From assembly GCA_022703055.1 (NCBI GenBank), contig JAKLEP010000003.1, positions 150,238 through 214,237 of the forward strand: a stretch of 64,000 bases of DNA, given 5' to 3'. Numbering within the stretch: the first letter of the stretch is position 1; each line of letters starts with the position of its first letter. A model generated the notes under the pieces. The model searched no databases, was not told where the DNA came from, and saw only the letters and a list, made by a program, of their open reading frames with translations. This DNA comes from Candidatus Omnitrophota bacterium. GTDB lineage: Bacteria; Omnitrophota; Gorgyraeia; VGKH01. A program made the position numbers and the translations under genes. Below, piece by piece: positions 1 to 64,000 of the stretch.

Positions 1-145
1 AAAGATAGATATTTCTTTCTCTATCTTCAAAAAAAGGCCTATCTTCAATTCGAGATATTATCCTTCCAAGCCTATCAGTTGATACATGGCTAACTAGTTT
101 TTCTTTCTCTAATGTCTTCAAGTATTCCGCTTCCTGTTCAAACAT
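1..145 (-). CDS. hypothetical protein, N-terminal fragment (gene continues past the window start)
   Basis: ATG at 145-143 with GGAGG 5 nt upstream. 48 open codons (MFEQEAEYLKTLEKEKLVSH...) run to position 1. Shorter than the ORF-track cutoff; no family recognised. Confidence 0.35.
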   Translation of the reverse strand, partial: MFEQEAEYLKTLEKEKLVSHVSTDRLGRIISRIEDRPFFEDRERNIYL

Positions 146-237
146 AAAAACCTCCAGTCGTTTCCTCCTGAAGGTTTTAATTGATTAACGTGGCAGTTCC
201 CCCTTCGAACGTACCACTGGCTGAATTCACTGTTTTT

Positions 238-266
238 ATATTACTGCCTATAAGTAATTTTGTCAA
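238..266 (-). promoter_or_regulatory. sigma70-type promoter candidate for the 1..145 gene
   Basis: Minus strand TTGACA (266-261), 17-nt spacer, TAATAT (243-238), about 90 nt upstream of the ATG. Confidence 0.4.
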
Positions 267-290
267 TTCTTATTTACTCCATTTTCTATC

Positions 291-392
291 AAATCTCAGT
301 CCCGGTTCCCTCTAATTAAATTTTCCTCATCAATGAGCGCTTGACTTATGGAGCCCAGCGACATAAGTCAATTGCGCGAATTGATCCCGAGC
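291..392 (-). repeat. structured palindromic repeat, copy A (three-segment hairpin 329-385)
   Basis: Blocks 302-340 (39 nt) and 373-392 (20 nt) are identical to 996-1034 and 1069-1088. The central arms TTGACTTATG/CATAAGTCAA differ from copy B only by compensatory changes. Confidence 0.7.
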
Positions 393-479
393 CTACGCAG
401 TCAATTTCGAAGAAATTGACAAGTGTTCAGGCGAGGGACAACTGTTCTTTTTTTACTCATCCTCTCCATACCAAATTTA

Positions 480-968
480 TTAAGGGATTGCATCGAATTC
501 CTTATATACCGTCCGTATTTCTGGGCCGCCGATTAGTTCTTGGAAACCACCTATTAAAATTAATTTTTTATTTGAACGGGGAATGACAAACAAACCAAAA
601 GGCTCAGCTTTTTCGGGAGGCTGTCCTGACTGATAAATCATTGCGCGCGTATGAAGGTAAATGGCCTGGCGAGTTTCTCTGACTTTAACCAGATCAATAC
701 CGTCGCAATTGAAAGATTGGCCACCAAAAACCGCAACTACCATATTAGAACGAAAATTGACTCGAGGCATAGCCACGATATTATCCGTATGTCTCTTCCA
801 TAGATTTACCAAATCATCCTGGTTAAAAACTCGATCATATTCTTTTTTAATAATATTACTGTGCGGACCGCTAATTTTTTCTACAATCTTAACCGGCATT
901 CCTTTTATATAAAGAAAGACGAAACTAATTAAAGCTACAACTAACAAAATTAACGCTATTCTTTTCAT
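480..968 (-). CDS. hypothetical exported/membrane-anchored protein (162 aa)
   Basis: N-terminal hydrophobic signal/anchor MKRIALILLVVALISFVFLYI. GGGAGG lies upstream of the ATG. No domain confidently recognised; there is only a weak resemblance to PrcB-type C-terminal domains. Confidence 0.6.
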   Translation of the reverse strand: MKRIALILLVVALISFVFLYIKGMPVKIVEKISGPHSNIIKKEYDRVFNQDDLVNLWKRHTDNIVAMPRVNFRSNMVVAVFGGQSFNCDGIDLVKVRETRQAIYLHTRAMIYQSGQPPEKAEPFGLFVIPRSNKKLILIGGFQELIGGPEIRTVYKEFDAIP

Positions 969-984
969 TTTGCCTCCCTACCAT

Positions 985-1088
985 AAATTTGAGGACCGGT
1001 TCCCTCTAATTAAATTTTCCTCATCAATGAGCGCGCAACTTATGAAACGACAGTGAACATAAGTTGCATGCGCGAATTGATCCCGAGC
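985..1088 (-). repeat. structured palindromic repeat, copy B (three-segment hairpin 1023-1081)
   Basis: Same conserved blocks as copy A. The central arms GCAACTTATG/CATAAGTTGC flank a 13-nt loop. The repeat lies between the XRE gene stop and the 480..968 gene start. Confidence 0.7.
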
Positions 1089-1104
1089 GAAGCCGAGGGA
1101 TTCT

Positions 1105-1148
1105 GGGCGCGCGCCCGAAATTTCAGATTTATGGCGCGCGCCCGAAAT
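1105..1148. repeat. tandem 16-nt direct repeat containing a GC-only palindrome
   Basis: GGCGCGCGCCCGAAAT occurs at 1106-1121 and 1133-1148. The first copy forms the perfect 12-nt palindrome GGGCGCGCGCCC (1105-1116). The second copy encodes the last codons of the XRE-family gene. Confidence 0.7.
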
Positions 1149-1827
1149 CTAATTCATCTAAATTCTCAGGCGCTGCCGCGTTTAAATCGATGGATAGCGG
1201 CGTATCGGAATTGTAGGTCAATCTTACACTGGCATGGTTCTTAAAATGCAGCTCAAAGAATTTATCATTGTAAACGCAGCCTATGAACTCTTTTAATTTA
1301 AAATAAAACCGCGCATGTTTTGCGCTAAAGCCCATAAGATTCTCAGCCTCGTATTCTATGCAATAATTATGCTCGCCAACCGGCAGGGCCGAATGATTAA
1401 CGTAATCGCAAAAAAGCGGATAAATTGCAGTATGCTTGTCCTTGTCTTCATCGGAGCAGCGGAAAAATACAGGCTTATATTTTAACTCGATATTTAACTC
1501 GTTAAACAGATAGCGGGCATCCTTCTCGCTGCGGACAAAATCCACCAGGATCCTGGCATATTTGGCATCCCTGATATTCTTCTTGAATTCCTCCCTGACC
1601 GCCTCATTGATCCTTTTTCCCGCCTGGATAAGATCCGACAGCTTAAAGCCCAAGGCTGCGGCAATCCTGTCAAGCGACTCAAGTGTGCCGGTAATTTGAT
1701 TATCCTCAATCCCGGTAAGTGTCTCTATATTGATGCCGCTTCTTTCCGAGACAATTTGCAGGCTTATCCCCTGCTTTTCTCGAAACTGTCGAATCGTATT
1801 TCCGATTAAAATTTGGGCTTTCTTCAT
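1129..1827 (-). CDS. XRE-family helix-turn-helix transcriptional regulator with an unrecognised ~150-aa C-terminal domain
   Basis: N-terminal Cro/C1-type HTH: IGNTIRQFREKQGISLQIVSERSGINIETLTGIEDNQ. Confidence 0.75.
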   Translation of the reverse strand: MKKAQILIGNTIRQFREKQGISLQIVSERSGINIETLTGIEDNQITGTLESLDRIAAALGFKLSDLIQAGKRINEAVREEFKKNIRDAKYARILVDFVRSEKDARYLFNELNIELKYKPVFFRCSDEDKDKHTAIYPLFCDYVNHSALPVGEHNYCIEYEAENLMGFSAKHARFYFKLKEFIGCVYNDKFFELHFKNHASVRLTYNSDTPLSIDLNAAAPENLDELDFGRAP

Positions 1828-1844
1828 TCTGGATTTTGCTCTAA

Positions 1845-2417
1845 TTATCCTATTTTCTTGCCAAATTCAACTGCTTTGGCTTTGATATCGGCCTTATCCT
1901 TGATATCGCCAGATACCCCGGCGTTGGGGATTAAAAGCGATGCAAATTTCATACCCGAATAATCGGCTGTAAGTTTAAACGGTTGCTCTAAAACATCAAG
2001 GCCGACATCTTCAAAGGCGCTGGAGATCACAGCAAAAGTCTTGCCCTTTAGCACCGTTTGCATTGTGCCTGTCTTATTGTCCCATTTATAGAGCGCAAAC
2101 ATCCGATCAAAAATTACCTTGATCTGGGCGCTGGCGGAAAAGAAATACAAAGGCGTTGCCATGACGATAACATCAGCTTCGGCCATTTTGGAGATGATCG
2201 GGCTTGCCTCATCATTAATTACACATTTATATTCCTTGGATTTCTGGCAAGCCCGGCAGGAATTGCATCCGATGGACTTTATTTTTAAATCCGCAACATT
2301 GATAATTTCCACTTCTGCGCCTTTGTCTTTAGCGCCTTCAGCGAACCAATTCACCAAAATCGCGGTGTTGCCGTCCTTCTTGGGGCTGCCCTGAATCACT
2401 AATATCTTTTTAGACAT
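1845..2417 (-). CDS. flavodoxin-fold NAD(P)H-dependent FMN reductase / iron-sulfur flavoprotein family protein
   Basis: KILVIQGSPKKDGNT N-terminus typical of the family, plus a CNSCRAC cysteine motif. Confidence 0.7.
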   Translation of the reverse strand: MSKKILVIQGSPKKDGNTAILVNWFAEGAKDKGAEVEIINVADLKIKSIGCNSCRACQKSKEYKCVINDEASPIISKMAEADVIVMATPLYFFSASAQIKVIFDRMFALYKWDNKTGTMQTVLKGKTFAVISSAFEDVGLDVLEQPFKLTADYSGMKFASLLIPNAGVSGDIKDKADIKAKAVEFGKKIG

Positions 2418-2423
2418 AAGTTT

Positions 2424-2897
2424 TTATTCCCGGCGCCTGAGCTTGCCGGTGGGAATAATCTCAACAATCTCAATTGCCTTAATTTTCAAGAAAACCACTC
2501 TCTCGGGAAAAGTGGTCTCGAAATCTCCGTGCCTCTTATCGCTACGCAAACCTTCAATAATGCGTGTGGCAGTAAAACGAATCTGCTTTTCCTTATGCTC
2601 CTTAACCAAGGATTCGTATTCTTTGCCTCCGTCAATAATTTCTGCCGGGCCGTTAATCTGATAACCGATAAGCGTATCGGCATCAATCAGGGAAATGGAA
2701 GCTTTGGGATTAATATTTATGTTGTTGAATGTCCTTCCCAGGACGTAATCCACCAGATAAAGGCAGTCCTTTTCTACCTTTAAAATCAATTTGGGAGCGA
2801 CATTGGGCCGGGCTTCAAAATCGCAGGTAGCCACACTAATGAACTCTCTAGCCTCCAAGAATTTCTTAACATTTTCTAATAAAAGCTGTTTTGACAT
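2424..2897 (-). CDS. pyridoxamine 5'-phosphate oxidase-like (FMN-binding split barrel) family protein
   Basis: 157 aa. The N-terminal pattern FISVATCDFEARPNVAPK and the size fit the PNPOx-like family. It lies adjacent to a flavoprotein gene. Confidence 0.6.
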   Translation of the reverse strand: MSKQLLLENVKKFLEAREFISVATCDFEARPNVAPKLILKVEKDCLYLVDYVLGRTFNNININPKASISLIDADTLIGYQINGPAEIIDGGKEYESLVKEHKEKQIRFTATRIIEGLRSDKRHGDFETTFPERVVFLKIKAIEIVEIIPTGKLRRRE

Positions 2898-2915
2898 ATA
2901 ATTCCGTAATTTAAA

Positions 2916-3329
2916 CTATTTTATAAAATCAAAATATAACGCAATGACCAGGGCAATCGCCGAAACAGCAAAGATAAAGAAATAATTCATCCTCTCTTTG
3001 CTTGAGCTCAGTTCGCAGAGGATCTTTCCGATAAGCCTGGCCTCATCGCTGTTTAACTCTTTCTTCTCGGAAACCTTATCAATCAAATTATTTCTGGCGA
3101 CCAGCCTTGTCAGCGACTGGTTTATCGCATACTTGTAAAGAAAAAACAGGAAAAACCCGCCCACGCCCACATACCAGGCGATCTTACCGTAAATCTCATC
3201 TAAATGCGCTAATACCGTCACCACTCGCACCGCGATAGTGGCGACCAGGCCAATGGCGAAAAATATCCATGAGATATAGCTGTCATTGCAAATCTTGTTT
3301 GCTTGGCAATTTTTGCACTGCTTCTTCAT
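2916..3329 (-). CDS. hypothetical membrane protein
   Basis: 137 aa with a Cys-containing N-terminus (CKNCQANKIC) followed by several hydrophobic helices. Confidence 0.5.
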   Translation of the reverse strand: MKKQCKNCQANKICNDSYISWIFFAIGLVATIAVRVVTVLAHLDEIYGKIAWYVGVGGFFLFFLYKYAINQSLTRLVARNNLIDKVSEKKELNSDEARLIGKILCELSSSKERMNYFFIFAVSAIALVIALYFDFIK

Positions 3330-3363
3330 ATTTGCTCCCTAAGCCCTACCTACTAACCCCTAC

Positions 3364-4371
3364 CTACTTTGGGATATGACAGGTCGGCTTAATCCCCTGC
3401 TTTTGAAAATACTGCTGATGATAGCCTTCCGCCTGGTAAAATTCTCCCAAAGGCGCAATTTCAGTGACAATCCTGCCATTGTATTTTTTTGATTTATTTA
3501 ATTTCTCCTTGGATTCAGTCGCCAATTTTTGTTGCTCAGGGTCAGAGTAAAAAATCGCCGAGCGGTATTGCGAGCCCACATCCGGCCCCTGGCGGTCAGG
3601 AGTGGTCGGGTCATGGATGCTCCAGAATACATCCAGTAATTTTTCGTAAGAAATTTTCTTAGGATCATAGGTAACCTCCACCGACTCGGCATGGCCGGTG
3701 GTATGAGACGACACTGTTTCATAAGTGGGATTCTTGGTGTGTCCGCCGGTGTAGCCGACGCGGGTGGAAACGACTCCCTTATCCATAAGTTCCCTGAAAG
3801 CCGCCTCCACTCCCCAGAAACAGCCAGCGGCGAAGACCGCTTTTTCTGTCTTGGCTGAATTATCCATCATCAAAAGCTTCAGCGCGACAGTATTAATGCA
3901 ATAACGCTTGCCAGAGGGCGGCGGGCCGTCGTCAAAGACATGCCCTAAATGCGCGCCGCAGCGGGCGCAGAGAACTTCGGTCCGGGACATCCCAAAACTG
4001 TTATCGGTTTCTAATCTGACATTCAATTTTGAAACCGGTTCCCAGAAACTCGGCCAACCGGTTCCCGACTCAAATTTATTTTCATATTTGAATAAATCTG
4101 TGCCGCAGCCAACGCACTGATAAATCCCTGCTCCTCCTTTCGGCGGGACTGGACAGGTCTTACTAAACGCGGCTTCCGTGCCTTTCTGCCGGGTGACCTT
4201 GAATTGCTCAGGGGTAAGAATCTTTTTCCACTCGGCATCGGATTTGATGACTTTATCAACTTCGATAACCGAATTCGATTTAACATCGAAAATCTTGATT
4301 TTTTCCGCGGCCATGGCATTACCTCCCAAGAAAAATAAAACAAAAATCAATATCAGTATTATTATTCTCAT
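3364..4371 (-). CDS. msrAB: exported bifunctional methionine sulfoxide reductase, MsrB domain followed by MsrA domain
   Basis: Signal peptide MRIIILILIFVLFFLGGNAMA. MsrB motifs are CVGCGTDLF, GWPSF, CARCGAHLGHVF and RYCIN. The MsrA motif is GCFWGVEAAF. Confidence 0.9.
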   Translation of the reverse strand: MRIIILILIFVLFFLGGNAMAAEKIKIFDVKSNSVIEVDKVIKSDAEWKKILTPEQFKVTRQKGTEAAFSKTCPVPPKGGAGIYQCVGCGTDLFKYENKFESGTGWPSFWEPVSKLNVRLETDNSFGMSRTEVLCARCGAHLGHVFDDGPPPSGKRYCINTVALKLLMMDNSAKTEKAVFAAGCFWGVEAAFRELMDKGVVSTRVGYTGGHTKNPTYETVSSHTTGHAESVEVTYDPKKISYEKLLDVFWSIHDPTTPDRQGPDVGSQYRSAIFYSDPEQQKLATESKEKLNKSKKYNGRIVTEIAPLGEFYQAEGYHQQYFQKQGIKPTCHIPK

Positions 4372-4452
4372 TTATCTCATCCTTGCTATAAAAATGATTA
4401 TCGCCACCACCCATATCGTGCCGACAACCAACCATTTCTTTTTTTCATCCAT
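4372..4452 (-). CDS. 26-aa single-TM micro-protein candidate
   Basis: Sequence MDEKKKWLVVGTIWVVAIIIFIARMR. AGGAGG lies 6 nt upstream and overlaps the stop of the 4462..5172 gene. Its TAA directly abuts the msrAB ATG. Below the ORF-track cutoff. Confidence 0.35.
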   Translation of the reverse strand: MDEKKKWLVVGTIWVVAIIIFIARMR

Positions 4453-4461
4453 AACGGCCTC

Positions 4462-5172
4462 CTAAGCTTCGGTTTTAATTTTCCAAGGTTCCTCAACAGA
4501 AACATTATCCTGCTTTTCCTCTTGTTTGGCAAGCTTTCGATGTTCCTTTAGGTGGGCTCTTGCGTCCATGATAATTTTCAAGAAAATGAACAGGCAAAGG
4601 CCGACTATCGGCGAGCCTAGAGCCATTAAAAGGAATCCGCCAAAAAGAATGCTGACATGCAAGAGAACGATCCTCTGGTAAGGCGAAAATAAAAGCAAGC
4701 CCAGATTAGAGCGGCGATATTCGCCCTTTAACAAATAATTCCAGAAAAAGGAAAATGCGTGTCCCAGGAAAATAAACAACGCAGCCTCGCCCAGGCGCTG
4801 ATTTTTTATCGTCGCCATTACCAAATCAAAGTTTGGCGCCTGGCCTTTAAATACCGGCATGCCAAATAAAAAGAATACAAACACCCCATGCACCGCGGTA
4901 AACATTCCGTAATGTACGCAGAAAAACGGAATGATAAATAGCTTGGCTAAATGCTCTTTTGGTTCTTTTGCCGCAACAAAAATCATCCTGGCAACATTGA
5001 ATACGCCGACAATGACATTCTCGAACCAATAAAGGAATATTATCGAGAAAACCGTCCAACCCAAAAAGAAAACGCCAAAAAAAGGAAAAAGATTAACCGC
5101 GATGAGAAATATTACTGACGGGCTGGCAAAATCTAATCGATGTTCTTTAATTTGCGGCTGTGAATTATTCAT
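4462..5172 (-). CDS. polytopic membrane protein (DUF6498-like)
   Basis: Multiple TM helices. The motifs FLGWTVFSIIFLYWFENVIVGVFN and FFCVHYGMFTAVHGVF resemble that family as I recall it. Confidence 0.55.
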   Translation of the reverse strand: MNNSQPQIKEHRLDFASPSVIFLIAVNLFPFFGVFFLGWTVFSIIFLYWFENVIVGVFNVARMIFVAAKEPKEHLAKLFIIPFFCVHYGMFTAVHGVFVFFLFGMPVFKGQAPNFDLVMATIKNQRLGEAALFIFLGHAFSFFWNYLLKGEYRRSNLGLLLFSPYQRIVLLHVSILFGGFLLMALGSPIVGLCLFIFLKIIMDARAHLKEHRKLAKQEEKQDNVSVEEPWKIKTEA

Positions 5173-5971
5173 TGGTCGGTTTAGGCTGCTCCATTACTTC
5201 CTCATTCACCAGATTCCCGTGGCGGTCATATTCCCTGCCCACAACTTTTCCGTTCTCGTTGTAATTAATAATCCCGTGGATAGTTCCGTCTTCGTAATAG
5301 ACTTTGCTTATGGTTTTCTGGTCATTGTCAAATTCCGCCTGCAGCTGGCCGTTTTCGTAATAAATCTTGCTTATGCCGATATCGCGTAAGTCTTTAACAG
5401 TTGCTTGGCGCTGCAATTGTCCGTTTGGATAGTAAGTCTTTAAAGGCCCGTTCATTTCCCCGTCTTTATAAGTGCTTTCCTGAGCGAGATTGCCCTCAGG
5501 GAAATATCTCTTGGCCAGGCCGTTTTGCTTGCCCTCTTTATACATAATCTCTGCGGATAATTTACCGCTGGGATAGAAAGTAGTGCGCATGCCATCAAGC
5601 TTATCATCAATAAAATTAAAAATCTGCTTAGTCTTGCCGTCTTCGAAATATTCCGCTGCCTCACCCTGGCGCATGTTGTTCTTGAAATTCTCCTTAAACT
5701 TCTCCTGGCCGCCTGGGTAATATTCTGCGGCAACCCCATCAGGAATCTCGCCAGTTCTTTGAATAACATTAAAATTCCTGTCTAAACATAGCCGGGCAAT
5801 TTCTTTTTCTTCGATATAATACCCGATGTAGTGAGTGTCGCACTGGGAAGGCCCATAAAATTCCATACTAAGATCCACAGTTTTTCTGATTACTTCCTCC
5901 GGAAAAGCTGAAGCGAAGTTTAACAATAAACCCATGCCGGCGATTATTAGAATAAATAATATTTTTTTCAT
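5165..5971 (-). CDS. exported MORN-variant repeat protein (YwqK-like)
   Basis: Signal peptide, then repeated Y(Y/F)xxGxL/K units (YYPNGQL, YYENGQL, YFPEGNL, FYPSGKL, YFEDGKT). Confidence 0.7.
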   Translation of the reverse strand: MKKILFILIIAGMGLLLNFASAFPEEVIRKTVDLSMEFYGPSQCDTHYIGYYIEEKEIARLCLDRNFNVIQRTGEIPDGVAAEYYPGGQEKFKENFKNNMRQGEAAEYFEDGKTKQIFNFIDDKLDGMRTTFYPSGKLSAEIMYKEGKQNGLAKRYFPEGNLAQESTYKDGEMNGPLKTYYPNGQLQRQATVKDLRDIGISKIYYENGQLQAEFDNDQKTISKVYYEDGTIHGIINYNENGKVVGREYDRHGNLVNEEVMEQPKPTNE

Positions 5972-6003
5972 ATTTCTCCCTAATTGTAATTTTAATCTAG
6001 ATA

Positions 6004-6909
6004 CTATGTGCCTTTTGGAACACTAGTGAAATTTTCCTCATTGCATCTATAAAAAATTCCCAATAAACGCATCTGAATAAGCATAATATAAAAAGAAATA
6101 AGATCCGAGATAAAAAATCCTAAGATAGGCAAACCGATTAAGAGCATTTTTATCGTGCGGCTTACATATGCGGCGGCAAAAAATAAAGCCACGATAATTA
6201 AATATTGAAGCGGCGCCTTGAGGATTGAATTTGCGATTAGAAAAGGATTGAAAGCCACAAATTTTCCTGTCATAGCTATAATCAAAAACATCATAGGATA
6301 AATGAATTGGCCTAAAACGATCAAGGCCAAGAAAACAGCATCGGCTTGTTGCGCTTTAAATAAGTATATAACTGACGGGACAAAACAAACAACAGCAGCC
6401 AGAATAATCAAGAAAAGCCGGCCGAATATCAATTCCGTCCAATCATTCATCCCAGGGAACTCCGGGGGCTGATTATCGCCGTAAGCGGAAGTCTCCAAGA
6501 CCAATAACATATATTCTAGAATATAGCTAACTAAAATCAATAACAGAGGCAGACCAAAAAGCCAGGCCATTCTTGCAATAGCGAAAAATATGGAAAAGAA
6601 TATTGAACCGACCAAAAGCATTATTTTACCATTTTTCCTGAAAGGATAGATGAATGAAGGAATAATCTCTGACCAGAAAGAGGTTGTGATTAGGACTTCT
6701 GCTGTTTCTGACGCCATTACAGGGCCCGAAACATGCTCAGAAGAAGACTCTTTTTGCGCCATCTTTTCGCATCTTCCCCCGCAGGAACGGCAGGTGTATG
6801 GCAGAGAGGCTTTTGCTTCGTTGACATAGACACATTCCTGGCAGAAATAACCGCCACAACCCATGCAATAAAAAAGAGCGTCTCTGTCGATATGTTTTTT
6901 ACATAACAT
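6004..6909 (-). CDS. membrane protein with an N-terminal B-box-like zinc finger
   Basis: N-terminus CKKH-x10-CMGCGGYFCQEC...CRSCGGRC, followed by about six hydrophobic helices. Confidence 0.6.
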   Translation of the reverse strand: MLCKKHIDRDALFYCMGCGGYFCQECVYVNEAKASLPYTCRSCGGRCEKMAQKESSSEHVSGPVMASETAEVLITTSFWSEIIPSFIYPFRKNGKIMLLVGSIFFSIFFAIARMAWLFGLPLLLILVSYILEYMLLVLETSAYGDNQPPEFPGMNDWTELIFGRLFLIILAAVVCFVPSVIYLFKAQQADAVFLALIVLGQFIYPMMFLIIAMTGKFVAFNPFLIANSILKAPLQYLIIVALFFAAAYVSRTIKMLLIGLPILGFFISDLISFYIMLIQMRLLGIFYRCNEENFTSVPKGT

Positions 6910-6924
6910 TTGGCTACTTCCTCT

Positions 6925-7584
6925 TTAACCTACCAGATTAATATTTTTCCCAAAGATATAGAATATTATATCACTTCCGGAATAATACCGGAAATATGAC
7001 CTTTTGCCTTCAAACAAAATGTTAAATCCTTCTTTTAAGAAAAATTCTTTTGCTCCGGAGGACGTCGTGCCGAAATGCACGCCCGGTATGCTATTTTCCC
7101 GCAAAAAACTCATATATTTCTCGATAAGCCTTGAGCCGATTCTTTGCCCGCGGAAGCCATCATCGATATTAATATGCAAAGTCGCAGGATAATCCCTGGA
7201 GAAATCCGGCTCAGAGAACTCACCCTTCCCAAAGCTCGCCAATAGATGAAACAGGAATCTGGAAGTATTTTTCTTAAAGAACAGCCCGCGCAGCAAAGAT
7301 TTGAAAAACAACCTGGGATAAATCTTAAAATTATTAATCCTCGCCATCGACTTTACGTTTTTAGAGCCTGTGATATATCCGATTACGCGGTCATTTTGGG
7401 CTGCCACAAAACAAGACTCAGGCTCATAATCTGTAAAATATGATGTCAGGCTGTCGGCAAGAATCTCGTCATCTTCAATGAACTTTTCTCTTGGCTTATC
7501 TAAAAATGCTGTCTGGCAGCTTATCCGGCGCAATCCTGCCCTGTCAGTTTTTTCGAACTTACGGATAATAACATCATCTGTCAT
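6925..7584 (-). CDS. GNAT-family N-acetyltransferase
   Basis: 219 aa. Acetyl-CoA binding motif RGQRIGSRLIEKY and the overall GNAT pattern. Confidence 0.8.
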   Translation of the reverse strand: MTDDVIIRKFEKTDRAGLRRISCQTAFLDKPREKFIEDDEILADSLTSYFTDYEPESCFVAAQNDRVIGYITGSKNVKSMARINNFKIYPRLFFKSLLRGLFFKKNTSRFLFHLLASFGKGEFSEPDFSRDYPATLHINIDDGFRGQRIGSRLIEKYMSFLRENSIPGVHFGTTSSGAKEFFLKEGFNILFEGKRSYFRYYSGSDIIFYIFGKNINLVG

Positions 7585-7585
7585 G

Positions 7586-8974
7586 CTATTTTATTTTTAA
7601 AATCCTCCAGGCAGTGGCATCATAATCTACTCCTTTAAAATGAGAAGTGACACAGCTTAAGATATAACTTGTGTCTTTGAGGCTTATCAATGGGACTTTT
7701 AATATAAGATATTTACCCTTAAATTTAAATTCCATGCCCGGAATAAATTGCGGCTCTCTGCCGTCATGTATAGACATCCCTTCAGGTTTTGCTATCGAAA
7801 CACGGATCTTAGGCATGACGGAAAACGGAATATACCTGTTGTATCCAAACAAGTAAATATTAATACCTGTTAATTCTGCCACCCATCTTCTTAACTTAAC
7901 CCTGACATAGAGAAATCCGTCCTGCTTTACATATTCAACCGATTCAATGTTTCTTTCGCCCGAGAGATCTTCATCGATTTTTTCGCCCTGAATGACCTTG
8001 ATTTCTTTAAGATTATCCCAATCTATCTGGCCTTGAGCGTACTCATTCAAGACAATCTGCGGATAGTTGGCAAATAGCTCATTTTTGCGCACAAAAGAAA
8101 AAAGATATTTGGGGCAACATTCATTTTGAGTCTTATATACTGCGACCATTTCCTGTTTTTTAGCTGCCTGGTCGGGGCTTAAATCGAATTTGTACCATAA
8201 AATGCCATTGTTGGCTAATCCAGGCGGTGGATCCAAGGCCAAATCCGGATTAGAACCACGGGGCAGAGGCCATTTAGGATAATGAACAAGGTAGGTATAG
8301 ACTTCCGGCGCAGGAATCTTCCCCTCTAAATCCCATAATGCTACCTGTAAAAATAGAAAAAGCGAACGATGGTCCTTATTGGTATCGACCGGTCCAGTCA
8401 CGAAAATCTTAGTTGGCCTAAAGTCTTTTAAAACCTTTTTTACATCATAGAGAATACTCTCTCCGACATATTCTGCGTCATAAGAGATACATTCCTTGTA
8501 AGGAACATGGGTAACCCGGGTAAGCATGCTCTTAAAAGGCTTGGTATTGCCCCAATATTGCGTAAAGATTTCTAATGTGCCGAAGTCCGGATATCCCAGA
8601 AAAACCAGCTGATTATCTTTAAGGCCCAAAAGCTTCATTGCCGCCGCAGATTCTTTTCTCCTTGTCTCCCCCAAAAGGATAAACGCCTGCTTACGAAACA
8701 CCAGGTGCTTTTTATAGACTATGAACGCGACCTCGTTATTGTCTCCGTTAGTATAATAAACCACCCCAAGCGGCAATTTCAGGCGGACGGCCTCCTGCAT
8801 TATCCCTGCAGCGCCTATTGTCTCATCATCGGGGTGCGGGGCAAATACAAGTATCCTGTCGCCGTCTTTGAATTGCGGCAGATGATTAATTTCTCCGGCA
8901 AGACAAATACTGGCGGAAAAAAAGATTTGAACGCAAATAAATAAAAATAAATATTTTCTTCTAATATTTATCAT
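7586..8974 (-). CDS. secreted PIG-L/LmbE-family deacetylase with an unrecognised ~220-aa C-terminal domain
   Basis: Signal peptide. PIG-L signature ILVFAPHPDDETIGAAG. Confidence 0.8.
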   Translation of the reverse strand: MINIRRKYLFLFICVQIFFSASICLAGEINHLPQFKDGDRILVFAPHPDDETIGAAGIMQEAVRLKLPLGVVYYTNGDNNEVAFIVYKKHLVFRKQAFILLGETRRKESAAAMKLLGLKDNQLVFLGYPDFGTLEIFTQYWGNTKPFKSMLTRVTHVPYKECISYDAEYVGESILYDVKKVLKDFRPTKIFVTGPVDTNKDHRSLFLFLQVALWDLEGKIPAPEVYTYLVHYPKWPLPRGSNPDLALDPPPGLANNGILWYKFDLSPDQAAKKQEMVAVYKTQNECCPKYLFSFVRKNELFANYPQIVLNEYAQGQIDWDNLKEIKVIQGEKIDEDLSGERNIESVEYVKQDGFLYVRVKLRRWVAELTGINIYLFGYNRYIPFSVMPKIRVSIAKPEGMSIHDGREPQFIPGMEFKFKGKYLILKVPLISLKDTSYILSCVTSHFKGVDYDATAWRILKIK

Positions 8975-9010
8975 ATTGAATTGCTTAAAAGTTTATCGGT
9001 TCTTGATTTT

Positions 9011-9388
9011 CTACGCGTTCTTCAGCGCTTTTGCTGCCAGTAAAAACATAAGCAAAAATCCTAAATCCACAAACGCAAAGAATAGCCACATCGAAGGAAT
9101 TCCTTTAGTCAGCCAATACGAAAATACCACGGCGCAATAAGAAAATTTAAGAAGAACCGCGTAAATCATAAGGTTTTTATTGGCAATTGGATTGGCAGCA
9201 ATGTTAAAAAACATTATACCGAATACAATCAATAAACACCCGGGGAACTGAATATAACCAAGATGATTCGGCGGCGGGATATTGACGACTTTAAAAATCT
9301 CAAGCGGGATAGAGACAAACAGAATACCAATTACCGCATCAACCAACCCTGCGAAGATAAAGAAAGGCTTTATCCATTTTGGAACCAT
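9011..9388 (-). CDS. hypothetical 4-TM membrane protein
   Basis: 125 aa and almost entirely hydrophobic. AAGGAGG lies upstream of the ATG. Confidence 0.55.
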   Translation of the reverse strand: MVPKWIKPFFIFAGLVDAVIGILFVSIPLEIFKVVNIPPPNHLGYIQFPGCLLIVFGIMFFNIAANPIANKNLMIYAVLLKFSYCAVVFSYWLTKGIPSMWLFFAFVDLGFLLMFLLAAKALKNA

Positions 9389-9452
9389 ATCTACCTCCTT
9401 TTTGTTTTTTATTCTATATTAAGCGGGCTTAAAAATCAAGCCGCAAGAGCCC

Positions 9453-10769
9453 TTATTGGAGCTTCTCGCAGAGCCGCATCTTTTTATATAATGGCACTTC
9501 CGGACCGGGATCAAGATTATCGATGATACTCTTGGATTTATCTTTTTTTATCGGAAAGCCTCTTATATTATTCTCCCTGGCACATCTTACAACAGAGGCA
9601 TTCTCGGTATTGCAAAGCCAGTTCAGGCCCGGCCTTCTGAACCTCTGTTTCATACGATCATAAATATCGATAAATTCCTCATCCTGGACATTGCCAAAGG
9701 AGATATTCAGGAATTCACAGGGTTGTACCTCGCCATTGGCATTGACATAAAACCTTTCAATCCCTCCTGCCGTGCAGCCAAAGGCCATAACCGAAGATTC
9801 AAAGACCTGCATGGACAAAGACGGGTAATCTTTGAATTCCCCCTCAGTATTAAAATCGAGATGCATTTTGCATAGATCGTCTAAAAGATCTTCCTCCATA
9901 ACTGTATTGCCGCGGTTAATCCACCCTCCCGATGGCTTTTCATGAATAATCTGCACGAAACTACAGTTGAGTTTCTTCGCAAGGTCCATAATCTTGCCTA
10001 TACCATTATCATTAATCATTTCGGATGAAGCCACGCAATTGATCACGGTATTTACTCCCACGCTCTGGAAAATCTTAATGGCATTTACAGCGATATCAAA
10101 TGCCCCCTTAAAAGAAACAAACTCATTATGTTTTTCCGGCAGCCAATGATGGATTGATACCATCGCTCCGAAAAGCCCTGATTCTTTAAGTTGCCTGGCC
10201 TTTTCAGGGGTAAGGCTATGTCCGGTGGTATTTATCCAGACCTCGCTTCTTGCATCGATATTTTGGACAAGAGTAAGCAATCGCTCAAATCTTAAAAGCG
10301 GCTCTCCTCCTTCGATGTCAAAGAGGCTTACGCCCATATCTTGAATATCTTTTGCCACCTTAATCAAGCGGTTAATATCCAGATCCTCTCCTGCGTCTTT
10401 TTTCTGATAACAATGCTGACAATTATAACCGCATGCCTTAGTCATGGAGAAAACCACGCTCATAGGGATAGTTTTCCCGTCTAGGCGAAAGAATTTATCT
10501 ATGGCTTGATAAAATGCTTCAGAAGGGAACGCCGGAAGGTAAAGATGAATCTTGTACTTATCATTGATACGCACTGCTTTATTGTACCTTAATACTTCTG
10601 CCAAAAGCATTATGCGCTTTAAGAAGATTATATACTGCTTTAAGTTAATTTCCCCGCTTATCAATAAACCCAGGTACCTGAATGCGATTGTCCGGGCCAT
10701 ACGGGCTTCCAATAGCGTCCTTTTATATCCCGTAACATAGCTTTGATTTAAAGCAGTGTTTCCACTCAT
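9453..10769 (-). CDS. radical SAM protein with a SPASM/twitch-like C-terminal Cys cluster and a ~100-aa N-terminal extension
   Basis: CGYNCQHCY (Cx3Cx2C) motif and GGEPLL. C-terminal cysteines include FGCTAG...QPCEF...WLC. Confidence 0.85.
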   Translation of the reverse strand: MSGNTALNQSYVTGYKRTLLEARMARTIAFRYLGLLISGEINLKQYIIFLKRIMLLAEVLRYNKAVRINDKYKIHLYLPAFPSEAFYQAIDKFFRLDGKTIPMSVVFSMTKACGYNCQHCYQKKDAGEDLDINRLIKVAKDIQDMGVSLFDIEGGEPLLRFERLLTLVQNIDARSEVWINTTGHSLTPEKARQLKESGLFGAMVSIHHWLPEKHNEFVSFKGAFDIAVNAIKIFQSVGVNTVINCVASSEMINDNGIGKIMDLAKKLNCSFVQIIHEKPSGGWINRGNTVMEEDLLDDLCKMHLDFNTEGEFKDYPSLSMQVFESSVMAFGCTAGGIERFYVNANGEVQPCEFLNISFGNVQDEEFIDIYDRMKQRFRRPGLNWLCNTENASVVRCARENNIRGFPIKKDKSKSIIDNLDPGPEVPLYKKMRLCEKLQ

Positions 10770-10778
10770 CTCGTATTA

Positions 10779-11108
10779 TTAGGCAGGCAGGACAAAAATC
10801 TTTAAAGTGGTATGGGCTCCATCCTGCCAGGGCCAGAACATTGCCATTACGTGCCTGCCGTCAATCTCTTTTTTGAACAAAGACTGATCATTACGAATAC
10901 CGCCAAATTCTTCTGCCAGGCTGAGGACGTCTTTATTTGGCTTGGCTCCGGCCGGTTTTAGCGCCGGTCCAAATAGTTCTTGCGATATCTTATTCCATTC
11001 TTCAGACTGCTTATTCAATACTACGACTTCGACATATTCGTCATCAACACACCTTTTCTCAGCGAATTCAATTGAATTGAACTTTTCGAATATCTGCTTT
11101 AAGCTCAT
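10779..11108 (-). CDS. hypothetical protein
   Basis: The track ORF runs to 11156. I prefer the ATG at 11108 (MSLKQIFEKF), which follows AAAGGAAAA and avoids overlap with rsmA. No family recognised. Confidence 0.5.
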   Translation of the reverse strand: MSLKQIFEKFNSIEFAEKRCVDDEYVEVVVLNKQSEEWNKISQELFGPALKPAGAKPNKDVLSLAEEFGGIRNDQSLFKKEIDGRHVMAMFWPWQDGAHTTLKIFVLPA

Positions 11109-11121
11109 TTTTCCTTTCGTT

Positions 11122-11889
11122 TTAAGAAGAGTTTGCCAGCCTGCCAAAATCATCAAGGCTTAAGTCCTCGGGGCGGATGCTCGGGCTTATACCGGTCTGG
11201 CAGATTTTTTCCTGGTCCACCAATCCTTTTAAGGTATTGGAAATCATTTTCCTGCGTTGGCCAAATGCCGCGCGGACTATTTTGAAAAAGAACTCCTCAT
11301 CTTTAACCGTAACTGCCGGGGTTTTTCTTATTACAAATTCAACGAATGCCGAATCAACCTTAGGCCGCGGCCGAAAACTCCCTCTTTTTATAATGAATTT
11401 TATGGTCGGAACAGAATGATACTGCACAAAAATACTAAAAGAACTGTATGCTTTGGTCCTGGGCTTGGCTATAATCCTCTCGGCCAGCTCTTTCTGCAGG
11501 GTAAGATAGATTACGCTGATCTTATCCTTCTGCATTAAAAGATGCTCGATCAGCGGCGAGGATATGTTGTAAGGGATATTACCTATGACTTTAGTGTTCG
11601 ATTGGCTGATCCGGTAAGTAAGGATATCCTGATTAACCAAAGATAAATTAAGATATCCTCCCAATGTCTGACAAAGCATCTGAAAAAGCCTTACATCTTT
11701 TTCAACTGCCACCACCCCTTTTGCCAACTTTACCAATTCCTGGGTAAGAGCACCTTTTCCCGGGCCAATTTCTAAGACAAATTCTTCACTGGATACGTTG
11801 CAGGCTTGGATAATTTTAACTTTGATATTATCGTCGATAAGAAAATTCTGGCCTAAGGATTTCCTGGGATAGAATTCTGCAATATTCAT
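11122..11889 (-). CDS. rsmA: 16S rRNA (adenine1518/1519-N6)-dimethyltransferase
   Basis: LGQNFLID motif, EIGPGKGALT SAM-binding loop, NIPYNISS. Confidence 0.9.
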   Translation of the reverse strand: MNIAEFYPRKSLGQNFLIDDNIKVKIIQACNVSSEEFVLEIGPGKGALTQELVKLAKGVVAVEKDVRLFQMLCQTLGGYLNLSLVNQDILTYRISQSNTKVIGNIPYNISSPLIEHLLMQKDKISVIYLTLQKELAERIIAKPRTKAYSSFSIFVQYHSVPTIKFIIKRGSFRPRPKVDSAFVEFVIRKTPAVTVKDEEFFFKIVRAAFGQRRKMISNTLKGLVDQEKICQTGISPSIRPEDLSLDDFGRLANSS

Positions 11890-12830
11890 TTTTTGGTATT
11901 GCGAGCCAGTTTATTGGCTAGCTTGATCGCTTCGACCATAGAAGTTGGATCAGCTTTATTCTTTCCTGCTATATCAAATGCCGTGCCATGGCAGGGCGAT
12001 GTGCGCACAAAAGGCAGGCCGATAGTCAAGTTAACCGACCGGTTCGGAAATAACGTCTTTAAAGTAATCAGAGACTGGTCGTGATACATAACTACGATCG
12101 CGTCATATTTGCCTTTTAGGCTGTCATGAAAAATAGAGTCTGACGCAATCGGACCAAACACCAAACCAAACTTTTTATTAGCTTTTTTAACAGCTGGTAT
12201 AATTTTGGTCTTTTCTTCTTCTCCTAGTATTCCATGTTCGCCTAAATGAGGATTTAGGGCGCTTACGGCAATTCTTGGTCTTTTAATCGAAAAAAGAGTT
12301 TTGAGCGCTTTATAAACCAAAGCTATGGCTTGATAAATATCATCTTTCGTTAAATTATCAGATACTTTTTTTAGAGGAAGATGTCGGGTAACGGTGAGCG
12401 TCCGTAGATTCTCGGCCAACAACATCATCTCAAACTTCTTTGTATTGGTTTTGCGTGCCAAATATTCGGTGTGGCCGGTGATTTTATAGCCAGCCAGATT
12501 CGCTGATTCTTTGCTAATCGGGGCAGTCACCAGACAATCGATCAAATTTTGGCGCAAAAGATATAAAGCGAAATTTATATACTCCATGGAAGCGGCTCCG
12601 AATTCGGCCCTGATCTTGCCAAAAGAAAAATCTCCCGGGTTTACATTCGAAAGGTCAAGCAACTTAACATTTTTAGGCAAAGGTCTGTTGCTAACCTTAG
12701 AAAAGATGAATTTATCGCCGATGACTAAATAATGTGCCAAGCGACTAACATCTTTTTTTTGAAGCGCTTTTATGATTACCTCCGGCCCTATCCCGGAAGG
12801 ATCACCCATAGTTATTCCGATAGTTATCAT
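11886..12830 (-). CDS. pdxA: 4-hydroxythreonine-4-phosphate dehydrogenase
   Basis: ITMGDPSGIGPEVIIKA N-terminus and C-terminal HGTAFDIAGK. Confidence 0.9.
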   Translation of the reverse strand: MITIGITMGDPSGIGPEVIIKALQKKDVSRLAHYLVIGDKFIFSKVSNRPLPKNVKLLDLSNVNPGDFSFGKIRAEFGAASMEYINFALYLLRQNLIDCLVTAPISKESANLAGYKITGHTEYLARKTNTKKFEMMLLAENLRTLTVTRHLPLKKVSDNLTKDDIYQAIALVYKALKTLFSIKRPRIAVSALNPHLGEHGILGEEEKTKIIPAVKKANKKFGLVFGPIASDSIFHDSLKGKYDAIVVMYHDQSLITLKTLFPNRSVNLTIGLPFVRTSPCHGTAFDIAGKNKADPTSMVEAIKLANKLARNTKK

Positions 12831-12831
12831 C

Positions 12832-13758
12832 TTATTTTACAAGTATATAGGCTTTTTCTTTTAATCCGTCGAGCCAAGAAGCAAGTTTCTCGGTGAATTT
12901 CTTTTCAAATAGCATTTGATAAATCTGTTCCCTTGTTTCTTCTAATCCCTGTTCCGACTCGGGAATCTTGTTAATTAATTTGAACAGATAAATACCATTA
13001 TTGGTCTTCACCGGCTTAGATACTTCTTGCGGCTTTAAATTGAATACTACTTTCTCGATTTCTTCATTGAGCGTGCCTTTTTTGACTGTTCCGATAGGCT
13101 GGCTATCAGAATACTCTTGTCTTAGTTTAGAGAAATCCTGACCGGCCCTAAGCTTCTTTAATATTTCCTGCATCTTGGCCTCGGTATCCCATTCATTCCC
13201 AGCATTCTTTACCAAAATCGAATCTAATTCTATTCTTTCTGGCTCTTTGAGCTCCACCTTATGAGTGTTGTAATATTCGGTGACTTCTTGAGGATGGACA
13301 AAAACCTTATCCTTGACTTCTGTCTCGATAATAGTGCGCATCAACAACTGGTCTTTAATCTTATTTTTGATATCCGCAGGCGTAAGCTTATGCATCTTTA
13401 AATACAGGTCGAATTCTGTTTCGGATTGAAAATTATTTTTAATCGCCTTATATCTCTGCTCTATCTCGCGGTCATCTATGTTTAAACCTTTATTCTTAGC
13501 TTCCTGCACAATAAGCTTATCTTCAATTAGGCGGGTTACCGCTTCGTCCTCGGCTTTTTTCATTTCTGATTTCAGCTGTTCTCCATCTATCTGATCGGAA
13601 AGCTGCAAGAACAGAATATTTAGATATTCCTTTTTATCATGTTCGGTTATAACCTCATTGTTAACTATCGCTACCAGCTTATCCTCTTCTGCCTTGGCAA
13701 AATTGACGCTGAATAAAATTAGCGATAAAACGCATAAAACTAAACGTAAAGTTCTCAT
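12832..13758 (-). CDS. SurA-like periplasmic chaperone / parvulin-type peptidyl-prolyl isomerase
   Basis: Signal peptide, a SurA-N-like helical region, and one parvulin-like domain near the C-terminus. Confidence 0.75.
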   Translation of the reverse strand: MRTLRLVLCVLSLILFSVNFAKAEEDKLVAIVNNEVITEHDKKEYLNILFLQLSDQIDGEQLKSEMKKAEDEAVTRLIEDKLIVQEAKNKGLNIDDREIEQRYKAIKNNFQSETEFDLYLKMHKLTPADIKNKIKDQLLMRTIIETEVKDKVFVHPQEVTEYYNTHKVELKEPERIELDSILVKNAGNEWDTEAKMQEILKKLRAGQDFSKLRQEYSDSQPIGTVKKGTLNEEIEKVVFNLKPQEVSKPVKTNNGIYLFKLINKIPESEQGLEETREQIYQMLFEKKFTEKLASWLDGLKEKAYILVK

Positions 13759-13760
13759 TT

Positions 13761-15641
13761 TTATCCTTTCTTGATGTCTGAAATGGCTTCTTTAAGAAGC
13801 CGGCAGTACAAATCGAATCCGACTGCGCTTATGTATCCATGCTGCTCGGTTCCTAAGAGGTTACCCGCTCCTCTTATCTGTAAATCTTCAAAAGCGATCT
13901 TAAAACCGGAGCCTAATTCATTATATTCTTCAATAGCTTTTAATCTTTTTTGCGCCTCAGGGCTTAGGTTCGCGGTTTTAGGAAATAAAAAATATGCGTA
14001 TGCCTGGCGATTGAATCTGCCCACCCTTCCTCGAAGCTGATGAAGATCCGCCAAGCCGAAACTCTCCGCATGATTAACGATTAAGGTGTTGGCATTGGGA
14101 ACATCTATCCCGGCTTGGATTATCATTGTAGAAACTAAAACATCAATTTTACCTTTTATGAAATCTAGCATTATGCTTTCAAGCTCATGCGACGCCATCT
14201 GTCCATGCGCAACCGCAATATTGGCTTTATTTATTAGACCGGAAATTCTATGTTTAAGTTTCTCAATGCCCTGGATATGATTATTGACAACATAGACCTG
14301 ACCGTTTCTATCAAGCTCTCTTGTAACCGCCTGTTTTACAAGATCATCGTCGTATTCAGCGACAAAAGTCTTTATGGGTATCCTGTCCTGCGGCGGAGTG
14401 TTTATCGTTGACATATCCTTGGCATCCATAATCGCCATATAAAGCGTACGGGGAATGGGCGTTGCGGTAAGTGTCAAGACATCAACCAAAAGCCTCAAAC
14501 GTTTTAATTTTTCTTTCGCCTCTACGCCAAAACGCTGCTCCTCATCAATGATAACTAATCCCAAATCTCTAAATTTTATATCGTCGCTTAAAAGCCTGTG
14601 GGTTCCGATAACTATGTCCACCGAACCATTTTTGACGTTTTCGATTATTTCTCTCTGCTGGCTCTCGGTCTTAAAACGTGACAGCATCTGGACGTTAACC
14701 GGAAAATCCTTGAGCCTCTGCGAAAAATTATAGTAATGCTGCTCTGCTAAAATTGTGGTAGGAACCAAAAAAGCAACCTGTTTATTATCCATTACAGCTT
14801 TGAATGCGGCGCGCATAGCGACTTCAGTCTTGCCATAGCCCACATCGCCGCAGATTAACCTATCCATGGGCTTTTCTTCTTCCATATCATGTTTTACTGC
14901 CGTTACTGCAATCTCTTGGTCGGGAGTTTCTTTAAAAGGAAATGTCTTCTCGAACTGTTTTTGCCAATCGGTATCGGAGGAAAATTTGATACCCGGGAGA
15001 GAATCGCGGATTGCCTGAATCTGCAATAGATCAAGCGCCAGGCGTTTTATGCCCTTAGCGGTTCTGTCCTTTACCCTTTGCCATTCTTGAGAACCTAATT
15101 TGTATAATCTAGGAGAACGGTGTTCAAATCCGATATATTTCTGGATAAGATGCAATTGGTCAGTAGGAACATATAGCTTATCGCCGCCGTCATATTCCAA
15201 GACAAAATGGTCCTGATATTTATTTTGGACCTGCAGCTTATCAATACCCAAATACCTGCCGATCCCGTGCTGGCTATGCACTGCATAATCGCCGACTTCT
15301 AAATCCACGAAGTTATTTAATGGCGTCTCCTCGGAGAAACCTAAGGATTTTGTGGCGCGCGAGGTCTTCTTAGGAAGGATAATAGCCGAACGGTGTTCCC
15401 AGATGCGCCTTCCGTTTACGACATTAAAACTGTAAATGGAAGCAATTTTATCCATGTCGAATTCGATACGCAAGGGACAATCGAAGCTGACAGGAAAAAC
15501 ATCAAGGATTCCGCCCCTGACGGAAAAATCCCCTTCTTCGGAAACAGCCTGAAGTCTTTTATAACCCAAATCCACCAGCTCTTCCTGGAGAGTACGGATT
15601 TTTATCTCCTGGGAAACATATAATTTTAGAGATTTAAACAT
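13761..15641 (-). CDS. mfd: short transcription-repair coupling factor (RID + translocase only)
   Basis: CarD/RID-like GDYAVHSQHGIGRYLG...KLYVP. Helicase motifs GDVGYGKTEVA, DEEQRFG, TATPIPRT and QLRGRVGR. The track ORF starts at 15683; the ATG at 15641 (ATGTTTAA overlap with the secDF stop) is more likely. Confidence 0.8.
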   Translation of the reverse strand: MFKSLKLYVSQEIKIRTLQEELVDLGYKRLQAVSEEGDFSVRGGILDVFPVSFDCPLRIEFDMDKIASIYSFNVVNGRRIWEHRSAIILPKKTSRATKSLGFSEETPLNNFVDLEVGDYAVHSQHGIGRYLGIDKLQVQNKYQDHFVLEYDGGDKLYVPTDQLHLIQKYIGFEHRSPRLYKLGSQEWQRVKDRTAKGIKRLALDLLQIQAIRDSLPGIKFSSDTDWQKQFEKTFPFKETPDQEIAVTAVKHDMEEEKPMDRLICGDVGYGKTEVAMRAAFKAVMDNKQVAFLVPTTILAEQHYYNFSQRLKDFPVNVQMLSRFKTESQQREIIENVKNGSVDIVIGTHRLLSDDIKFRDLGLVIIDEEQRFGVEAKEKLKRLRLLVDVLTLTATPIPRTLYMAIMDAKDMSTINTPPQDRIPIKTFVAEYDDDLVKQAVTRELDRNGQVYVVNNHIQGIEKLKHRISGLINKANIAVAHGQMASHELESIMLDFIKGKIDVLVSTMIIQAGIDVPNANTLIVNHAESFGLADLHQLRGRVGRFNRQAYAYFLFPKTANLSPEAQKRLKAIEEYNELGSGFKIAFEDLQIRGAGNLLGTEQHGYISAVGFDLYCRLLKEAISDIKKG

Positions 15642-17844
15642 TAGCCTGTTTTTTCTGCCAGGCCAAAACCAAAGGCGAGGCAATATAAACAGTAGAATAA
15701 ACTCCAGAAATAAATCCTACCAAAAGGCTAAAGGCAAGGCCGTTTAAAACCTCGCCGCCGAACATCAAAAGTGAGATAACCACAAGCAGCGTTACCCCTG
15801 AAGTCAAGATTGTGCGGCTGAAGGTTTGATTCACGCTTAAGTTAATTATCTCCGCTAAATTGACTTTCCTCGCTAATCTTAAGTTCTCCCGGACACGGTC
15901 ATAAATAACAATTGTGTCGTTGATAGAATAACCAGCGATGGTTAAAAGCGCAGTAACGATTAAAAGGTCCATTTGCCTGCCAGTGAGCGCCACAAATCCA
16001 ATAGTGACTAAAATATCATGGAATAAAGCGATAACGCCAGCAAAGGCAAAATTAAAATGCTTAAATCTAAAAGCTACGTAGATGAGAATTCCCAGAAGGG
16101 AATAAATAATCGCGAGTGTTGCTTTTTTTCTTAGGTCTCTGCCTACTGCCGGACCAACCTTCTCAATCCTTAAAACATCAAACTTATTGTCAGCAAATTT
16201 ATCCCGCAATACCTGTTCAACAGTTGAGGCGGTATCGGAGGTAGAACGCACAATAATAATTTTGGGATTCTCTCTGAACTGCTGGATGGAAACATCGGAA
16301 AGCCCTGCGTCTCTTAGACTGCTGCGCAAAGATTCAACTGCGATAGGCTGGCTAAAACTGTACTCCTGCAGTTGTCCGCCGGCAAAATCAAGCCCATAGG
16401 CCTGTTTGCCCTTCGAGAAGAAAGCAAACATACCTACGATAATTATAACTGCTGAAACTGTATACCAAATTTTTCTTTTTCCGATAAAATCAATCTTGGT
16501 CGCTTTAATTAATCTTAACATCGGAAGATTCTTTACAATTTTATTCGTCACTAAAAACTCCATGATAGCACGGGTAACATATATTGCAGTGAACATGCTG
16601 GCAACAAGACCGATGGTCAAAGTCACGGCAAACCCTCTGATAGGACCTGTACCGAATTGAAAAAGTAAGAATGCCGCTATAAGGGTAGTAAGGTTAGAAT
16701 CGAAGATCGCGCTGAAAGCCTTATGATAACCGTTGGTAACGGCTGTCAAAAGCGGCCTGCCCGAAGCAAGCTCCTCTCTAATCCTTTCGTTAATCAGAAC
16801 ATTGGCATCTACTGCCATGCCAAGCGTCAAAACAATACCTGCAATGCCAGGCAAAGTTAAGGTCACCTGCTGAGCCGGCATCATAGCTTTTAAAAATCCT
16901 AATGAACCAAGTATAATCAATAAGTTAAAGATTAATGCTATGTCGGCTACTATGCCAGCGATTAAATAATAAAAAGCCATGAAGAAAAATACTAAAGCAC
17001 AACCAATAATGCTGGCTTTAATGCCGCTTCTGATTGAATCCTGGCCCAACAATGGGCCAATCGTCCTTTCTTCTTCGATGTAAATCGGCGCCGGCAATGC
17101 TCCGACTCGCAATACTATTGCCAAATCGCTTGCTTCCTGAAAACTGAACCTGCCAGTAATCTGCGCTTCACCCGACGGGATGGGTTCGCGGATTACCGGA
17201 GCAGAATGAACCTTGCCATCCAGAACAATTGCCAATTGCTTACCGACGTTTTCTGCCGTAATCGCAGCAAATTTTTTGGTTCCCTCGGCATTAAACTTAA
17301 GGCTAACATAAGGCTCCCCAAAAGCTTGGTTATCGAATCTAACCTGGGCATCAACTATGGAATCCCCGGTTAAAACCGCATTCTTTTCCAGTAAAACCTG
17401 CTGCTTCTCTTCGTTTTTTTCTAAAGTCTTTAACTCATATCCTTCTGGGATATTGCCGGCTAATGCTGCCTGCATCTTCTCGAGGTCTGAGCTTACAATC
17501 CTAAATTCAAGATGGGCGGTTTTTCCAATAAGATCGATAGCCCTATTTCGGTCAGTAACGCCTGGGAGCTGGATAACAATTTCTTCTGTTCCCTGACGGG
17601 CGATTGAAGGCTCGCCTACCCCGAACTCATCTATTCTGTTTCTGACAACTTCCAGCGCCCGTTCAACCGCGTCCTTTTTGGCATCGGCAGACAGTTTGGA
17701 GGTATCGACCCTCAATACCAAGTGCATCCCTCCCTGCAAATCAAGGCCTAGATCAATTCGTTTATTAAGCGGGAATGCAAAATATGCAAAGAAACCCGCT
17801 ACTGCGATAATGATTAGGATTCGTAATTTTAAATTCTTTATCAT
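15634..17844 (-). CDS. secDF: fused protein-export membrane protein SecD/SecF
   Basis: 736 aa. SecD-type periplasmic domain plus 6 TM helices, then a SecF-type second half (YGLDFAGG...). Confidence 0.9.
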   Translation of the reverse strand: MIKNLKLRILIIIAVAGFFAYFAFPLNKRIDLGLDLQGGMHLVLRVDTSKLSADAKKDAVERALEVVRNRIDEFGVGEPSIARQGTEEIVIQLPGVTDRNRAIDLIGKTAHLEFRIVSSDLEKMQAALAGNIPEGYELKTLEKNEEKQQVLLEKNAVLTGDSIVDAQVRFDNQAFGEPYVSLKFNAEGTKKFAAITAENVGKQLAIVLDGKVHSAPVIREPIPSGEAQITGRFSFQEASDLAIVLRVGALPAPIYIEEERTIGPLLGQDSIRSGIKASIIGCALVFFFMAFYYLIAGIVADIALIFNLLIILGSLGFLKAMMPAQQVTLTLPGIAGIVLTLGMAVDANVLINERIREELASGRPLLTAVTNGYHKAFSAIFDSNLTTLIAAFLLFQFGTGPIRGFAVTLTIGLVASMFTAIYVTRAIMEFLVTNKIVKNLPMLRLIKATKIDFIGKRKIWYTVSAVIIIVGMFAFFSKGKQAYGLDFAGGQLQEYSFSQPIAVESLRSSLRDAGLSDVSIQQFRENPKIIIVRSTSDTASTVEQVLRDKFADNKFDVLRIEKVGPAVGRDLRKKATLAIIYSLLGILIYVAFRFKHFNFAFAGVIALFHDILVTIGFVALTGRQMDLLIVTALLTIAGYSINDTIVIYDRVRENLRLARKVNLAEIINLSVNQTFSRTILTSGVTLLVVISLLMFGGEVLNGLAFSLLVGFISGVYSTVYIASPLVLAWQKKQANV

Positions 17845-18152
17845 ATTCTCAACCCTTGTTCCTGCTGTGCTGGTGCCGATCTTTTTAAAACACTAATTGA
17901 GTTTTTCTCGACTTCGATTTTAACTTCGTCATCCACGCGGATAACAAAAGTGGCGTCTTTGATATTAACAATCGTACCGTGAATGCCGCCGACGGTTATT
18001 ACTTCGTCATTTTTCTTCAAGCCCGCAATCATCATCTGGTGCTCCGATTGTTTCTGCTTCTGTGGGCGAAAAATCAGAAAATAGAAAATGACAAAAATCA
18101 AAATCAAAGGAACAAAACTCAAGATCGGATTCGGCGTTGGACCTTGTCCCAT
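17841..18152 (-). CDS. yajC: preprotein translocase subunit YajC
   Basis: FRPQKQKQ after a single TM helix, and VITVGGIHGTIV. Confidence 0.9.
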   Translation of the reverse strand: MGQGPTPNPILSFVPLILIFVIFYFLIFRPQKQKQSEHQMMIAGLKKNDEVITVGGIHGTIVNIKDATFVIRVDDEVKIEVEKNSISVLKRSAPAQQEQGLRI

Positions 18153-18153
18153 T

Positions 18154-18396
18154 TTATTTCTCCTTTTTTATCAAGCTTTTTAAGGTATCGGAGGGCGTTG
18201 CTCCCCGTTTTAACCAAAATGCGAGCTTCTCTTTATCAATTTTAAGCGCTGCAGGTTTCTTAGACGGATCATAATATCCGATGTCGTCTAAAGACCTGCT
18301 GTCTCTGGCGGAAGTTTTATCGCAAACGATTATGCGAAAATTGAATCTCTTTTTCGCCTTTGCGCTTATCTTTCTCATTCTGATAACAACTGACAT
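18154..18396 (-). CDS. rpsP: 30S ribosomal protein S16
   Basis: VVIRMRKISAKAKKRFNFRIIVCD...IGYYDP pattern; 80 aa. Confidence 0.9.
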   Translation of the reverse strand: MSVVIRMRKISAKAKKRFNFRIIVCDKTSARDSRSLDDIGYYDPSKKPAALKIDKEKLAFWLKRGATPSDTLKSLIKKEK

Positions 18397-18420
18397 TTAC
18401 TACACCTCCTTTAAAGTCTT

Positions 18421-19941
18421 TTAAGAAATTTCTTTGGCTAGATTTATGGCGTAAATTTGTGCTTTCGCCTTGTTTAATGTTTCCTGGTATTCTTTTGCGG
18501 GAATAGAATCAGCGACAATCCCCGCCCCTGCCTGGATATAGGCTCGTTTATCTTTTACGATAATCGTTCGTATAGTAATGCAGGTATCTAAGTTGCCAGA
18601 AAAGCTGAAATATCCGACGCAGCCGGCATAAGGACCGCGCTTGATATTTTCAAGCTCATCTATAATCTCCATAGCCCTGACCTTTGGAGCGCCAGTGACG
18701 GTTCCGGCGGGAAAAGTAGCGCGCAGCAGATCAAATATATCCTTGTTTTTATCCAGGACTCCTGTAACGTTACTTACGATATGCATTACATGCGAATATC
18801 TTTCTATGTTCATAAATTCGCTGACCTTAACGGTTGTCTTTTTGCAAACCCTTCCCAAATCGTTTCTGCCTAAATCTACGAGCATGATATGTTCAGCCTT
18901 CTCTTTAGCGTCATTTAATAGCTCAATTCCCAAGCGATTATCTTCAGCCTCATCTTTGCCTCTCTGCCTGGTACCGGCAATCGGACGCGTCTGGACAATT
19001 CCATCTTCGCAGCGAATTAATAATTCCGGGGATGAACCGATTACTTCTAATTTTGCGAATTTCAAATAATACATATAAGCGGAAGGGTTAATATTTCTTA
19101 ACGCCCTGTAGATATTAAACGGCGGGCACTTAAAATCAATATGAAATCTTTGGGATAAGACTGTCTGGATTATATCGCCTTTTTTAATGTATTCTTTGCC
19201 CTTCCTGACTATCGATTCGAATCCGTTTTTTGTGAAATTAGAAGCTAGTCTATATTTCTGGTTGAATGGTATGATTTCATTTACTTGAAGATCTAGATTA
19301 GACTTCAAACGGTTTAAAATTCCCTCGATTTTTCTCAGCGTCTGATTATAAATTTTATTGATTTCTTTTTGTTTGTTTTTTGCTTCCTCACCAATAAATG
19401 CGCAGGCAACAATCTTGATTTTGTGATTTAAGTGGTCAAATATCACCATGGTATCAGCCAAAACAAAAACGCAATCTGGCACTCTTAAATCATCGGCGTT
19501 TTTATCGGCGGAATTTTTAAGTTTTGGCTCAAAAAACCTGACCATGTCATAGCCCATATAGCCGACGAATCCGCCAAAAAACCGAGGCAGGCCTTTTACG
19601 TGGACTAGCCTGTATTTTCTTAAAATCTTCTTTATTTCTTCCAGGGGATCATTTTCGGCAATAATCTGTCTCTGTTTTTGTTTTGAGCCATGGAATTCTG
19701 TGATTGTAACCGCCCTGCCTTTACTCTTGAATACCAAAGACGGACTATCGCCTAAAAATGAAAATCTGGCATACTTTTCCTGGCCTTCAACAGATTCAAG
19801 CAAAAATGAATAGTCCGATTTCTGAATCTTTAAGAACGCTGAGACAGGCGTCTCGGTATCTGCCAGAATCTCTTTGTAGACCGGAATCAAATTCCCCTTC
19901 TTGGCTAATTTTACAAAATCTTTTTTTATCGGATAGTACAT
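18421..19941 (-). CDS. trpE: anthranilate synthase component I (chorismate-utilising enzyme)
   Basis: LLESVEG N-terminal motif and a C-terminal chorismate-binding domain ([25 protein letters not shown]). No trpG in the window. Confidence 0.8.
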
Positions 19942-20270
19942 AGTTTCCTAAAGAAACAGCTTCTATTTTTTGTATGGCAGGCCACGCCTGTCTGTTTGAC
20001 CTTAATCAAAAGCGCATCTGCGTCGCAATCGTAATAAATCGCTTTTACTTGCTGGATATTTCCCGACGTCTCGCCCTTGACCCAATATTCTTTCCGGGAA
20101 CGCGACCAAAAACAGGTCTTACCAAATTTTATCGTCCTCTTTATAGATTCTTTATTCATGTAGGCGACCATAAGGACGTCGTTTTTCTTATAATCCTGGA
20201 TTATCGCAGGGATCAAGCCTGATTTATCAAACTTCAGCTTGTTGATAGTTTTTGAATTAATCTTTGTCAT
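19926..20270 (-). CDS. hisI: phosphoribosyl-AMP cyclohydrolase
   Basis: 114 aa. GLIPAIIQD...MVAYMN...WSRSR...W.KGETSG...DCD motifs. No fused HisE domain. Confidence 0.9.
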
Positions 20271-21022
20271 AATCGTACCTTTATTCCTTTTTTTTGCAGA
20301 TATTCTTTAACCTGCTTTATTGATAGTTCTTTGTAATGAAACACAGATGCCGCTAAAGCTGCGTCAGCCCCAGTCTCAGTCAATACTTCGGCGAAATGCT
20401 CTAATTTTCCTGCTCCACCGGATGCGATAACCGGAATATTAACTGCCTTGCAAATTTTCTTGGTCAGTTCCAAATCATATCCGTCCTTGGTCCCGTCATA
20501 ATCCATACTAGTTAACAAAATTTCTCCTGCGCCGAGTTTTTCCGCCTCTTTTGCCCATTCAATAGCATCTTTTTCAACCGGCGTTCTGCCGCCATGGATA
20601 TAAACCTGCCAGCTGTCTTGGACGCGCTTGGCATCTATTGCCACAACGATACATTGGCTGCCGAATTTAGCCGAAGATTCTGTAATCAAAATGGGATTTT
20701 TTACGGCTGAAGTATTTATTGAAACTTTATCTGCGCCAGAATTCAAAAGAATTCTGATGTCTTCTAAATCTCTTATTCCGCCGCCGACGGTAAGCGGCAT
20801 AAATACCGATTCAGCGGTCTTTTTAACTACGTCTAAAAGAATCGGCCTTTTCTCGTGGCTCGCGGTAATATCAAGAAAAACGATTTCATCGGCGCCTTCT
20901 TTATCGTAAAAGCCGGCTATCTCTGCCGGATCGCCTGCATCGCGAAGGCCTACAAATTTTATGCCTTTTACGACTCTACCCTCTTTAACATCAAGACAGG
21001 GAATTATTCTCTTTGTGAGCAA
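20267..21022 (-). CDS. hisF: imidazole glycerol phosphate synthase, cyclase subunit
   Basis: [16 protein letters not shown] start and a TIM-barrel HisF pattern. Confidence 0.95.
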
Positions 21023-21735
21023 AATTCAATCGCCTCCCTCAAAGAAAGTGTGCGTTCGTATATCGCTCTTCCTAAAATAATCCCACGAAGACCTTCTTTT
21101 TCCAACTCTTTTAGCCTCTTTAAATCATTTAGATTTGATATTCCGCCTGAAGCGACTACGGGTATATCAACCGCATCTAAAATACTTTTTATACCGTCGA
21201 TGTTCGGCCCCTTGAGCATTCCGTCTCTAGCTATATCTGTATAGACTATTCCTTTCACACCCAAATCTTGTAATTCCTTAGCAAAGTCTGTGGCATTGAT
21301 TAAAGATATTGATGTCCATCCTTCCTTAGCGAGTTTACCATGCGATGCATCGATACTGACGATAATCTTATCCGGCCATTGCTCTAGAGCCTTTTTAAGA
21401 AACTCCTTATCTTCTATCGCCTTTGTACCCAAAACCACACTTGAGACACCAACACTAATAAGCCTCTGTATGGTATCTAAGTCTCTTATCCCGCCTCCAA
21501 CCTGAACCTGTGCTTTGGTATATCTGACGATATTATTAATAAGCACTATATTTTTAATTTGGCCGGTTGCTGCACCGTCAAGGTCAACTATATGCATGAA
21601 CTGAGCGCCGTGAGAAATCCATTGCTGGGCGATATCAAAGGGATGCTCGGAATAAACAGTCACCTCTTGAAATTTACCTTGCTTTAGCCGTACGACTTTT
21701 CCGTCTAAAATATCAATTGCCGGTATAACAATCAT
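21004..21735 (-). CDS. hisA: 1-(5-phosphoribosyl)-5-[(5-phosphoribosylamino)methylideneamino]imidazole-4-carboxamide isomerase
   Basis: [17 protein letters not shown] start and VGGGIRD. Confidence 0.9.
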
Positions 21736-21736
21736 T

Positions 21737-22345
21737 TTACACCTTCAGGAAATTCTCCAATATCTTTAAGCCCAGCCGCTGGCTTTTCTCCGGGTGAAAC
21801 TGTACCCCGAACGTATTGCCTCTTGAAACAGCAGAAACAAAACCAGTGCCATATTCTGTCTTAGATGCAATGATATCCTTATCATCAGGATTGACAAAAT
21901 ATGAATGGCAAAAATACATGTTTGCACCATCATTGATTCCTTTAAACAATTGGCAATTATCTTTAGAATTCTTATTTAGCTGATTCCAACCGATATGCGG
22001 AACTTTCACACCCTTGAATTTATCGACACTGCCTTTAAATATATCCAGCCCCTTTAAGCCTTTTGCCTCCTGGCTTGAGCTAAATAATAACTGTAGTCCG
22101 AGACAAATACCTAAAAATGGCTTATCGGATTTAATAAAATCTTTTATACTCTCGATCAAACCTAAATCTGCCAGCTTCTCCATCGCCACGGCAAATGCTC
22201 CGACTCCTGGCAAGACAAGCTTGTCCGCCTTTGAGATATCATCTGCCGACTGGGTAATTTTAGTTTTCGCACCTACGAATTCCAAAGCCTTTTGGACGCT
22301 TCTAAGATTACCCGAATCATAGTCAATGATTACCACTGTTGACAT
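21737..22345 (-). CDS. hisH: imidazole glycerol phosphate synthase, glutamine amidotransferase subunit
   Basis: VVIIDYDSGNLRSV, PGVGAF, GICLGLQ (catalytic Cys) and FHPEKS. Confidence 0.9.
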   Translation of the reverse strand: MSTVVIIDYDSGNLRSVQKALEFVGAKTKITQSADDISKADKLVLPGVGAFAVAMEKLADLGLIESIKDFIKSDKPFLGICLGLQLLFSSSQEAKGLKGLDIFKGSVDKFKGVKVPHIGWNQLNKNSKDNCQLFKGINDGANMYFCHSYFVNPDDKDIIASKTEYGTGFVSAVSRGNTFGVQFHPEKSQRLGLKILENFLKV

Positions 22346-22965
22346 TAATCGATCCTGCCCTTGGTTGAAGGTATCCCTTTTCTGCGCGGCTCGATCTGGG
22401 TTGCCTGGTCTAGAGCTACGCCCATGGCCTTGAAAATCGCTTCCAAGACGTGATGAGAATCCATATCCTGCGACATGGGAACCCTAACATTTAAAGAAAT
22501 TCTGGCGTGAGAAATGAATCCTTCCAAGAAAATCTTAAAATCATCAGTCTTAAGATCGGAAAATTTCTCAATCAAAGGATGCAATAATCCGGCTCCTTCT
22601 CCGATATTAAAAGTCAAATATGGCCTGCCGCTGATATCTACGCTCACATTAGCGACAACACTATCCATGGGAATCGAAGCGTAGCCGTATCGTTTGATAC
22701 CCTTAGCATCACCCAAAGCCTTTTTAAAGGCATCGCCCAAAGCGATACCTATATCTTCGACGATGTGGTGCTTAAGATCTCCATGTTTTAATTCAATCTC
22801 CAAATCAAATAAACCGTGAAAGCAGAAAAGCTCAAGCATATGATTCAGCGAATCAAAACCGGTGTTTATCTTCGACTTCGACTTGCCGTCTATCGCAAAC
22901 TTGACCGTCATATCGACTTCGTTGGTCTTTCTTTTGATAGTGGCTTCTCGTATCTTTGTCGCCAT
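22345..22965 (-). CDS. hisB: imidazoleglycerol-phosphate dehydratase
   Basis: IGPD motifs HHIVEDIGIALG and DSHHVLEAIFKA. Confidence 0.9.
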   Translation of the reverse strand: MATKIREATIKRKTNEVDMTVKFAIDGKSKSKINTGFDSLNHMLELFCFHGLFDLEIELKHGDLKHHIVEDIGIALGDAFKKALGDAKGIKRYGYASIPMDSVVANVSVDISGRPYLTFNIGEGAGLLHPLIEKFSDLKTDDFKIFLEGFISHARISLNVRVPMSQDMDSHHVLEAIFKAMGVALDQATQIEPRRKGIPSTKGRID

Positions 22966-22977
22966 AAATATTCTCCT

Positions 22978-24198
22978 TTATTTAAATCTGACTCGCACAG
23001 ATTCCAAATGTTCTTTCAATCCTTCGATACCGGCGATTTTTTCCAAAGGTTGCCTTACTTTTTCCAAAGCCTTTTTAGAATAAAAAATCAAGTGGCTGGA
23101 TTTGATAAAATCCTCGATGCCAAGCCCTGAGAAAAATCTTGCGGTTCCCGAAGTCGGCAATACATGACTAGGCCCGGCAACATAATCTCCTACCGCTGTA
23201 GGGCTATACGGGCCTAAGAAAACCGCGCCAGCATTTTTTATCTTCTTAACTATATTTAAAGGATTGTTAGTCAATATCTCCAAGTGTTCAGGAGCAATCC
23301 TATTGGAAATCTCAACTGCCTGCTCTAAATTCTTAGCCAAGATGATATATCCGGCTCCTGCCTGACTCTTGACTTGTTTAATCAACGATTTAGAAGTCGT
23401 TATAAGTATCGAAAGCCCACCGATGTGTTCAGACTGTGATTTCAAATCGGCAATAATGAAATTAGGATTACTGTAACGGTTAGCAATAACCACAAGTTCG
23501 GTTGGCCCGGCTAACATATCAATATCAACATAACCAAAAACTTGTCTTTTTGCTTCAGTGACATAGCAGTTCCCCGGGCCGACGATTTTATCTACCTTAG
23601 GCACCGTCTTAGTCCCTAATGCCATTGCGGCTATAGCTTGCGCTCCGCCGATTCTATAGATTTCATTAACCTTCAACAAATTAGCTACGACTAAGATATG
23701 CGGGTTGATTCTGCCGCGCGGATCCGGCGGAGTAGCCAAAACAATTCTTTTTACTCCTGCCATCTTTGCGGGAAGAACGGTCATATAAACTGTAGATACT
23801 AAAGGCGCAGTCCCCGACGGGATATATATTCCTACACTTTCCAGTGGCTGAATACTTTCTCCCAGAATAACACCGTCATCGTCTCTGGTCCGCCAGGATT
23901 TTCTCATCTGCCTTTTATAGAATTTAGTGACATTTTCAATGACGACTTTAAGGCTGGAAATAAAATCTGGGGTTATATCCTGATAAGCTCCGCTAATCTC
24001 GCTTTCGCTCACCCTCAGCTGCTTTACCGATAATTTGACCTTGTCAAACTTTTTGGTATATCTAAGCAGCGCTTCATCTCCGTTTGCCCTGACATCGTCT
24101 ACGATACTTCTGACTTTTTCCTGGATGCGTTTTTTCTGGCTGAATTTACGGTTATAAAGCTTATCAAACTCTTTCTGGGAAAATTTTATAAGTTTCAT
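22978..24198 (-). CDS. hisD: histidinol dehydrogenase
   Basis: 406 aa. IAGPTE-like LAGPTELVV, GDYVAGPSHVLPT. Confidence 0.9.
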   Translation of the reverse strand: MKLIKFSQKEFDKLYNRKFSQKKRIQEKVRSIVDDVRANGDEALLRYTKKFDKVKLSVKQLRVSESEISGAYQDITPDFISSLKVVIENVTKFYKRQMRKSWRTRDDDGVILGESIQPLESVGIYIPSGTAPLVSTVYMTVLPAKMAGVKRIVLATPPDPRGRINPHILVVANLLKVNEIYRIGGAQAIAAMALGTKTVPKVDKIVGPGNCYVTEAKRQVFGYVDIDMLAGPTELVVIANRYSNPNFIIADLKSQSEHIGGLSILITTSKSLIKQVKSQAGAGYIILAKNLEQAVEISNRIAPEHLEILTNNPLNIVKKIKNAGAVFLGPYSPTAVGDYVAGPSHVLPTSGTARFFSGLGIEDFIKSSHLIFYSKKALEKVRQPLEKIAGIEGLKEHLESVRVRFK

Positions 24199-26837
24199 TA
24201 TCTAACTTTCCTCTCAGATATCTCTATCGCTTTGGACAATGCCTCGCCAAGCTTGCTGGCGTTGCTGCCGCCGGCCTGGGCGAGATCGGATCTCCCGCCG
24301 CCTTTTCCTTCCACAACTTCGGCGACTGATTTTATCATGTCCGAGGCATCAATACCTTTATCCTTTAGATTATCCGTTACTCCCATAACAATCATCACTG
24401 CGCCGTCTTTTACCGAACCCAATGTGATAATCGCACTTTTAATATTCTTTTTTAACATATCCATCACCGAACGTAAAACTCCAAAATCGGCATCATCTAT
24501 TTTATAAGCAATGATTTTCACGGCATTAACTACTTTTCCTGAGGCTATTATATCGTTAAGAGATTTTTGAACTGATTCTAGCTTTGCACTGCTCAATCTT
24601 CTGTCCAATGCCTTAGATGAATCTATCAGCTTAGACAGACTTGAAATTAGGTTACCTTCGTCGGTTTTTAGCATATTTGATAATTCCTGAATTAATTCTT
24701 CCTTTTGCTTCATATTTTTGTAAGCTACTTTTCCCGTTGTGGCCTCGATTCTCCTAATACCCTGAGCAACTGAGCCTTCGCTTAAAATCTTAAAAAGACC
24801 AATTTGCCCAGTGGCTTTTAAATGCGTGCCGCCGCAAAGCTCTTTGGAATGGGCGCCGATCTTTACCACGCGGGATTTGTCAGCATATTTCTCGGCGAAG
24901 AAAGCTAGGGCACCCTCTTTTTTTGCTTGAGCAGTAGTTTTTTCTTCCACTTTTAAAGTATCATTATTAATAATGTATTCATTAACCAATTCTTCCACAC
25001 GGGATAATTCCTCTTTGGTCAATTGTTTAAAATGCGTGAAGTCAAACCTCAATCTGTCTTCGGCCACCAATGATCCTTGCTGCTGGACATGTTCACCCAA
25101 GACTTTTCTTAATGCTGCCTGTAAGAGATGGGTCGCAGTGTGATTCCTGGCTATAGCCAGCCTTCTTTCAATATCTACCTCGGCATTCACTTTATCGCCC
25201 ACTTTAAACTCTCCTTTTATTGAACCGCAAATATGTATAATCGATTGGTGAATCTTCTTTACGTCAACGACTTCAAGCTTGGCATCTTTATCTTGAGAAA
25301 TTATTCCTTTATCGCAGATTTGACCGCCGGATTCTGCATAAAACGGTGTCTTATCTAAAATAATCTTTGCGGTCTTTAATCCTTTGGTAGTTTTTACTTC
25401 ATTGTTCTCTTGATCAAAGATTTTAAGAATCTTAGATTTCTCTTCCATGGTTTCATAGCCGACGAATTCAGTGGCTTCTAAATCCCCTTTAATTTCCGCA
25501 TCTACGAAGACATCGCCAGCCATGGAACTGGCACTTTTGGAGCGCTGTTTTTGTTCCTGCATGAGAACATCAAAATATTTTTCATCAAAAGGCACATTAT
25601 TGTCTTTGGCGAAATTTTGTGTCATCTCTTTAGGATAGCCGTAAGTATCATGCAGTTCAAAAGCAAATTCAGCAACTTTTTTCGCTAGCTCGCTGGTTGA
25701 CTTCAATTCTTTCCTGAATAGTTCAAAGGAAGAAATCATTTTCGGCTCTGTTTCTTTTAACACATTCCAGAAAGATTCTTCTTCTCTTTTAATGATTGCA
25801 GCGATGTTTTCTCGTCTATCAAGGAGTTCAGGATATGGCTCTTTCATCACCTCGGATACCACTGACACTAATTTATACAGAAAAGCCTTCTTGATCCCGA
25901 TTTGTCGACAGTTATTTACCCCCCGCCTTATCAGTTTTCTTACTACATATCCTCTGTTGTCATTAGAGGGCAAAACGCCATCTAAAATTGCGAAGGACAT
26001 GGCTCTTATATGATCGGCAACAACATAAACAATTTTTAAATTTGGGCTACGCCCAGCTTCTTTAACTATCTCTTTGACTATCGGCTCAAATAAATCGGTC
26101 TCAAAATTGCTTTTAACGCCCTGCATCACAGCAGCTAAACGTTCCAACCCCATTCCAGTATCGATATTTCTATTGGGAAGCGGCTCTAAGCTGCCGCCTT
26201 CTTTGCGGTTAAACTGGGTAAAAACCAGATTCCAGATTTCGGCGAATCTTCCACAGCTGCAAGCAGGATCGCAATCTTTTTTGCCGCAACCTATATCCTT
26301 GCCGTAATCATAAAAAATCTCCGAGCAAGGCCCGCAGGGACCGTTAGGGCCTTTTTGTTTTGCTTCAGACGGCCAGAAATTTTCTTTATCGCCTAATTTA
26401 ACAATCTTATCTTTACCAATCTTGATGTCTTTTAACCAAATCTGATAAGCCTCATCGTCCTCTTTATAAACCGATACCCAAAGTTTATCTTGGGGAATCT
26501 TGAGCCATTCAGTTAGAAATTCCCAGGCCCAGGCAATTGCTTCTTTTTTGAAATAATCGCCGAAAGAAAAATTTCCCAGCATTTCAAAGAAAGTGTGATG
26601 AAACGGAGTTTGGCCTACCTTGTCCAGGTCGTCAGTCCTTAGACATTTTTGGCTGCTTGCAGCGCGGCGAAAATCTGTAATCTGTCCCAGGAATTGTTTT
26701 TTGAATTGATTCATACCCGCAGATGTAAATAAAACTGTAGGATCACCGGCAGGAACCAAAGAATCGCTTACGACAATCTTGTGTTTTTTACCAGCAAAAA
26801 ACTCTAGGAATTTTTTTCTTAATAAATCTGCTTTCAT
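24198..26837 (-). CDS. alaS: alanine--tRNA ligase
   Basis: 879 aa. FTSAGMNQFK, the editing-domain HTATHLL motif, and a C-terminal DHHA1-like region. Confidence 0.95.
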   Translation of the reverse strand: MKADLLRKKFLEFFAGKKHKIVVSDSLVPAGDPTVLFTSAGMNQFKKQFLGQITDFRRAASSQKCLRTDDLDKVGQTPFHHTFFEMLGNFSFGDYFKKEAIAWAWEFLTEWLKIPQDKLWVSVYKEDDEAYQIWLKDIKIGKDKIVKLGDKENFWPSEAKQKGPNGPCGPCSEIFYDYGKDIGCGKKDCDPACSCGRFAEIWNLVFTQFNRKEGGSLEPLPNRNIDTGMGLERLAAVMQGVKSNFETDLFEPIVKEIVKEAGRSPNLKIVYVVADHIRAMSFAILDGVLPSNDNRGYVVRKLIRRGVNNCRQIGIKKAFLYKLVSVVSEVMKEPYPELLDRRENIAAIIKREEESFWNVLKETEPKMISSFELFRKELKSTSELAKKVAEFAFELHDTYGYPKEMTQNFAKDNNVPFDEKYFDVLMQEQKQRSKSASSMAGDVFVDAEIKGDLEATEFVGYETMEEKSKILKIFDQENNEVKTTKGLKTAKIILDKTPFYAESGGQICDKGIISQDKDAKLEVVDVKKIHQSIIHICGSIKGEFKVGDKVNAEVDIERRLAIARNHTATHLLQAALRKVLGEHVQQQGSLVAEDRLRFDFTHFKQLTKEELSRVEELVNEYIINNDTLKVEEKTTAQAKKEGALAFFAEKYADKSRVVKIGAHSKELCGGTHLKATGQIGLFKILSEGSVAQGIRRIEATTGKVAYKNMKQKEELIQELSNMLKTDEGNLISSLSKLIDSSKALDRRLSSAKLESVQKSLNDIIASGKVVNAVKIIAYKIDDADFGVLRSVMDMLKKNIKSAIITLGSVKDGAVMIVMGVTDNLKDKGIDASDMIKSVAEVVEGKGGGRSDLAQAGGSNASKLGEALSKAIEISERKVR

Positions 26838-27301
26838 AACTCATTTACAACTTCGTTTATCACATCGATGGAAAATCCTCGGCGGATAAGAAAACTGTAA
26901 ATTCTCGCTTTTGCTTTCTTGGAATCAATATTCTTTAACTTTTTTAATTTCTCTCGGGCCAATTCCGAGACAACTTCGTATTCGCTGTAATTATCCTTTA
27001 AGCTGTCTCTTGCCTGCTCGATTATTTCTGAAGGAATCCCTTTTTGCCTAAGCTCCAAAGAAATCCGTCTCAACCCCAAAGGCTTAGCCAGCCGGCTCTT
27101 CATCCAACCGGCGGCGAATTCTTCATCATTAATTAATGCTAATTTGTCAAAATAATCGATAGCTGAATTAATCGTCGCTGTGGTAAACTTCTTTCTCTTA
27201 AGCCTATCCTCTATTTCCTTACGGCTCCTGGCACGGAATTTCAACAGCTGAAAAACTATTCCTTTGGCTTTTGTTAAGTCACTGCTCGATTCTTGAGCCA
27301 T
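26834..27301 (-). CDS. recX: recombination regulator RecX
   Basis: 155-aa helical-repeat protein immediately downstream of recA. Confidence 0.8.
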   Translation of the reverse strand: MAQESSSDLTKAKGIVFQLLKFRARSRKEIEDRLKRKKFTTATINSAIDYFDKLALINDEEFAAGWMKSRLAKPLGLRRISLELRQKGIPSEIIEQARDSLKDNYSEYEVVSELAREKLKKLKNIDSKKAKARIYSFLIRRGFSIDVINEVVNEL

Positions 27302-27308
27302 ATGATAA

Positions 27309-28316
27309 CTATTCTTTTATGCTGTCTCTTATCAATTTTTCGATTTTATTGAGAACTTTTTCGTGTTCTTTAAGGTACTGACGGGCATTCTCAAAACCTT
27401 GGCCTATCTTTTCATCTTCAAAGATCAACCAGGCACCTGACTTCTTAACGATCTCTTTTTCAACGGCGACGGTAAGAACAGTTCCGGATCTCGAGATGCC
27501 TTCCTCATGAAGAATATCAAACAAAGCTTCTCTAAAGGGCGATGCAACTTTATTTTTTACTACCTTGGCTCTGACGTGGCTTCCGATAACCAGCTCGCCG
27601 ACTTTGATTGCGCCGATTCTTCTTAAGTCTATCCTGACAGACGAGTAAAATTTAAGCGCTCTGCCGCCGGGAGTAGTCTCGGGAGAACCAAACATTACCC
27701 CGATTTTCTCCCTGATCTGGTTAATAAACACGACACAGGTCTTGGACTTGCTGATTGCGCCGGTCAATTTCCTTAAAGCCTGAGACATCAACCTTGCCTG
27801 AAGACCGATCTGGGCTTCGCCCATTTCTCCTTCAATTTCAGCCCGAGGCGTAAGCGCGGCTACTGAATCAATAACAACCATATCCACCGCGTTAGACCTA
27901 ACTAAGGTTTCAGCAATCTCTAAAGCCTGTTCTCCGGTATCCGGCTGGGAAATCAATAAGTCGTCCAAATTAACTCCTACTTTCTTGGCATAAGTTGAAT
28001 CAAAAGCATGTTCAGCGTCGATAAAAGCAGCTACGCCTGCGTTTTTCTGGGCCTGAGCGATAACGCTTAAAGTAAGCGTAGTTTTTCCCGAAGCTTCCGG
28101 ACCAAAGATTTCAATAACTCTTCCCCTGGGAAGACCACCAATCCCTAAAGCTATATCAAGCGAAATAGCTCCTGTTGGCAGAGCCTCGACATCCATTTTT
28201 GTCTCTTGACCTAACTTCATTATCGAGCCTTTTCCGAACTGCTTTTCAATCTGAGACAGAGCTAATTCGAGGGCTTTTTGCCTGCTTGAAACATCAGGTT
28301 TTTTCTCCTGTGACAT
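27309..28316 (-). CDS. recA: recombinase RecA
   Basis: Walker [10 protein letters not shown]; [10 protein letters not shown]; L2-loop region and overall sequence. Confidence 0.97.
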
Positions 28317-28397
28317 AAAATACCTCCGTATTTTGAAATATAGTTTTTAGATTAAGGCGGACCCCAAAGTACTCTTTCCTCTGAAGAAGTAGAAAGA

Positions 28398-28426
28398 ATT
28401 ATACCCTAAAAAATAAACAATGTCAA
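28398..28426 (-). promoter_or_regulatory. consensus sigma70 promoter upstream of recA
   Basis: Minus strand TTGACA (28426-28421), 17-nt spacer, TATAAT (28403-28398). It lies about 80 nt upstream of the recA ATG, which has a GGAGG SD. Confidence 0.6.
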
Positions 28427-28466
28427 ACAATTCTTAAGGCTTAGAAATTAAATAAGTTAAGTATTC

Positions 28467-29750
28467 TTAGACAGGCACAGAAAGTGAGGAATCGGGAGTT
28501 ACTGCGGTTATCTTAACCTTCTTGAGTTTGTTGCCCAAAATAGGCTTTTTACTATTTATAAAAGTTTTTATATAGTTATCTGAATAGCCCTGGAAAAATC
28601 CGGTTTCTTTTTCAATTTGCTGTTCAACAAGCACCTCCAGGATTTTATGCAAAAACTTCTTTCTGTATTGATAGGACATTTCTCTTGCCAAGCCCTGGAG
28701 GATTAGCATCCTTGCTTTTGTTGTGGCGCTGTCAATCCTCTCTCCAAAACAATAGGCAGGCGTATGTTCCCTTGGGCTAAAAGGAAAAATGTGCACCCTT
28801 GAAGGCTTGATCTCTTTTAAAAACCCAACCGTATTCTTAAACCTTTTTTCTGTCTCTTGAGTAAAACCGACCATTATATCTGTAGTGATAGCGATTTGGG
28901 GGATTTCCTTGCGGATTCTGTTGACTAATTCTATGTAGGATTCTGCGGTGTATTTCCTGTTCATCTTTTTTAGAACCGAATCATCGCCGCTTTGAAAAGG
29001 AATATGTAAATGTCGGCACATTTTCTTGGAGCCGGCAATCCTATCAATCAGCTTATCCGTAACATCCTTGGCTTCAATTGAACTTAAGCGGATGCGAAAA
29101 TCACCGTCGAGCTTTTCAATCGAATCAATAACGCTGACTAAATCTGTTCCTTGTTTTAAATCCCTGCCGTAGGCACCAAGGCAAATCCCGGTTAAGACTA
29201 TTTCTTGAAAACCATTCTTGATTAACCGCTCTGTTTCTTTTACTATGCTTTGAAAATCCCTGCTTCTTGATCTTCCCCTGACAACAGAAACCTTACAGTA
29301 AGAACAATGATTATCGCAGCCATCCTGAATCTTCACGAAAGCCTTATCGTGATCAAAGAAATTACTTATCTCTAAATCAGTAAATTTCTGATTGTTTCTA
29401 CCGACAGGCTTGATTTCTTTGGATAATAATAAATCGGAAATAACATTTTTTTGTTCATTTGATATTATTAAATCTACCCCTTCAATACCTGTAATCTTGT
29501 CCCTATCCTTTTCTACGTAACAACCAGTAACAATCACTTTTGCCTTAGGATTCTCCCTTACAGAACGATAGATATACTCCCGGGATTTCCTATCGGCGGC
29601 GCTAGTTACAGTGCAGGTGTTAATGACATAGCAGTCTGCCTTACCGTTTCCTGCTTCTTTAAACCCTCTTTTTAAACAGGCTTCTCTGATAGCTTGAGTT
29701 TCGTATTGATTGACTTTACAGCCTAAGGTATGGAATTTTATCGTTGGCAT
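28467..29750 (-). CDS. mtaB: tRNA (t6A37) methylthiotransferase MtaB (MiaB-like radical SAM)
   Basis: UPF0004 N-domain (FHTLGCKVNQYE, YVINTCTVT), radical SAM CDNHCSYC, and a TRAM-like C-terminus. Confidence 0.8.
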   Translation of the reverse strand: MPTIKFHTLGCKVNQYETQAIREACLKRGFKEAGNGKADCYVINTCTVTSAADRKSREYIYRSVRENPKAKVIVTGCYVEKDRDKITGIEGVDLIISNEQKNVISDLLLSKEIKPVGRNNQKFTDLEISNFFDHDKAFVKIQDGCDNHCSYCKVSVVRGRSRSRDFQSIVKETERLIKNGFQEIVLTGICLGAYGRDLKQGTDLVSVIDSIEKLDGDFRIRLSSIEAKDVTDKLIDRIAGSKKMCRHLHIPFQSGDDSVLKKMNRKYTAESYIELVNRIRKEIPQIAITTDIMVGFTQETEKRFKNTVGFLKEIKPSRVHIFPFSPREHTPAYCFGERIDSATTKARMLILQGLAREMSYQYRKKFLHKILEVLVEQQIEKETGFFQGYSDNYIKTFINSKKPILGNKLKKVKITAVTPDSSLSVPV

Positions 29751-29765
29751 TTTATAGGCAGGTTT

Positions 29766-30506
29766 TTATATTTTTGATTCTAAAATAGAATTCAATACAG
29801 CAACTACCGTAATTGCTGCGGTATCCACCTTCAGCACATTTTCTCCTAAAGTCACTAGCTTGCAACCTGATTTCCTTGCTAAATCTGCCTCTTCCTCGGA
29901 AAAGTCGCCTTCTGGGCCGATAAAAATAATAATTCTTCTTTCTTTAAAGCCTTTTAGGGCTTCAGCCAAATGAACCCTTTCGCCCTCCAACGTTGGGAAA
30001 AGAGCTAAGTCATAATTTTCTAGTTTTGAAATAACGTTTTTAAAGTTTTGCACTTCCTCTATCTGCGGGATGTAACTTCTCTGGCTTTGTTTAGAGGCAT
30101 TGATAGCAACTTGCCTCCAGTGGCCGACCTTTTCCAACATTCTATCTTTTTTGTATCTTACTTCAGACCGCTCTGTCTCGAGTGGAATTATCCTATCTAC
30201 TCCCAATTCAGTAAGTTTCTCGACGATAAAATCAAACTTTGCCTTTTTGGGAACCGCGCAGGCTAAAGTAATCTCAAATGGCCTTCTCTTTGACTCATAT
30301 TTGTTCTCAATCATAATTCTTATGCTATTCTTAGAAATTTCTTTTATTTTTCCTTCGAACTCAAAGCCTTCTCCATTAAAGATTGTAATATCACTCTCAA
30401 TCCCAAATCTTAAAACATCAACGATATGATGAATTTCCTTTTTGTCATTTATAGTTATAACTTTTTCGCTTATATTTTCCGATGGGCAGAAAAACCGGTT
30501 ATGCAT
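29766..30506 (-). CDS. rsmE: 16S rRNA (uracil1498-N3)-methyltransferase
   Basis: 246 aa. PUA-like N-terminus and the SPOUT C-terminal motif FIGPEGDFSEEE...LGENVLKVDTAA. Confidence 0.85.
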   Translation of the reverse strand: MHNRFFCPSENISEKVITINDKKEIHHIVDVLRFGIESDITIFNGEGFEFEGKIKEISKNSIRIMIENKYESKRRPFEITLACAVPKKAKFDFIVEKLTELGVDRIIPLETERSEVRYKKDRMLEKVGHWRQVAINASKQSQRSYIPQIEEVQNFKNVISKLENYDLALFPTLEGERVHLAEALKGFKERRIIIFIGPEGDFSEEEADLARKSGCKLVTLGENVLKVDTAAITVVAVLNSILESKI

Positions 30507-30509
30507 AAT

Positions 30510-31184
30510 TTAAAACCTCGCCAGCTGATAATTCCAGGCTGATATAAAAAGTTGGAGCCCTAAAAAACAAAGTATAAATCCGCAGATTTTCTGAAATATA
30601 ATAAAAAAACGCTCCTTATCTTTAAACAGTTTATTGATGAAACTTGAAAAAACCACTAAAAAAATCAAAGGCGAAATAACCGTACCCAATCCAAAAGATA
30701 GACTCAATAATAAACCCTTAACCCAAGAAAAAGAAACCATGCCGATATAGGAAAGTACCCCGATAAGAGGCGCGCATGGGGAAATCCCGATGACCAATCC
30801 AAAAATGAATATGCTTTTTGCATCGTTCTCTATCAGGTTTTTTCTTAGCAATCTGCAGAGCTTGAAACGTGGTTCCTTCCCTAAAATTATCAATAGTCCT
30901 ATAGCAAATATGAAGATCCCGCCGGCAAAATAAAAAAACCGAGAAAGATGCATTTGATAATTCTGATAAATAAATAATTCGCTTAAAAATCCGACGAGCA
31001 CCCCCAAAATCAGATAGGCGATTATTCTGCTCAAGGAGAAAATTAGATATAAGCGAATGCTGTCTTTTAATCCGGTTTTAGTGGCGGCGGAATAACTTAT
31101 CAACAAAGGACCGCAGCTTGCCATGCATGGCCCCATACCTAAAGCGACGCCGCTCAAAAACAGGCTAATGACTAAATTCAACAT
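30510..31184 (-). CDS. CcdA/DsbD_2-like thiol-disulfide transfer membrane protein
   Basis: Six predicted TM helices, with GMGPCMASCGP in TM1 and ISPCAP in a later helix. Confidence 0.55.
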   Translation of the reverse strand: MLNLVISLFLSGVALGMGPCMASCGPLLISYSAATKTGLKDSIRLYLIFSLSRIIAYLILGVLVGFLSELFIYQNYQMHLSRFFYFAGGIFIFAIGLLIILGKEPRFKLCRLLRKNLIENDAKSIFIFGLVIGISPCAPLIGVLSYIGMVSFSWVKGLLLSLSFGLGTVISPLIFLVVFSSFINKLFKDKERFFIIFQKICGFILCFLGLQLFISAWNYQLARF

Positions 31185-32726
31185 TTATTTTATTGTTTTC
31201 TCCGAGAAGACTTCGGCGCTAAAAATTGAAATTTGAGTGGTTTTATCTTTCCAAGCGTCTTCGGGAAGCCCGGCCTTCAGACAGGTTTGTTTTAAGAATG
31301 TTTCCCTGTTCCATCCGTATTCTGTGGCAACCTGCGGAAGAAGCAACCCTTGAAAAAACCCTCTTCGTATAATGATGCCGTGCTTTCCCACTTCTATTTT
31401 ATTTACGTCTTTTATCTCTTCGATTGGAGAAAGCGCAGATATATCAATTTCAATATCGTTTAACTCTTTGGCAGTAACTGGATAAAAACGCGGATCATCT
31501 ATTGCCGCTTCGATTGCCATGCTTGCCACGACTTCATAAAGCGGATCATCAGCAACGATTCTCCCAATACACCCACGAAGCTGGCCATTTTTATTCAATG
31601 TTACAAATGCACCTTGGTGTCTTTTTAACACCGGATCGTCGACGGCAAATTCCTTGCGTTTGCCGGTTTTTACATAATTCTCCATAGATTCTCTGGCTAT
31701 TGTAAGTAATGTCTTTTTCTGTTCATTCGAAAGCATGGTTTCTCCTTTCGGATCATCCTCCCGATAAATCACGGCGCTGGCATATCCTACGACTTTAGAA
31801 AGATCTCCCAAGACATCGCCGGAATTAGCGCGTTTTAATATTTTTATCTTGGCCTGGACGTCTTTTGCGTAAGTAAGCAAAGTTATTACCGGCGCAATGC
31901 CACATAATTCAGCCTTGCCTGCTAAATCTGCCTGCCAAAGACCTTTACAATCTAAACCTTGAAAATATCCGACGGTAGTTTTATCTATTGAGTTTGCTTC
32001 GGCATAAGGATGATAATGAGATAAATCGGTTGAAGCAATGATCAAAACATCTTCCCTTTTTCCGATGATGTCCCTGAGAACACCCGCCAAGGATTCCGAG
32101 TCAGCCAGATTAGGGCTTCCCATTACAATCGGGACAATCTTGGCTGTTGGCAGAACCTTTTGCACAAACGGCAGCTGCACCTCCAAAGAGTGCTCCTTGG
32201 CAAAAGCTTCAGGAATGAATTTTGCCCGATCTAAACGCTTTAATATCTGGCCTGTAAACTCGCTATCCACTTTCATATCCCCTAAAGGTGTTTTAAACTC
32301 CCCCTCTGGCCAGATAGATATTCCATTAAAACCGTAATAATGGCTCGGCGCCATGACCACAACAGTATTATAGTTCTTCCCCTGAATTAACTTATATCCA
32401 TGCGCTGCTATTGCTGCCGAATATTCATAGCCAGCGTGAGGAGAAATTAATCCGATTATCTTGCCATTGACCCCAGGAACAATCGCGTCTTTCAAATATG
32501 AATCAATTTTATCGGAAAGGACTTTTGGATCGGCAGGATAGAAGCTTCCGCTTACATTAGGATTTTTCGTCTCTTGAGCACCCGAATAACAGGCGCTTAA
32601 TAGGATCGAACAAAAAACTAATAAAGTTATAACCCTACTTCCAGATGCCAGGAATTTTCGTGCCACAAAATTTACATTTTCCATTTTCGATATTATTTTC
32701 CGTGATGGTATATCCGGAACGGCCAA
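31185..32726 (-). CDS. amrB/amrA: AmmeMemoRadiSam system protein B (Memo-like) fused to protein A (AMMECR1), with a lipoprotein-type signal
   Basis: Memo motif SPHAGYEYS and DLSHYH. AMMECR1 motif GAFVTLNKNGQLRGCIG. The N-terminus ends in the lipobox LSAC (Cys46). The start is uncertain (ATG 32726 or 32684, GTG 32666), and all candidates overlap the upstream gene. Confidence 0.8.
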   Translation of the reverse strand: MAVPDIPSRKIISKMENVNFVARKFLASGSRVITLLVFCSILLSACYSGAQETKNPNVSGSFYPADPKVLSDKIDSYLKDAIVPGVNGKIIGLISPHAGYEYSAAIAAHGYKLIQGKNYNTVVVMAPSHYYGFNGISIWPEGEFKTPLGDMKVDSEFTGQILKRLDRAKFIPEAFAKEHSLEVQLPFVQKVLPTAKIVPIVMGSPNLADSESLAGVLRDIIGKREDVLIIASTDLSHYHPYAEANSIDKTTVGYFQGLDCKGLWQADLAGKAELCGIAPVITLLTYAKDVQAKIKILKRANSGDVLGDLSKVVGYASAVIYREDDPKGETMLSNEQKKTLLTIARESMENYVKTGKRKEFAVDDPVLKRHQGAFVTLNKNGQLRGCIGRIVADDPLYEVVASMAIEAAIDDPRFYPVTAKELNDIEIDISALSPIEEIKDVNKIEVGKHGIIIRRGFFQGLLLPQVATEYGWNRETFLKQTCLKAGLPEDAWKDKTTQISIFSAEVFSEKTIK

Positions 32727-33777
32727 TAATCAGTTTTCTGCAGACCGGACAGAAGGTAGATTCTGCAAGGCTGCCAGGAATGTTTCCGATATAAACATAA
32801 TTTAAACCAGCATCCTTGGCGATTTTTTCAGCCCTTTCAAGAGTCTCGACGGGAGTTGGTGAAATATTAGTCAATTTATACATCGGGAAAAACCTTGAGA
32901 AATGCAAAGGCGTATCGGAACCTAAATTATCTTTTATCCAAACGCACATATTCTTTATCATTTCGGGATCATCGTTAAAACCTGGCACTATTAGATTTGT
33001 TATTTCGACCCAAACACCTTCCTGTTTCAATATTTTTAAGGTTTGCAGAACTGAATCCAGGTTTCCTAGGCTCATCTGGCTATAAAAATCCTGGCTGAAA
33101 CCCTTTAAATCAATATTCGCAGCATCCAAATATTTGCAAAGTTCTCTTAGGGGCGGCTCATTGATATGGCCTGCTGAATGCATCACATTCATCAGCCCCT
33201 CTTTTTTGGCAATCTTTGCGGTATCTAACATATACTCATAAAATATCGTAGGTTCGGAATAAGTATAGGCAATAACCCGGGAACCGGCTTTTTTAGCCCT
33301 TTCTACCAATTCTTGCGGACTTAAATTAAAAGATTCTACTTCTTCGGGAAGAGCCTGAGAAATATCCCAGTTCTGGCAGAATTTACATCTTAGATTGCAA
33401 CCTGCAGTCGCAACCGAATAAGCTGTGTTTCCTGGCAAAACGTGGAATAACGGCTTTTTTTCGATAGGATCTATATGCACGGCGCACGGCCTGGCATAAA
33501 CTAAAGTGTAAAGAACTCCGCCGCGATTTTCCCGCACTCCGCAAAAACCGCGTTTTTTATCTGGGATAACACAGTTACGCGGGCAAAGGTGGCATTGAAC
33601 AACAAAATCCTTCAGCTTCTGGTAATACATCGCTTCTTTTAAATCCTGATTTGAAGCGCTGTGCAGAGACGAATACAGTGCTAATCCCAACAAAATAAAC
33701 AAAACTAATATCCCTAATATAAGTTTTCTCATGATTATTTCTATCAAGGGTGGCGCCGAAACACATTGTTTCGGCAT
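32635..33777 (-). CDS. amrS: AmmeMemoRadiSam system radical SAM enzyme with an N-terminal TM anchor
   Basis: GCNLRCKFCQNW motif and a C-terminal CPVC...CKFC zinc-ribbon-like pair. An alternative start is at 33732 (MRKLILGILV...). Confidence 0.85.
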   Translation of the reverse strand: MPKQCVSAPPLIEIIMRKLILGILVLFILLGLALYSSLHSASNQDLKEAMYYQKLKDFVVQCHLCPRNCVIPDKKRGFCGVRENRGGVLYTLVYARPCAVHIDPIEKKPLFHVLPGNTAYSVATAGCNLRCKFCQNWDISQALPEEVESFNLSPQELVERAKKAGSRVIAYTYSEPTIFYEYMLDTAKIAKKEGLMNVMHSAGHINEPPLRELCKYLDAANIDLKGFSQDFYSQMSLGNLDSVLQTLKILKQEGVWVEITNLIVPGFNDDPEMIKNMCVWIKDNLGSDTPLHFSRFFPMYKLTNISPTPVETLERAEKIAKDAGLNYVYIGNIPGSLAESTFCPVCRKLIIGRSGYTITENNIENGKCKFCGTKIPGIWK

Positions 33778-33782
33778 CCACC
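33749..33782 (-). other. GC-rich hairpin between tRNA-Ala and the amrS coding start
   Basis: Minus strand GGTGG-at-GCCGAAAC-aatgt-GTTTCGGC-g-CCACC (13 bp). No U-tract follows it. It overlaps the first codons of the longest amrS ORF. Confidence 0.4.
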
Positions 33783-33805
33783 AATCCTTTCATCAATGAA
33801 AGGAC

Positions 33806-33881
33806 TGGTGGAGCAGATGAGATTTGAACTCACGACCCCCTCGTTGCGAACGAGGTGCTCTCCCAACTGAGCTACTGCCCC
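33806..33881 (-). tRNA. tRNA-Ala (anticodon CGC), CCA encoded
   Basis: Reverse complement: GGGGCAGTAGCTCAGTTGGGAGAGCACCTCGTTCGCAACGAGGGGGTCGTGAGTTCAAATCTCATCTGCTCCACCA. It forms a cloverleaf with a G3:U70 pair, the anticodon loop TTCGCAA, and GTTCAAATC in the T-loop. Confidence 0.95.
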
Positions 33882-33972
33882 ATTTTTTACCTTATTAAAT
33901 TAACACAATCCTAAAATTTTTGCAAATGAAAAGAATTCCACGACATAGCAATTTAAAGGGAAGGAACCGAGA

Positions 33973-34572
33973 CTATCTTTGCGAGGCTGAACGTAAAAAC
34001 ACTCTGGCTTCTAAATACACGTTAGGATTATCTGCGGATGCTACAACGGAGGGATTATCCCTGGAACCTAAACGCAAGAAAACTACGCCCGGAACTGTCG
34101 TTCCATCTTCGGCAAAATACACTAGTCTTCTGGCAATAACTTCGCCGTTTTCAAGGTAGGTCAATGTATGATTTGCAGCACTATAACAAAAAGTATTATA
34201 AGTATCTGTTGTGGTTGGGTCTTCACGAATTCCATTTTGGTTAAAATCTATTACAAAACGACAACCTGCTGAATATCCTGCGCAAAAAGCAGTTCCGGTA
34301 GCATCGCTCTCATAAGCCGCATTGCCGGAAGTCATATCTCCAATTGACTGTTCCCCGCTTCTCTGCAGATATTCCATGGCCAAACTGACATCCTGAAGCG
34401 CGGCAGCGCCTTTTTCTGTACGGGAGTAGAATTTTCTAGCGGCAAAATCTAGCGAAGCCGCTCCAAGAACAATAATAATAAGTAACCCGGCAGCAATTAT
34501 CAACTCAGCCAAGGTCAAACCAAAACATCTGTATCTTTTGTCACCGGATAATATGAAACGTAAACTATTCAT
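33973..34572 (-). CDS. minor (pseudo)pilin with a prepilin-type N-terminal methylation domain
   Basis: N-terminus ...RCFGLTLAELIIAAGLLIIIVLGAASL, with Glu at +5 after the Gly. Confidence 0.7.
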   Translation of the reverse strand: MNSLRFILSGDKRYRCFGLTLAELIIAAGLLIIIVLGAASLDFAARKFYSRTEKGAAALQDVSLAMEYLQRSGEQSIGDMTSGNAAYESDATGTAFCAGYSAGCRFVIDFNQNGIREDPTTTDTYNTFCYSAANHTLTYLENGEVIARRLVYFAEDGTTVPGVVFLRLGSRDNPSVVASADNPNVYLEARVFLRSASQR

Positions 34573-35008
34573 TCCAACTTACTCCTACGCTTACGCTCCT
34601 CGGACAGTCAATGTAGCAATTAGGATTTGCGACCTTATCCCCAACTAAGTCAATTGTCAAAGTTACGGTCGTGCTGTATCCAGCTGGGGCTAAAGGATTG
34701 TTGGCATCCAGGGTATAATCCGTACCCGCCACAGCAGTCTTGTTACAAGGGTAAGCGGAATTATTTACACCACAATAAAGAAGACCACTAGCTGTCCAGG
34801 TATCTCCAGCTACACTGGTATAAAGCCTTTCGGACACCTGTCTGGCTAAGTTCACCGCTGCCATGCGCCGTTTAGACATATTCACATATCTATTAGCGGC
34901 AACAAAACTGGCAAAAACTCCAGACGCAGCTATGACCAAAATTAAAGCTGAGATTAGTATCTCAGCTAAAGTGAAACCCCTGCTTTTAATTATTTTATAA
35001 CGAAGCAT
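34565..35008 (-). CDS. minor (pseudo)pilin with a prepilin-type N-terminal methylation domain
   Basis: KSRGFTLAEILISALILVIAASG prepilin motif. Confidence 0.75.
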   Translation of the reverse strand: MLRYKIIKSRGFTLAEILISALILVIAASGVFASFVAANRYVNMSKRRMAAVNLARQVSERLYTSVAGDTWTASGLLYCGVNNSAYPCNKTAVAGTDYTLDANNPLAPAGYSTTVTLTIDLVGDKVANPNCYIDCPRSVSVGVSWNE

Positions 35009-35098
35009 TCTTATTATTAACGCCTCTTATATAAATAAAAAATAGTCTTGTATTATTTGGATAAAATCAAAATTATTTGTTAATTTACCACACTCTAT

Positions 35099-35509
35099 TT
35101 ACTGGCAAGCAGGGCAAACGGCAAACCCATACGAATTACAGGGAGTCCCTACTAAGTTATTGCAACACAAGCAACCAGTTGCATCAATTTGCAGTGAATA
35201 TGCACCACCTGTTCTTGTCATGGTTATCGTGCCCGTTCCTGCTCCGCTACAGGCCGGAGCTCCAAAATTCTTGATAGTTGTCCAGGTAGTATCCAGACCA
35301 GTACAGGATGCTTCTACTAAATAGTTACCGTTATTTGCTGCGGCATATCTTTCATTAGCTGTTCTTAAGTCGCCCAACAAACTCATTGCCTCTGTGGCGC
35401 GCCCCTTTTCTGTACCTCCAGTAAATCTAGGAATAGCTATCGATACGATTATACCCAAGATAATTACTACGATGATTAATTCCAATAATGTAAAGGCTTT
35501 GTTTTTAAT
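35099..35509 (-). CDS. cysteine-rich type IV pilin, paralogue 2 (probable ATT start)
   Basis: About 80% identical to the 35631..36038 pilin. The track ORF begins at a TTG inside the conserved FTLLE motif. The in-frame sequence upstream reads IKNKAFTLLE back to a TAA stop, with no ATG/GTG/TTG. ATT at 35509-35507 lies 5 nt after GGGGG. Confidence 0.6.
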   Translation of the reverse strand: MKNKAFTLLELIIVVIILGIIVSIAIPRFTGGTEKGRATEAMSLLGDLRTANERYAAANNGNYLVEASCTGLDTTWTTIKNFGAPACSGAGTGTITMTRTGGAYSLQIDATGCLCCNNLVGTPCNSYGFAVCPACQ

Positions 35510-35630
35510 AGCGACCCCCTTTCCCGGTTAAACACTTTTGAACCTTTTTAGCCAGCATGCAAAAATCTATAAATATGCCAATTTAACTTTTTCTGCTCTG
35601 TTAAGAAAAAAATCTCCGTACCTTCAGATA

Positions 35631-36038
35631 CTACTGGCAAGCAGGGCAAACTGCCATTCCGTAGCCAGCGCAAGGCGTTCCCACAAGATTATTGCAGCAT
35701 AAGCATCCGGTTGCGTTAATCTGTATTGAATACGCGCCGCCGGTTCTTGTCATAGTTATTACGCCGTTTGCTGCATCGGTACAGACTGGTGTTCCAAAGT
35801 TCTTAAGGGTAGTCCAGGTAGTATCTAAACCTGTGCAAGTAGCATTTACCAAATAGTTGCCGCTATTTCCTGCAGCATATCTTTCATTGGCAGGCCTTAA
35901 TGACCCCAATAAACTAATTGCTTCCGTAATTCTGCTCTTTTCAGTTCCACCAGTGAATCTGGGAATAGCAATCGATACAAGTATGCCTAAAATTATTACT
36001 ACAATGATTAGTTCCAGTAATGTAAAACCTCTTTTCAT
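35631..36038 (-). CDS. pilA: cysteine-rich type IV (major) pilin, paralogue 1
   Basis: MKRGFTLLELIIVVIILGILVSIAIPRF prepilin leader with Gly-1/Phe+1/Glu+5. AGGAGG SD. 8 Cys in the globular part. Confidence 0.85.
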   Translation of the reverse strand: MKRGFTLLELIIVVIILGILVSIAIPRFTGGTEKSRITEAISLLGSLRPANERYAAGNSGNYLVNATCTGLDTTWTTLKNFGTPVCTDAANGVITMTRTGGAYSIQINATGCLCCNNLVGTPCAGYGMAVCPACQ

Positions 36039-36168
36039 CTGTTAACCTCCTGTATTATTAAAATTAAGTTTAGAATTTCTTCTTTTTGTTGCTTAGTTAG
36101 AACTATCACCTCCTTCGACAAACTTGCCATGCTTTTTGAACTATTCTAACTAATTGTCTGAGCAAGCG

Positions 36169-37401
36169 TTAGTTTACACTGCCTCCTCTTAAAGTAACTA
36201 TATCAAATATGGGTAAAAACATTGCAATTACAATCGTTCCTATGACGACACCCATAAAAATAAGCATAACCGGTTCAAAAATTATAGAAAAACGTTTTAA
36301 GAAAGTCCCTATAATACTTTCATAAAAAGCAGCGACTTTCTTAAGCATTCCTCCCAATTCACCGGTTTCCTCTCCGATTGTAACCATTTGAATTACCATC
36401 GGAGGGAAGAAATCAGTCTGCTGCATAGGTTCAGCGATAACTTTACCCTCGCGAACCTTTTCTTTAATTTTATTTATTATAGCAGAAACTGTTAAATTGT
36501 CAACCATGCGTTCAGAAATCTCAAGCGCATAAAGAAGCGGGACTCCGCTCTCAACCAGAATTGATAAATGCGAAGTAAATCGTTCTATATAAAGATCGCG
36601 CATAAAAGTGCCTATTATAGGCAACTTAAACAACACTGTCTCAAACCAACGCCTGCCGATAGGGGTAGAAACATATTTTTTAACTAGGGAAATGAGAATA
36701 AATACAACAAAGGCGATCAAGAAGAATTTTGAACGTATATATTGAAAAACTCCCAATATCGCTGCAGTTAACGGTGGTAACTTCATATTAAAGCTGCCAA
36801 ATAATTCTGTGAATTTAGGGATTATCAAAAACGAGAAGATCACCAAAGCTATTATACAAATTCCAACAAGAATAAGGGGATACAACATTGCTGAAAGTAT
36901 TGTCCTCTCAAATTCTGCTTTCTGCTCTAAATAAAAAGCTAAGCGTTCCAGGACTACTGGTAAAGTACCGGATGACTCTCCCACCTCGGCTAGACTTACC
37001 CAAAACTGATTGAACACTTTAGGGTGGTGTGATAAAGATTGGCTCAAAGATGAGCCCTTCTCGAGATCCCTCTTGACTCTTTCCAGAACCAGAGCAAACC
37101 TCTGGCTCTCAACCTGAGAAGATATGACTTCAAGACTTTTCAAAAGAGGGACGCCAGCATTTAACATAGTTGCCAGCTGCCGGGCAAAAAGGACTAAATC
37201 CTCTAACTTTATACGGCCGCGTTTAAATACAGGTTTGCCTGAGGTCTTCTGGGGCTTTGTCGCTAACTCAGGAACAACTTTAATCACGTATAGACCCTGA
37301 GCCTGCAATCTTTCTATCAAAGTCTCTTTATCACGGGCTTCCTCAATAGAGGCCTTCTTTTTACCATCTTTATCTCTGGCAATATAGCGAAAATAAGGCA
37401 T
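36169..37401 (-). CDS. pilC: type IV pilus / T2SS platform protein (GspF/PilC family)
   Basis: 410 aa. Two T2SSF repeats and three TM segments. Confidence 0.9.
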   Translation of the reverse strand: MPYFRYIARDKDGKKKASIEEARDKETLIERLQAQGLYVIKVVPELATKPQKTSGKPVFKRGRIKLEDLVLFARQLATMLNAGVPLLKSLEVISSQVESQRFALVLERVKRDLEKGSSLSQSLSHHPKVFNQFWVSLAEVGESSGTLPVVLERLAFYLEQKAEFERTILSAMLYPLILVGICIIALVIFSFLIIPKFTELFGSFNMKLPPLTAAILGVFQYIRSKFFLIAFVVFILISLVKKYVSTPIGRRWFETVLFKLPIIGTFMRDLYIERFTSHLSILVESGVPLLYALEISERMVDNLTVSAIINKIKEKVREGKVIAEPMQQTDFFPPMVIQMVTIGEETGELGGMLKKVAAFYESIIGTFLKRFSIIFEPVMLIFMGVVIGTIVIAMFLPIFDIVTLRGGSVN

Positions 37402-39113
37402 TAACCTTCTCCTAAAGTTACGCTAAGGACCTCTTCCAAACTAGTAGCACCCGCTTCCACTTTCTTTAAACCGCTCTCAAAAAGACTTGTCATCCCGGCT
37501 TTTTTTGCTACTTCTCGTATTTTACCGTAATCCGCCTTGTTATGAATCAAAGTCTTTATCTCATCATTTATCATCATTACCTCGCAAATAGCCAATCTTC
37601 CTCTGTATCCGATCTGATTACAATTTGGGCAGCCTTTGGCGCGATATATCGGCTGATTGGAAGAAATTTTTATGCTACCAAGATCGCTCTGCTTAGGTTC
37701 ATATGCCTCTTTGCATTTAGGGCATAACTTTCTGATTAATCTCTGGGCTACCACACACAATAATGAAGGCATCAAAAGATATGATTCAACTCCAATATCG
37801 ATTAACCGGGTTACAGCTGAAGGGGCATCATTGGTATGAAGCGTGCTTAAAACTAAATGTCCGGTTAAGGCTGCACGCACACATATCTGCGCTGTCTCAA
37901 GATCTCTAACCTCTCCTACTAACATTATATCGGGATCCTGACGTAAAAATGAACGTAGCGCCGCGGCGAAAGTTAAACCAATCTCTGGTTTTGCCTGCAC
38001 CTGATTAATTCCTTCTATCCTATACTCAACAGGTTCCTCGATAGTAATAATATTCTTCCTGGGATCCATTACCTCTTTTAAAGCTGCATACAAGGTTGTA
38101 GTCTTGCCGCAACCAGTGGGACCGGTTAAAAATACTAAGCCATAAGGACTGTAAATCGCTTTTTTAAAATTTTCGAGTTGCTTTGGCTCAAAACCAAGCT
38201 TGACCAAATCCAAAGGGGCTAGCCCTCTATCCAAAATACGTATGACGACTTTTTCGCCGTGAATTGTAGGAATCGTAGAAACTCTCAAATCGACAATTCT
38301 ATCTTCAAGCTTAACAATAAAAGCACCATCCTGAGGCAGGCGTTTTTCCGCGATATCTAACTTAGAAAGGATTTTAATTCTCGAGACTATTGGCAGGTGC
38401 AAGTGTTTCGCCGGAGGAGGAATCTCATATAAAACTCCATCAATACGGTATCTTAAACTGATTCTTTCGGGAAATGGCTCAATATGGATATCGGAGGCGC
38501 GTTCGTCGATTGCCTGCCGGATAACCAGGTCTACCAATTTGACAACCGGGGCCTCTTCTGCCTTGGCAATCAATTTATCGAGGCTTAGCTCTTCTTCTTC
38601 GCGGCCTTCTTCTTCAATAACAATCCTATCTATGTGGTAAGAATCCTTGACCGCTTCGCCCAGTAAAGAACTTTTACTGTAGAATTCTTCTATGGCTCTT
38701 AAGATATCAGTTTTAGTAGCGATGACTAAATTGATTTCGCAACCAGTCATCTTTTTTATATTATCAATTAATATTAAATCCAGCGGATCAAAAACAGCGC
38801 AGGTCAATGAATTCAGGTTTCTGGAAAGCGGAAGGACTAAATTTTTCTGGGCAAAGTCCCTGGGAATCAATTCTTCTAAGCCCTGTTCTGGCGCAGGGGC
38901 TAGCAAACCGGAACTTTTAGTCGCGTACGGGATGGATAATTGCTTTCCCAACGCTTCAATTAAATTTTCTTCGCTGATTGATCCTAACTTTACCAGCGCC
39001 TCTCCAATGCGGAGCCCTTCTTGCTTCTGAAGATCAATAGCCTTCTGAAGCTGCTCCTTAGTCACTAAGCCGCGCTTACTTAGAATCTCTCCCAGTTTAA
39101 GATGAACTGCCAT
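37401..39113 (-). CDS. pilB: type IV pilus / T2SS assembly ATPase (GspE/PilB family) with an N-terminal MshEN-type domain
   Basis: Walker A GPTGCGKTT, Asp/His boxes, and the tetracysteine CPKC...CPNC. The N-terminus carries two RLGxx..G..-type motifs. Confidence 0.9.
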   Translation of the reverse strand: MAVHLKLGEILSKRGLVTKEQLQKAIDLQKQEGLRIGEALVKLGSISEENLIEALGKQLSIPYATKSSGLLAPAPEQGLEELIPRDFAQKNLVLPLSRNLNSLTCAVFDPLDLILIDNIKKMTGCEINLVIATKTDILRAIEEFYSKSSLLGEAVKDSYHIDRIVIEEEGREEEELSLDKLIAKAEEAPVVKLVDLVIRQAIDERASDIHIEPFPERISLRYRIDGVLYEIPPPAKHLHLPIVSRIKILSKLDIAEKRLPQDGAFIVKLEDRIVDLRVSTIPTIHGEKVVIRILDRGLAPLDLVKLGFEPKQLENFKKAIYSPYGLVFLTGPTGCGKTTTLYAALKEVMDPRKNIITIEEPVEYRIEGINQVQAKPEIGLTFAAALRSFLRQDPDIMLVGEVRDLETAQICVRAALTGHLVLSTLHTNDAPSAVTRLIDIGVESYLLMPSLLCVVAQRLIRKLCPKCKEAYEPKQSDLGSIKISSNQPIYRAKGCPNCNQIGYRGRLAICEVMMINDEIKTLIHNKADYGKIREVAKKAGMTSLFESGLKKVEAGATSLEEVLSVTLGEG

Positions 39114-39145
39114 TTACGACCTCATTTATTATAGATATTATATCA

Positions 39146-40693
39146 TTAACGGCGTTTGTTTTCAAATTTTGATAGAGCCTTGTTAACCTCTGCCATCTTT
39201 GACCTTGGAAGCTCCTGCTCTCTTGAGAAAGGCAATATCGGACTGAATCTGTTTTTTATGCTGGAAATTTCTTTTTCTTTGACTATGTGCGGAGTAATAA
39301 ATATAATCAATTCTCTATCCTCGTCCTTGGTTTTACTCCTATATTTAAAGGCGTTGCCTAAGATAGGAATATCTCCCAAAAATGGAACCTTGGTTATAGA
39401 GTCATTAACCCTGTTTCGAATTAGCCCTCCGATAACGATTGTCTCCCCATCTTTAACTCTAAGCAGGGATTTAGTTTGCCTTCTTTCAGGATCCCTGAAA
39501 CTAGTACTAAGGCTACTTGTCGCTGCCTCGCTGACGGTAGGCTCAACAAACATTGTGATATCTCCAGTTTCTTTATTTACCTGTGGGGTAACCCTTAAAG
39601 CGACACCCGTCTCTGACCTCTCGGCCTCTTGAGTTGATAAAGCCGTATTGCCTTCTCCTGACACCGATTGTTTAAGGCCTATCGCCTCATCGGTAACTAT
39701 TTTTATTTCAGCGGTTTCATTGCTTAGTGTCAATATGCGTGGCCTTGCGAGATACCTAGTGTCTGAATCGGTAGCCACAAAATTCAAAGCAATATCTAAA
39801 CCCGCAGCGCTTATCGTACCCATGGTAAACGTCTTACTGGTCACCATACCAGTAGCATCTCCAATGTATCCACCGCTAAAAGGGAATTTAGTTTGTCTTG
39901 ATGCTCCGCTAAAAGTCAAAGAATCATCCGACGGAGAAGCATCCCAATTAACTCCCAGTTTATCAACTAAATTCTTAGCTACATCCAGCATCTCAACTTC
40001 AATTACTACTTGCGGCGTAGGTATATCAAGGCTGGCAATAGTCTTTTCAATTATAGGGAACTGTTCAGGCTTATCAGTAACGACTAAACTGTTGGTCCTT
40101 GAGTCTTCTATAACCTTGCCTTCTTCTGTAAGGACGTTCTCTACTATTTTCTTAATGTTCGTGACTTCAGCCTGCTGCTGTCCTGAACTACTACTCGTAG
40201 AGCTAGTACTCGAGGTACTTTCATCGCTAGTACCCGAGGCTCCGCCAAAATCCTCTTTTCTCTCCATACCATCCAATATTTCAGATTTTATCCTGGAGCT
40301 TGAGACTGACGCATACTTTAGAAAGAAGATTTTCGTCACAGTCTTTAGACCAGCGGTAAGTTCTCTGACTACAAAGATGCTACTACCTTCCTTTATATCA
40401 TAGGTTAAGTTATTAGCAGAAAGGATCTTGTCCAAAGCCTCTTCTACGGGAACATTCTCCAAGAATACTGTTACCGTCCTATTCTTGACCTCATCAGAAG
40501 CTATGAAATTCAAACCTGATTGTTGGGATAGAATCTTCAAAACGTCTTTTAAGTTGGCGTCCTGAAAATCCATTGAGATCATCTTTGAATAATCAGGCAA
40601 GCTAATCCCTTTTGATATCTCCGCGGAAACAGAAGGAATGACAAATACTAGAAATATTCCTATTGAAATCACTCTTACAAAAAATCTTTTCAT
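39146..40693 (-). CDS. pilQ: secretin (PilQ/GspD family)
   Basis: Signal peptide, N-domain SRTNSLVVTD, and C-terminal secretin motif VPFLGDIPILGNAFKYRS...LIIFITPHIV. Confidence 0.85.
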   Translation of the reverse strand: MKRFFVRVISIGIFLVFVIPSVSAEISKGISLPDYSKMISMDFQDANLKDVLKILSQQSGLNFIASDEVKNRTVTVFLENVPVEEALDKILSANNLTYDIKEGSSIFVVRELTAGLKTVTKIFFLKYASVSSSRIKSEILDGMERKEDFGGASGTSDESTSSTSSTSSSSGQQQAEVTNIKKIVENVLTEEGKVIEDSRTNSLVVTDKPEQFPIIEKTIASLDIPTPQVVIEVEMLDVAKNLVDKLGVNWDASPSDDSLTFSGASRQTKFPFSGGYIGDATGMVTSKTFTMGTISAAGLDIALNFVATDSDTRYLARPRILTLSNETAEIKIVTDEAIGLKQSVSGEGNTALSTQEAERSETGVALRVTPQVNKETGDITMFVEPTVSEAATSSLSTSFRDPERRQTKSLLRVKDGETIVIGGLIRNRVNDSITKVPFLGDIPILGNAFKYRSKTKDEDRELIIFITPHIVKEKEISSIKNRFSPILPFSREQELPRSKMAEVNKALSKFENKRR

Positions 40694-40716
40694 TACAACC
40701 TCCTGCTTAATAATGT

Positions 40717-41118
40717 CTATTTCTTCTCAAAATTAATTTTCGGCTTCGCCGTAATAATCTTTCCCCTGTATAAAAATTTGACCCCTTCTTTTGAAATATC
40801 AATGATTTTAGCTTCCTTAATATCATCTCCCAGACGCAAAACCTGTCCATCAATAATTGCCTGAGGATTATCACTAGACCAAATCATGCCCTGAACGACA
40901 AATTCTGGAGGCGCTTCTTGCACTCCCTGAGGCAAGTTTTCGCCCTTCTTCTTTTCTTCTTTTCTAATCTCAGGCATGAAAGGATCTCGATAGCTTACCG
41001 CATCGTAGCTGTTTGTTAACTGGCTATCAAAATCAACTTCGGCCTCATTGCCTTGGGCAAATACGTAAAAACAACTAGCCGATAAAAAAACAAAAAATAA
41101 TAAACACGATTTTCTCAT
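40717..41118 (-). CDS. PilP/GspB-like periplasmic pilus assembly protein
   Basis: Signal peptide. The C-terminal beta-domain pattern QGMIWSSDNPQAIIDGQVLRLGDDIKEAKIIDISKEGV and its position between the pilO and secretin genes. Confidence 0.5.
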   Translation of the reverse strand: MRKSCLLFFVFLSASCFYVFAQGNEAEVDFDSQLTNSYDAVSYRDPFMPEIRKEEKKKGENLPQGVQEAPPEFVVQGMIWSSDNPQAIIDGQVLRLGDDIKEAKIIDISKEGVKFLYRGKIITAKPKINFEKK

Positions 41119-41120
41119 TT

Positions 41121-41666
41121 TTACTTTTTCTTTATATAAACCGCATATAAATTTAAAACTATTTCGCTCTCAGTCGGTGTTTCAGAATGATATGATTGCC
41201 TATTATCAACGTATAATGTCCTGATTTTCAAAAACCCTGTATTTTCAATATCGCTTACTAAATTGCCTAATTTATGGTAATTACTTTCAATTCTTAAAGT
41301 TATCGGCAGCAACTGATAATTCTTTTTATCTAAAGAAGTCTGGGCATCAATAGAATTTATCCGAATATTATTCTCTTTCGCAAAAACAGAGATTTTTTCA
41401 ATAACTCTGTCTGTAGTTAAATTTACCTGAAAATTCTTTTGGAGTTTATCTAACTTATCTTCCTGAGCTTTTAAACTATCAATAAACTCAGTAATTTCGT
41501 TTTCTTTCTTAATCTGGTCTTTTAATAAATTTATTTTTTGTACTTGTCCAACATGCATATTTCTTATAACAACTAAAGCAAGCACAATAATACCTATATT
41601 GGCTAATAAATTCTTATTCTTGATAATCTGTGAAACATCGATTTTTGATAAACTTTTTATATCCAT
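41121..41666 (-). CDS. pilO: PilO-like pilus assembly protein
   Basis: N-terminal TM helix, a coiled coil and a ferredoxin-like C-terminus, located after pilM/N. Confidence 0.6.
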   Translation of the reverse strand: MDIKSLSKIDVSQIIKNKNLLANIGIIVLALVVIRNMHVGQVQKINLLKDQIKKENEITEFIDSLKAQEDKLDKLQKNFQVNLTTDRVIEKISVFAKENNIRINSIDAQTSLDKKNYQLLPITLRIESNYHKLGNLVSDIENTGFLKIRTLYVDNRQSYHSETPTESEIVLNLYAVYIKKK

Positions 41667-41667
41667 C

Positions 41668-43194
41668 TTATTTACAGGTTATGCCGAACTCGCTTACGGC
41701 AAAGTCGTCGATCATTGTTTGTTTTACATAATCCAAATCTATAATATTAAAAATTTTCTTAAATTCTTTATTTTCCTTAATAACAGAGGCTAATTTATTC
41801 ACTGCCTTTATCTGCTCCGCCTCGTCCTCCAAATAGGCTTTTCCTTCAAGCCTAAAAACAAGTTCTGGATCAAGTCTAAGATCTATTCTGGACAACCATA
41901 CTCCCTTTGGCATTAGCGAGGGTAAAGTATTTAATAAAGGCGTGATAAAGGTTGTCTTTTTTGCTTCAGTTAGAGAAGTTAACTGTTCTTCATAAATATT
42001 CTTTATTGACTGCAAGTCAACCAAATTTAGAGAGCTCAATTTATGCTTCAGAGATAACCTTTTTTGAGATAGGTTATTAAGTTTATTTTTAAGCCCAACT
42101 ATCTGGCTATAATCAACGAATAAATAAAACAGAAGAATAAACACCGCCGATATAATTGAAGTGCGAATGACGGTTTTTACAGAAATAGGGACTTCGGGTA
42201 TCTCAACATCTTCCTTTTTCTCTTTTTGCTCCGCTGGCCGCTTCTTCTTATATAGGTCTATCGCTATAGTTGGAGTAAAGGAACTTCTCAGCGCCGCACC
42301 GTAAGCCTTCAATTCACCGATTTTTATGTCTTCTCTTAAACCAACAAGTTCACCTGGGTTGACTAAAGACGTCTTTATATTGAACTCTCTAGTTAAGTGT
42401 TCTTTAATCGATTCATCCCTTTCCTCGCTGAAAACAAAAATTTGATCGATCTCATACTTAGTCGTCTGTCTTCGGTAATAGTCAAAAGAGTGGCGCAGCT
42501 CTTTGTCCAAAACCGCCAATATCGTTTCCTGATCCTTGGCATAAATATCTTTACTAATAGAAGCTAATTTGAAATCTCTTATTAAATGCGGATAACCCTT
42601 CTCGATTATGCAGATATTGCCTTCGTTTCTATTGGTTTCGACAATCGCAATATTGGAGTTGATTTTTGCAAGCTTCTTATAAATTAAAACTCTAAATAAA
42701 CTAAGCGGAGAAGTCTCCATACCTAAGACTTTTAAGCTCGATTGCTCCAGTGAATATATGAATTTGTCCAAGACATCCTGTTTGATTCCGATAAAATGAG
42801 TCTTGAACTTGGCCCCGCTTTTTTCCTTAACTTTCTGCAAAATATAGTCAAAAGATAATAAATCAAGTTTTATAGGGACGTATTTTCTTGCTTCAAAATC
42901 TATAACTGGTTTGATTTCGCGTTGCGGTAATATCGGTATAAGAAATGACCTGAGTAGAACTTCTTTTGCAGGAATAGTAGCAATAACCTCATCTGTTTTA
43001 ATTTGTTTTTCCCTCAGAGTTTTCTGCAGGACAGCCGCCAGCATTATCTGATCAGCGACATCTACCACCTCTGCCTTGTCCTGAGACTCTAAATAAGGAA
43101 TATGATAATGGCAGATGATCCTTTGCTTTTCAACCTCAACAATATTTAAATCTTCTGGCCCGAAATTGATTCCTAGTTTTCTTCTACTTGCCAT
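41668..43194 (-). CDS. pilM: fused PilM (actin-like ATPase fold) / PilN (TM + periplasmic) protein, GspL-like architecture
   Basis: 508 aa. PilM-like N-terminal ~330 aa, a TM helix (IISAVFILLFYLFVDY), then a PilN-like coiled-coil/periplasmic part. Confidence 0.7.
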   Translation of the reverse strand: MASRRKLGINFGPEDLNIVEVEKQRIICHYHIPYLESQDKAEVVDVADQIMLAAVLQKTLREKQIKTDEVIATIPAKEVLLRSFLIPILPQREIKPVIDFEARKYVPIKLDLLSFDYILQKVKEKSGAKFKTHFIGIKQDVLDKFIYSLEQSSLKVLGMETSPLSLFRVLIYKKLAKINSNIAIVETNRNEGNICIIEKGYPHLIRDFKLASISKDIYAKDQETILAVLDKELRHSFDYYRRQTTKYEIDQIFVFSEERDESIKEHLTREFNIKTSLVNPGELVGLREDIKIGELKAYGAALRSSFTPTIAIDLYKKKRPAEQKEKKEDVEIPEVPISVKTVIRTSIISAVFILLFYLFVDYSQIVGLKNKLNNLSQKRLSLKHKLSSLNLVDLQSIKNIYEEQLTSLTEAKKTTFITPLLNTLPSLMPKGVWLSRIDLRLDPELVFRLEGKAYLEDEAEQIKAVNKLASVIKENKEFKKIFNIIDLDYVKQTMIDDFAVSEFGITCK

Positions 43195-43369
43195 ACTCTG
43201 CCTTTCGGAACTGAGACCTCAGCCATTTATCTACGTCCCGTTTATCAAAACGCCAGACTCCTCCGACCTTTATGCCGGAAATTTTCCTCATATGGAGCCA
43301 GTTGTAGATAGTCTGTTTCTCCAGCCTTAAATACTTCGCCAACTCATCGATATTCATTAAGCTTGTCAT
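43184..43369 (-). CDS. excisionase-family (MerR-like) helix-turn-helix DNA-binding protein
   Basis: 61 aa. MNIDELAKYLRLEKQTIYNWL...GGVWRFDKRDVDKWL. It overlaps the pilM start by 11 nt. Confidence 0.75.
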   Translation of the reverse strand: MTSLMNIDELAKYLRLEKQTIYNWLHMRKISGIKVGGVWRFDKRDVDKWLRSQFRKAEYGK

Positions 43370-43394
43370 ATCATTATAAAATTAACTAGATATA

Positions 43395-43423
43395 ATTAAA
43401 CTATAATTAATTTAACTTGTCAA
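43395..43423 (-). promoter_or_regulatory. sigma70-type promoter candidate for the HTH-pilus operon
   Basis: Minus strand TTGACA (43423-43418), 17-nt spacer, TTTAAT (43400-43395), about 25 nt upstream of the HTH ATG. No SD precedes that ATG. Confidence 0.45.
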
Positions 43424-43516
43424 GTGTTTTTTTTAATAATCTTACTTAAACTTACCGATATTTATCTATATTACTGCGTGGATTGTATTATTTAGAATTT
43501 TTATAGGAAGAGAAAT

Positions 43517-43855
43517 CTAGTAGCTCACTGTGGCTTCTAGACATTGCGAGGTAGCTCCGCCTGTTGGACAACCAGCAGGAAAAGGCGTGCTATAAGAGGT
43601 TACGTTAACAGAATAGCTCCCGATAGTAATGGGGCTAGTGCAAAGTATAGGCTTTGAATTGCAATCTATTAAGTATTGAATACCCGCCTGCGCAGCATAG
43701 TTAGCTTGTATTCGTTTAATATTTATATCAGTTATCCTAGCATCATTCGTCATTACATACAATACGCTTGCAGCCAATAAAGATAAAATCATCACAAATA
43801 TAACAACCGTAATCAAGATAACGCCACTTTCTTTATTTTTAAAATTTACTACCAT
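43517..43855 (-). CDS. PilX-N-like pilus-associated protein
   Basis: An N-terminal hydrophobic helix followed by RIQANYAAQAGIQY, the pattern of PilX N-terminal domains. Confidence 0.5.
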   Translation of the reverse strand: MVVNFKNKESGVILITVVIFVMILSLLAASVLYVMTNDARITDINIKRIQANYAAQAGIQYLIDCNSKPILCTSPITIGSYSVNVTSYSTPFPAGCPTGGATSQCLEATVSY

Positions 43856-43859
43856 TTAG

Positions 43860-44060
43860 TTATTTCCTTAAAGCTATACTGTAATCTCCATTTTCTTTCT
43901 GGAGTATCACGTGGCCTTCGCGAGCTAACCACCCTAGGCTCATGAGAATTAAATCCTTCGGTTTATCAAGCCCGGAAATTAAGCTAGTCAACTTCGTCTC
44001 GCCATGTTGATCAAGATAGTGCCAGATATCCCCGGCCACTATTCCGATTTCGATAATCAT
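43860..44060 (-). CDS. small winged-helix protein (DUF2582-like)
   Basis: 66 aa. GDIWHYLDQHGETKLTSLISGL...LGWLAREGHV pattern. Confidence 0.55.
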   Translation of the reverse strand: MIIEIGIVAGDIWHYLDQHGETKLTSLISGLDKPKDLILMSLGWLAREGHVILQKENGDYSIALRK

Positions 44061-44285
44061 TTATACTCCTCCTTTTTTTGAATAGCTATTGCACCTTGGG
44101 CATCTCGAGAGCTCCATGGAACTAAAATCAAGATACATATAAAAACAAATCGGGCATTGATACAAAGACCCGGAACTGGATAATTTTATCTGTTTGTCCC
44201 TGGCAATCAGCCAGCTTAAAAACAGAAATAATAGATATCCAATTAAAACAACTGACAAGCACAAATAAAAATTAATTTTTATCAT
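44061..44285 (-). CDS. small membrane-anchored zinc-ribbon protein
   Basis: 74 aa. One TM helix, then CPIC-x17-CPRC. Confidence 0.5.
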   Translation of the reverse strand: MIKINFYLCLSVVLIGYLLFLFLSWLIARDKQIKLSSSGSLYQCPICFYMYLDFSSMELSRCPRCNSYSKKGGV

Positions 44286-44736
44286 CTGCCTTTAACCTTA
44301 AATTATCTCCCCAGCTTGAAGGAATGCTTGTTGCGCCGCTCTCTTCAATGGCGCTCTTATTCTCAATTCTATAATTTGAGGCCACCCCAATAAATTTCGA
44401 AGACAGCTTCCCTCCTATAGGCAATCCTGCCTTAGCAACAGGAGGTTTCCTTACCGCTGCATAGCTAATCTCAGCATCAGCTTTTTGTGCCGGATTAACA
44501 AAAAATTTATCAGAAAGATCGACAGACGAATAATTCTTTGCGATTTTACTGCCCGCTGACAAATCCGATTTCCTTAAAATAGAACCTAAGAAATCTATGC
44601 TTGGCGGTTCCATCGGATAGCTTATTTTATCCTGAAATGTAAACACAATGCAAGAAAAATAAAATATATGGATACCCAGCGAGATAAACACGACATTTAA
44701 CATTTGCTTGTCAAAAGCAAAATTATGGATTCTCAT
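44272..44736 (-). CDS. TonB/TolA-like membrane anchor protein (no recognisable TonB C-terminal domain)
   Basis: 154 aa with a single N-terminal TM helix. It lies directly after exbB-exbD with a 4-nt overlap. Confidence 0.4.
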   Translation of the reverse strand: MRIHNFAFDKQMLNVVFISLGIHIFYFSCIVFTFQDKISYPMEPPSIDFLGSILRKSDLSAGSKIAKNYSSVDLSDKFFVNPAQKADAEISYAAVRKPPVAKAGLPIGGKLSSKFIGVASNYRIENKSAIEESGATSIPSSWGDNLRLKADDKN

Positions 44737-45137
44737 CTTCCCTGGTCAGTCGCGATATTTATTTTGGTAATACCCAATTCCCGGCACAAATCCCATACTT
44801 CGACTATCCTACCCATAGAAGCCCTTTTGTCTGACTTGATCAGCAATGGACTCTGCTTCCTTGCAGCTACGGTTAGCTCCTTTCTTAGCTCCGCCGTGGT
44901 AACTACCTTACCGCCTATATAAAGCACATCCTCTCCGGAAACAGTCACAACAACGCTTTCCTTTTTTACTATCTCACTAGTAACTGCCTTGGGTAAATTG
45001 ACCTTTATGCCGGGCAGGAAAACAAACGAAGATGTCAGCATGAAAAAAATAAGCAGCTGAAAAACCATATCGATTAATGGGGCTATGTCTATCTGACCTA
45101 AACCGTGCTCTATTTTAGTGTGTCTTTTGAATCTCAA
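44733..45137 (-). CDS. exbD: biopolymer transport protein ExbD/TolR
   Basis: IDIAPLIDMVFQLLIFFM, with the conserved Asp in the TM helix; 134 aa. Confidence 0.85.
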   Translation of the reverse strand: MRFKRHTKIEHGLGQIDIAPLIDMVFQLLIFFMLTSSFVFLPGIKVNLPKAVTSEIVKKESVVVTVSGEDVLYIGGKVVTTAELRKELTVAARKQSPLLIKSDKRASMGRIVEVWDLCRELGITKINIATDQGR

Positions 45138-45142
45138 TTTAC

Positions 45143-45802
45143 CTACTCCTTCTTCCTTGCCAAGCCGGAATGTTGGGTGATAAAATTGACTAACTCGGTT
45201 GCAGCCCTTTCCATATTCACTATCACAGAATTAACTCTGCTTACGAAGAAATTATACGCAACAAATGTTGGTATCGCTACCATAAGGCCGGCAACAGTTG
45301 TAAGCAATGCCTCCCATATTCCTCCTGCCAAATCTCCGGGGCTAACAGGATTTAAAGATGTCGCCTTAACCTGGATCACCTGAAAAGCCCTAACCATACC
45401 CGTGACTGTACCTAAAAGGCCTAAAAGCGGAGAAATGTGTGCTATCGTAGCAAGCGCGCTTAAGTTCTTTTCTAGACGGGGGACTTCATAGAGACTAGCA
45501 TCCTCCATGGCTTCCTTTATTTCATCGCGAGAAAAATTGTATTTTAATATCCCTGCCTTAAGAATGCTGGCTACGGGAGCGTTGCTATTTTCGCATAAAG
45601 AAACGGCGTCTTTGACATTTCCGTGTTTTAGCTTTTCTACAACCGAATCTAAGAATGCCTTCACATCTATACTGATTTTATGCAAGTATAACATCTTTTC
45701 TACCATTATAGCCAAGGCAAAAATTGAACAAAGCAAAATCGGCCACATTATAGGTCCGCCTGCGATAAATATCTGCCAGGCACTCATCTTCCAAAAATCC
45801 AT
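45143..45802 (-). CDS. exbB: MotA/TolQ/ExbB proton-channel protein
   Basis: 219 aa. Three TM helices; PLLGLLGTVTGMVRAF. Confidence 0.85.
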   Translation of the reverse strand: MDFWKMSAWQIFIAGGPIMWPILLCSIFALAIMVEKMLYLHKISIDVKAFLDSVVEKLKHGNVKDAVSLCENSNAPVASILKAGILKYNFSRDEIKEAMEDASLYEVPRLEKNLSALATIAHISPLLGLLGTVTGMVRAFQVIQVKATSLNPVSPGDLAGGIWEALLTTVAGLMVAIPTFVAYNFFVSRVNSVIVNMERAATELVNFITQHSGLARKKE

Positions 45803-45817
45803 AGCGCTTTCCTCCTT

Positions 45818-48316
45818 CTAATTCTTTATATTGCTATCGATCCACTCAATTCTCTCTCTAGCAAACTTTGATTCTTCCACATTTTCATTTGCGATTTTCT
45901 CGTAAATCTTCCTTGCTTCCTTCCAGCTCTCTCTATTTTCAAAAATTCTTGCCGCCCTAAGATAAGCCTTAACTGATAGAGGACTATCGGAACTGGATAA
46001 GTAAGCCACTTTTAAATATGTCTGCGTTGCTTTATCCAAATCCTGTTTTGATTCGTACAGCTCTGCGATTTTAAAATATATATCCGGGTCGTCAAAATCT
46101 GAAGACCCGCCAGTCTTAGTTAGCGCAGTTTCATAAGCCTTTAAAGAATCATCAAATTTAGATTGGGCCTTAAAGTAATCCCCTATTCTGATAAAAACAT
46201 CCCTGGCCGATTCAGGATTGGTCTCGGCTAATTTTCTGCATATCTTTATAGCTAAATCAATATTTTCTTTCTCAACATATATATTAGCTAAATACAGAGA
46301 TGCCTGAACAAATAATTTGCTGTAAGGTTTAGACCTGATGGCCTCTAAATTCTTTATTGCTTCATCGGAATTACCCGATTCAAAAAAAGATTCGGCAATG
46401 CCATAATATGCGTTATCGGCTAAATCTGATTCGGGATATTCTTCTACAATCTTCTGAAAATAACGCCTCGCAGTTTCGTATTCCTTTGTCTTTAGATAAT
46501 AATCGGCAGTGTAATACAATGAATCTTCGGCAACCTTGGTGTGCGGGTAATTATAAGATAAAATCTTCAATCTCTTGAGGCCCTCTTTCTCATTACCTAA
46601 ATAGAAAAATGATACAGCCAGATCGTATTCTGCCGAGCCCGCCACCTCTTTATTTGCCGAATATTCCTTGGTTATTCTTTCGAAGATGTTCGCCGATTCT
46701 TTAAATTTCTTGAGCTCTCTATACACCAGGCCTAAAAGCTGCATCGCCTGTGGCCTTAATTCGTTATCCTTAGAGATACTATCAACAAAACCCTGCAGCT
46801 GCTCTTGCGAAGCCTGATAGTCGCCTTTATTAAAATACGCCAGCCCCAGATAATATCCAAGATTAGAAATAAACTTACTCTGTGGAAAATTTATTTTTAA
46901 ACTCTGCAAGGCAATTATCGCGGCATCTGTATTTCTCATCTTAAGCAGTGTTAAGGCCAGCTGGTACTGGGCATAATCGCTATAGAGACTATCCTGATAG
47001 TCTTTCAGAAGGCTGTCGTAGATATCTACCGCTTTCTGGTATTCGCCCATCTCCTGGTAGAGATCACCTAATTGGCTCAGTGCATTAATTCTAACAAGCT
47101 TATCCTTAGTCCTGTTTATCAATTCCTGGAAACTCTTAACTGCCTCCGGCATCCTTCCCATCTTTAGATTAGTCCAGGAGATACCGAAATATACCTTGGA
47201 TAGCAAATCGCTGAATTCCTCCTGCCAGGATAACCTGTTGGATAGCTCTTCGTAGGCCTCTAACGCTTCCTTGTATTTCGCCAGTTTATAAAGAGAATTG
47301 GCTTTACCTAAATACGCGTTGAGTAGCAAAGATGAATCCTGAAAATTATTAATTAACTCGTCATAGACAGTTAAAGCTTCTTGGTCCTTGTTTGATTCGG
47401 AAAGCAATGACGCTTTACCCAATATCACATTGTCCAGGCCGATAGATTTCTGCCTGGCCATAGTCTCGGCCTCCTTAAAGGCCTGTTCTGCTTCCGGAAA
47501 ATTCTTCAGCATCAGATACGACCAACCTAAGGCCGTTTTTGAAAGGACCTGCAATTTATCATCTTTGCTAATCTGGATTACCTTTTTATAATCTTCAGCC
47601 GCCTCCTGGTAATTCTCCAGATAATAATTCGACTCTGCCTTATAGAAATATGCCTGGTCTATCTTTTTTGACTCAGAATACTTTTCTACAAACAAAGCGA
47701 AACTTTTCTTTGCATCATCGTACTTCTTAAGATTGAAATATGACTCGCCGATTTTAAAATAGCTGTCTTCAATAAATTCATTTTGGGGATAAAGCCTCAC
47801 AAGCTGGGTAAACCCATCTATCGCCTCTTTATAATTCCCTTCTTCGAATAGGCACCAGGCTAAAGAATAATTCGCATCTTGGATGTATTTTGAGTTAGGG
47901 TATTTGGTGATAACCTCTTTGTAAAAAGTCTTGGCATTTGGATAATCTTTAGCCCTGAAATAAACCTCGGCTTTCCAGTAAGAGATGGTGTCTCTAATCT
48001 TGTCTATCTGCGGGAGCTCCAAAATTTTATCGAATTCCTGAATCGCATCCAAATACTTGTCCTTATTCAAATAACATTGGCCAATAAGAAGGTAGACTTC
48101 ACCCAACCTTTTAGTCTGTGGGAATTCTTTTAAGAAACGGTCAAGATAGCCGAGCGAAACATCATAGAAACCGTCCTCTAGGGCTTTCTGGGCGACAAAG
48201 AAAAGTTCGTCCTCTTTGCTATTTTCAGCCTGGCTAAACGCAAAAGAAACACAAATTTGGCTAAAAAATAACATCAATAACAGAATAAGAAAAATTTGCT
48301 TGAAGGAATGTTTCAT
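45818..48316 (-). CDS. exported tetratricopeptide-repeat protein (YbgF/CpoB-like repeats)
   Basis: More than 15 TPR units after a signal peptide. The track start at 48334 is a TTG; the ATG at 48316 (MKHSFKQIFLILLL) is preferred. Confidence 0.8.
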   Translation of the reverse strand: MKHSFKQIFLILLLMLFFSQICVSFAFSQAENSKEDELFFVAQKALEDGFYDVSLGYLDRFLKEFPQTKRLGEVYLLIGQCYLNKDKYLDAIQEFDKILELPQIDKIRDTISYWKAEVYFRAKDYPNAKTFYKEVITKYPNSKYIQDANYSLAWCLFEEGNYKEAIDGFTQLVRLYPQNEFIEDSYFKIGESYFNLKKYDDAKKSFALFVEKYSESKKIDQAYFYKAESNYYLENYQEAAEDYKKVIQISKDDKLQVLSKTALGWSYLMLKNFPEAEQAFKEAETMARQKSIGLDNVILGKASLLSESNKDQEALTVYDELINNFQDSSLLLNAYLGKANSLYKLAKYKEALEAYEELSNRLSWQEEFSDLLSKVYFGISWTNLKMGRMPEAVKSFQELINRTKDKLVRINALSQLGDLYQEMGEYQKAVDIYDSLLKDYQDSLYSDYAQYQLALTLLKMRNTDAAIIALQSLKINFPQSKFISNLGYYLGLAYFNKGDYQASQEQLQGFVDSISKDNELRPQAMQLLGLVYRELKKFKESANIFERITKEYSANKEVAGSAEYDLAVSFFYLGNEKEGLKRLKILSYNYPHTKVAEDSLYYTADYYLKTKEYETARRYFQKIVEEYPESDLADNAYYGIAESFFESGNSDEAIKNLEAIRSKPYSKLFVQASLYLANIYVEKENIDLAIKICRKLAETNPESARDVFIRIGDYFKAQSKFDDSLKAYETALTKTGGSSDFDDPDIYFKIAELYESKQDLDKATQTYLKVAYLSSSDSPLSVKAYLRAARIFENRESWKEARKIYEKIANENVEESKFARERIEWIDSNIKN

Positions 48317-48325
48317 TTCGTTAAC

Positions 48326-48353
48326 ATTATACAACTTTATTATATTTTTTCAA
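48326..48353 (-). promoter_or_regulatory. sigma70-type promoter candidate giving a near-leaderless TPR-exbBD transcript
   Basis: Minus strand TTGAAA (48353-48348), 16-nt spacer, TATAAT (48331-48326). The ATG at 48316 is only 9 nt after the -10 box, and no SD is present. Confidence 0.45.
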
Positions 48354-48376
48354 ATAGAAAACTATAAGAATAAAAG

Positions 48377-51175
48377 TTAAGCTAATTTCTCACGCAGGTA
48401 TTCCGCAGTATAAGAAGCTTTATTATTGGCGATTTGTTCGGGACTGCCGCAAGCGACAACCTTGCCACCCCGGTCTCCGCCTTCAGGGCCCAAATCCACA
48501 ACATAATCTGAGCATTTTATGACCTCTAGGTTATGCTCGATGACTATCACGGTATTACCCTTATCTACCAAGCGCTGCAAGACATTAATCAGCTTATCCA
48601 CATCGGCAAAATGCAAGCCTGTAGTAGGCTCATCCAACAAATATAAGGTTTTTCCGGTTGAGAATTTGCTTAATTCGGAAGATAGCTTAACTCTTTGAGC
48701 TTCGCCGCCGGAAAGCGTGGTCGCCGATTGGCCCAATTGAATATATCCTAGCCCAACGTCTTTCAAGGTTGATAAGGTCTGTTTTATTTTAGGGATATTC
48801 TCAAACACAACTAGAGCATCTTCTACTGACATATTAAGGATATTAGCTATTGAATAGCCTTTGTATTTTACTTCCAGGGTTTGTTCATTAAATCTTAAGC
48901 CGTTGCAGACCTCGCAGACAACATAGACATCAGGCAGAAAATGCATTTCGATTTTCTTGATGCCGTCTCCCTGACAGGCCTCGCATCTTCCGCCTTTAAC
49001 ATTAAAACTGAATCTTCCCGGTTTGTAACCGCGCAGCTTAGCTTCGGGAAGCATACTAAAAATATTCCTGATATGGCTGTATACTCCGGTGTAAGTTGCC
49101 GGATTTGAACGAGGAGTTCTTCCAATGGGCGATTGATCCACCACGATTACTTTATCGATATTATCAACGCCCTTAATCTGTGAATGCTCTCCCGGCCTTT
49201 CTTTAGATTTATATATTTTCTTGGCCAAGGCCCGATACAGAGTCTCGTCTATCAAAGTAGATTTTCCTGAGCCGGACACACCTGTTATGCAAATAAAATT
49301 CCCCAAAGGAAACTTAACGTTGATATCTTTCAGATTGTGTTCCTTGGCCCCTATAATCTCAATCGATTTATTTTTTCGATAATCTCTTTTATTGGGGACT
49401 TTTATATCCAGTTTCCCGTTAAGATATTTTGCCGTCAAAGATGCATGGGACTTAAGCAGCTCATTTAACGGTCCGGCAAAGACCACTTCTCCACCGTGCT
49501 TTCCGGCGCCCGGGCCCAAATCTATCACATAATCCGCAGCCTTAATCGTTGCTTCATCATGCTCAACAACAATAAGGGTATTGCCCAAATCGCGCAATGT
49601 TTTTAACGTGGCGAGCAACTTTGAATTATCTCTTTGATGCAATCCAATACTTGGTTCATCTAAAATATAAACTACGCCCACCAAACCTGAACCAACTTGT
49701 GTGGCAAGCCTGATTCTTTCTGATTCTCCGCCGGAAAGCGTGCTGCTTTTTCTATCCAGCGTCAGATAATCCAGGCCGACATCAATACAAAAAGACAATC
49801 TTCTTATGATTTCTTTTAGAACCTGATGTGCGATAATGGTCTTTTCTTGAGACAGCTTTAGGCCAACAAAGAACTCTTTGGTATCCTTAATAGACATCTT
49901 GGTGATGTCCCAGATTGACTTCTCTTTAATCCTTATAGCCAGGCTCTCTTTTTTTAACCTTGCGCCATTACAGACCGGACACGGCAGAACCGACATAAAA
50001 CGCGAAATCTCATTTTTTAGATAATCACTTTCCGTCTGATGAAATAATCTTTCTAGATGCGGAATCAGCCCTTCAAATCTCCTGCCCCAAATCCATTGAT
50101 CAGCGCCATAAAGAATAGCCTTCTGTATGTCTTTGCTTAGTTTATTAAAAGGTGTTTCAATATTAAAATTTAAATTATGAGCCAGCTCCCGTAGCATTCC
50201 GCGATAATAAAGAATGTAGCCTCTTCCGCCTCGTTTCCAAGGCTCGATCGCCTCAAGCACCGGCTTGGTTTTATCCGGGATAACTAAGTCTGCATCGAAT
50301 TCTAACTTTGTACCTAAGCCATTGCACGCCCCGCAGGCGCCGTAGGGAGAATTGAAAGAAAAAATCCGCGGCTCGACTTCCGGTAAGCTTATTCCGCAAA
50401 CCGGACAACTGTATTGTTCGCTAAACAGGATATCTTTCTTTTTATCAATATTATGAACGATTACTATGCCCTGGCCGACATTCAAAGCTGTCTCTATAGA
50501 ATCAGCAAGCCTTTTTTTGACCTCCGCGTCAATAGATAGCCTGTCGACAACTACTTCAATATTGTGAATCTTGTATTTATCTAATTTGACTTTATTCTCA
50601 ACTTCGTATATCTTGCCGTCAATGCGTAGTCTGACAAAACCGGCTTTCTGAGCTTGAGAAAAAACATCTTTATATTCACCCTTTCTACCACGGATCAAAG
50701 GAGCCAATATCTCAATCTTGGTTTTCTTGGGCAAAGCTAATACCTGAGCGACTATTTCTTGAGATGACTGTTTTTGTATCGGACGATTGCAGTTATGGCA
50801 ATAGACCGTACCAATCCTAGCAAATAAAAGCCTCAAGTAATCGTAAATCTCTGTTTGGGTGGCTACTGTTGAACGCGGATTGCCGCTGGCCGTACGCTGC
50901 TCAATAGCTATCGCCGGAGACAAACCCTCGATATATTCGATATTGGGCTTCTGGAGCTGCTCTAAGAATTGACGGGCATAACTGGAAAGACTTTCAACGT
51001 AGCGTCGCTGGCCTTCGGCATAAATTGTATCAAAAGCTAAAGATGATTTTCCTGAGCCGCTTAATCCGGTAACCACTACGAGCTTATTACGCGGAATCTT
51101 TAAGTTGATATCCTTAAGATTATGCTCTTTTGCTCCATGAATAATAATGAAATTATTTTCTATTTGTTTTGTCAT
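48377..51175 (-). CDS. uvrA: excinuclease ABC subunit A
   Basis: 932 aa. Two ABC modules ([18 protein letters not shown]; LSGGE signatures) and zinc-finger Cys pairs. Confidence 0.95.
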
Positions 51176-51184
51176 ATTATTGAA

Positions 51185-52306
51185 TTACAACGATTTTAAA
51201 ATCTCTATCGGCGATGGTGGGCACCCCGACGCAGCGCAATATCCGAATTCTTCCGCATATTTCATCGAGCAATTCCCGAGACAAATAACTTTGCCCTTAC
51301 CATCTTTCATTTTAGGCTTGGCTCCTGCAGTGAATTGAACACCCTTAAACAAAATCAGATATATCCACTTTGGCATATATTTGATAAAAAGTCTTGGAGA
51401 CTTCAAAGTCATTTTCATCGCTTCCCTAAGAGAATCGGTACACATGCTACAAGCATTTTTGTTACGGATATTCAACAATCTAAACATTCTAAAATAGTCC
51501 ATATTGGGTAATTTAAACGTTCTTTTTAGGGCGTCTATATCATCTCCGGCAAGCTCCGGCTCTATATCGCCAATACCTATTTTAGAGGCGATATTTATGT
51601 GAGGGACAGAAAACGGATCTATCCCCATCAACCTACAGCAGATTGCATCCACGGCCACAATGTCTTCTCCGAAAACACAAACATTGCTTTTAATTTTCTT
51701 ACCCTGTAATAACGGCCCATCTCCTTCTATCCCCACTATACCATCAACAATAGTCAAATTTGGCTTAACAACCTTTGCCAATTCGGCTATAGGCTCATCC
51801 AAACCCCAAGAAATATGGAAACCTTTTTTATATTCGCTTCTTAGCAAGCCCTTCTGATTTTTCAATCCTAAAGAAACCAAAGTCTGCATATGTGTCTTAA
51901 GCTTGGGGACATTGATATAATAAGATTCAGTTATTATCCGTGGTATTCGTATTTTTCCAAACTTCCAGCTTTTCTCAACTGTTTCAGCCTTTTCAAGATT
52001 CAATAATTGAACGTTTTCTTCTCGGGCAAGCCGCTCAAAGCCGCTTACTTTAAAAGCAAGCTCAACATCGACATTTAAACCGGGTGATTCACCAATGATT
52101 ATTCTCTTTACGCCGGATTCCTTTAGATATTTGATAATAGCTTTTACTAGCCTAAAATCAGTTACTACAGCGGAATGCGGCTTTGCCGCAATAACGATAT
52201 TTGGCTTTATCAATACGGTTTCCCCATTGATACGCGCAGAAACAGTCTTTAAATGCTGGTAGACCTGTTTTGGATTTTTTGTCTTAAAAATATAAACTTT
52301 ACTCAT
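51185..52306 (-). CDS. DUF362 domain protein with a Cys-rich C-terminus
   Basis: N-terminal VLIKPNIV...IIIGESPG pattern of DUF362. C-terminal cysteines CSMCTDS...CLGNCSMKY...CAASGCPP. Confidence 0.65.
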   Translation of the reverse strand: MSKVYIFKTKNPKQVYQHLKTVSARINGETVLIKPNIVIAAKPHSAVVTDFRLVKAIIKYLKESGVKRIIIGESPGLNVDVELAFKVSGFERLAREENVQLLNLEKAETVEKSWKFGKIRIPRIITESYYINVPKLKTHMQTLVSLGLKNQKGLLRSEYKKGFHISWGLDEPIAELAKVVKPNLTIVDGIVGIEGDGPLLQGKKIKSNVCVFGEDIVAVDAICCRLMGIDPFSVPHINIASKIGIGDIEPELAGDDIDALKRTFKLPNMDYFRMFRLLNIRNKNACSMCTDSLREAMKMTLKSPRLFIKYMPKWIYLILFKGVQFTAGAKPKMKDGKGKVICLGNCSMKYAEEFGYCAASGCPPSPIEILKSL

Positions 52307-52470
52307 TTTTTAAAATCACCAGGATCGAATATCGGTTTCTGTGTAAAATATTGCTCTTGCCTGCCGCGCAAAATCGCGACAACAGAGATAACAAGCAAAA
52401 GAACGCTAGTCCCAATAAACATTACTAACCAAATCAAAACATAAAAAATTGACTTGAGAAATCTTATCAT
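52303..52470 (-). CDS. 55-aa single-TM protein candidate
   Basis: MIRFLKSIFYVLIWLVMFIGTSVLLLVISVVAILRGRQEQYFTQKPIFDPGDFKK. It has ATGA overlaps with both the upstream stop (52467-52470) and the downstream DUF362 start (52303-52306). Below the track cutoff. Confidence 0.5.
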   Translation of the reverse strand: MIRFLKSIFYVLIWLVMFIGTSVLLLVISVVAILRGRQEQYFTQKPIFDPGDFKK

Positions 52471-53279
52471 TCTTCTCCAATAACATAGAGATGGTGCGCA
52501 GTCAGCTGCTTAAACCATCTAGGCATATTATCCTCAATATTTGAAAGCACTCTAATAGGAAGATATTTGTCAATATCAGGATCAAGTATGCTCCAAAGCC
52601 ATTTTTTACCGACAGCATTTTTGACATATGTCATGCTGCCTTGTATCATTGAATCTCCCGTATCCAGCCATGGCGGATTATCAACACCGTTGGAATCTAT
52701 GACTCGCAAGCCTGCTTCCTTATAATATTTTTTCATCCCTGTTATGGTCATAAATTTTATATTGCCGTGATCCCAAGGTTTCCTTCTGATTTTATGCACG
52801 AGATTGTGAATCCAATACCCTATTCCATAAGGATTGAGCGTACTGGTATAAACCAACTTTCGCGAAAGTCTTTTCATTTCTAATAATAGGTCTAAAGGCG
52901 ACGGACTGTCGTACTGTTCAATCACCAGATGGTTCCAAACCAAATCAAAAGAATTAGATTCTAAATTTGCATGCAAATCATCATTATGCTCTATTATCTT
53001 TACCCTATCCAACAAGCCTGCTCCCTTCCAGATACTCAGCGCTTCTTGGTAATCTCTTGAATGGACAAGTATCGTAACGTCATAGCCGGCTAAAGCAAGC
53101 AAGACGCTACTAAAAGCAGGAACGCCGCATATAAATGTAGCGTTTAACTCGAGAATTTTTTTAACGTTGTTTATTTTGCAAACTCTATCCAAGACATGGA
53201 ATATGGCCAGCCTTTCATAGGCGCCGCCTAGCCCGTCGTCATATTTATTATATAAATCTAAATTCTGTTTTCTTCCCAT
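52467..53279 (-). CDS. methyltransferase-like (Rossmann-type) protein, divergent
   Basis: 270 aa. KILELNATFICGVP...GYDVTIL resembles a degenerate SAM-binding motif I and acidic loop. Assignment is tentative. Confidence 0.4.
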   Translation of the reverse strand: MGRKQNLDLYNKYDDGLGGAYERLAIFHVLDRVCKINNVKKILELNATFICGVPAFSSVLLALAGYDVTILVHSRDYQEALSIWKGAGLLDRVKIIEHNDDLHANLESNSFDLVWNHLVIEQYDSPSPLDLLLEMKRLSRKLVYTSTLNPYGIGYWIHNLVHKIRRKPWDHGNIKFMTITGMKKYYKEAGLRVIDSNGVDNPPWLDTGDSMIQGSMTYVKNAVGKKWLWSILDPDIDKYLPIRVLSNIEDNMPRWFKQLTAHHLYVIGEE

Positions 53280-53281
53280 TT

Positions 53282-54775
53282 TTAGCAGTTTCTAAATTGT
53301 TTTATTTTTTTGAACTTCTTATTGATAAGTGAAGTAAAAAAATATCTTAAATACCTTTTCCAATTTAATAAATTCTCTTTTATCAAGATATATCTCACTG
53401 GGTTGCGGAAGAATTTATGCATCTCGAATTTTAAGTAAGCTTCGTTACGCAGGCTTTCAATCTCATCAGCAGTTAATAAATCGGTTGATTGCGCGGCGCA
53501 CTTTGGTCTTAATCTGGCATAATAATCCAAAGACGAATTGTCATCTTTATTATAAAATCTCCATAAATCGGTCCCGGGATATGCGGAAGCGATATTAAAA
53601 AGTACGTCATCCAACCCCAAGGAACAAGCAAAGTTGATGGTATCTCTTATTTCTTTTTTTGTTTCGCCAGGCAAGCCGATGACAAAAAAACCAACAGTTT
53701 CTATTTTTAGCTTCTTCATAAGTCTTATTTTCGATTTGACCTCATCTAAAGAGATATCTTTTTTCTTTATGATGTTTCTAAGTACATTGGCATTGCCAGA
53801 TTCAATACCAAGGAACAAACGGTAGCAACCGCTCTCTTTCATTTTGCTCAATAGTTCCTCATCTAAATTAGAGATATGTACGCCGTTGGGTGTGGTCCAG
53901 GCAATATCGATTTTTCGAGCTATAATTTCGTTGCATATATCCATCATTCTTGCCCTATCAAATGTGAGATTATCATCTTCAAAATGTATTTCTTTTATGC
54001 CATGTTCTTTAACTAGCAGCTCTATTTCATCAACAACATTCTGGCAACTTCTTGAGCGCCATCTATAGCCAAAAGAAACATGAATTGAACAAAATATACA
54101 ATTACCCGGACAACCTCTAGACGTCAAAACCGGCATATAGGGGGTTCGCCTCAAAAAGTTGCTATGAGGGTTCTTAGAATGCAAATATTTTTCTTTAGCA
54201 GGAAATAAATCCCATACTGGAAACGGAATATTATCTAAATCAGAAATATAATCTTTTTTAGGATTAACTTTGATAGTTCCATTATTTTTATACGATAAGC
54301 CTTCTACAGTATCAAGGCTTTGTTTTTTTTCTAAATTGTTAACCAATGACAAGAAAGACTTTTCTCCTTCTCCTATGATAACAAAATCAATATTCTTATT
54401 TTTCAAGATCTCATGAGGTATAGCTGAAGGATGCGCTCCCCCCAGTACGACTTTGGCATTGCAGTTTCTTTTTACAAAATCGACCAGCTGTAAAACACTC
54501 GGCGCCTGCACTGAATAGCTGTTACTGATCCCAACTAATTCAGGTCCTATAAGCTTTATCTTCTCTTTTATCATATCCCAGGGCATTCCTATTCTGCACA
54601 TTCCATCTTCATAATTATTGATTGTCTGGTCTTCAGTTAAACAATCAATTACCGAAACCTCATGATTATTTTCTCTCAAAACTGATGCCAAGTATCCTAT
54701 GCCTAAAGGAAAAGTACAAAAAGGAATCTCACCTTGAAGAAAAATTCCGGGCGGAACCATCAACAGGATCTTCAT
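53282..54775 (-). CDS. B12-binding-domain radical SAM protein
   Basis: N-terminal cobalamin-binding-like domain (MKILLMVPPG...GIGYLASVL) and SRGCPGNCIFCS (Cx3Cx2C). Confidence 0.85.
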   Translation of the reverse strand: MKILLMVPPGIFLQGEIPFCTFPLGIGYLASVLRENNHEVSVIDCLTEDQTINNYEDGMCRIGMPWDMIKEKIKLIGPELVGISNSYSVQAPSVLQLVDFVKRNCNAKVVLGGAHPSAIPHEILKNKNIDFVIIGEGEKSFLSLVNNLEKKQSLDTVEGLSYKNNGTIKVNPKKDYISDLDNIPFPVWDLFPAKEKYLHSKNPHSNFLRRTPYMPVLTSRGCPGNCIFCSIHVSFGYRWRSRSCQNVVDEIELLVKEHGIKEIHFEDDNLTFDRARMMDICNEIIARKIDIAWTTPNGVHISNLDEELLSKMKESGCYRLFLGIESGNANVLRNIIKKKDISLDEVKSKIRLMKKLKIETVGFFVIGLPGETKKEIRDTINFACSLGLDDVLFNIASAYPGTDLWRFYNKDDNSSLDYYARLRPKCAAQSTDLLTADEIESLRNEAYLKFEMHKFFRNPVRYILIKENLLNWKRYLRYFFTSLINKKFKKIKQFRNC

Positions 54776-54776
54776 T

Positions 54777-55844
54777 TCAAGCCTTCCTCATTATTCCTAA
54801 TAGACATTTTGCGTTTAACAACATATTCGTATATGAAGAATTTGCTAAAGGACAAAAACAATCACTATTTTTTATTTTCTTGCGTATATCAACTGCCCTG
54901 CTGCTTCTCCAGATTTTCTTGAAATCATAACCCGCCTCTTTAAGATTTCCTATTTTCTCTGATTTTATACAGCAGGCCCAGACATCGCCATTAGGAATGA
55001 TATGGCAAGATGCTAATCCGGCATAACAAGGGATGACCCGTTTCTTATCCTGCAAAATCTTTTTTACCATTTCGTAATACCTTATCCTAAATGCCTCAGT
55101 AGTTTTAGCCAAACCTGAAAACTTAATTTTTTTAATACTATCTACTAAGAAATCTATGGCCTGACAATAATCTTCAACCGCTGGAGTAATATCGGAACCT
55201 ACAGTACCCAACTCTTCCCTTTCTTCTGCGATCTCGGTGATATAGGAATCAGGGCCCAATTCATTCATCACAAAATTATAGATCTCCGGTAATCTTTTTA
55301 CATTAAACTTAGAGATAACGGTGTGCACGCCTAAAACCAAATTATGCGCCTTCAAGCTTTTCAAGGCTCGATAAGTATTCAACGCCTTAACGAAATTTCC
55401 TTCAACTCCCCGAATAAAATCATGCTTTTCTTTGATATCGTCCAAAGACAGATTAATTACAACTTTTGTTTTTTTGCAGATATCTAAGATTTTTTTGACT
55501 TTATCCGGAATAACTTCGCATAATAAACCATTTGTGGGTATGGTGATTACTTTTGGCTGGCAATTTATATAAGCACTTTCGCAGATATCCACAAAATCAT
55601 TTCTTAAGAAAACTTCCCCTCCGCTAAAGGTTATCCAATATATCTGGTTTTTTCCGATAGATTTAAAGACCTGACCAAGCTCATCCCTGCTTAATTCTTC
55701 GCTCTTCTTATTATATATATGGCAAGTTTGACAACGGGAATTGCACCTAAAAGTAACACTAACCGTCAAATTCATAGGGAAAGGCGGATTTAGGTTAAAC
55801 TTCCTGGCTAAATTGTATTTAATAATTTTAATCGGAATAATCAT
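54777..55844 (-). CDS. radical SAM / SPASM-type protein
   Basis: FRCNSRCQTCH motif, FSGGEVFL, and a C-terminal Cys cluster CYAG...ACCIKS...CFCP. The track ORF starts at 55925; the ATG at 55844 makes an ATGA overlap with the upstream GT2 stop. Confidence 0.85.
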   Translation of the reverse strand: MIIPIKIIKYNLARKFNLNPPFPMNLTVSVTFRCNSRCQTCHIYNKKSEELSRDELGQVFKSIGKNQIYWITFSGGEVFLRNDFVDICESAYINCQPKVITIPTNGLLCEVIPDKVKKILDICKKTKVVINLSLDDIKEKHDFIRGVEGNFVKALNTYRALKSLKAHNLVLGVHTVISKFNVKRLPEIYNFVMNELGPDSYITEIAEEREELGTVGSDITPAVEDYCQAIDFLVDSIKKIKFSGLAKTTEAFRIRYYEMVKKILQDKKRVIPCYAGLASCHIIPNGDVWACCIKSEKIGNLKEAGYDFKKIWRSSRAVDIRKKIKNSDCFCPLANSSYTNMLLNAKCLLGIMRKA

Positions 55845-56722
55845 TGTAGCTGCTTGGTTGATTTTGCGGTTTGCCAAATGTAAGGATTTTTCTTTAATAT
55901 ATAAATATCGAAAGTGCCAAGGCAACGCGCCCAGAATTCTAGGAGCATAACTCCGAAAGTCCAGAACAAATTCTTAATATTGAACCTTACTGCGCGCGGC
56001 AATAACCTAAGGATTCTAAAAATTTTATTTGTTGAAACCTCATATCCGGTTTTTTCTTTAAGCCATAGATGACCGGAGCAAATTCTGCGTCTCTGCATTA
56101 TGAAATCCTTTATATTCTCCGGCCCCTTGTTTCTTACCACTGCCTCGGGAACATACTTTAACTTTAATCCTTTTTGAGAAATTATTGCTTCAAAGCTAGC
56201 CTCATCAACTGCGCTATCTCCCGGGATACTTTCAACAATATTCCTGAAGGCGATCATTTCTCCCAATTTTGGCGCTTCCAGAGCGACAAAATGGTGCAGC
56301 TGCCAAAGCAAATTCACCGCAAAACCGATAAAAGTATCGGAACTGTTAACAGGTAATGACCTAGTACCAGTCATGCCGATTTCTTTGTCTAAAAACGGAG
56401 CGACAAGATTTTCTATGGTATTTTTATCCGGCAAGATATCCGCGCTTGAAACAACCACGATTTCTTCCTCGGCTAAATTAAGGAATTCATTTATTGCTAT
56501 AGATTTTCCCTTTCTCTGGTTATGCGCAAACAAAGTGATGCGATTGTCTGTTCTCGCCCATTCTTCAACAATCCTGTTGGTATTATCGGTACTACCGCTA
56601 GACACTACTACTATCTTATTAATTTTTACTTTAAATAAGTCCTGTTTAACCAGACTCTCTAGCAATTGGCCGATATTGGCCTGCTCATTATATGCAATAA
56701 TTCCTATGCTGCAATTAATCAT
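55841..56722 (-). CDS. family 2 glycosyltransferase
   Basis: IGIIAYNEQANIGQLLESL...VVSSGSTDNT...SADILP, a GT-A fold with a DxD-like motif. Confidence 0.8.
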   Translation of the reverse strand: MINCSIGIIAYNEQANIGQLLESLVKQDLFKVKINKIVVVSSGSTDNTNRIVEEWARTDNRITLFAHNQRKGKSIAINEFLNLAEEEIVVVSSADILPDKNTIENLVAPFLDKEIGMTGTRSLPVNSSDTFIGFAVNLLWQLHHFVALEAPKLGEMIAFRNIVESIPGDSAVDEASFEAIISQKGLKLKYVPEAVVRNKGPENIKDFIMQRRRICSGHLWLKEKTGYEVSTNKIFRILRLLPRAVRFNIKNLFWTFGVMLLEFWARCLGTFDIYILKKNPYIWQTAKSTKQLQ

Positions 56723-56725
56723 AAA

Positions 56726-57445
56726 TTATTTAATAAAAAAGCTGCTTAATTTAAGCCACAAAACCTTCCAAACTGCCTCAAAAACAATTTTCCTGCTCAT
56801 CTTGGAACGGCCTTGCTCACGTTCGTAAAAGACGATTGGGAACTCTTTGATTTTGAATCCCTTCCTAAATAATTTAAATACGACTTCTACCTGGAATGCA
56901 TACCCGTTAGAAATAATTTTATCCAAATCAAGCGACCTTATCGCTTGAGTCTTTATACATTTAAAACCGCTGGTAGCGTCTTCAATAGGTATCCCGGTTA
57001 CCATCCTAACATAGATGTTGGCTATCTTGCTAAGCAGCAATCTTCTGAATGGCCAGTTATCCACCCTGACACCATTAACGTATCTACTGCCAATAACCAC
57101 ATCGGAATATTCCGTCTCTTTTAACATATCTGCGAGGTATTTTGGGTCGTGAGAGAAATCTGCGTCCATCTGGATAACAAAATCCATCCCCTGTGAGATA
57201 GCATATTTAAAACCTTCGATGTAGGCAGTGCCGAGGCCGAGCTTGCCGTTTCTGTGGATTATATACAGATTCTTAAACGTTTCTTTTAATCTATCGACGA
57301 GCTGACCAGTACCGTCAGAAGAATTGTCATCAATTACAGTTACGAAGAAACCCGGGTTATGGTTAAAAATTTGGAAAATTATATTCTCGATAGAATCTTT
57401 TTCATTATAAGTCGGGATAAGGACCATTACTTTCTTGAATTCCAT
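56726..57445 (-). CDS. polyprenol-phosphate glycosyltransferase (Dpm1-like GT2)
   Basis: VLIPTYNEKDSIENI, VIDDNSSDGT, QMDADFSHDP. Confidence 0.8.
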   Translation of the reverse strand: MEFKKVMVLIPTYNEKDSIENIIFQIFNHNPGFFVTVIDDNSSDGTGQLVDRLKETFKNLYIIHRNGKLGLGTAYIEGFKYAISQGMDFVIQMDADFSHDPKYLADMLKETEYSDVVIGSRYVNGVRVDNWPFRRLLLSKIANIYVRMVTGIPIEDATSGFKCIKTQAIRSLDLDKIISNGYAFQVEVVFKLFRKGFKIKEFPIVFYEREQGRSKMSRKIVFEAVWKVLWLKLSSFFIK

Positions 57446-57463
57446 TTTGCTTCCTTATTTTTA

Positions 57464-57507
57464 ATGGCCCCTGCAATCTCATTTTGTAAAAGATGTGCAG
57501 GGGCCAT
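57464..57507 (-). other. 12-bp perfect hairpin between the basic-repeat protein gene and the GT2 gene
   Basis: ATGGCCCCTGCA (57464-57475) pairs with TGCAGGGGCCAT (57496-57507) around a 20-nt loop. A T-run follows it only on the plus strand, so it is not a classical minus-strand intrinsic terminator. Confidence 0.5.
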
Positions 57508-57519
57508 TTTTAAAACAGT

Positions 57520-57756
57520 TTATCTCCTCTTTTTACCTCCACGCACCATCTTGGCGCAAGAGATGTCACCTTTCTTATCGATGAAATAGAGGAATCCTAC
57601 TTTCTTCTTTACCCCTACCTTTGCTACCTTTTCCGGCTTTCCGCCTTTTTTCTTTCCGCGTGCCATCTTAGCTCTGGAAACATCGCCTTTTTTGTCGACG
57701 AAATAAAGGTAGCCTTTCACCTTTTTGACTCCAACCTTTGCGACTTTCATTGCCAT
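57520..57756 (-). CDS. 78-aa highly basic protein made of two ~37-aa tandem repeats
   Basis: The repeats are KVAKVGVKKVKGYLYFVDKKGDVSRAKMARG and KVAKVGVKKKVGFLYFIDKKGDISCAKMVRG. A strong GGGGGG SD lies upstream. Confidence 0.65.
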   Translation of the reverse strand: MAMKVAKVGVKKVKGYLYFVDKKGDVSRAKMARGKKKGGKPEKVAKVGVKKKVGFLYFIDKKGDISCAKMVRGGKKRR

Positions 57757-57774
57757 AACTAATTCACCCCCCTT

Positions 57775-58602
57775 CTATGTCCCAATTTTAACAGGCTCTA
57801 AAATATTTTTTAGCATCGCCGTAGCTGAAAGCACTGCCAAGAAACTTGTCTTAGGATTATCCGGACAAGGAAGATTGTCAGTGCAGGTCTTTATAGCACC
57901 GAAATCTCCCTCCGCGATAATTTCATGGGAATTTCGTTTATATTCCGGAGAAGTAACTATCTTAACTTTAATCTTATCTTTGCAGCCGCTGGCTAAGCTA
58001 AGTGTTGCGGCAACATTGATATTCTGAGGGAATAATTCGACTGCTTTATCGACGCTTCCTTCAAAAACAATAGTTTCTTTTTGAATATGATCCAAATCAA
58101 AATTATTTTTCAATAGGTATTCGTTGCCTTTTAATCCAGAAGGCGGTTTTCTGGTAGTAATAGTAATATTATTAATGTTTGAGAAAGATGCCGCTTTAAT
58201 CGCATCTAGACCGGCGATCGCTCCTGAAGGAAAATATATATGGCAACTTTTATCTTTAGCTAATTTAAAAACATCCTGGGCTTCAAGCATCCCGCCAACG
58301 CTCATCACTAATATATCTTTGCCTGCTTCAACGACGGATTTGGCAATAGACTTGGAAGACTTTGCGCTTGCAGACTCAATAACAAAATCACATCTTTTGA
58401 TTAAATCGTCTAAAGTTGAAACGACAATATTGTTTATTTTTAATTCGCTAGCTAAATTATGAGCCTTTTCAAGATTGACATCATAGATACCCGAAAGTTC
58501 TGCCTTATCACCGAAGTTAACCACGACTGCCTTAGCCAATCTTGAACCTATTGCCCCACAACCCACAATACCTATTTTTAATTTTGTTTTTGTCGCTGTC
58601 AT
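57775..58602 (-). CDS. nadX: aspartate dehydrogenase-like NAD(P)-binding protein
   Basis: IGIVGCGAIGSRLAKA Rossmann N-terminus and a size and C-terminal pattern typical of L-aspartate dehydrogenase. Moderate certainty. Confidence 0.6.
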   Translation of the reverse strand: MTATKTKLKIGIVGCGAIGSRLAKAVVVNFGDKAELSGIYDVNLEKAHNLASELKINNIVVSTLDDLIKRCDFVIESASAKSSKSIAKSVVEAGKDILVMSVGGMLEAQDVFKLAKDKSCHIYFPSGAIAGLDAIKAASFSNINNITITTRKPPSGLKGNEYLLKNNFDLDHIQKETIVFEGSVDKAVELFPQNINVAATLSLASGCKDKIKVKIVTSPEYKRNSHEIIAEGDFGAIKTCTDNLPCPDNPKTSFLAVLSATAMLKNILEPVKIGT

Positions 58603-59861
58603 TTTACGATTATATTATCAATTAATCTTGTCTTTCCTACCCAAACCGCCAAAGCAATAAGCGTGTTTTTATGTATTTTATTGACCGGCTTAAGCGTATT
58701 GAAATCAACGCAAGCTACATAATCTATTTTGGCATTTTTCTTAGTTTTTATTAGATCTTTTATGTGGGCGATAATTGCAGGGCTTGAACTTACCCCGCTT
58801 TCTATCATTTGCCTGGCTTTTCTTAGGCTTTCCGATAGAACAGCTGCATCATCTCTCTCTTGTGGGCTAAGATATTTATTCCTTGAGCTCATGGCAAGAC
58901 CATCTGTTTCGCGTACAATCGGCATCATTTTTATTTTAACTGGGATATTCAAATCTCTTGTCATCTGCTGGATCACTTTTACCTGCTGTGCATCTTTCTG
59001 CCCGAAATATGCGATATCCGGCTGGACGATATTAAATAATTTAGACACGATTGTTGCTACGCCTTTAAAATGGCCTAGCCGCGAAGCACCGCATAATCCC
59101 TTCGTAATTTCTTCAACATTAACATAGGTAAGATATTGTTCGGGATACATTTCTTTTACCGAAGGATAGAAAATAACGTCCACGCCTGCAAGGCGCGCTA
59201 ATTTTTCATCACGTTTTAAATCTCTTGGGTATTTTTTAAAGTCTTCGTGTGGACCAAACTGGGTAGGATTGACAAAGATACTTATTATAGAAACATCGCA
59301 ATCTTTTTTTGCCTGGCGCATCAAAGCAAGATGACCTTCATGCAGATAGCCCATTGTAGGGACAAAACCGATAGTCTTGCCTCTTTTCTTTAAATCCCCG
59401 GCTATTTCCTGAATCCTGGAGATCTTTTTGACTGTCTTCATTTTGTTATTCGGTATTACAATATTGGGCGCGATTTCCCTTAAAGGTCTTAATACAAAAT
59501 CTCTTTCATTCATCCTCGGATGTGGGACTATTAATTCTTTTGAATTGATTATAGCCCGATCGTAAAGCAAGATATCTAAATCAATAGTCCGTGGACCGAA
59601 ACGCACAGTTTTCTTTCGTCCAAGCTGCTTTTCGATATTCTTTAGTGTATCCAGTAGTTTGCGCGGCCTTAAATTGGTATCTGCCTCCAAAACTGCATTC
59701 AGAAATTTGCCCTGCTTTGGCCCGCCGACGGGATCGGTTTCGATTATCCTAGAAAGTTTTCTCAATCTTATTTTATTATCTTTTAAAAGAGCTAATGCTT
59801 TTCTGATATTCTCTCTTCTGTTTTTTAGATTTGAACCTATGCCTAGATATATTCTCACCAC
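58599..59861 (-). CDS. folK-panC: fusion of 6-hydroxymethyl-dihydropterin pyrophosphokinase (HPPK) and pantoate--beta-alanine ligase
   Basis: HPPK N-terminus: IYLGIGSNL...ETDPVGGP...DLDILLY...PHPRMNERDFVLRPL. PanC C-terminus: GFVPTMGYLHEGHLALM, IFVNPTQF. Confidence 0.85.
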   Translation of the reverse strand: MVRIYLGIGSNLKNRRENIRKALALLKDNKIRLRKLSRIIETDPVGGPKQGKFLNAVLEADTNLRPRKLLDTLKNIEKQLGRKKTVRFGPRTIDLDILLYDRAIINSKELIVPHPRMNERDFVLRPLREIAPNIVIPNNKMKTVKKISRIQEIAGDLKKRGKTIGFVPTMGYLHEGHLALMRQAKKDCDVSIISIFVNPTQFGPHEDFKKYPRDLKRDEKLARLAGVDVIFYPSVKEMYPEQYLTYVNVEEITKGLCGASRLGHFKGVATIVSKLFNIVQPDIAYFGQKDAQQVKVIQQMTRDLNIPVKIKMMPIVRETDGLAMSSRNKYLSPQERDDAAVLSESLRKARQMIESGVSSSPAIIAHIKDLIKTKKNAKIDYVACVDFNTLKPVNKIHKNTLIALAVWVGKTRLIDNIIVK

Positions 59862-61027
59862 TAAAGTATTTTTTTAATTCTATCCACTGCCTGGTTTATT
59901 CTATCTTTGGATACAGTTAAAGCCATCCGCAGATACCCTTCTCCGTCTTGGCCAAAACCTACTCCTGGCGTAAGAATAATGTCCGATTGATCCAAGAATG
60001 CCTTAGCCGCCTCCATGGATGAATTAAACTTCTTGGGAAGTTTTGCCCAAACATAAAATGTCGCTTGGGGCGGATCAATCTTCCAGCCGATATTTCTTAA
60101 GCCATTAACCAGGTAATCTCTTCTTTCATGATACATCCTGCGCATCTGTTCCGGAAAACTATCGTCAGCCTCCAAGGCAGCTATTCCTGCTAGCTGAAGC
60201 GCCTGAAATATACCTGAATCAACATTGGCCTTAACCTTGGCCAAGGCTGCCACGACTTTACTATTGCCGCAAACCCAGCCCACGCGCCAGCCAGTCATAT
60301 TAAATGTCTTGGAAAGCGAATGAAATTCCACTGCCACATCCTTGGCACCTTCGATTTCAAAGATGCTTGGCGGCTTATCAATATCAAAATAAATCTCCGA
60401 ATAAGCATTATCATAAGCGATAATTGTCTCGTTTTCTTTTGCAATAGAAACAACTTCTTTTAGGAAATCTCGGGAAGCAACTGCGCTAGTAGGATTATTG
60501 GGATAATTAAGAAACATTAATTTTACCCCCTTTGCCTCACGCATCTTGGCTAAATCGGGGAGGAAATTGTTCTTAGACTTTAGCGGCATAATTACTGGTT
60601 TACCCTCGGCAAAAATTGTCCCGGAAAGATACGGTGGATAACCTGGTTGCGGCACCAAAACCTTATCCTTGGGATTTACTATTCCCAGAGGCAAATGTGC
60701 GATTCCTTCCTTTGAACCAATCAAAGGTTGCACTTCCGAATCAGGATTTAAATCTACATTGAATCTCCTCTTGTACCAACCTGCAATTGCCAAACGCAAT
60801 CTTGGAAGACCCGCATCCAAAGCATAATGATGATTTTCTCCTAACGACGCTGCTTTGTCTAACGCTTCAATAATAAAATTAGGCGTTGGCAAATCGGGAT
60901 CGCCGATTCCTAAATCTATAATGTCCCGACCCTGCGCCTTTGCTTCTCTTTTTGCCCTATCTATTTCCACAAATAAATAAGGCGGCAATTTCTTGAGCCT
61001 CTCCGAAAAATCGATGTTTAAAGACAT
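59861..61027 (-). CDS. dapL: LL-diaminopimelate aminotransferase-type class I aminotransferase
   Basis: LPPYLFVEID start region, PLP-lysine motif SLSKTFNMTGWRVGW, and a location within the dapB/dapA/dapF cluster. Confidence 0.7.
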   Translation of the reverse strand: MSLNIDFSERLKKLPPYLFVEIDRAKREAKAQGRDIIDLGIGDPDLPTPNFIIEALDKAASLGENHHYALDAGLPRLRLAIAGWYKRRFNVDLNPDSEVQPLIGSKEGIAHLPLGIVNPKDKVLVPQPGYPPYLSGTIFAEGKPVIMPLKSKNNFLPDLAKMREAKGVKLMFLNYPNNPTSAVASRDFLKEVVSIAKENETIIAYDNAYSEIYFDIDKPPSIFEIEGAKDVAVEFHSLSKTFNMTGWRVGWVCGNSKVVAALAKVKANVDSGIFQALQLAGIAALEADDSFPEQMRRMYHERRDYLVNGLRNIGWKIDPPQATFYVWAKLPKKFNSSMEAAKAFLDQSDIILTPGVGFGQDGEGYLRMALTVSKDRINQAVDRIKKIL

Positions 61028-61036
61028 TAGTCTCCT

Positions 61037-61441
61037 TTAATTTATCTTTAATTTTATCTTGGATGTATTTTCGGGACAGGTCACGCTTATTCGAAAAACC
61101 TTGCCTGCCTTCGGATATAAAACATCCTTAGACATCTTGAGAACGTTGGCATAATCCATTGCTAGCATATTATCTTTTGAATCGTAGTATTCAATCTTTA
61201 AAACTATACTGTCTAAAAGCCTATTGCCGTAATTTTCAATCGCCACATTTATAGCAGCGTTAGTTTTATAAATATTAAAATTGTAATCTTTGACTTTTAC
61301 AAAATCCGCGAGATATTTCTTATTGGCTGAATAAATCCTGTAATATTTCAACGGAATAGACCCAGCCCATGCCACGACTATGGCAATGCAGGCATAAAGT
61401 ATCCACTTTTTGATAACCTTAGAATAATCTTTTTTTGCCAT
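61037..61441 (-). CDS. hypothetical membrane-anchored protein
   Basis: 134 aa with one N-terminal TM helix. No family recognised. Confidence 0.5.
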   Translation of the reverse strand: MAKKDYSKVIKKWILYACIAIVVAWAGSIPLKYYRIYSANKKYLADFVKVKDYNFNIYKTNAAINVAIENYGNRLLDSIVLKIEYYDSKDNMLAMDYANVLKMSKDVLYPKAGKVFRISVTCPENTSKIKLKIN

Positions 61442-61442
61442 C

Positions 61443-62165
61443 TTATTTCTTTATGGTTTCCAAAACATCCTGCATACTAAAAAGTCCCGATTTCTTACCC
61501 TGTAAAAACTTAGCTGCCGTTAAGGCGCCTTTGGCAAAAATATCCCTGGTTTTTGCAGAATGGCTAAGCTTAATCGTATCCCACTGGCTTTCAAAGATAA
61601 CCTCGTGATCTCCAATTATCTCGCCCTCGCGTATCGATTGGATATCCGAGACATCTTTTCCTGCAGAATCCTTAATTACTTGCGCCAGCTGCTTTGCCGT
61701 TCCCGACGGGGCATCCTTTTTATGCACATGATGAGCCTCGATAATCTTGACCGAATAATCGGGAATTCTGCTCGCCGCTTCCTGAGCAAGTTTAAATAAC
61801 AAATTAACTCCTATCGACATATTAGGTGAAAAGACAACTGCAATATTTCTAGCGGAATCAGCGATTATTTTCTTTTGCTCATCATTCATAGCTGTAGTCC
61901 CGATAACCATTGACTTTCTATATTTTACGCAAGCGTTAAGGTGTTCTATTGTTGCTTCTGGCGATGTAAACTCAATCAAACAATCCGCCAGATTAACCAC
62001 GGACAAATCATCGCTAATCTTGATATTGCCGATTTTGCTGCCTATCGCCTGATGGCCTTTGGCTTCAATAGCAGCAACTACCCGGAAATCTTCATCAGAT
62101 AGAGCTAAATCGATAATCCGAGCACCCATCTTTCCTGCGCAACCGCTTACTGCTAACTTTATCAT
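61443..62165 (-). CDS. dapB: 4-hydroxy-tetrahydrodipicolinate reductase
   Basis: IKLAVSGCAGKMG and EAHHVHKKDAPSGTA motifs. The ATG at 62165 follows AAGGGG; the track start at 62189 lies inside the upstream hairpin. Confidence 0.9.
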   Translation of the reverse strand: MIKLAVSGCAGKMGARIIDLALSDEDFRVVAAIEAKGHQAIGSKIGNIKISDDLSVVNLADCLIEFTSPEATIEHLNACVKYRKSMVIGTTAMNDEQKKIIADSARNIAVVFSPNMSIGVNLLFKLAQEAASRIPDYSVKIIEAHHVHKKDAPSGTAKQLAQVIKDSAGKDVSDIQSIREGEIIGDHEVIFESQWDTIKLSHSAKTRDIFAKGALTAAKFLQGKKSGLFSMQDVLETIKK

Positions 62166-62175
62166 TTTACCCCTT

Positions 62176-62381
62176 TTTAATGAGCGCATAACTTACGGAG
62201 TTAGAAACGACGTAAGTTATAAGCGCAAATTAAACCCCGCCCTCTATGCCCGCAATTTAAACTTAACGTTTTAGAGAACGAAATAATCTTTTTTGCGTTT
62301 CCCACCCAATGCCAACGCTTAGAGGGCGGGGCAAATTCAGCCTACAAACTTACGTTCACTTCCGTTCCATAAGTTTGGGCT
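62176..62381 (-). repeat. composite structured element: two ACTTAYG-loop-CRTAAGT hairpins flanking a GC-rich 12-bp stem
   Basis: Hairpin 1 is 62339-62381 and hairpin 2 is 62184-62226 (extended 62176-62234). The long-range stem pairs CCCCGCCCTCTA (62235-62246) with TAGAGGGCGGGG (62320-62331). The element fills the whole dapA-dapB spacer. Confidence 0.7.
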
Positions 62382-63266
62382 TCATTTGCCTTTCAATAAA
62401 CCGTAATCCTTTAAAGCCTTCTTAACTTTCTCCAGATTTTCATCTGACATGGTGCATAGCGGCAGCCTCAAATCCGGACTGCACATACCTAGTAATCCCA
62501 TCGCGGTCTTTACCGGGATAGGATTGGTTTCAATAAACATCGCCTTGGTTAGAGGCAGGAGCTTATAGTGGATTTCTTCGGCCTTCTGAATATTCCCTTT
62601 CTTAAATTCACTGACCATATTGGCTACATCGCGCGGGACAATATTGGCGACGACGGAAATTACTCCTATTCCGCCAATAGCCATAAGCGGCAAGGTCAAA
62701 GAATCATCGCCAGAAATCAATTGAAAACTCTTAGGGCAAATCTGCCTAATCCTTGACATCTGGTCCAAAGAACCCGAAGCCTCCTTGACGCCTACAAGAT
62801 TCTTGCAATCATTGGCGAGCCTAGCAATAGTCTCAGGCTCAATGTTTACTCCTGTCCTTCCGGCAATATTATAAAGGATAATCGGTATCTTGACTGAATC
62901 GGCAATCGCCTTAAAATGCAAATACAGCCCTTTTTGCGTCGGCCGATTATAATAAGGGCTGACCTGTAATGACGCATCAGCTCCGACCTTTTCTGCATGC
63001 TTAGTAAGCATTATCGCTTCTTCGGTGGAGTTAGAACCCGTTCCGGCCATAACGGGAACTCTTTTATTGACTATCTCAACAGTCAATTCAATCACCCGAT
63101 CATGCTCTTCGAAATTCAAAGTAGGCGATTCTCCGGTTGTGCCACAGGGCACTATCCCACTTGTTCCATTCTTAATCTGGAATTCGATTAATTCCGCATA
63201 CTTTTTCTCGTCAATCTTCCCATTCTTAAAAGGCGTGACTATCGCTACCAATGAACCATCAAACAT
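62382..63266 (-). CDS. dapA: 4-hydroxy-tetrahydrodipicolinate synthase
   Basis: GSLVAIVTPF, GTTGES, and the active-site Lys region. The ATG at 63266 follows AAGGGGGA; the track start at 63317 would overlap dapF by 59 nt. Confidence 0.9.
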   Translation of the reverse strand: MFDGSLVAIVTPFKNGKIDEKKYAELIEFQIKNGTSGIVPCGTTGESPTLNFEEHDRVIELTVEIVNKRVPVMAGTGSNSTEEAIMLTKHAEKVGADASLQVSPYYNRPTQKGLYLHFKAIADSVKIPIILYNIAGRTGVNIEPETIARLANDCKNLVGVKEASGSLDQMSRIRQICPKSFQLISGDDSLTLPLMAIGGIGVISVVANIVPRDVANMVSEFKKGNIQKAEEIHYKLLPLTKAMFIETNPIPVKTAMGLLGMCSPDLRLPLCTMSDENLEKVKKALKDYGLLKGK

Positions 63267-64000
63267 TATATTCCCCCTTGCAAATATTTTTGACTTTTCC
63301 TTCCAGCCAAACATCATAAAATTTATTATCTTTATAATTAAAATAAATATTGAGCACTTCCGTGCTTAATGTCTTTGCCTTCATCAAGAAACTTTTTGGT
63401 TTGGGTTTACCTTCAAAAATTTTCAAGAATGCGATTAAGCTTGAAGCCACTACGCCAGTACCACAAGCAAGGGTTTCTCCCTCCACACCTCTCTCGTAAG
63501 TGCGTACTCCGATAGAATCCCGGTCATAAACCTCGACAAAATCGACATTCGTCCCGCGAGGAGAGAATCTTTTGTGATATCTAATCTGCCGGCCGATATT
63601 GGCCACATCGATTTTATTCAAGCCCTCTACGAATACTACCACATGCGGAACTCCAGAATCGATGTAATTTACTTTTAAAGACCTTTGCGGAAGTTGTACC
63701 GAGATATCAAGCTGACAATCCTTGGGATGCGACATCTTTATCTTGGCGACATCCTTATTTATTTTAGCCTCAATAATTCCTGCCCTAGTAAACAATCTTA
63801 AATTCTTGGATTTAAATTTCTCACCAGCATAAATTGCCAGGCAGCGCGCGCCGTTTCCGCACATCTCGGCTTCCGAGCCGTCAGGATTAAAAATGCGCAT
63901 CCTGAAATCCTTGCTGCTTATCTTCCGGATAAGCAAAAGCCCGTCTGCGCCGATACCAGTCTTGCGTTCACAAACCCGTCTGGCTAATAAATGCGGATTA
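63259..64000 (-). CDS. dapF: diaminopimelate epimerase, 5'-truncated by the window end
   Basis: FNPDGSEAEMCGNGARC and ACGTG catalytic Cys motifs. The frame stays open upstream of the track Met to position 64000 (...GIGADGLLLIRK). Confidence 0.9.
   Translation of the reverse strand, partial: NPHLLARRVCERKTGIGADGLLLIRKISSKDFRMRIFNPDGSEAEMCGNGARCLAIYAGEKFKSKNLRLFTRAGIIEAKINKDVAKIKMSHPKDCQLDISVQLPQRSLKVNYIDSGVPHVVVFVEGLNKIDVANIGRQIRYHKRFSPRGTNVDFVEVYDRDSIGVRTYERGVEGETLACGTGVVASSLIAFLKIFEGKPKPKSFLMKAKTLSTEVLNIYFNYKDNKFYDVWLEGKVKNICKGEYNV

Follow-up and report, generated by a model that had tools for sequence, protein, structure and literature searches.

Bacterial MITEs, such as the Correia (CREE) elements of Neisseria, ERIC of enterobacteria and RUP/BOX of Streptococcus, are small multi-copy elements that do not code for protein and are bounded by terminal inverted repeats. 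They lie in transcribed intergenic regions, form long hairpins in mRNA and derive from a longer element with the same ends. The REP, BIME and REPIN sequences of E. coli and Pseudomonas, with their RAYT proteins, are abundant extragenic palindromes of two inverted types with defined linkers, and their copies evolve in concert and carry strand-specific conserved mismatches. In E. coli the BIMEs are built from Y and Z REPs, two inverted types joined by characteristic linkers. The free-standing GIY-YIG homing genes (T4 seg, I-TevI) are wedged between conserved genes, co-oriented with them and transcription-dependent, and they show presence/absence polymorphism and weak or occluded translation signals. 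The sequence described here lies between dapA and dapB in a 64-kb stretch of DNA that was analysed as a whole (the window). It is a gene-less copy of a repeat family that is spread across Omnitrophota between the genes of operons, and this family resembles each of these systems in the respects listed.

The dapA and dapB genes are on the minus strand and are separated by 216 bases (62166-62381). The spacer contains two 59-nt hairpin units, inverted around a 12-bp palindrome, and the element as a whole is about 214 nt long (62176-62389) and non-coding. The original prediction, made from the letters of this DNA, had described an element with MITE-like terminal inverted hairpins that fills the dapA-dapB spacer. 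Both points hold, and every feature that it listed was confirmed at its coordinates. The first hairpin had been drawn from AGCC to GGCT (62381-62339, minus strand); these coordinates are correct but the outer helix had been missed. With the outer helix of the family added, hairpin 1 (H1) spans 62389-62331 on the minus strand, so that the final two dapA codons and the dapA stop (GGC AAA TGA, stop at 62384-62382) fall within it. H1 is the L unit, which reads GCAAAT-GA-AGCC-CAAACTTATG-loop-CGTAAGTTTG-TA-GGCT-GA-ATTTGC. The 5' inner arm CCCCGCCCTCTA (62320-62331, minus strand), found by repeat search, forms the inner portion of the left terminal inverted repeat. It pairs with the 3' inner arm TAGAGGGCGGGG (62235-62246, minus strand), and the resulting 12-bp stem (62331-62320 and 62246-62235) encloses 73 nt (62247-62319, minus strand). 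There is a small GCGTT/AACGC hairpin (62318-62314 and 62299-62295, minus strand) in this loop, which is the site of a GIY-YIG gene in full-length members of the family. The second hairpin (H2), which runs from TTTAAT to ATTAAA on the minus strand, is the R unit (62176-62234). Its family forward strand is the plus strand, which reads TTTAAT-GA-GCGC-ATAACTTACG-GA-GTT-AGA-AAC-GA-CGTAAGTTAT-AA-GCGC-AA-ATTAAA, and the dap mRNA carries it as the reverse complement. The dapB Shine-Dalgarno sequence AAGGGG (62175-62170, minus strand) follows directly after the R unit and the dapB ATG is at 62165-62163 (AAGGGG-N4-ATG, minus strand). DapB read from this ATG shows 100% identity to a public Omnitrophica DapB. 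Neither a promoter (-35/-10 hexamers) nor an intrinsic terminator (GC-rich stem and T-run) was found within the spacer. The TTGACA present in one arm class was considered as a promoter and rejected because it belongs to the palindrome and no consistent -10 follows it.

There are four hairpin units in the window. In addition to H1 and H2 there are two solo R units on the plus strand: copy A (329-385), followed by a second GA-flanked hairpin (TCCC-GA-...-GA-GGGA, 385-438), and copy B (1023-1081), followed by a mini-hairpin (TCCC-GA-GCGAAGC-C-GA-GGGA, 1081-1100). The core ACTTAYG-N(8-20)-CRTAAGT occurs four times in the window (344, 1038, 62191 and 62348) and was absent from 100 shuffles. Covariance-model scores of 75.3 bits for copy B, 72.3 for H2, 69 for copy A and 54.7 for H1 (E = 3e-11) bear out the proposed homology of the spacer hairpins to the copies at 0.3 and 1.0 kb. 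H1 was outside the seed alignment of the model, so its relatedness is shown independently. The score of H2 is that of the plus strand, compared with 30.9 bits on the minus strand. All four units share one three-helix rod fold (z = -4.8 to -7.0; -5.7 for H1 and -6.4 for H2 folded as DNA), and scores and folds agree in fitting them to the 59-nt unit definition. On both strands the entire spacer folds much better than its shuffles (z = -4.9 for the minus strand, -7.2 for the plus strand).

Loci of the family were gathered through sequence patterns and their gene contexts come from a crude ORF caller. The R pattern was found at 120 or more loci spread over 89 or more assemblies, whose titles nearly all name Omnitrophota or PVC-group MAGs. 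The AAATGAAGCC...GGCTGAATTT subtype, which is that of the L unit in the window, was found at no fewer than 65 metagenome loci. A covariance-model search for further copies, as had been proposed, detected 314 units in the roughly 1.35 Mb of loci fetched and picked up partner units with greater sensitivity than nhmmer. The units have a density of about 1 per 15 kb, and by rough extrapolation there are about a hundred copies per genome. No pattern matches were found among the viral contigs of IMG/VR, and a phage origin was rejected on this ground. At gathering thresholds the only Rfam match in the window was a tRNA, and at E up to 10 the spacer region gave only chance-level matches to unrelated families. 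In the literature searched we found no paper tying Omnitrophota to such repeats or GIY-YIG proteins to bacterial palindromic repeats, and this family of hairpin cassettes is apparently undescribed.

Each unit consists of an outer helix, a GA/GA loop, a 4-bp clamp, a 10-bp stem with the ACTTAYG/CRTAAGT core, a bulge on the 3' side and a GA-flanked distal stem-loop. The bases AATGAGC...ACTTA.G...C.TAAGT...GAAT are invariant in an alignment of 84 units, which are 57-64 nt long. Pairing is kept in 97.4% of cells, compared with 77.8% in shuffles and 28-35% in controls with slid partners, and 15 of the 19 pairs change on both sides, confirming the helix covariation that had been noticed between the window copies. 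The 'UC bulge' of the original prediction is indeed conserved but, read on the opposite strand, it is the tandem GA/GA, which is strictly conserved across the family and had been missed. The claim that a U-G wobble marks the minus strand as a functional RNA does not stand. G-T and A-C mismatches are equally rare (11 versus 15 in the 84 R units; 17 versus 26 in another alignment), and there is no wobble bias in the L units (8 G-T versus 16 A-C). The loops are of the types cGNAg (31), cGNYAg (24) and cGNRAg (8).

H1 and H2 represent two distinct unit types, L and R, whose polarity relative to the flanking genes is fixed, and this had been overlooked. The L unit overlaps the stop codon of the upstream gene, and the R unit abuts the Shine-Dalgarno sequence or the start codon of the downstream gene. 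L units adjoin stop codons in 78 cases and start codons in 21, whereas R units adjoin start codons in 118 cases and stop codons in 16. The pairs consist of L plus R in 74 of 82 cases. In 43 cases L is the unit at the stop and R the one at the start; one case is reversed. The forward strands of L and R are on opposite DNA strands ('+ -' neighbour pairs, 38; '- +', 1), and close neighbours are tail-to-tail in 38 of 49 cases. The stop codons sit within TTNAATGA or ATAAGTGA. Where there is a Shine-Dalgarno core, it begins no more than 1 nt from the end of the R unit in 53 of 78 cases, and 40 of the 118 R-adjacent genes (e.g. secY) lack a Shine-Dalgarno sequence and start with an ATG 0-4 nt past the unit. 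Convergent genes flank the unit in only one of the 98 contexts that were resolved. A CCC...GGG palindrome takes the position of the inner arms in all L+R pairs examined, and the window copy has the same composite layout: L containing the dapA TGA, arms, and R followed by the Shine-Dalgarno sequence. Units adjoin more than 100 unrelated genes in the 89 or more assemblies. Those downstream include dnaK, groEL, tig, eno, rpoA, rpoC, infA, secY, rplR and clpP, and there are units inside the spc ribosomal-protein operon. Shared orthologous positions were rejected as a sign of function: about 5 downstream families recur among 110, and a rough chance estimate is about 4.

The central palindrome encloses a gene for a minimal GIY-YIG protein (UPF0213/Slx1-like, 73-98 aa) in at least nine cassettes among the pattern-fetched loci. 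Such ORFs were found inside the palindrome at L145, L151/L163, L039, L140 (frameshifted), L174, L239, L171 and L220 (two copies), and there is a truncated remnant at L158. All six ORFs tested match Pfam PF01541, and the catalytic residues are invariant among the cassette proteins. Their nearest solved structures are the UPF0213 proteins 1ywl (7e-11) and 1zg2, with weak matches to SLX1. The class of the arm co-varies with the clade of the nuclease. When the search was begun from the protein, an L unit was found immediately upstream of all three Omnitrophota genes tested; L249 and L251 are arranged purM-[L][GIY-YIG][R]-purD, and at L247 and L248 the L unit lies directly upstream of the GIY-YIG gene. 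Some GIY-YIG genes lie in operons without any units (L004, L164 and L149). The MITE-like reading was right about the terminal inverted hairpins but had missed the full-length relatives that carry a nuclease gene. There is no GIY-YIG gene in the 64-kb window and no GIY-YIG ORF in the 73 nt between the window arms, so we class the window copy as an ORF-less derivative. Frame 2 of the loop (...ETQKRLFRSLKR) was considered as a remnant of the C-terminus of the nuclease (LKxRLKESLK) and rejected, the resemblance being weak and not significant (E = 0.55). Among the loci sampled, none was a nuclease-bearing cassette with the arm class of the window copy (CCCCGCCC). Two further candidates were rejected: a conserved mini-ORF from the ATG of AAATGAAGCC (MKPKLTERSERKFVG) because peptide lengths vary and early stops are frequent, this frame being that of the nuclease only where there is a 1-nt bulge; and an autonomous element made of distant inverted units because at L063 the units, 2.4 kb apart, enclose ordinary host genes.

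The original prediction had proposed a comparison with empty sites. The window and L002/L003 carry the element at the dapA/dapB junction, which is empty, with a gap of -4 to +3 nt, in L001, L004/L005, L006, L254, L255 and L256, so that six of the eight related lineages examined have a tight junction. In the tree, (window,(L001,L002)) with L004 and L006 as outgroup, this pattern implies one gain and one loss. These data show that the element was inserted into an ancestrally tight dapA/dapB junction and was later lost from one sister lineage. Comparison of filled with empty junctions reveals only AATGA/ATGA repeats at the flanks, and these can be explained by the element's own invariant end together with the ATGA of dapB.

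Taken together, the data make it probable that the spacer holds a MITE-like, non-autonomous member of a multi-copy family of intergenic cassettes in Omnitrophota operons. The units of the spacer belong to this family, which has two unit types of fixed polarity and is physically linked with GIY-YIG genes, and longer elements that share its L and R ends and arms exist and encode GIY-YIG proteins. A full-length cassette consists, in order along the operon, of L (about 59 nt), an inner arm of 13-15 nt, the GIY-YIG gene, the complementary arm and an inverted R (about 59 nt), with the upstream stop inside the outer helix of L and the downstream Shine-Dalgarno sequence or start right after R. In the window copy, L (62389-62331) and R (62234-62176) flank the arms, and a 73-nt loop between these stands where full-length members have the nuclease gene. 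Units and arms together would serve as long, imperfect terminal inverted repeats. These would form hairpins or cruciforms in the DNA and be cut or otherwise processed by the family's GIY-YIG nuclease, which is of structure-specific type. The lack of G-T wobble bias, the loop types and the strict GA/GA are DNA-like features consistent with this. For gene-less copies, including that of the window, the nuclease would be supplied in trans and the element copied or moved. The element would be co-transcribed with the operon, and it may be tolerated because a stop codon comes with it and a Shine-Dalgarno sequence is either left in place or supplied. The RNA of the element would fold back on itself and place the dapA stop next to the dapB start. 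Nuclease-driven mobilisation and any RNA-level effect are inferences, and the nuclease genes could instead be secondary insertions into pre-existing palindromes. No transposase or homing enzyme is known to consist of a bare GIY-YIG domain (75-100 aa) that lacks a DNA-binding domain. Additionally, the 43:1 polarity, the sites by dnaK, groEL, rpoA, secY and rplR and the pairing kept in place suggest a host-level function, which a purely selfish model does not require.

The same observations could mean that the units serve the host primarily as an intercistronic RNA module, 'punctuating' the operon, with the GIY-YIG genes as secondary passengers. The L unit after the stop would protect the 3' end of the upstream cistron, R would protect or define the downstream 5' end, and processing between them would set the relative expression of the operon genes. 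Such a module would account for the polarity fixed relative to transcription, the near absence of convergent contexts, the near-constant offset of R from the Shine-Dalgarno sequence, the starts that have no such sequence, the downstream genes listed above (dnaK, groEL, secY and others) and the units inside the spc operon. The arms also remain complementary across an ORF of 250-300 nt, which suits RNA pairing better than cruciform extrusion. However, the stems are almost purely Watson-Crick, with G-U no more frequent than A-C in both unit types and orientations, which is atypical of selected RNA helices, and the loops favour GNYA and GNA over GNRA. L and R are also opposite in the mRNA, so the stabilising GA/GA would be present only in L. 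Presence is patchy, as seen from the empty dapA/dapB junctions and the few recurring downstream families, and the spacer has no promoter or terminator signal. We consider an RNA module unlikely as the primary explanation.

It is much less likely that the units are repeats of the REP/BIME or REPIN type, moved by a RAYT (Y1/HUH) acting on single-stranded DNA hairpins, with an incidental link to GIY-YIG. The density of extragenic palindromes, the two inverted unit types with characteristic linkers, the strand asymmetry of the conserved mismatches and the Watson-Crick-only stems would all suit such an origin, but the units have three helices in 59 nt as against 20-40 nt, the 84-unit alignment has no conserved 5' GTAG tetranucleotide and conservation of the core runs much deeper than REPs usually show. 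No RAYT/Y1 ORF was found in about 1.35 Mb of family loci by phmmer and jackhmmer with E. coli RayT (the sole match, L131, is an unrelated contig without units), and the gene that does lie between unit pairs is GIY-YIG. Finally, a cis-regulatory RNA specific to dapB (a riboswitch or attenuator responding to lysine or diaminopimelate), which the original prediction had left open and for which the highly structured spacer at the 5' region of dapB in a lysine-pathway operon and the possible alternative pairings of the central arm in L002 might speak, is effectively refuted by the same unit adjoining so many unrelated genes, its absence from most orthologous junctions, the lack of a terminator in the spacer and the lack of any Rfam match, lysine riboswitch included, even at E up to 10.

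Returning to the cassette reading, one odd spacer has become a family-level finding: a structured, strictly oriented intercistronic cassette found throughout an uncultivated phylum, with sites in the spc, groESL, dnaK and rpoA operons. The finding points to a concrete and testable role for small stand-alone GIY-YIG (UPF0213/Slx1-like) proteins and suggests a mobility mechanism that rests on folded DNA ends. We put forward only tentatively the wider idea that minimal Slx1/UPF0213-type nucleases are the mobility enzymes of an unrecognised class of prokaryotic elements, which recognise folded hairpin or cruciform ends rather than linear sequence and whose elements are 'operon-neutral'. If so, neutrality would lie in a stop codon at one end, a Shine-Dalgarno-compatible sequence at the other and an RNA that folds back; such elements would have colonised even ribosomal-protein and chaperone operons across the phylum, in some cases replacing the native translation-initiation region of the downstream gene. 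The family also raises the question of how translation begins on genes that lack a Shine-Dalgarno sequence and start 0-4 nt past a 24-bp hairpin. In annotation, the units are best masked as repeats rather than called riboswitches, small RNAs or small ORFs.

The family differs from the known systems in several ways. In contrast with bacterial MITEs, each terminal repeat is itself a three-helix hairpin of 59 nt, in which the tandem GA loops are conserved. The ends are distinct (L and R), have a fixed orientation to the flanking genes, overlap a stop codon and abut a Shine-Dalgarno sequence or start. The putative autonomous partner encodes a minimal GIY-YIG nuclease, not a DDE transposase; the dapA/dapB junctions compared showed no clear target-site duplication, only the AATGA/ATGA flank repeats; and conservation is phylum-wide rather than genus-wide. 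Compared with REP and BIME sequences the units are longer and branched, polar and placed by start codons, they lack GTAG, their associated gene is GIY-YIG and no RAYT was found in the 1.35 Mb or so of loci. The ends of IS200/IS605-type elements (PATE) are hairpins on the same strand in the same orientation, served by a Y1 TnpA, whereas the family has its units on opposite strands and no Y1 was found in those loci. Seg and I-TevI have large DNA-binding domains and belong to a UvrC-like lineage, whereas only the Slx1/UPF0213-type core is present here (PMC1564403). The family ORFs are a catalytic domain with no C-terminal DNA-binding domain, and their best matches are UPF0213 and SLX1. Unlike the seg and I-TevI genes, the elements are cellular, are present in about a hundred copies per genome by the rough extrapolation above, have structured inverted-repeat ends and give rise to ORF-less derivatives. 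The closest proteins are the UPF0213/bacterial Slx1-like proteins (EF2693, BH0048 and YhbQ), which share the minimal domain without an auxiliary domain. The literature that we found regards UPF0213 proteins as having a housekeeping or repair function of unknown role, whereas here their genes behave as the cargo of a hairpin-bracketed repeat family.

The dapA-dapB spacer lies in a minus-strand run of five genes (dapF, dapA, dapB, a hypothetical gene and an aminotransferase gene), between the dapA stop codon (62384-62382, minus strand) and the dapB ATG (62165-62163, minus strand). The sequence agrees exactly with the layout in the original prediction: hairpin 1 (H1) at 62381-62339, a 12-bp GC-rich stem (62331-62320 with 62246-62235) around 73 nt, and hairpin 2 (H2) at 62234-62176, directly followed by AAGGGG. 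Both strands of the spacer fold far better than shuffles, and the core motif ACTTAYG-N-CRTAAGT is present four times in the window and absent from shuffled sequence. The spacer contains neither a sigma-70-like promoter nor an intrinsic terminator, and the Rfam scan that had been proposed gave no match between the spacer and a known family. The spacer element had been read as either MITE-like or a cis-acting regulator of dapB. The first reading is right and the second wrong. The element belongs to a large family of nuclease-associated cassettes that is apparently undescribed; a literature search of incomplete coverage found no account of it. At the gathering threshold, Rfam matches the window only at a tRNA gene (33809-33881, minus strand, 67 bits). 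The window also contains diverged direct repeats (35100-35399 and 35632-35931; 48455-48719 and 49481-49742), 72-81% identical and about 0.5 kb and 1.0 kb apart, which have no relation to the hairpin family and resemble paralogous coding segments in tandem.

A scan of one genome per GTDB species with the pattern AATGAGC-N5-ACTTAYG-N(8-18)-CRTAAGT matched at least 120 loci in at least 89 assemblies, against a chance expectation roughly estimated at about a dozen. Among the matches whose titles were listed, nearly all are Omnitrophota/Omnitrophica and the remainder are TPA MAGs labelled Planctomycetia or Planctomycetales; any of the MAGs may contain misbinned contigs. The same pattern had no match in IMG/VR viral contigs. 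The predicted further copies are abundant: a covariance model (R1), built from an alignment of 84 units (A1), identified 314 units across ~1.35 Mb of retrieved loci (individual loci are numbered with the prefix L). These loci were ascertained via sequence patterns, and the model was made from R units (see below for the two types), so that its counts of L units and of degenerate ones are too low. The strand of a unit is unambiguous (~70 bits forward compared with ~27 bits on the other strand). H2 and the copies at 0.3 and 1.0 kb (A, 329-385; B, 1023-1081) score 69-75 bits as members of the seed alignment, and H1, which is outside the seed, scores 54.7 bits; the proposed relationship between the spacer hairpins and these copies is thus upheld. 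When the ascertained match of each locus is discounted, unit density is ~1 per 15 kb, with which the four units in the 64-kb window are consistent.

In alignment A1, read on the forward strand, the 5' half of a unit is (T)TNAAT - GA - GCNC - NNN-ACTTAYG - GA, leading into a variable stem with a GNA or GNNA loop, and the 3' half is GA(A) - CRTAAGT-NNN - bulge - GNGC - GA - ATTNAA - CCC... The bulge before GNGC is 1-2 nt, but certain subfamilies have a side mini-hairpin there instead (e.g. GCGAAGC). Among 118 distinct units, standard pairs fill 97.4% of pair cells (77.8% in column shuffles, and 28-35% when partners are slid) and both sides have changed in 15 of the 19 pairs (405 cells), showing that the helices are real. 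The stems are almost purely Watson-Crick. A U-G wobble in H1 had been taken to identify the paired strand, but this argument does not generalize because G-T is no commoner than A-C across the family (11 compared with 15 in A1; in alignment A3, 9 compared with 10 for R units and 8 compared with 16 for L units). Both 2x2 internal loops are strictly conserved as forward-strand tandem G-A/A-G (84/84 and 79/84), and the terminal loops are mostly cGNAg (31) and cGNYAg (24), cGNRAg (8) being infrequent. The cGNAg and cGNYAg types are classic stable DNA mini-hairpin loops, one of which is the recurrent GCGAAGC. In about 92% of 291 units the forward strand is the more stable of the two. The Watson-Crick stems, tandem G-A loops, terminal loop types and forward-strand stability are suggestive, and only suggestive, of units that fold as DNA, or are copied and pasted from perfect masters, rather than being selected as RNA helices.

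After many solo R units comes a second hairpin, (T)CCC-GA-[stem-loop]-GA-GGG(A), in which the tandem-GA theme recurs (window 385-438 and 1081-1100; also loci L011, L017 and L026). Copies A and B have in common an extra module of ~38 nt (..CCGGTTCCCTCTAATTAAATTTTCCTC; window 291-328 and 985-1022) on the gene-start side of the R unit and outside the general family consensus. Beside copy B (window 1099-1150), GGCGCGCGCCCGAAAT occurs twice, adjacently, with a GC-rich palindrome in each, overlapping the 3' end of a minus-strand ORF (1129-1827).

There are two unit types. R units have the form TTNAAT-GA-GCNC... and L units either (G)TCAAAT-GA-AGCC...GGCT-GA-ATTTGA or ATAAGT-GA-GGNC...GNCC-GA-ACTTAY. 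Close neighbours are arranged tail-to-tail (38 '+ -' pairs and one '- +' pair) and 74 of 82 unit pairs are heterotypic, L with R. A metagenome scan with the 5' arm of the window L unit (62389-62331, containing H1) found true L units, at least 65 of them, in a wide range of contexts; the remainder of the at least ~119 matches look like chance. By a crude, simple ORF caller, R units adjoin gene starts 118 times and stops 16 times, L units adjoin stops 78 times and starts 21 times, and pairs place L by the stop and R by the start 43 times and the other way round once. Convergent genes account for only 1 of 98 resolved contexts. The outer helix of L contains the stop codon of the upstream gene (TAA of ATAAGT or TTAAAT, or TGA of AAATGA). 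The Shine-Dalgarno core starts no more than 1 nt from the end of the R unit in 53 of the 78 cases that have one, and in 40/118 the ATG is 0-4 nt past the R unit without a Shine-Dalgarno sequence (e.g. L012, L115, L249:2842 and L031:4775). Possibilities for translation of the latter include leaderless mRNA after processing, translational coupling or a standby site. The window element obeys this pattern exactly, with the dapA stop within L, the palindrome central and the dapB Shine-Dalgarno sequence after R. Downstream genes are diverse housekeeping genes (144 Pfam families in 110 proteins, including DnaK, GroEL, trigger factor, enolase, RpoA, RpoC, IF-1, SecY, ClpP and PFK). The spc operon of locus L031 hosts an L+R pair between rplF (L6) and rplR (L18) (2966-3150) and three tandem R units between rplO (L15) and secY (4533-4774); the secY ATG is 3 nt past the last R unit, without a Shine-Dalgarno sequence.

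The proposed comparison with relatives found empty sites. Only -4 to +3 nt separate dapA from dapB at six related junctions (L001, L004/L005, L006, L254, L255 and L256), and a homologous element is present only in the window and L002/L003. In the tree from four neighbouring proteins, (window,(L001,L002)), L004 and L006 form the outgroup. Insertion and loss here are lineage-specific: junction states and tree together imply one insertion in a common ancestor, then deletion in L001 leaving a single overlapping ATGA. All helices are still perfectly paired between the window and L002 despite sequence differences in the arms (CCCCGCCCTCTA and TCCCGCACCTTTT, respectively), the R clamp (GCGC and GCAGAC, with an extra side hairpin in L002) and two pairs of the L unit. 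The L-unit variant of L002, with the same loop, recurs at a second locus (L180), which makes independent compensatory mutation no more likely than concerted evolution or gene conversion among copies. In L002 (9808-9884) two alternative partners are available to the 5' arm TCCCGCACCTTTT: the distal arm AAAAGGTGCGGGA and an in-loop near-copy, AAAAGGTACGGGA; a weaker analogue in the window is CCCGCCC with GGGTGGG.

All L+R pairs oriented L to R have a CCC...GGG palindrome between the units, in a few recurrent classes (CCCAGCACTAATTTT, CCCTTGACAT, CCCCACACC..., CCCCCCACCACTTTT and CCCGCCC...). In several loci the palindrome loop is 255-296 nt and encodes a protein of 73-98 aa, co-oriented with the operon (L145, L151 (duplicated as L163), L039, L174, L239, L171 and two copies in L220); the copy in L140 is frameshifted, and L158 retains a remnant truncated to the C-terminal part. 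Six of the ORFs were tested, and all match Pfam GIY-YIG (PF01541). Among solved structures the nearest are the UPF0213 proteins EF2693 (1ywl, E = 7e-11) and BH0048 (1zg2), SLX1 structures matching weakly. The catalytic residues (Tyr, Tyr, Arg, His and Glu) do not vary, and arm class tracks nuclease clade. The cassette nucleases are the minimal 'bacterial Slx1-like' GIY-YIG lineage described by Dunin-Horkawicz et al. (2006; PMC1564403). In AAATGAAGCC-type L units (L171:1016-1316 and L039:3902-4261, compared with typical L units) an ATG, with GGAGG 5 nt upstream in some copies, opens a short frame (MKPKLTERSERKF...). With a 2-nt bulge this frame stops at the TGA of GGCTGAATTT, and with a 1-nt bulge it runs on in frame into the GIY-YIG ORF.

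As an independent test we began from the protein rather than the hairpin and then fetched the encoding loci. This search gave 3573 homologues at E <= 1e-8, with names from Omnitrophota and Patescibacteria. L249 and L251 have the order purM-[L]-arm-[GIY-YIG]-arm-[R]-purD (L, 2424-2482; GIY-YIG, 2501-2758; R, 2773-2841; purD ATG, 2842), with the purM stop inside AAATGA. In L247 and L248 an L unit (59-60 bits) is immediately upstream of the nuclease gene and the R unit is weak or degenerate. The Patescibacteria contig L253 (2199-2755) has a tandem pair of GIY-YIG genes (84 aa each) from this protein family with no units around them, so the nuclease family is broader than the hairpin family. Unit-less GIY-YIG genes are also found in L164, in L149 (9624-9908) and in L004 (3240-3536; also L005:517-813), where a 98-aa gene is squeezed between argD and argF with stop and start codons that overlap; it is absent from the same junction in L002 and L006.

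The simplest reading is a terminal-repeat element with ORF-less, MITE-like derivatives. The element would consist of long, imperfect terminal inverted repeats of ~75 bp each (hairpin unit plus arm) around a GIY-YIG gene; ORF-less pairs, the window copy included, would be deletion derivatives, their 'central palindrome' being the two inner arms brought together. The folded ends may be the substrates of the cassette nuclease, hairpin or cruciform recognition being a good fit because its relatives are structure-specific nucleases, and ORF-less copies may be acted on in trans. The strict polarity could come from selection in compact, translationally coupled operons, in which the only tolerated orientation would be that supplying a stop codon upstream and leaving the Shine-Dalgarno sequence or start codon directly downstream. 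Pairing of arms and hairpins in mRNA may bring the dapA stop near the dapB start and, in full-length copies, may limit translation of the nuclease, whose ATG, at the foot of the arm, lacks a Shine-Dalgarno sequence. A live rival, compatible with the nuclease-cassette model, is that the RNA serves the host by processing or stabilizing the cistrons.

The element does not fit REP/RAYT, IS200/IS605, Seg/I-TevI or any Rfam family, failing defining tests of each: it has no GTAG motif and no RAYT gene was found in ~1.35 Mb of sampled family loci; its ends are inverted whereas those of IS200/IS605 are direct; its nuclease, unlike Seg/I-TevI homing endonucleases, lacks a DNA-binding domain and is of a different GIY-YIG lineage; and the family matches no Rfam entry. 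A RAYT/IS200-like Y1 transposase ORF in L131 (minus strand, ~5970-6470; phmmer E = 3e-6 to E. coli RayT) was discarded as a family partner, being on an unrelated 48%-GC contig with a chance pattern match and no family units. The element can be likened to a MITE or BIME/REPIN combined with a free-standing homing-endonuclease cassette.
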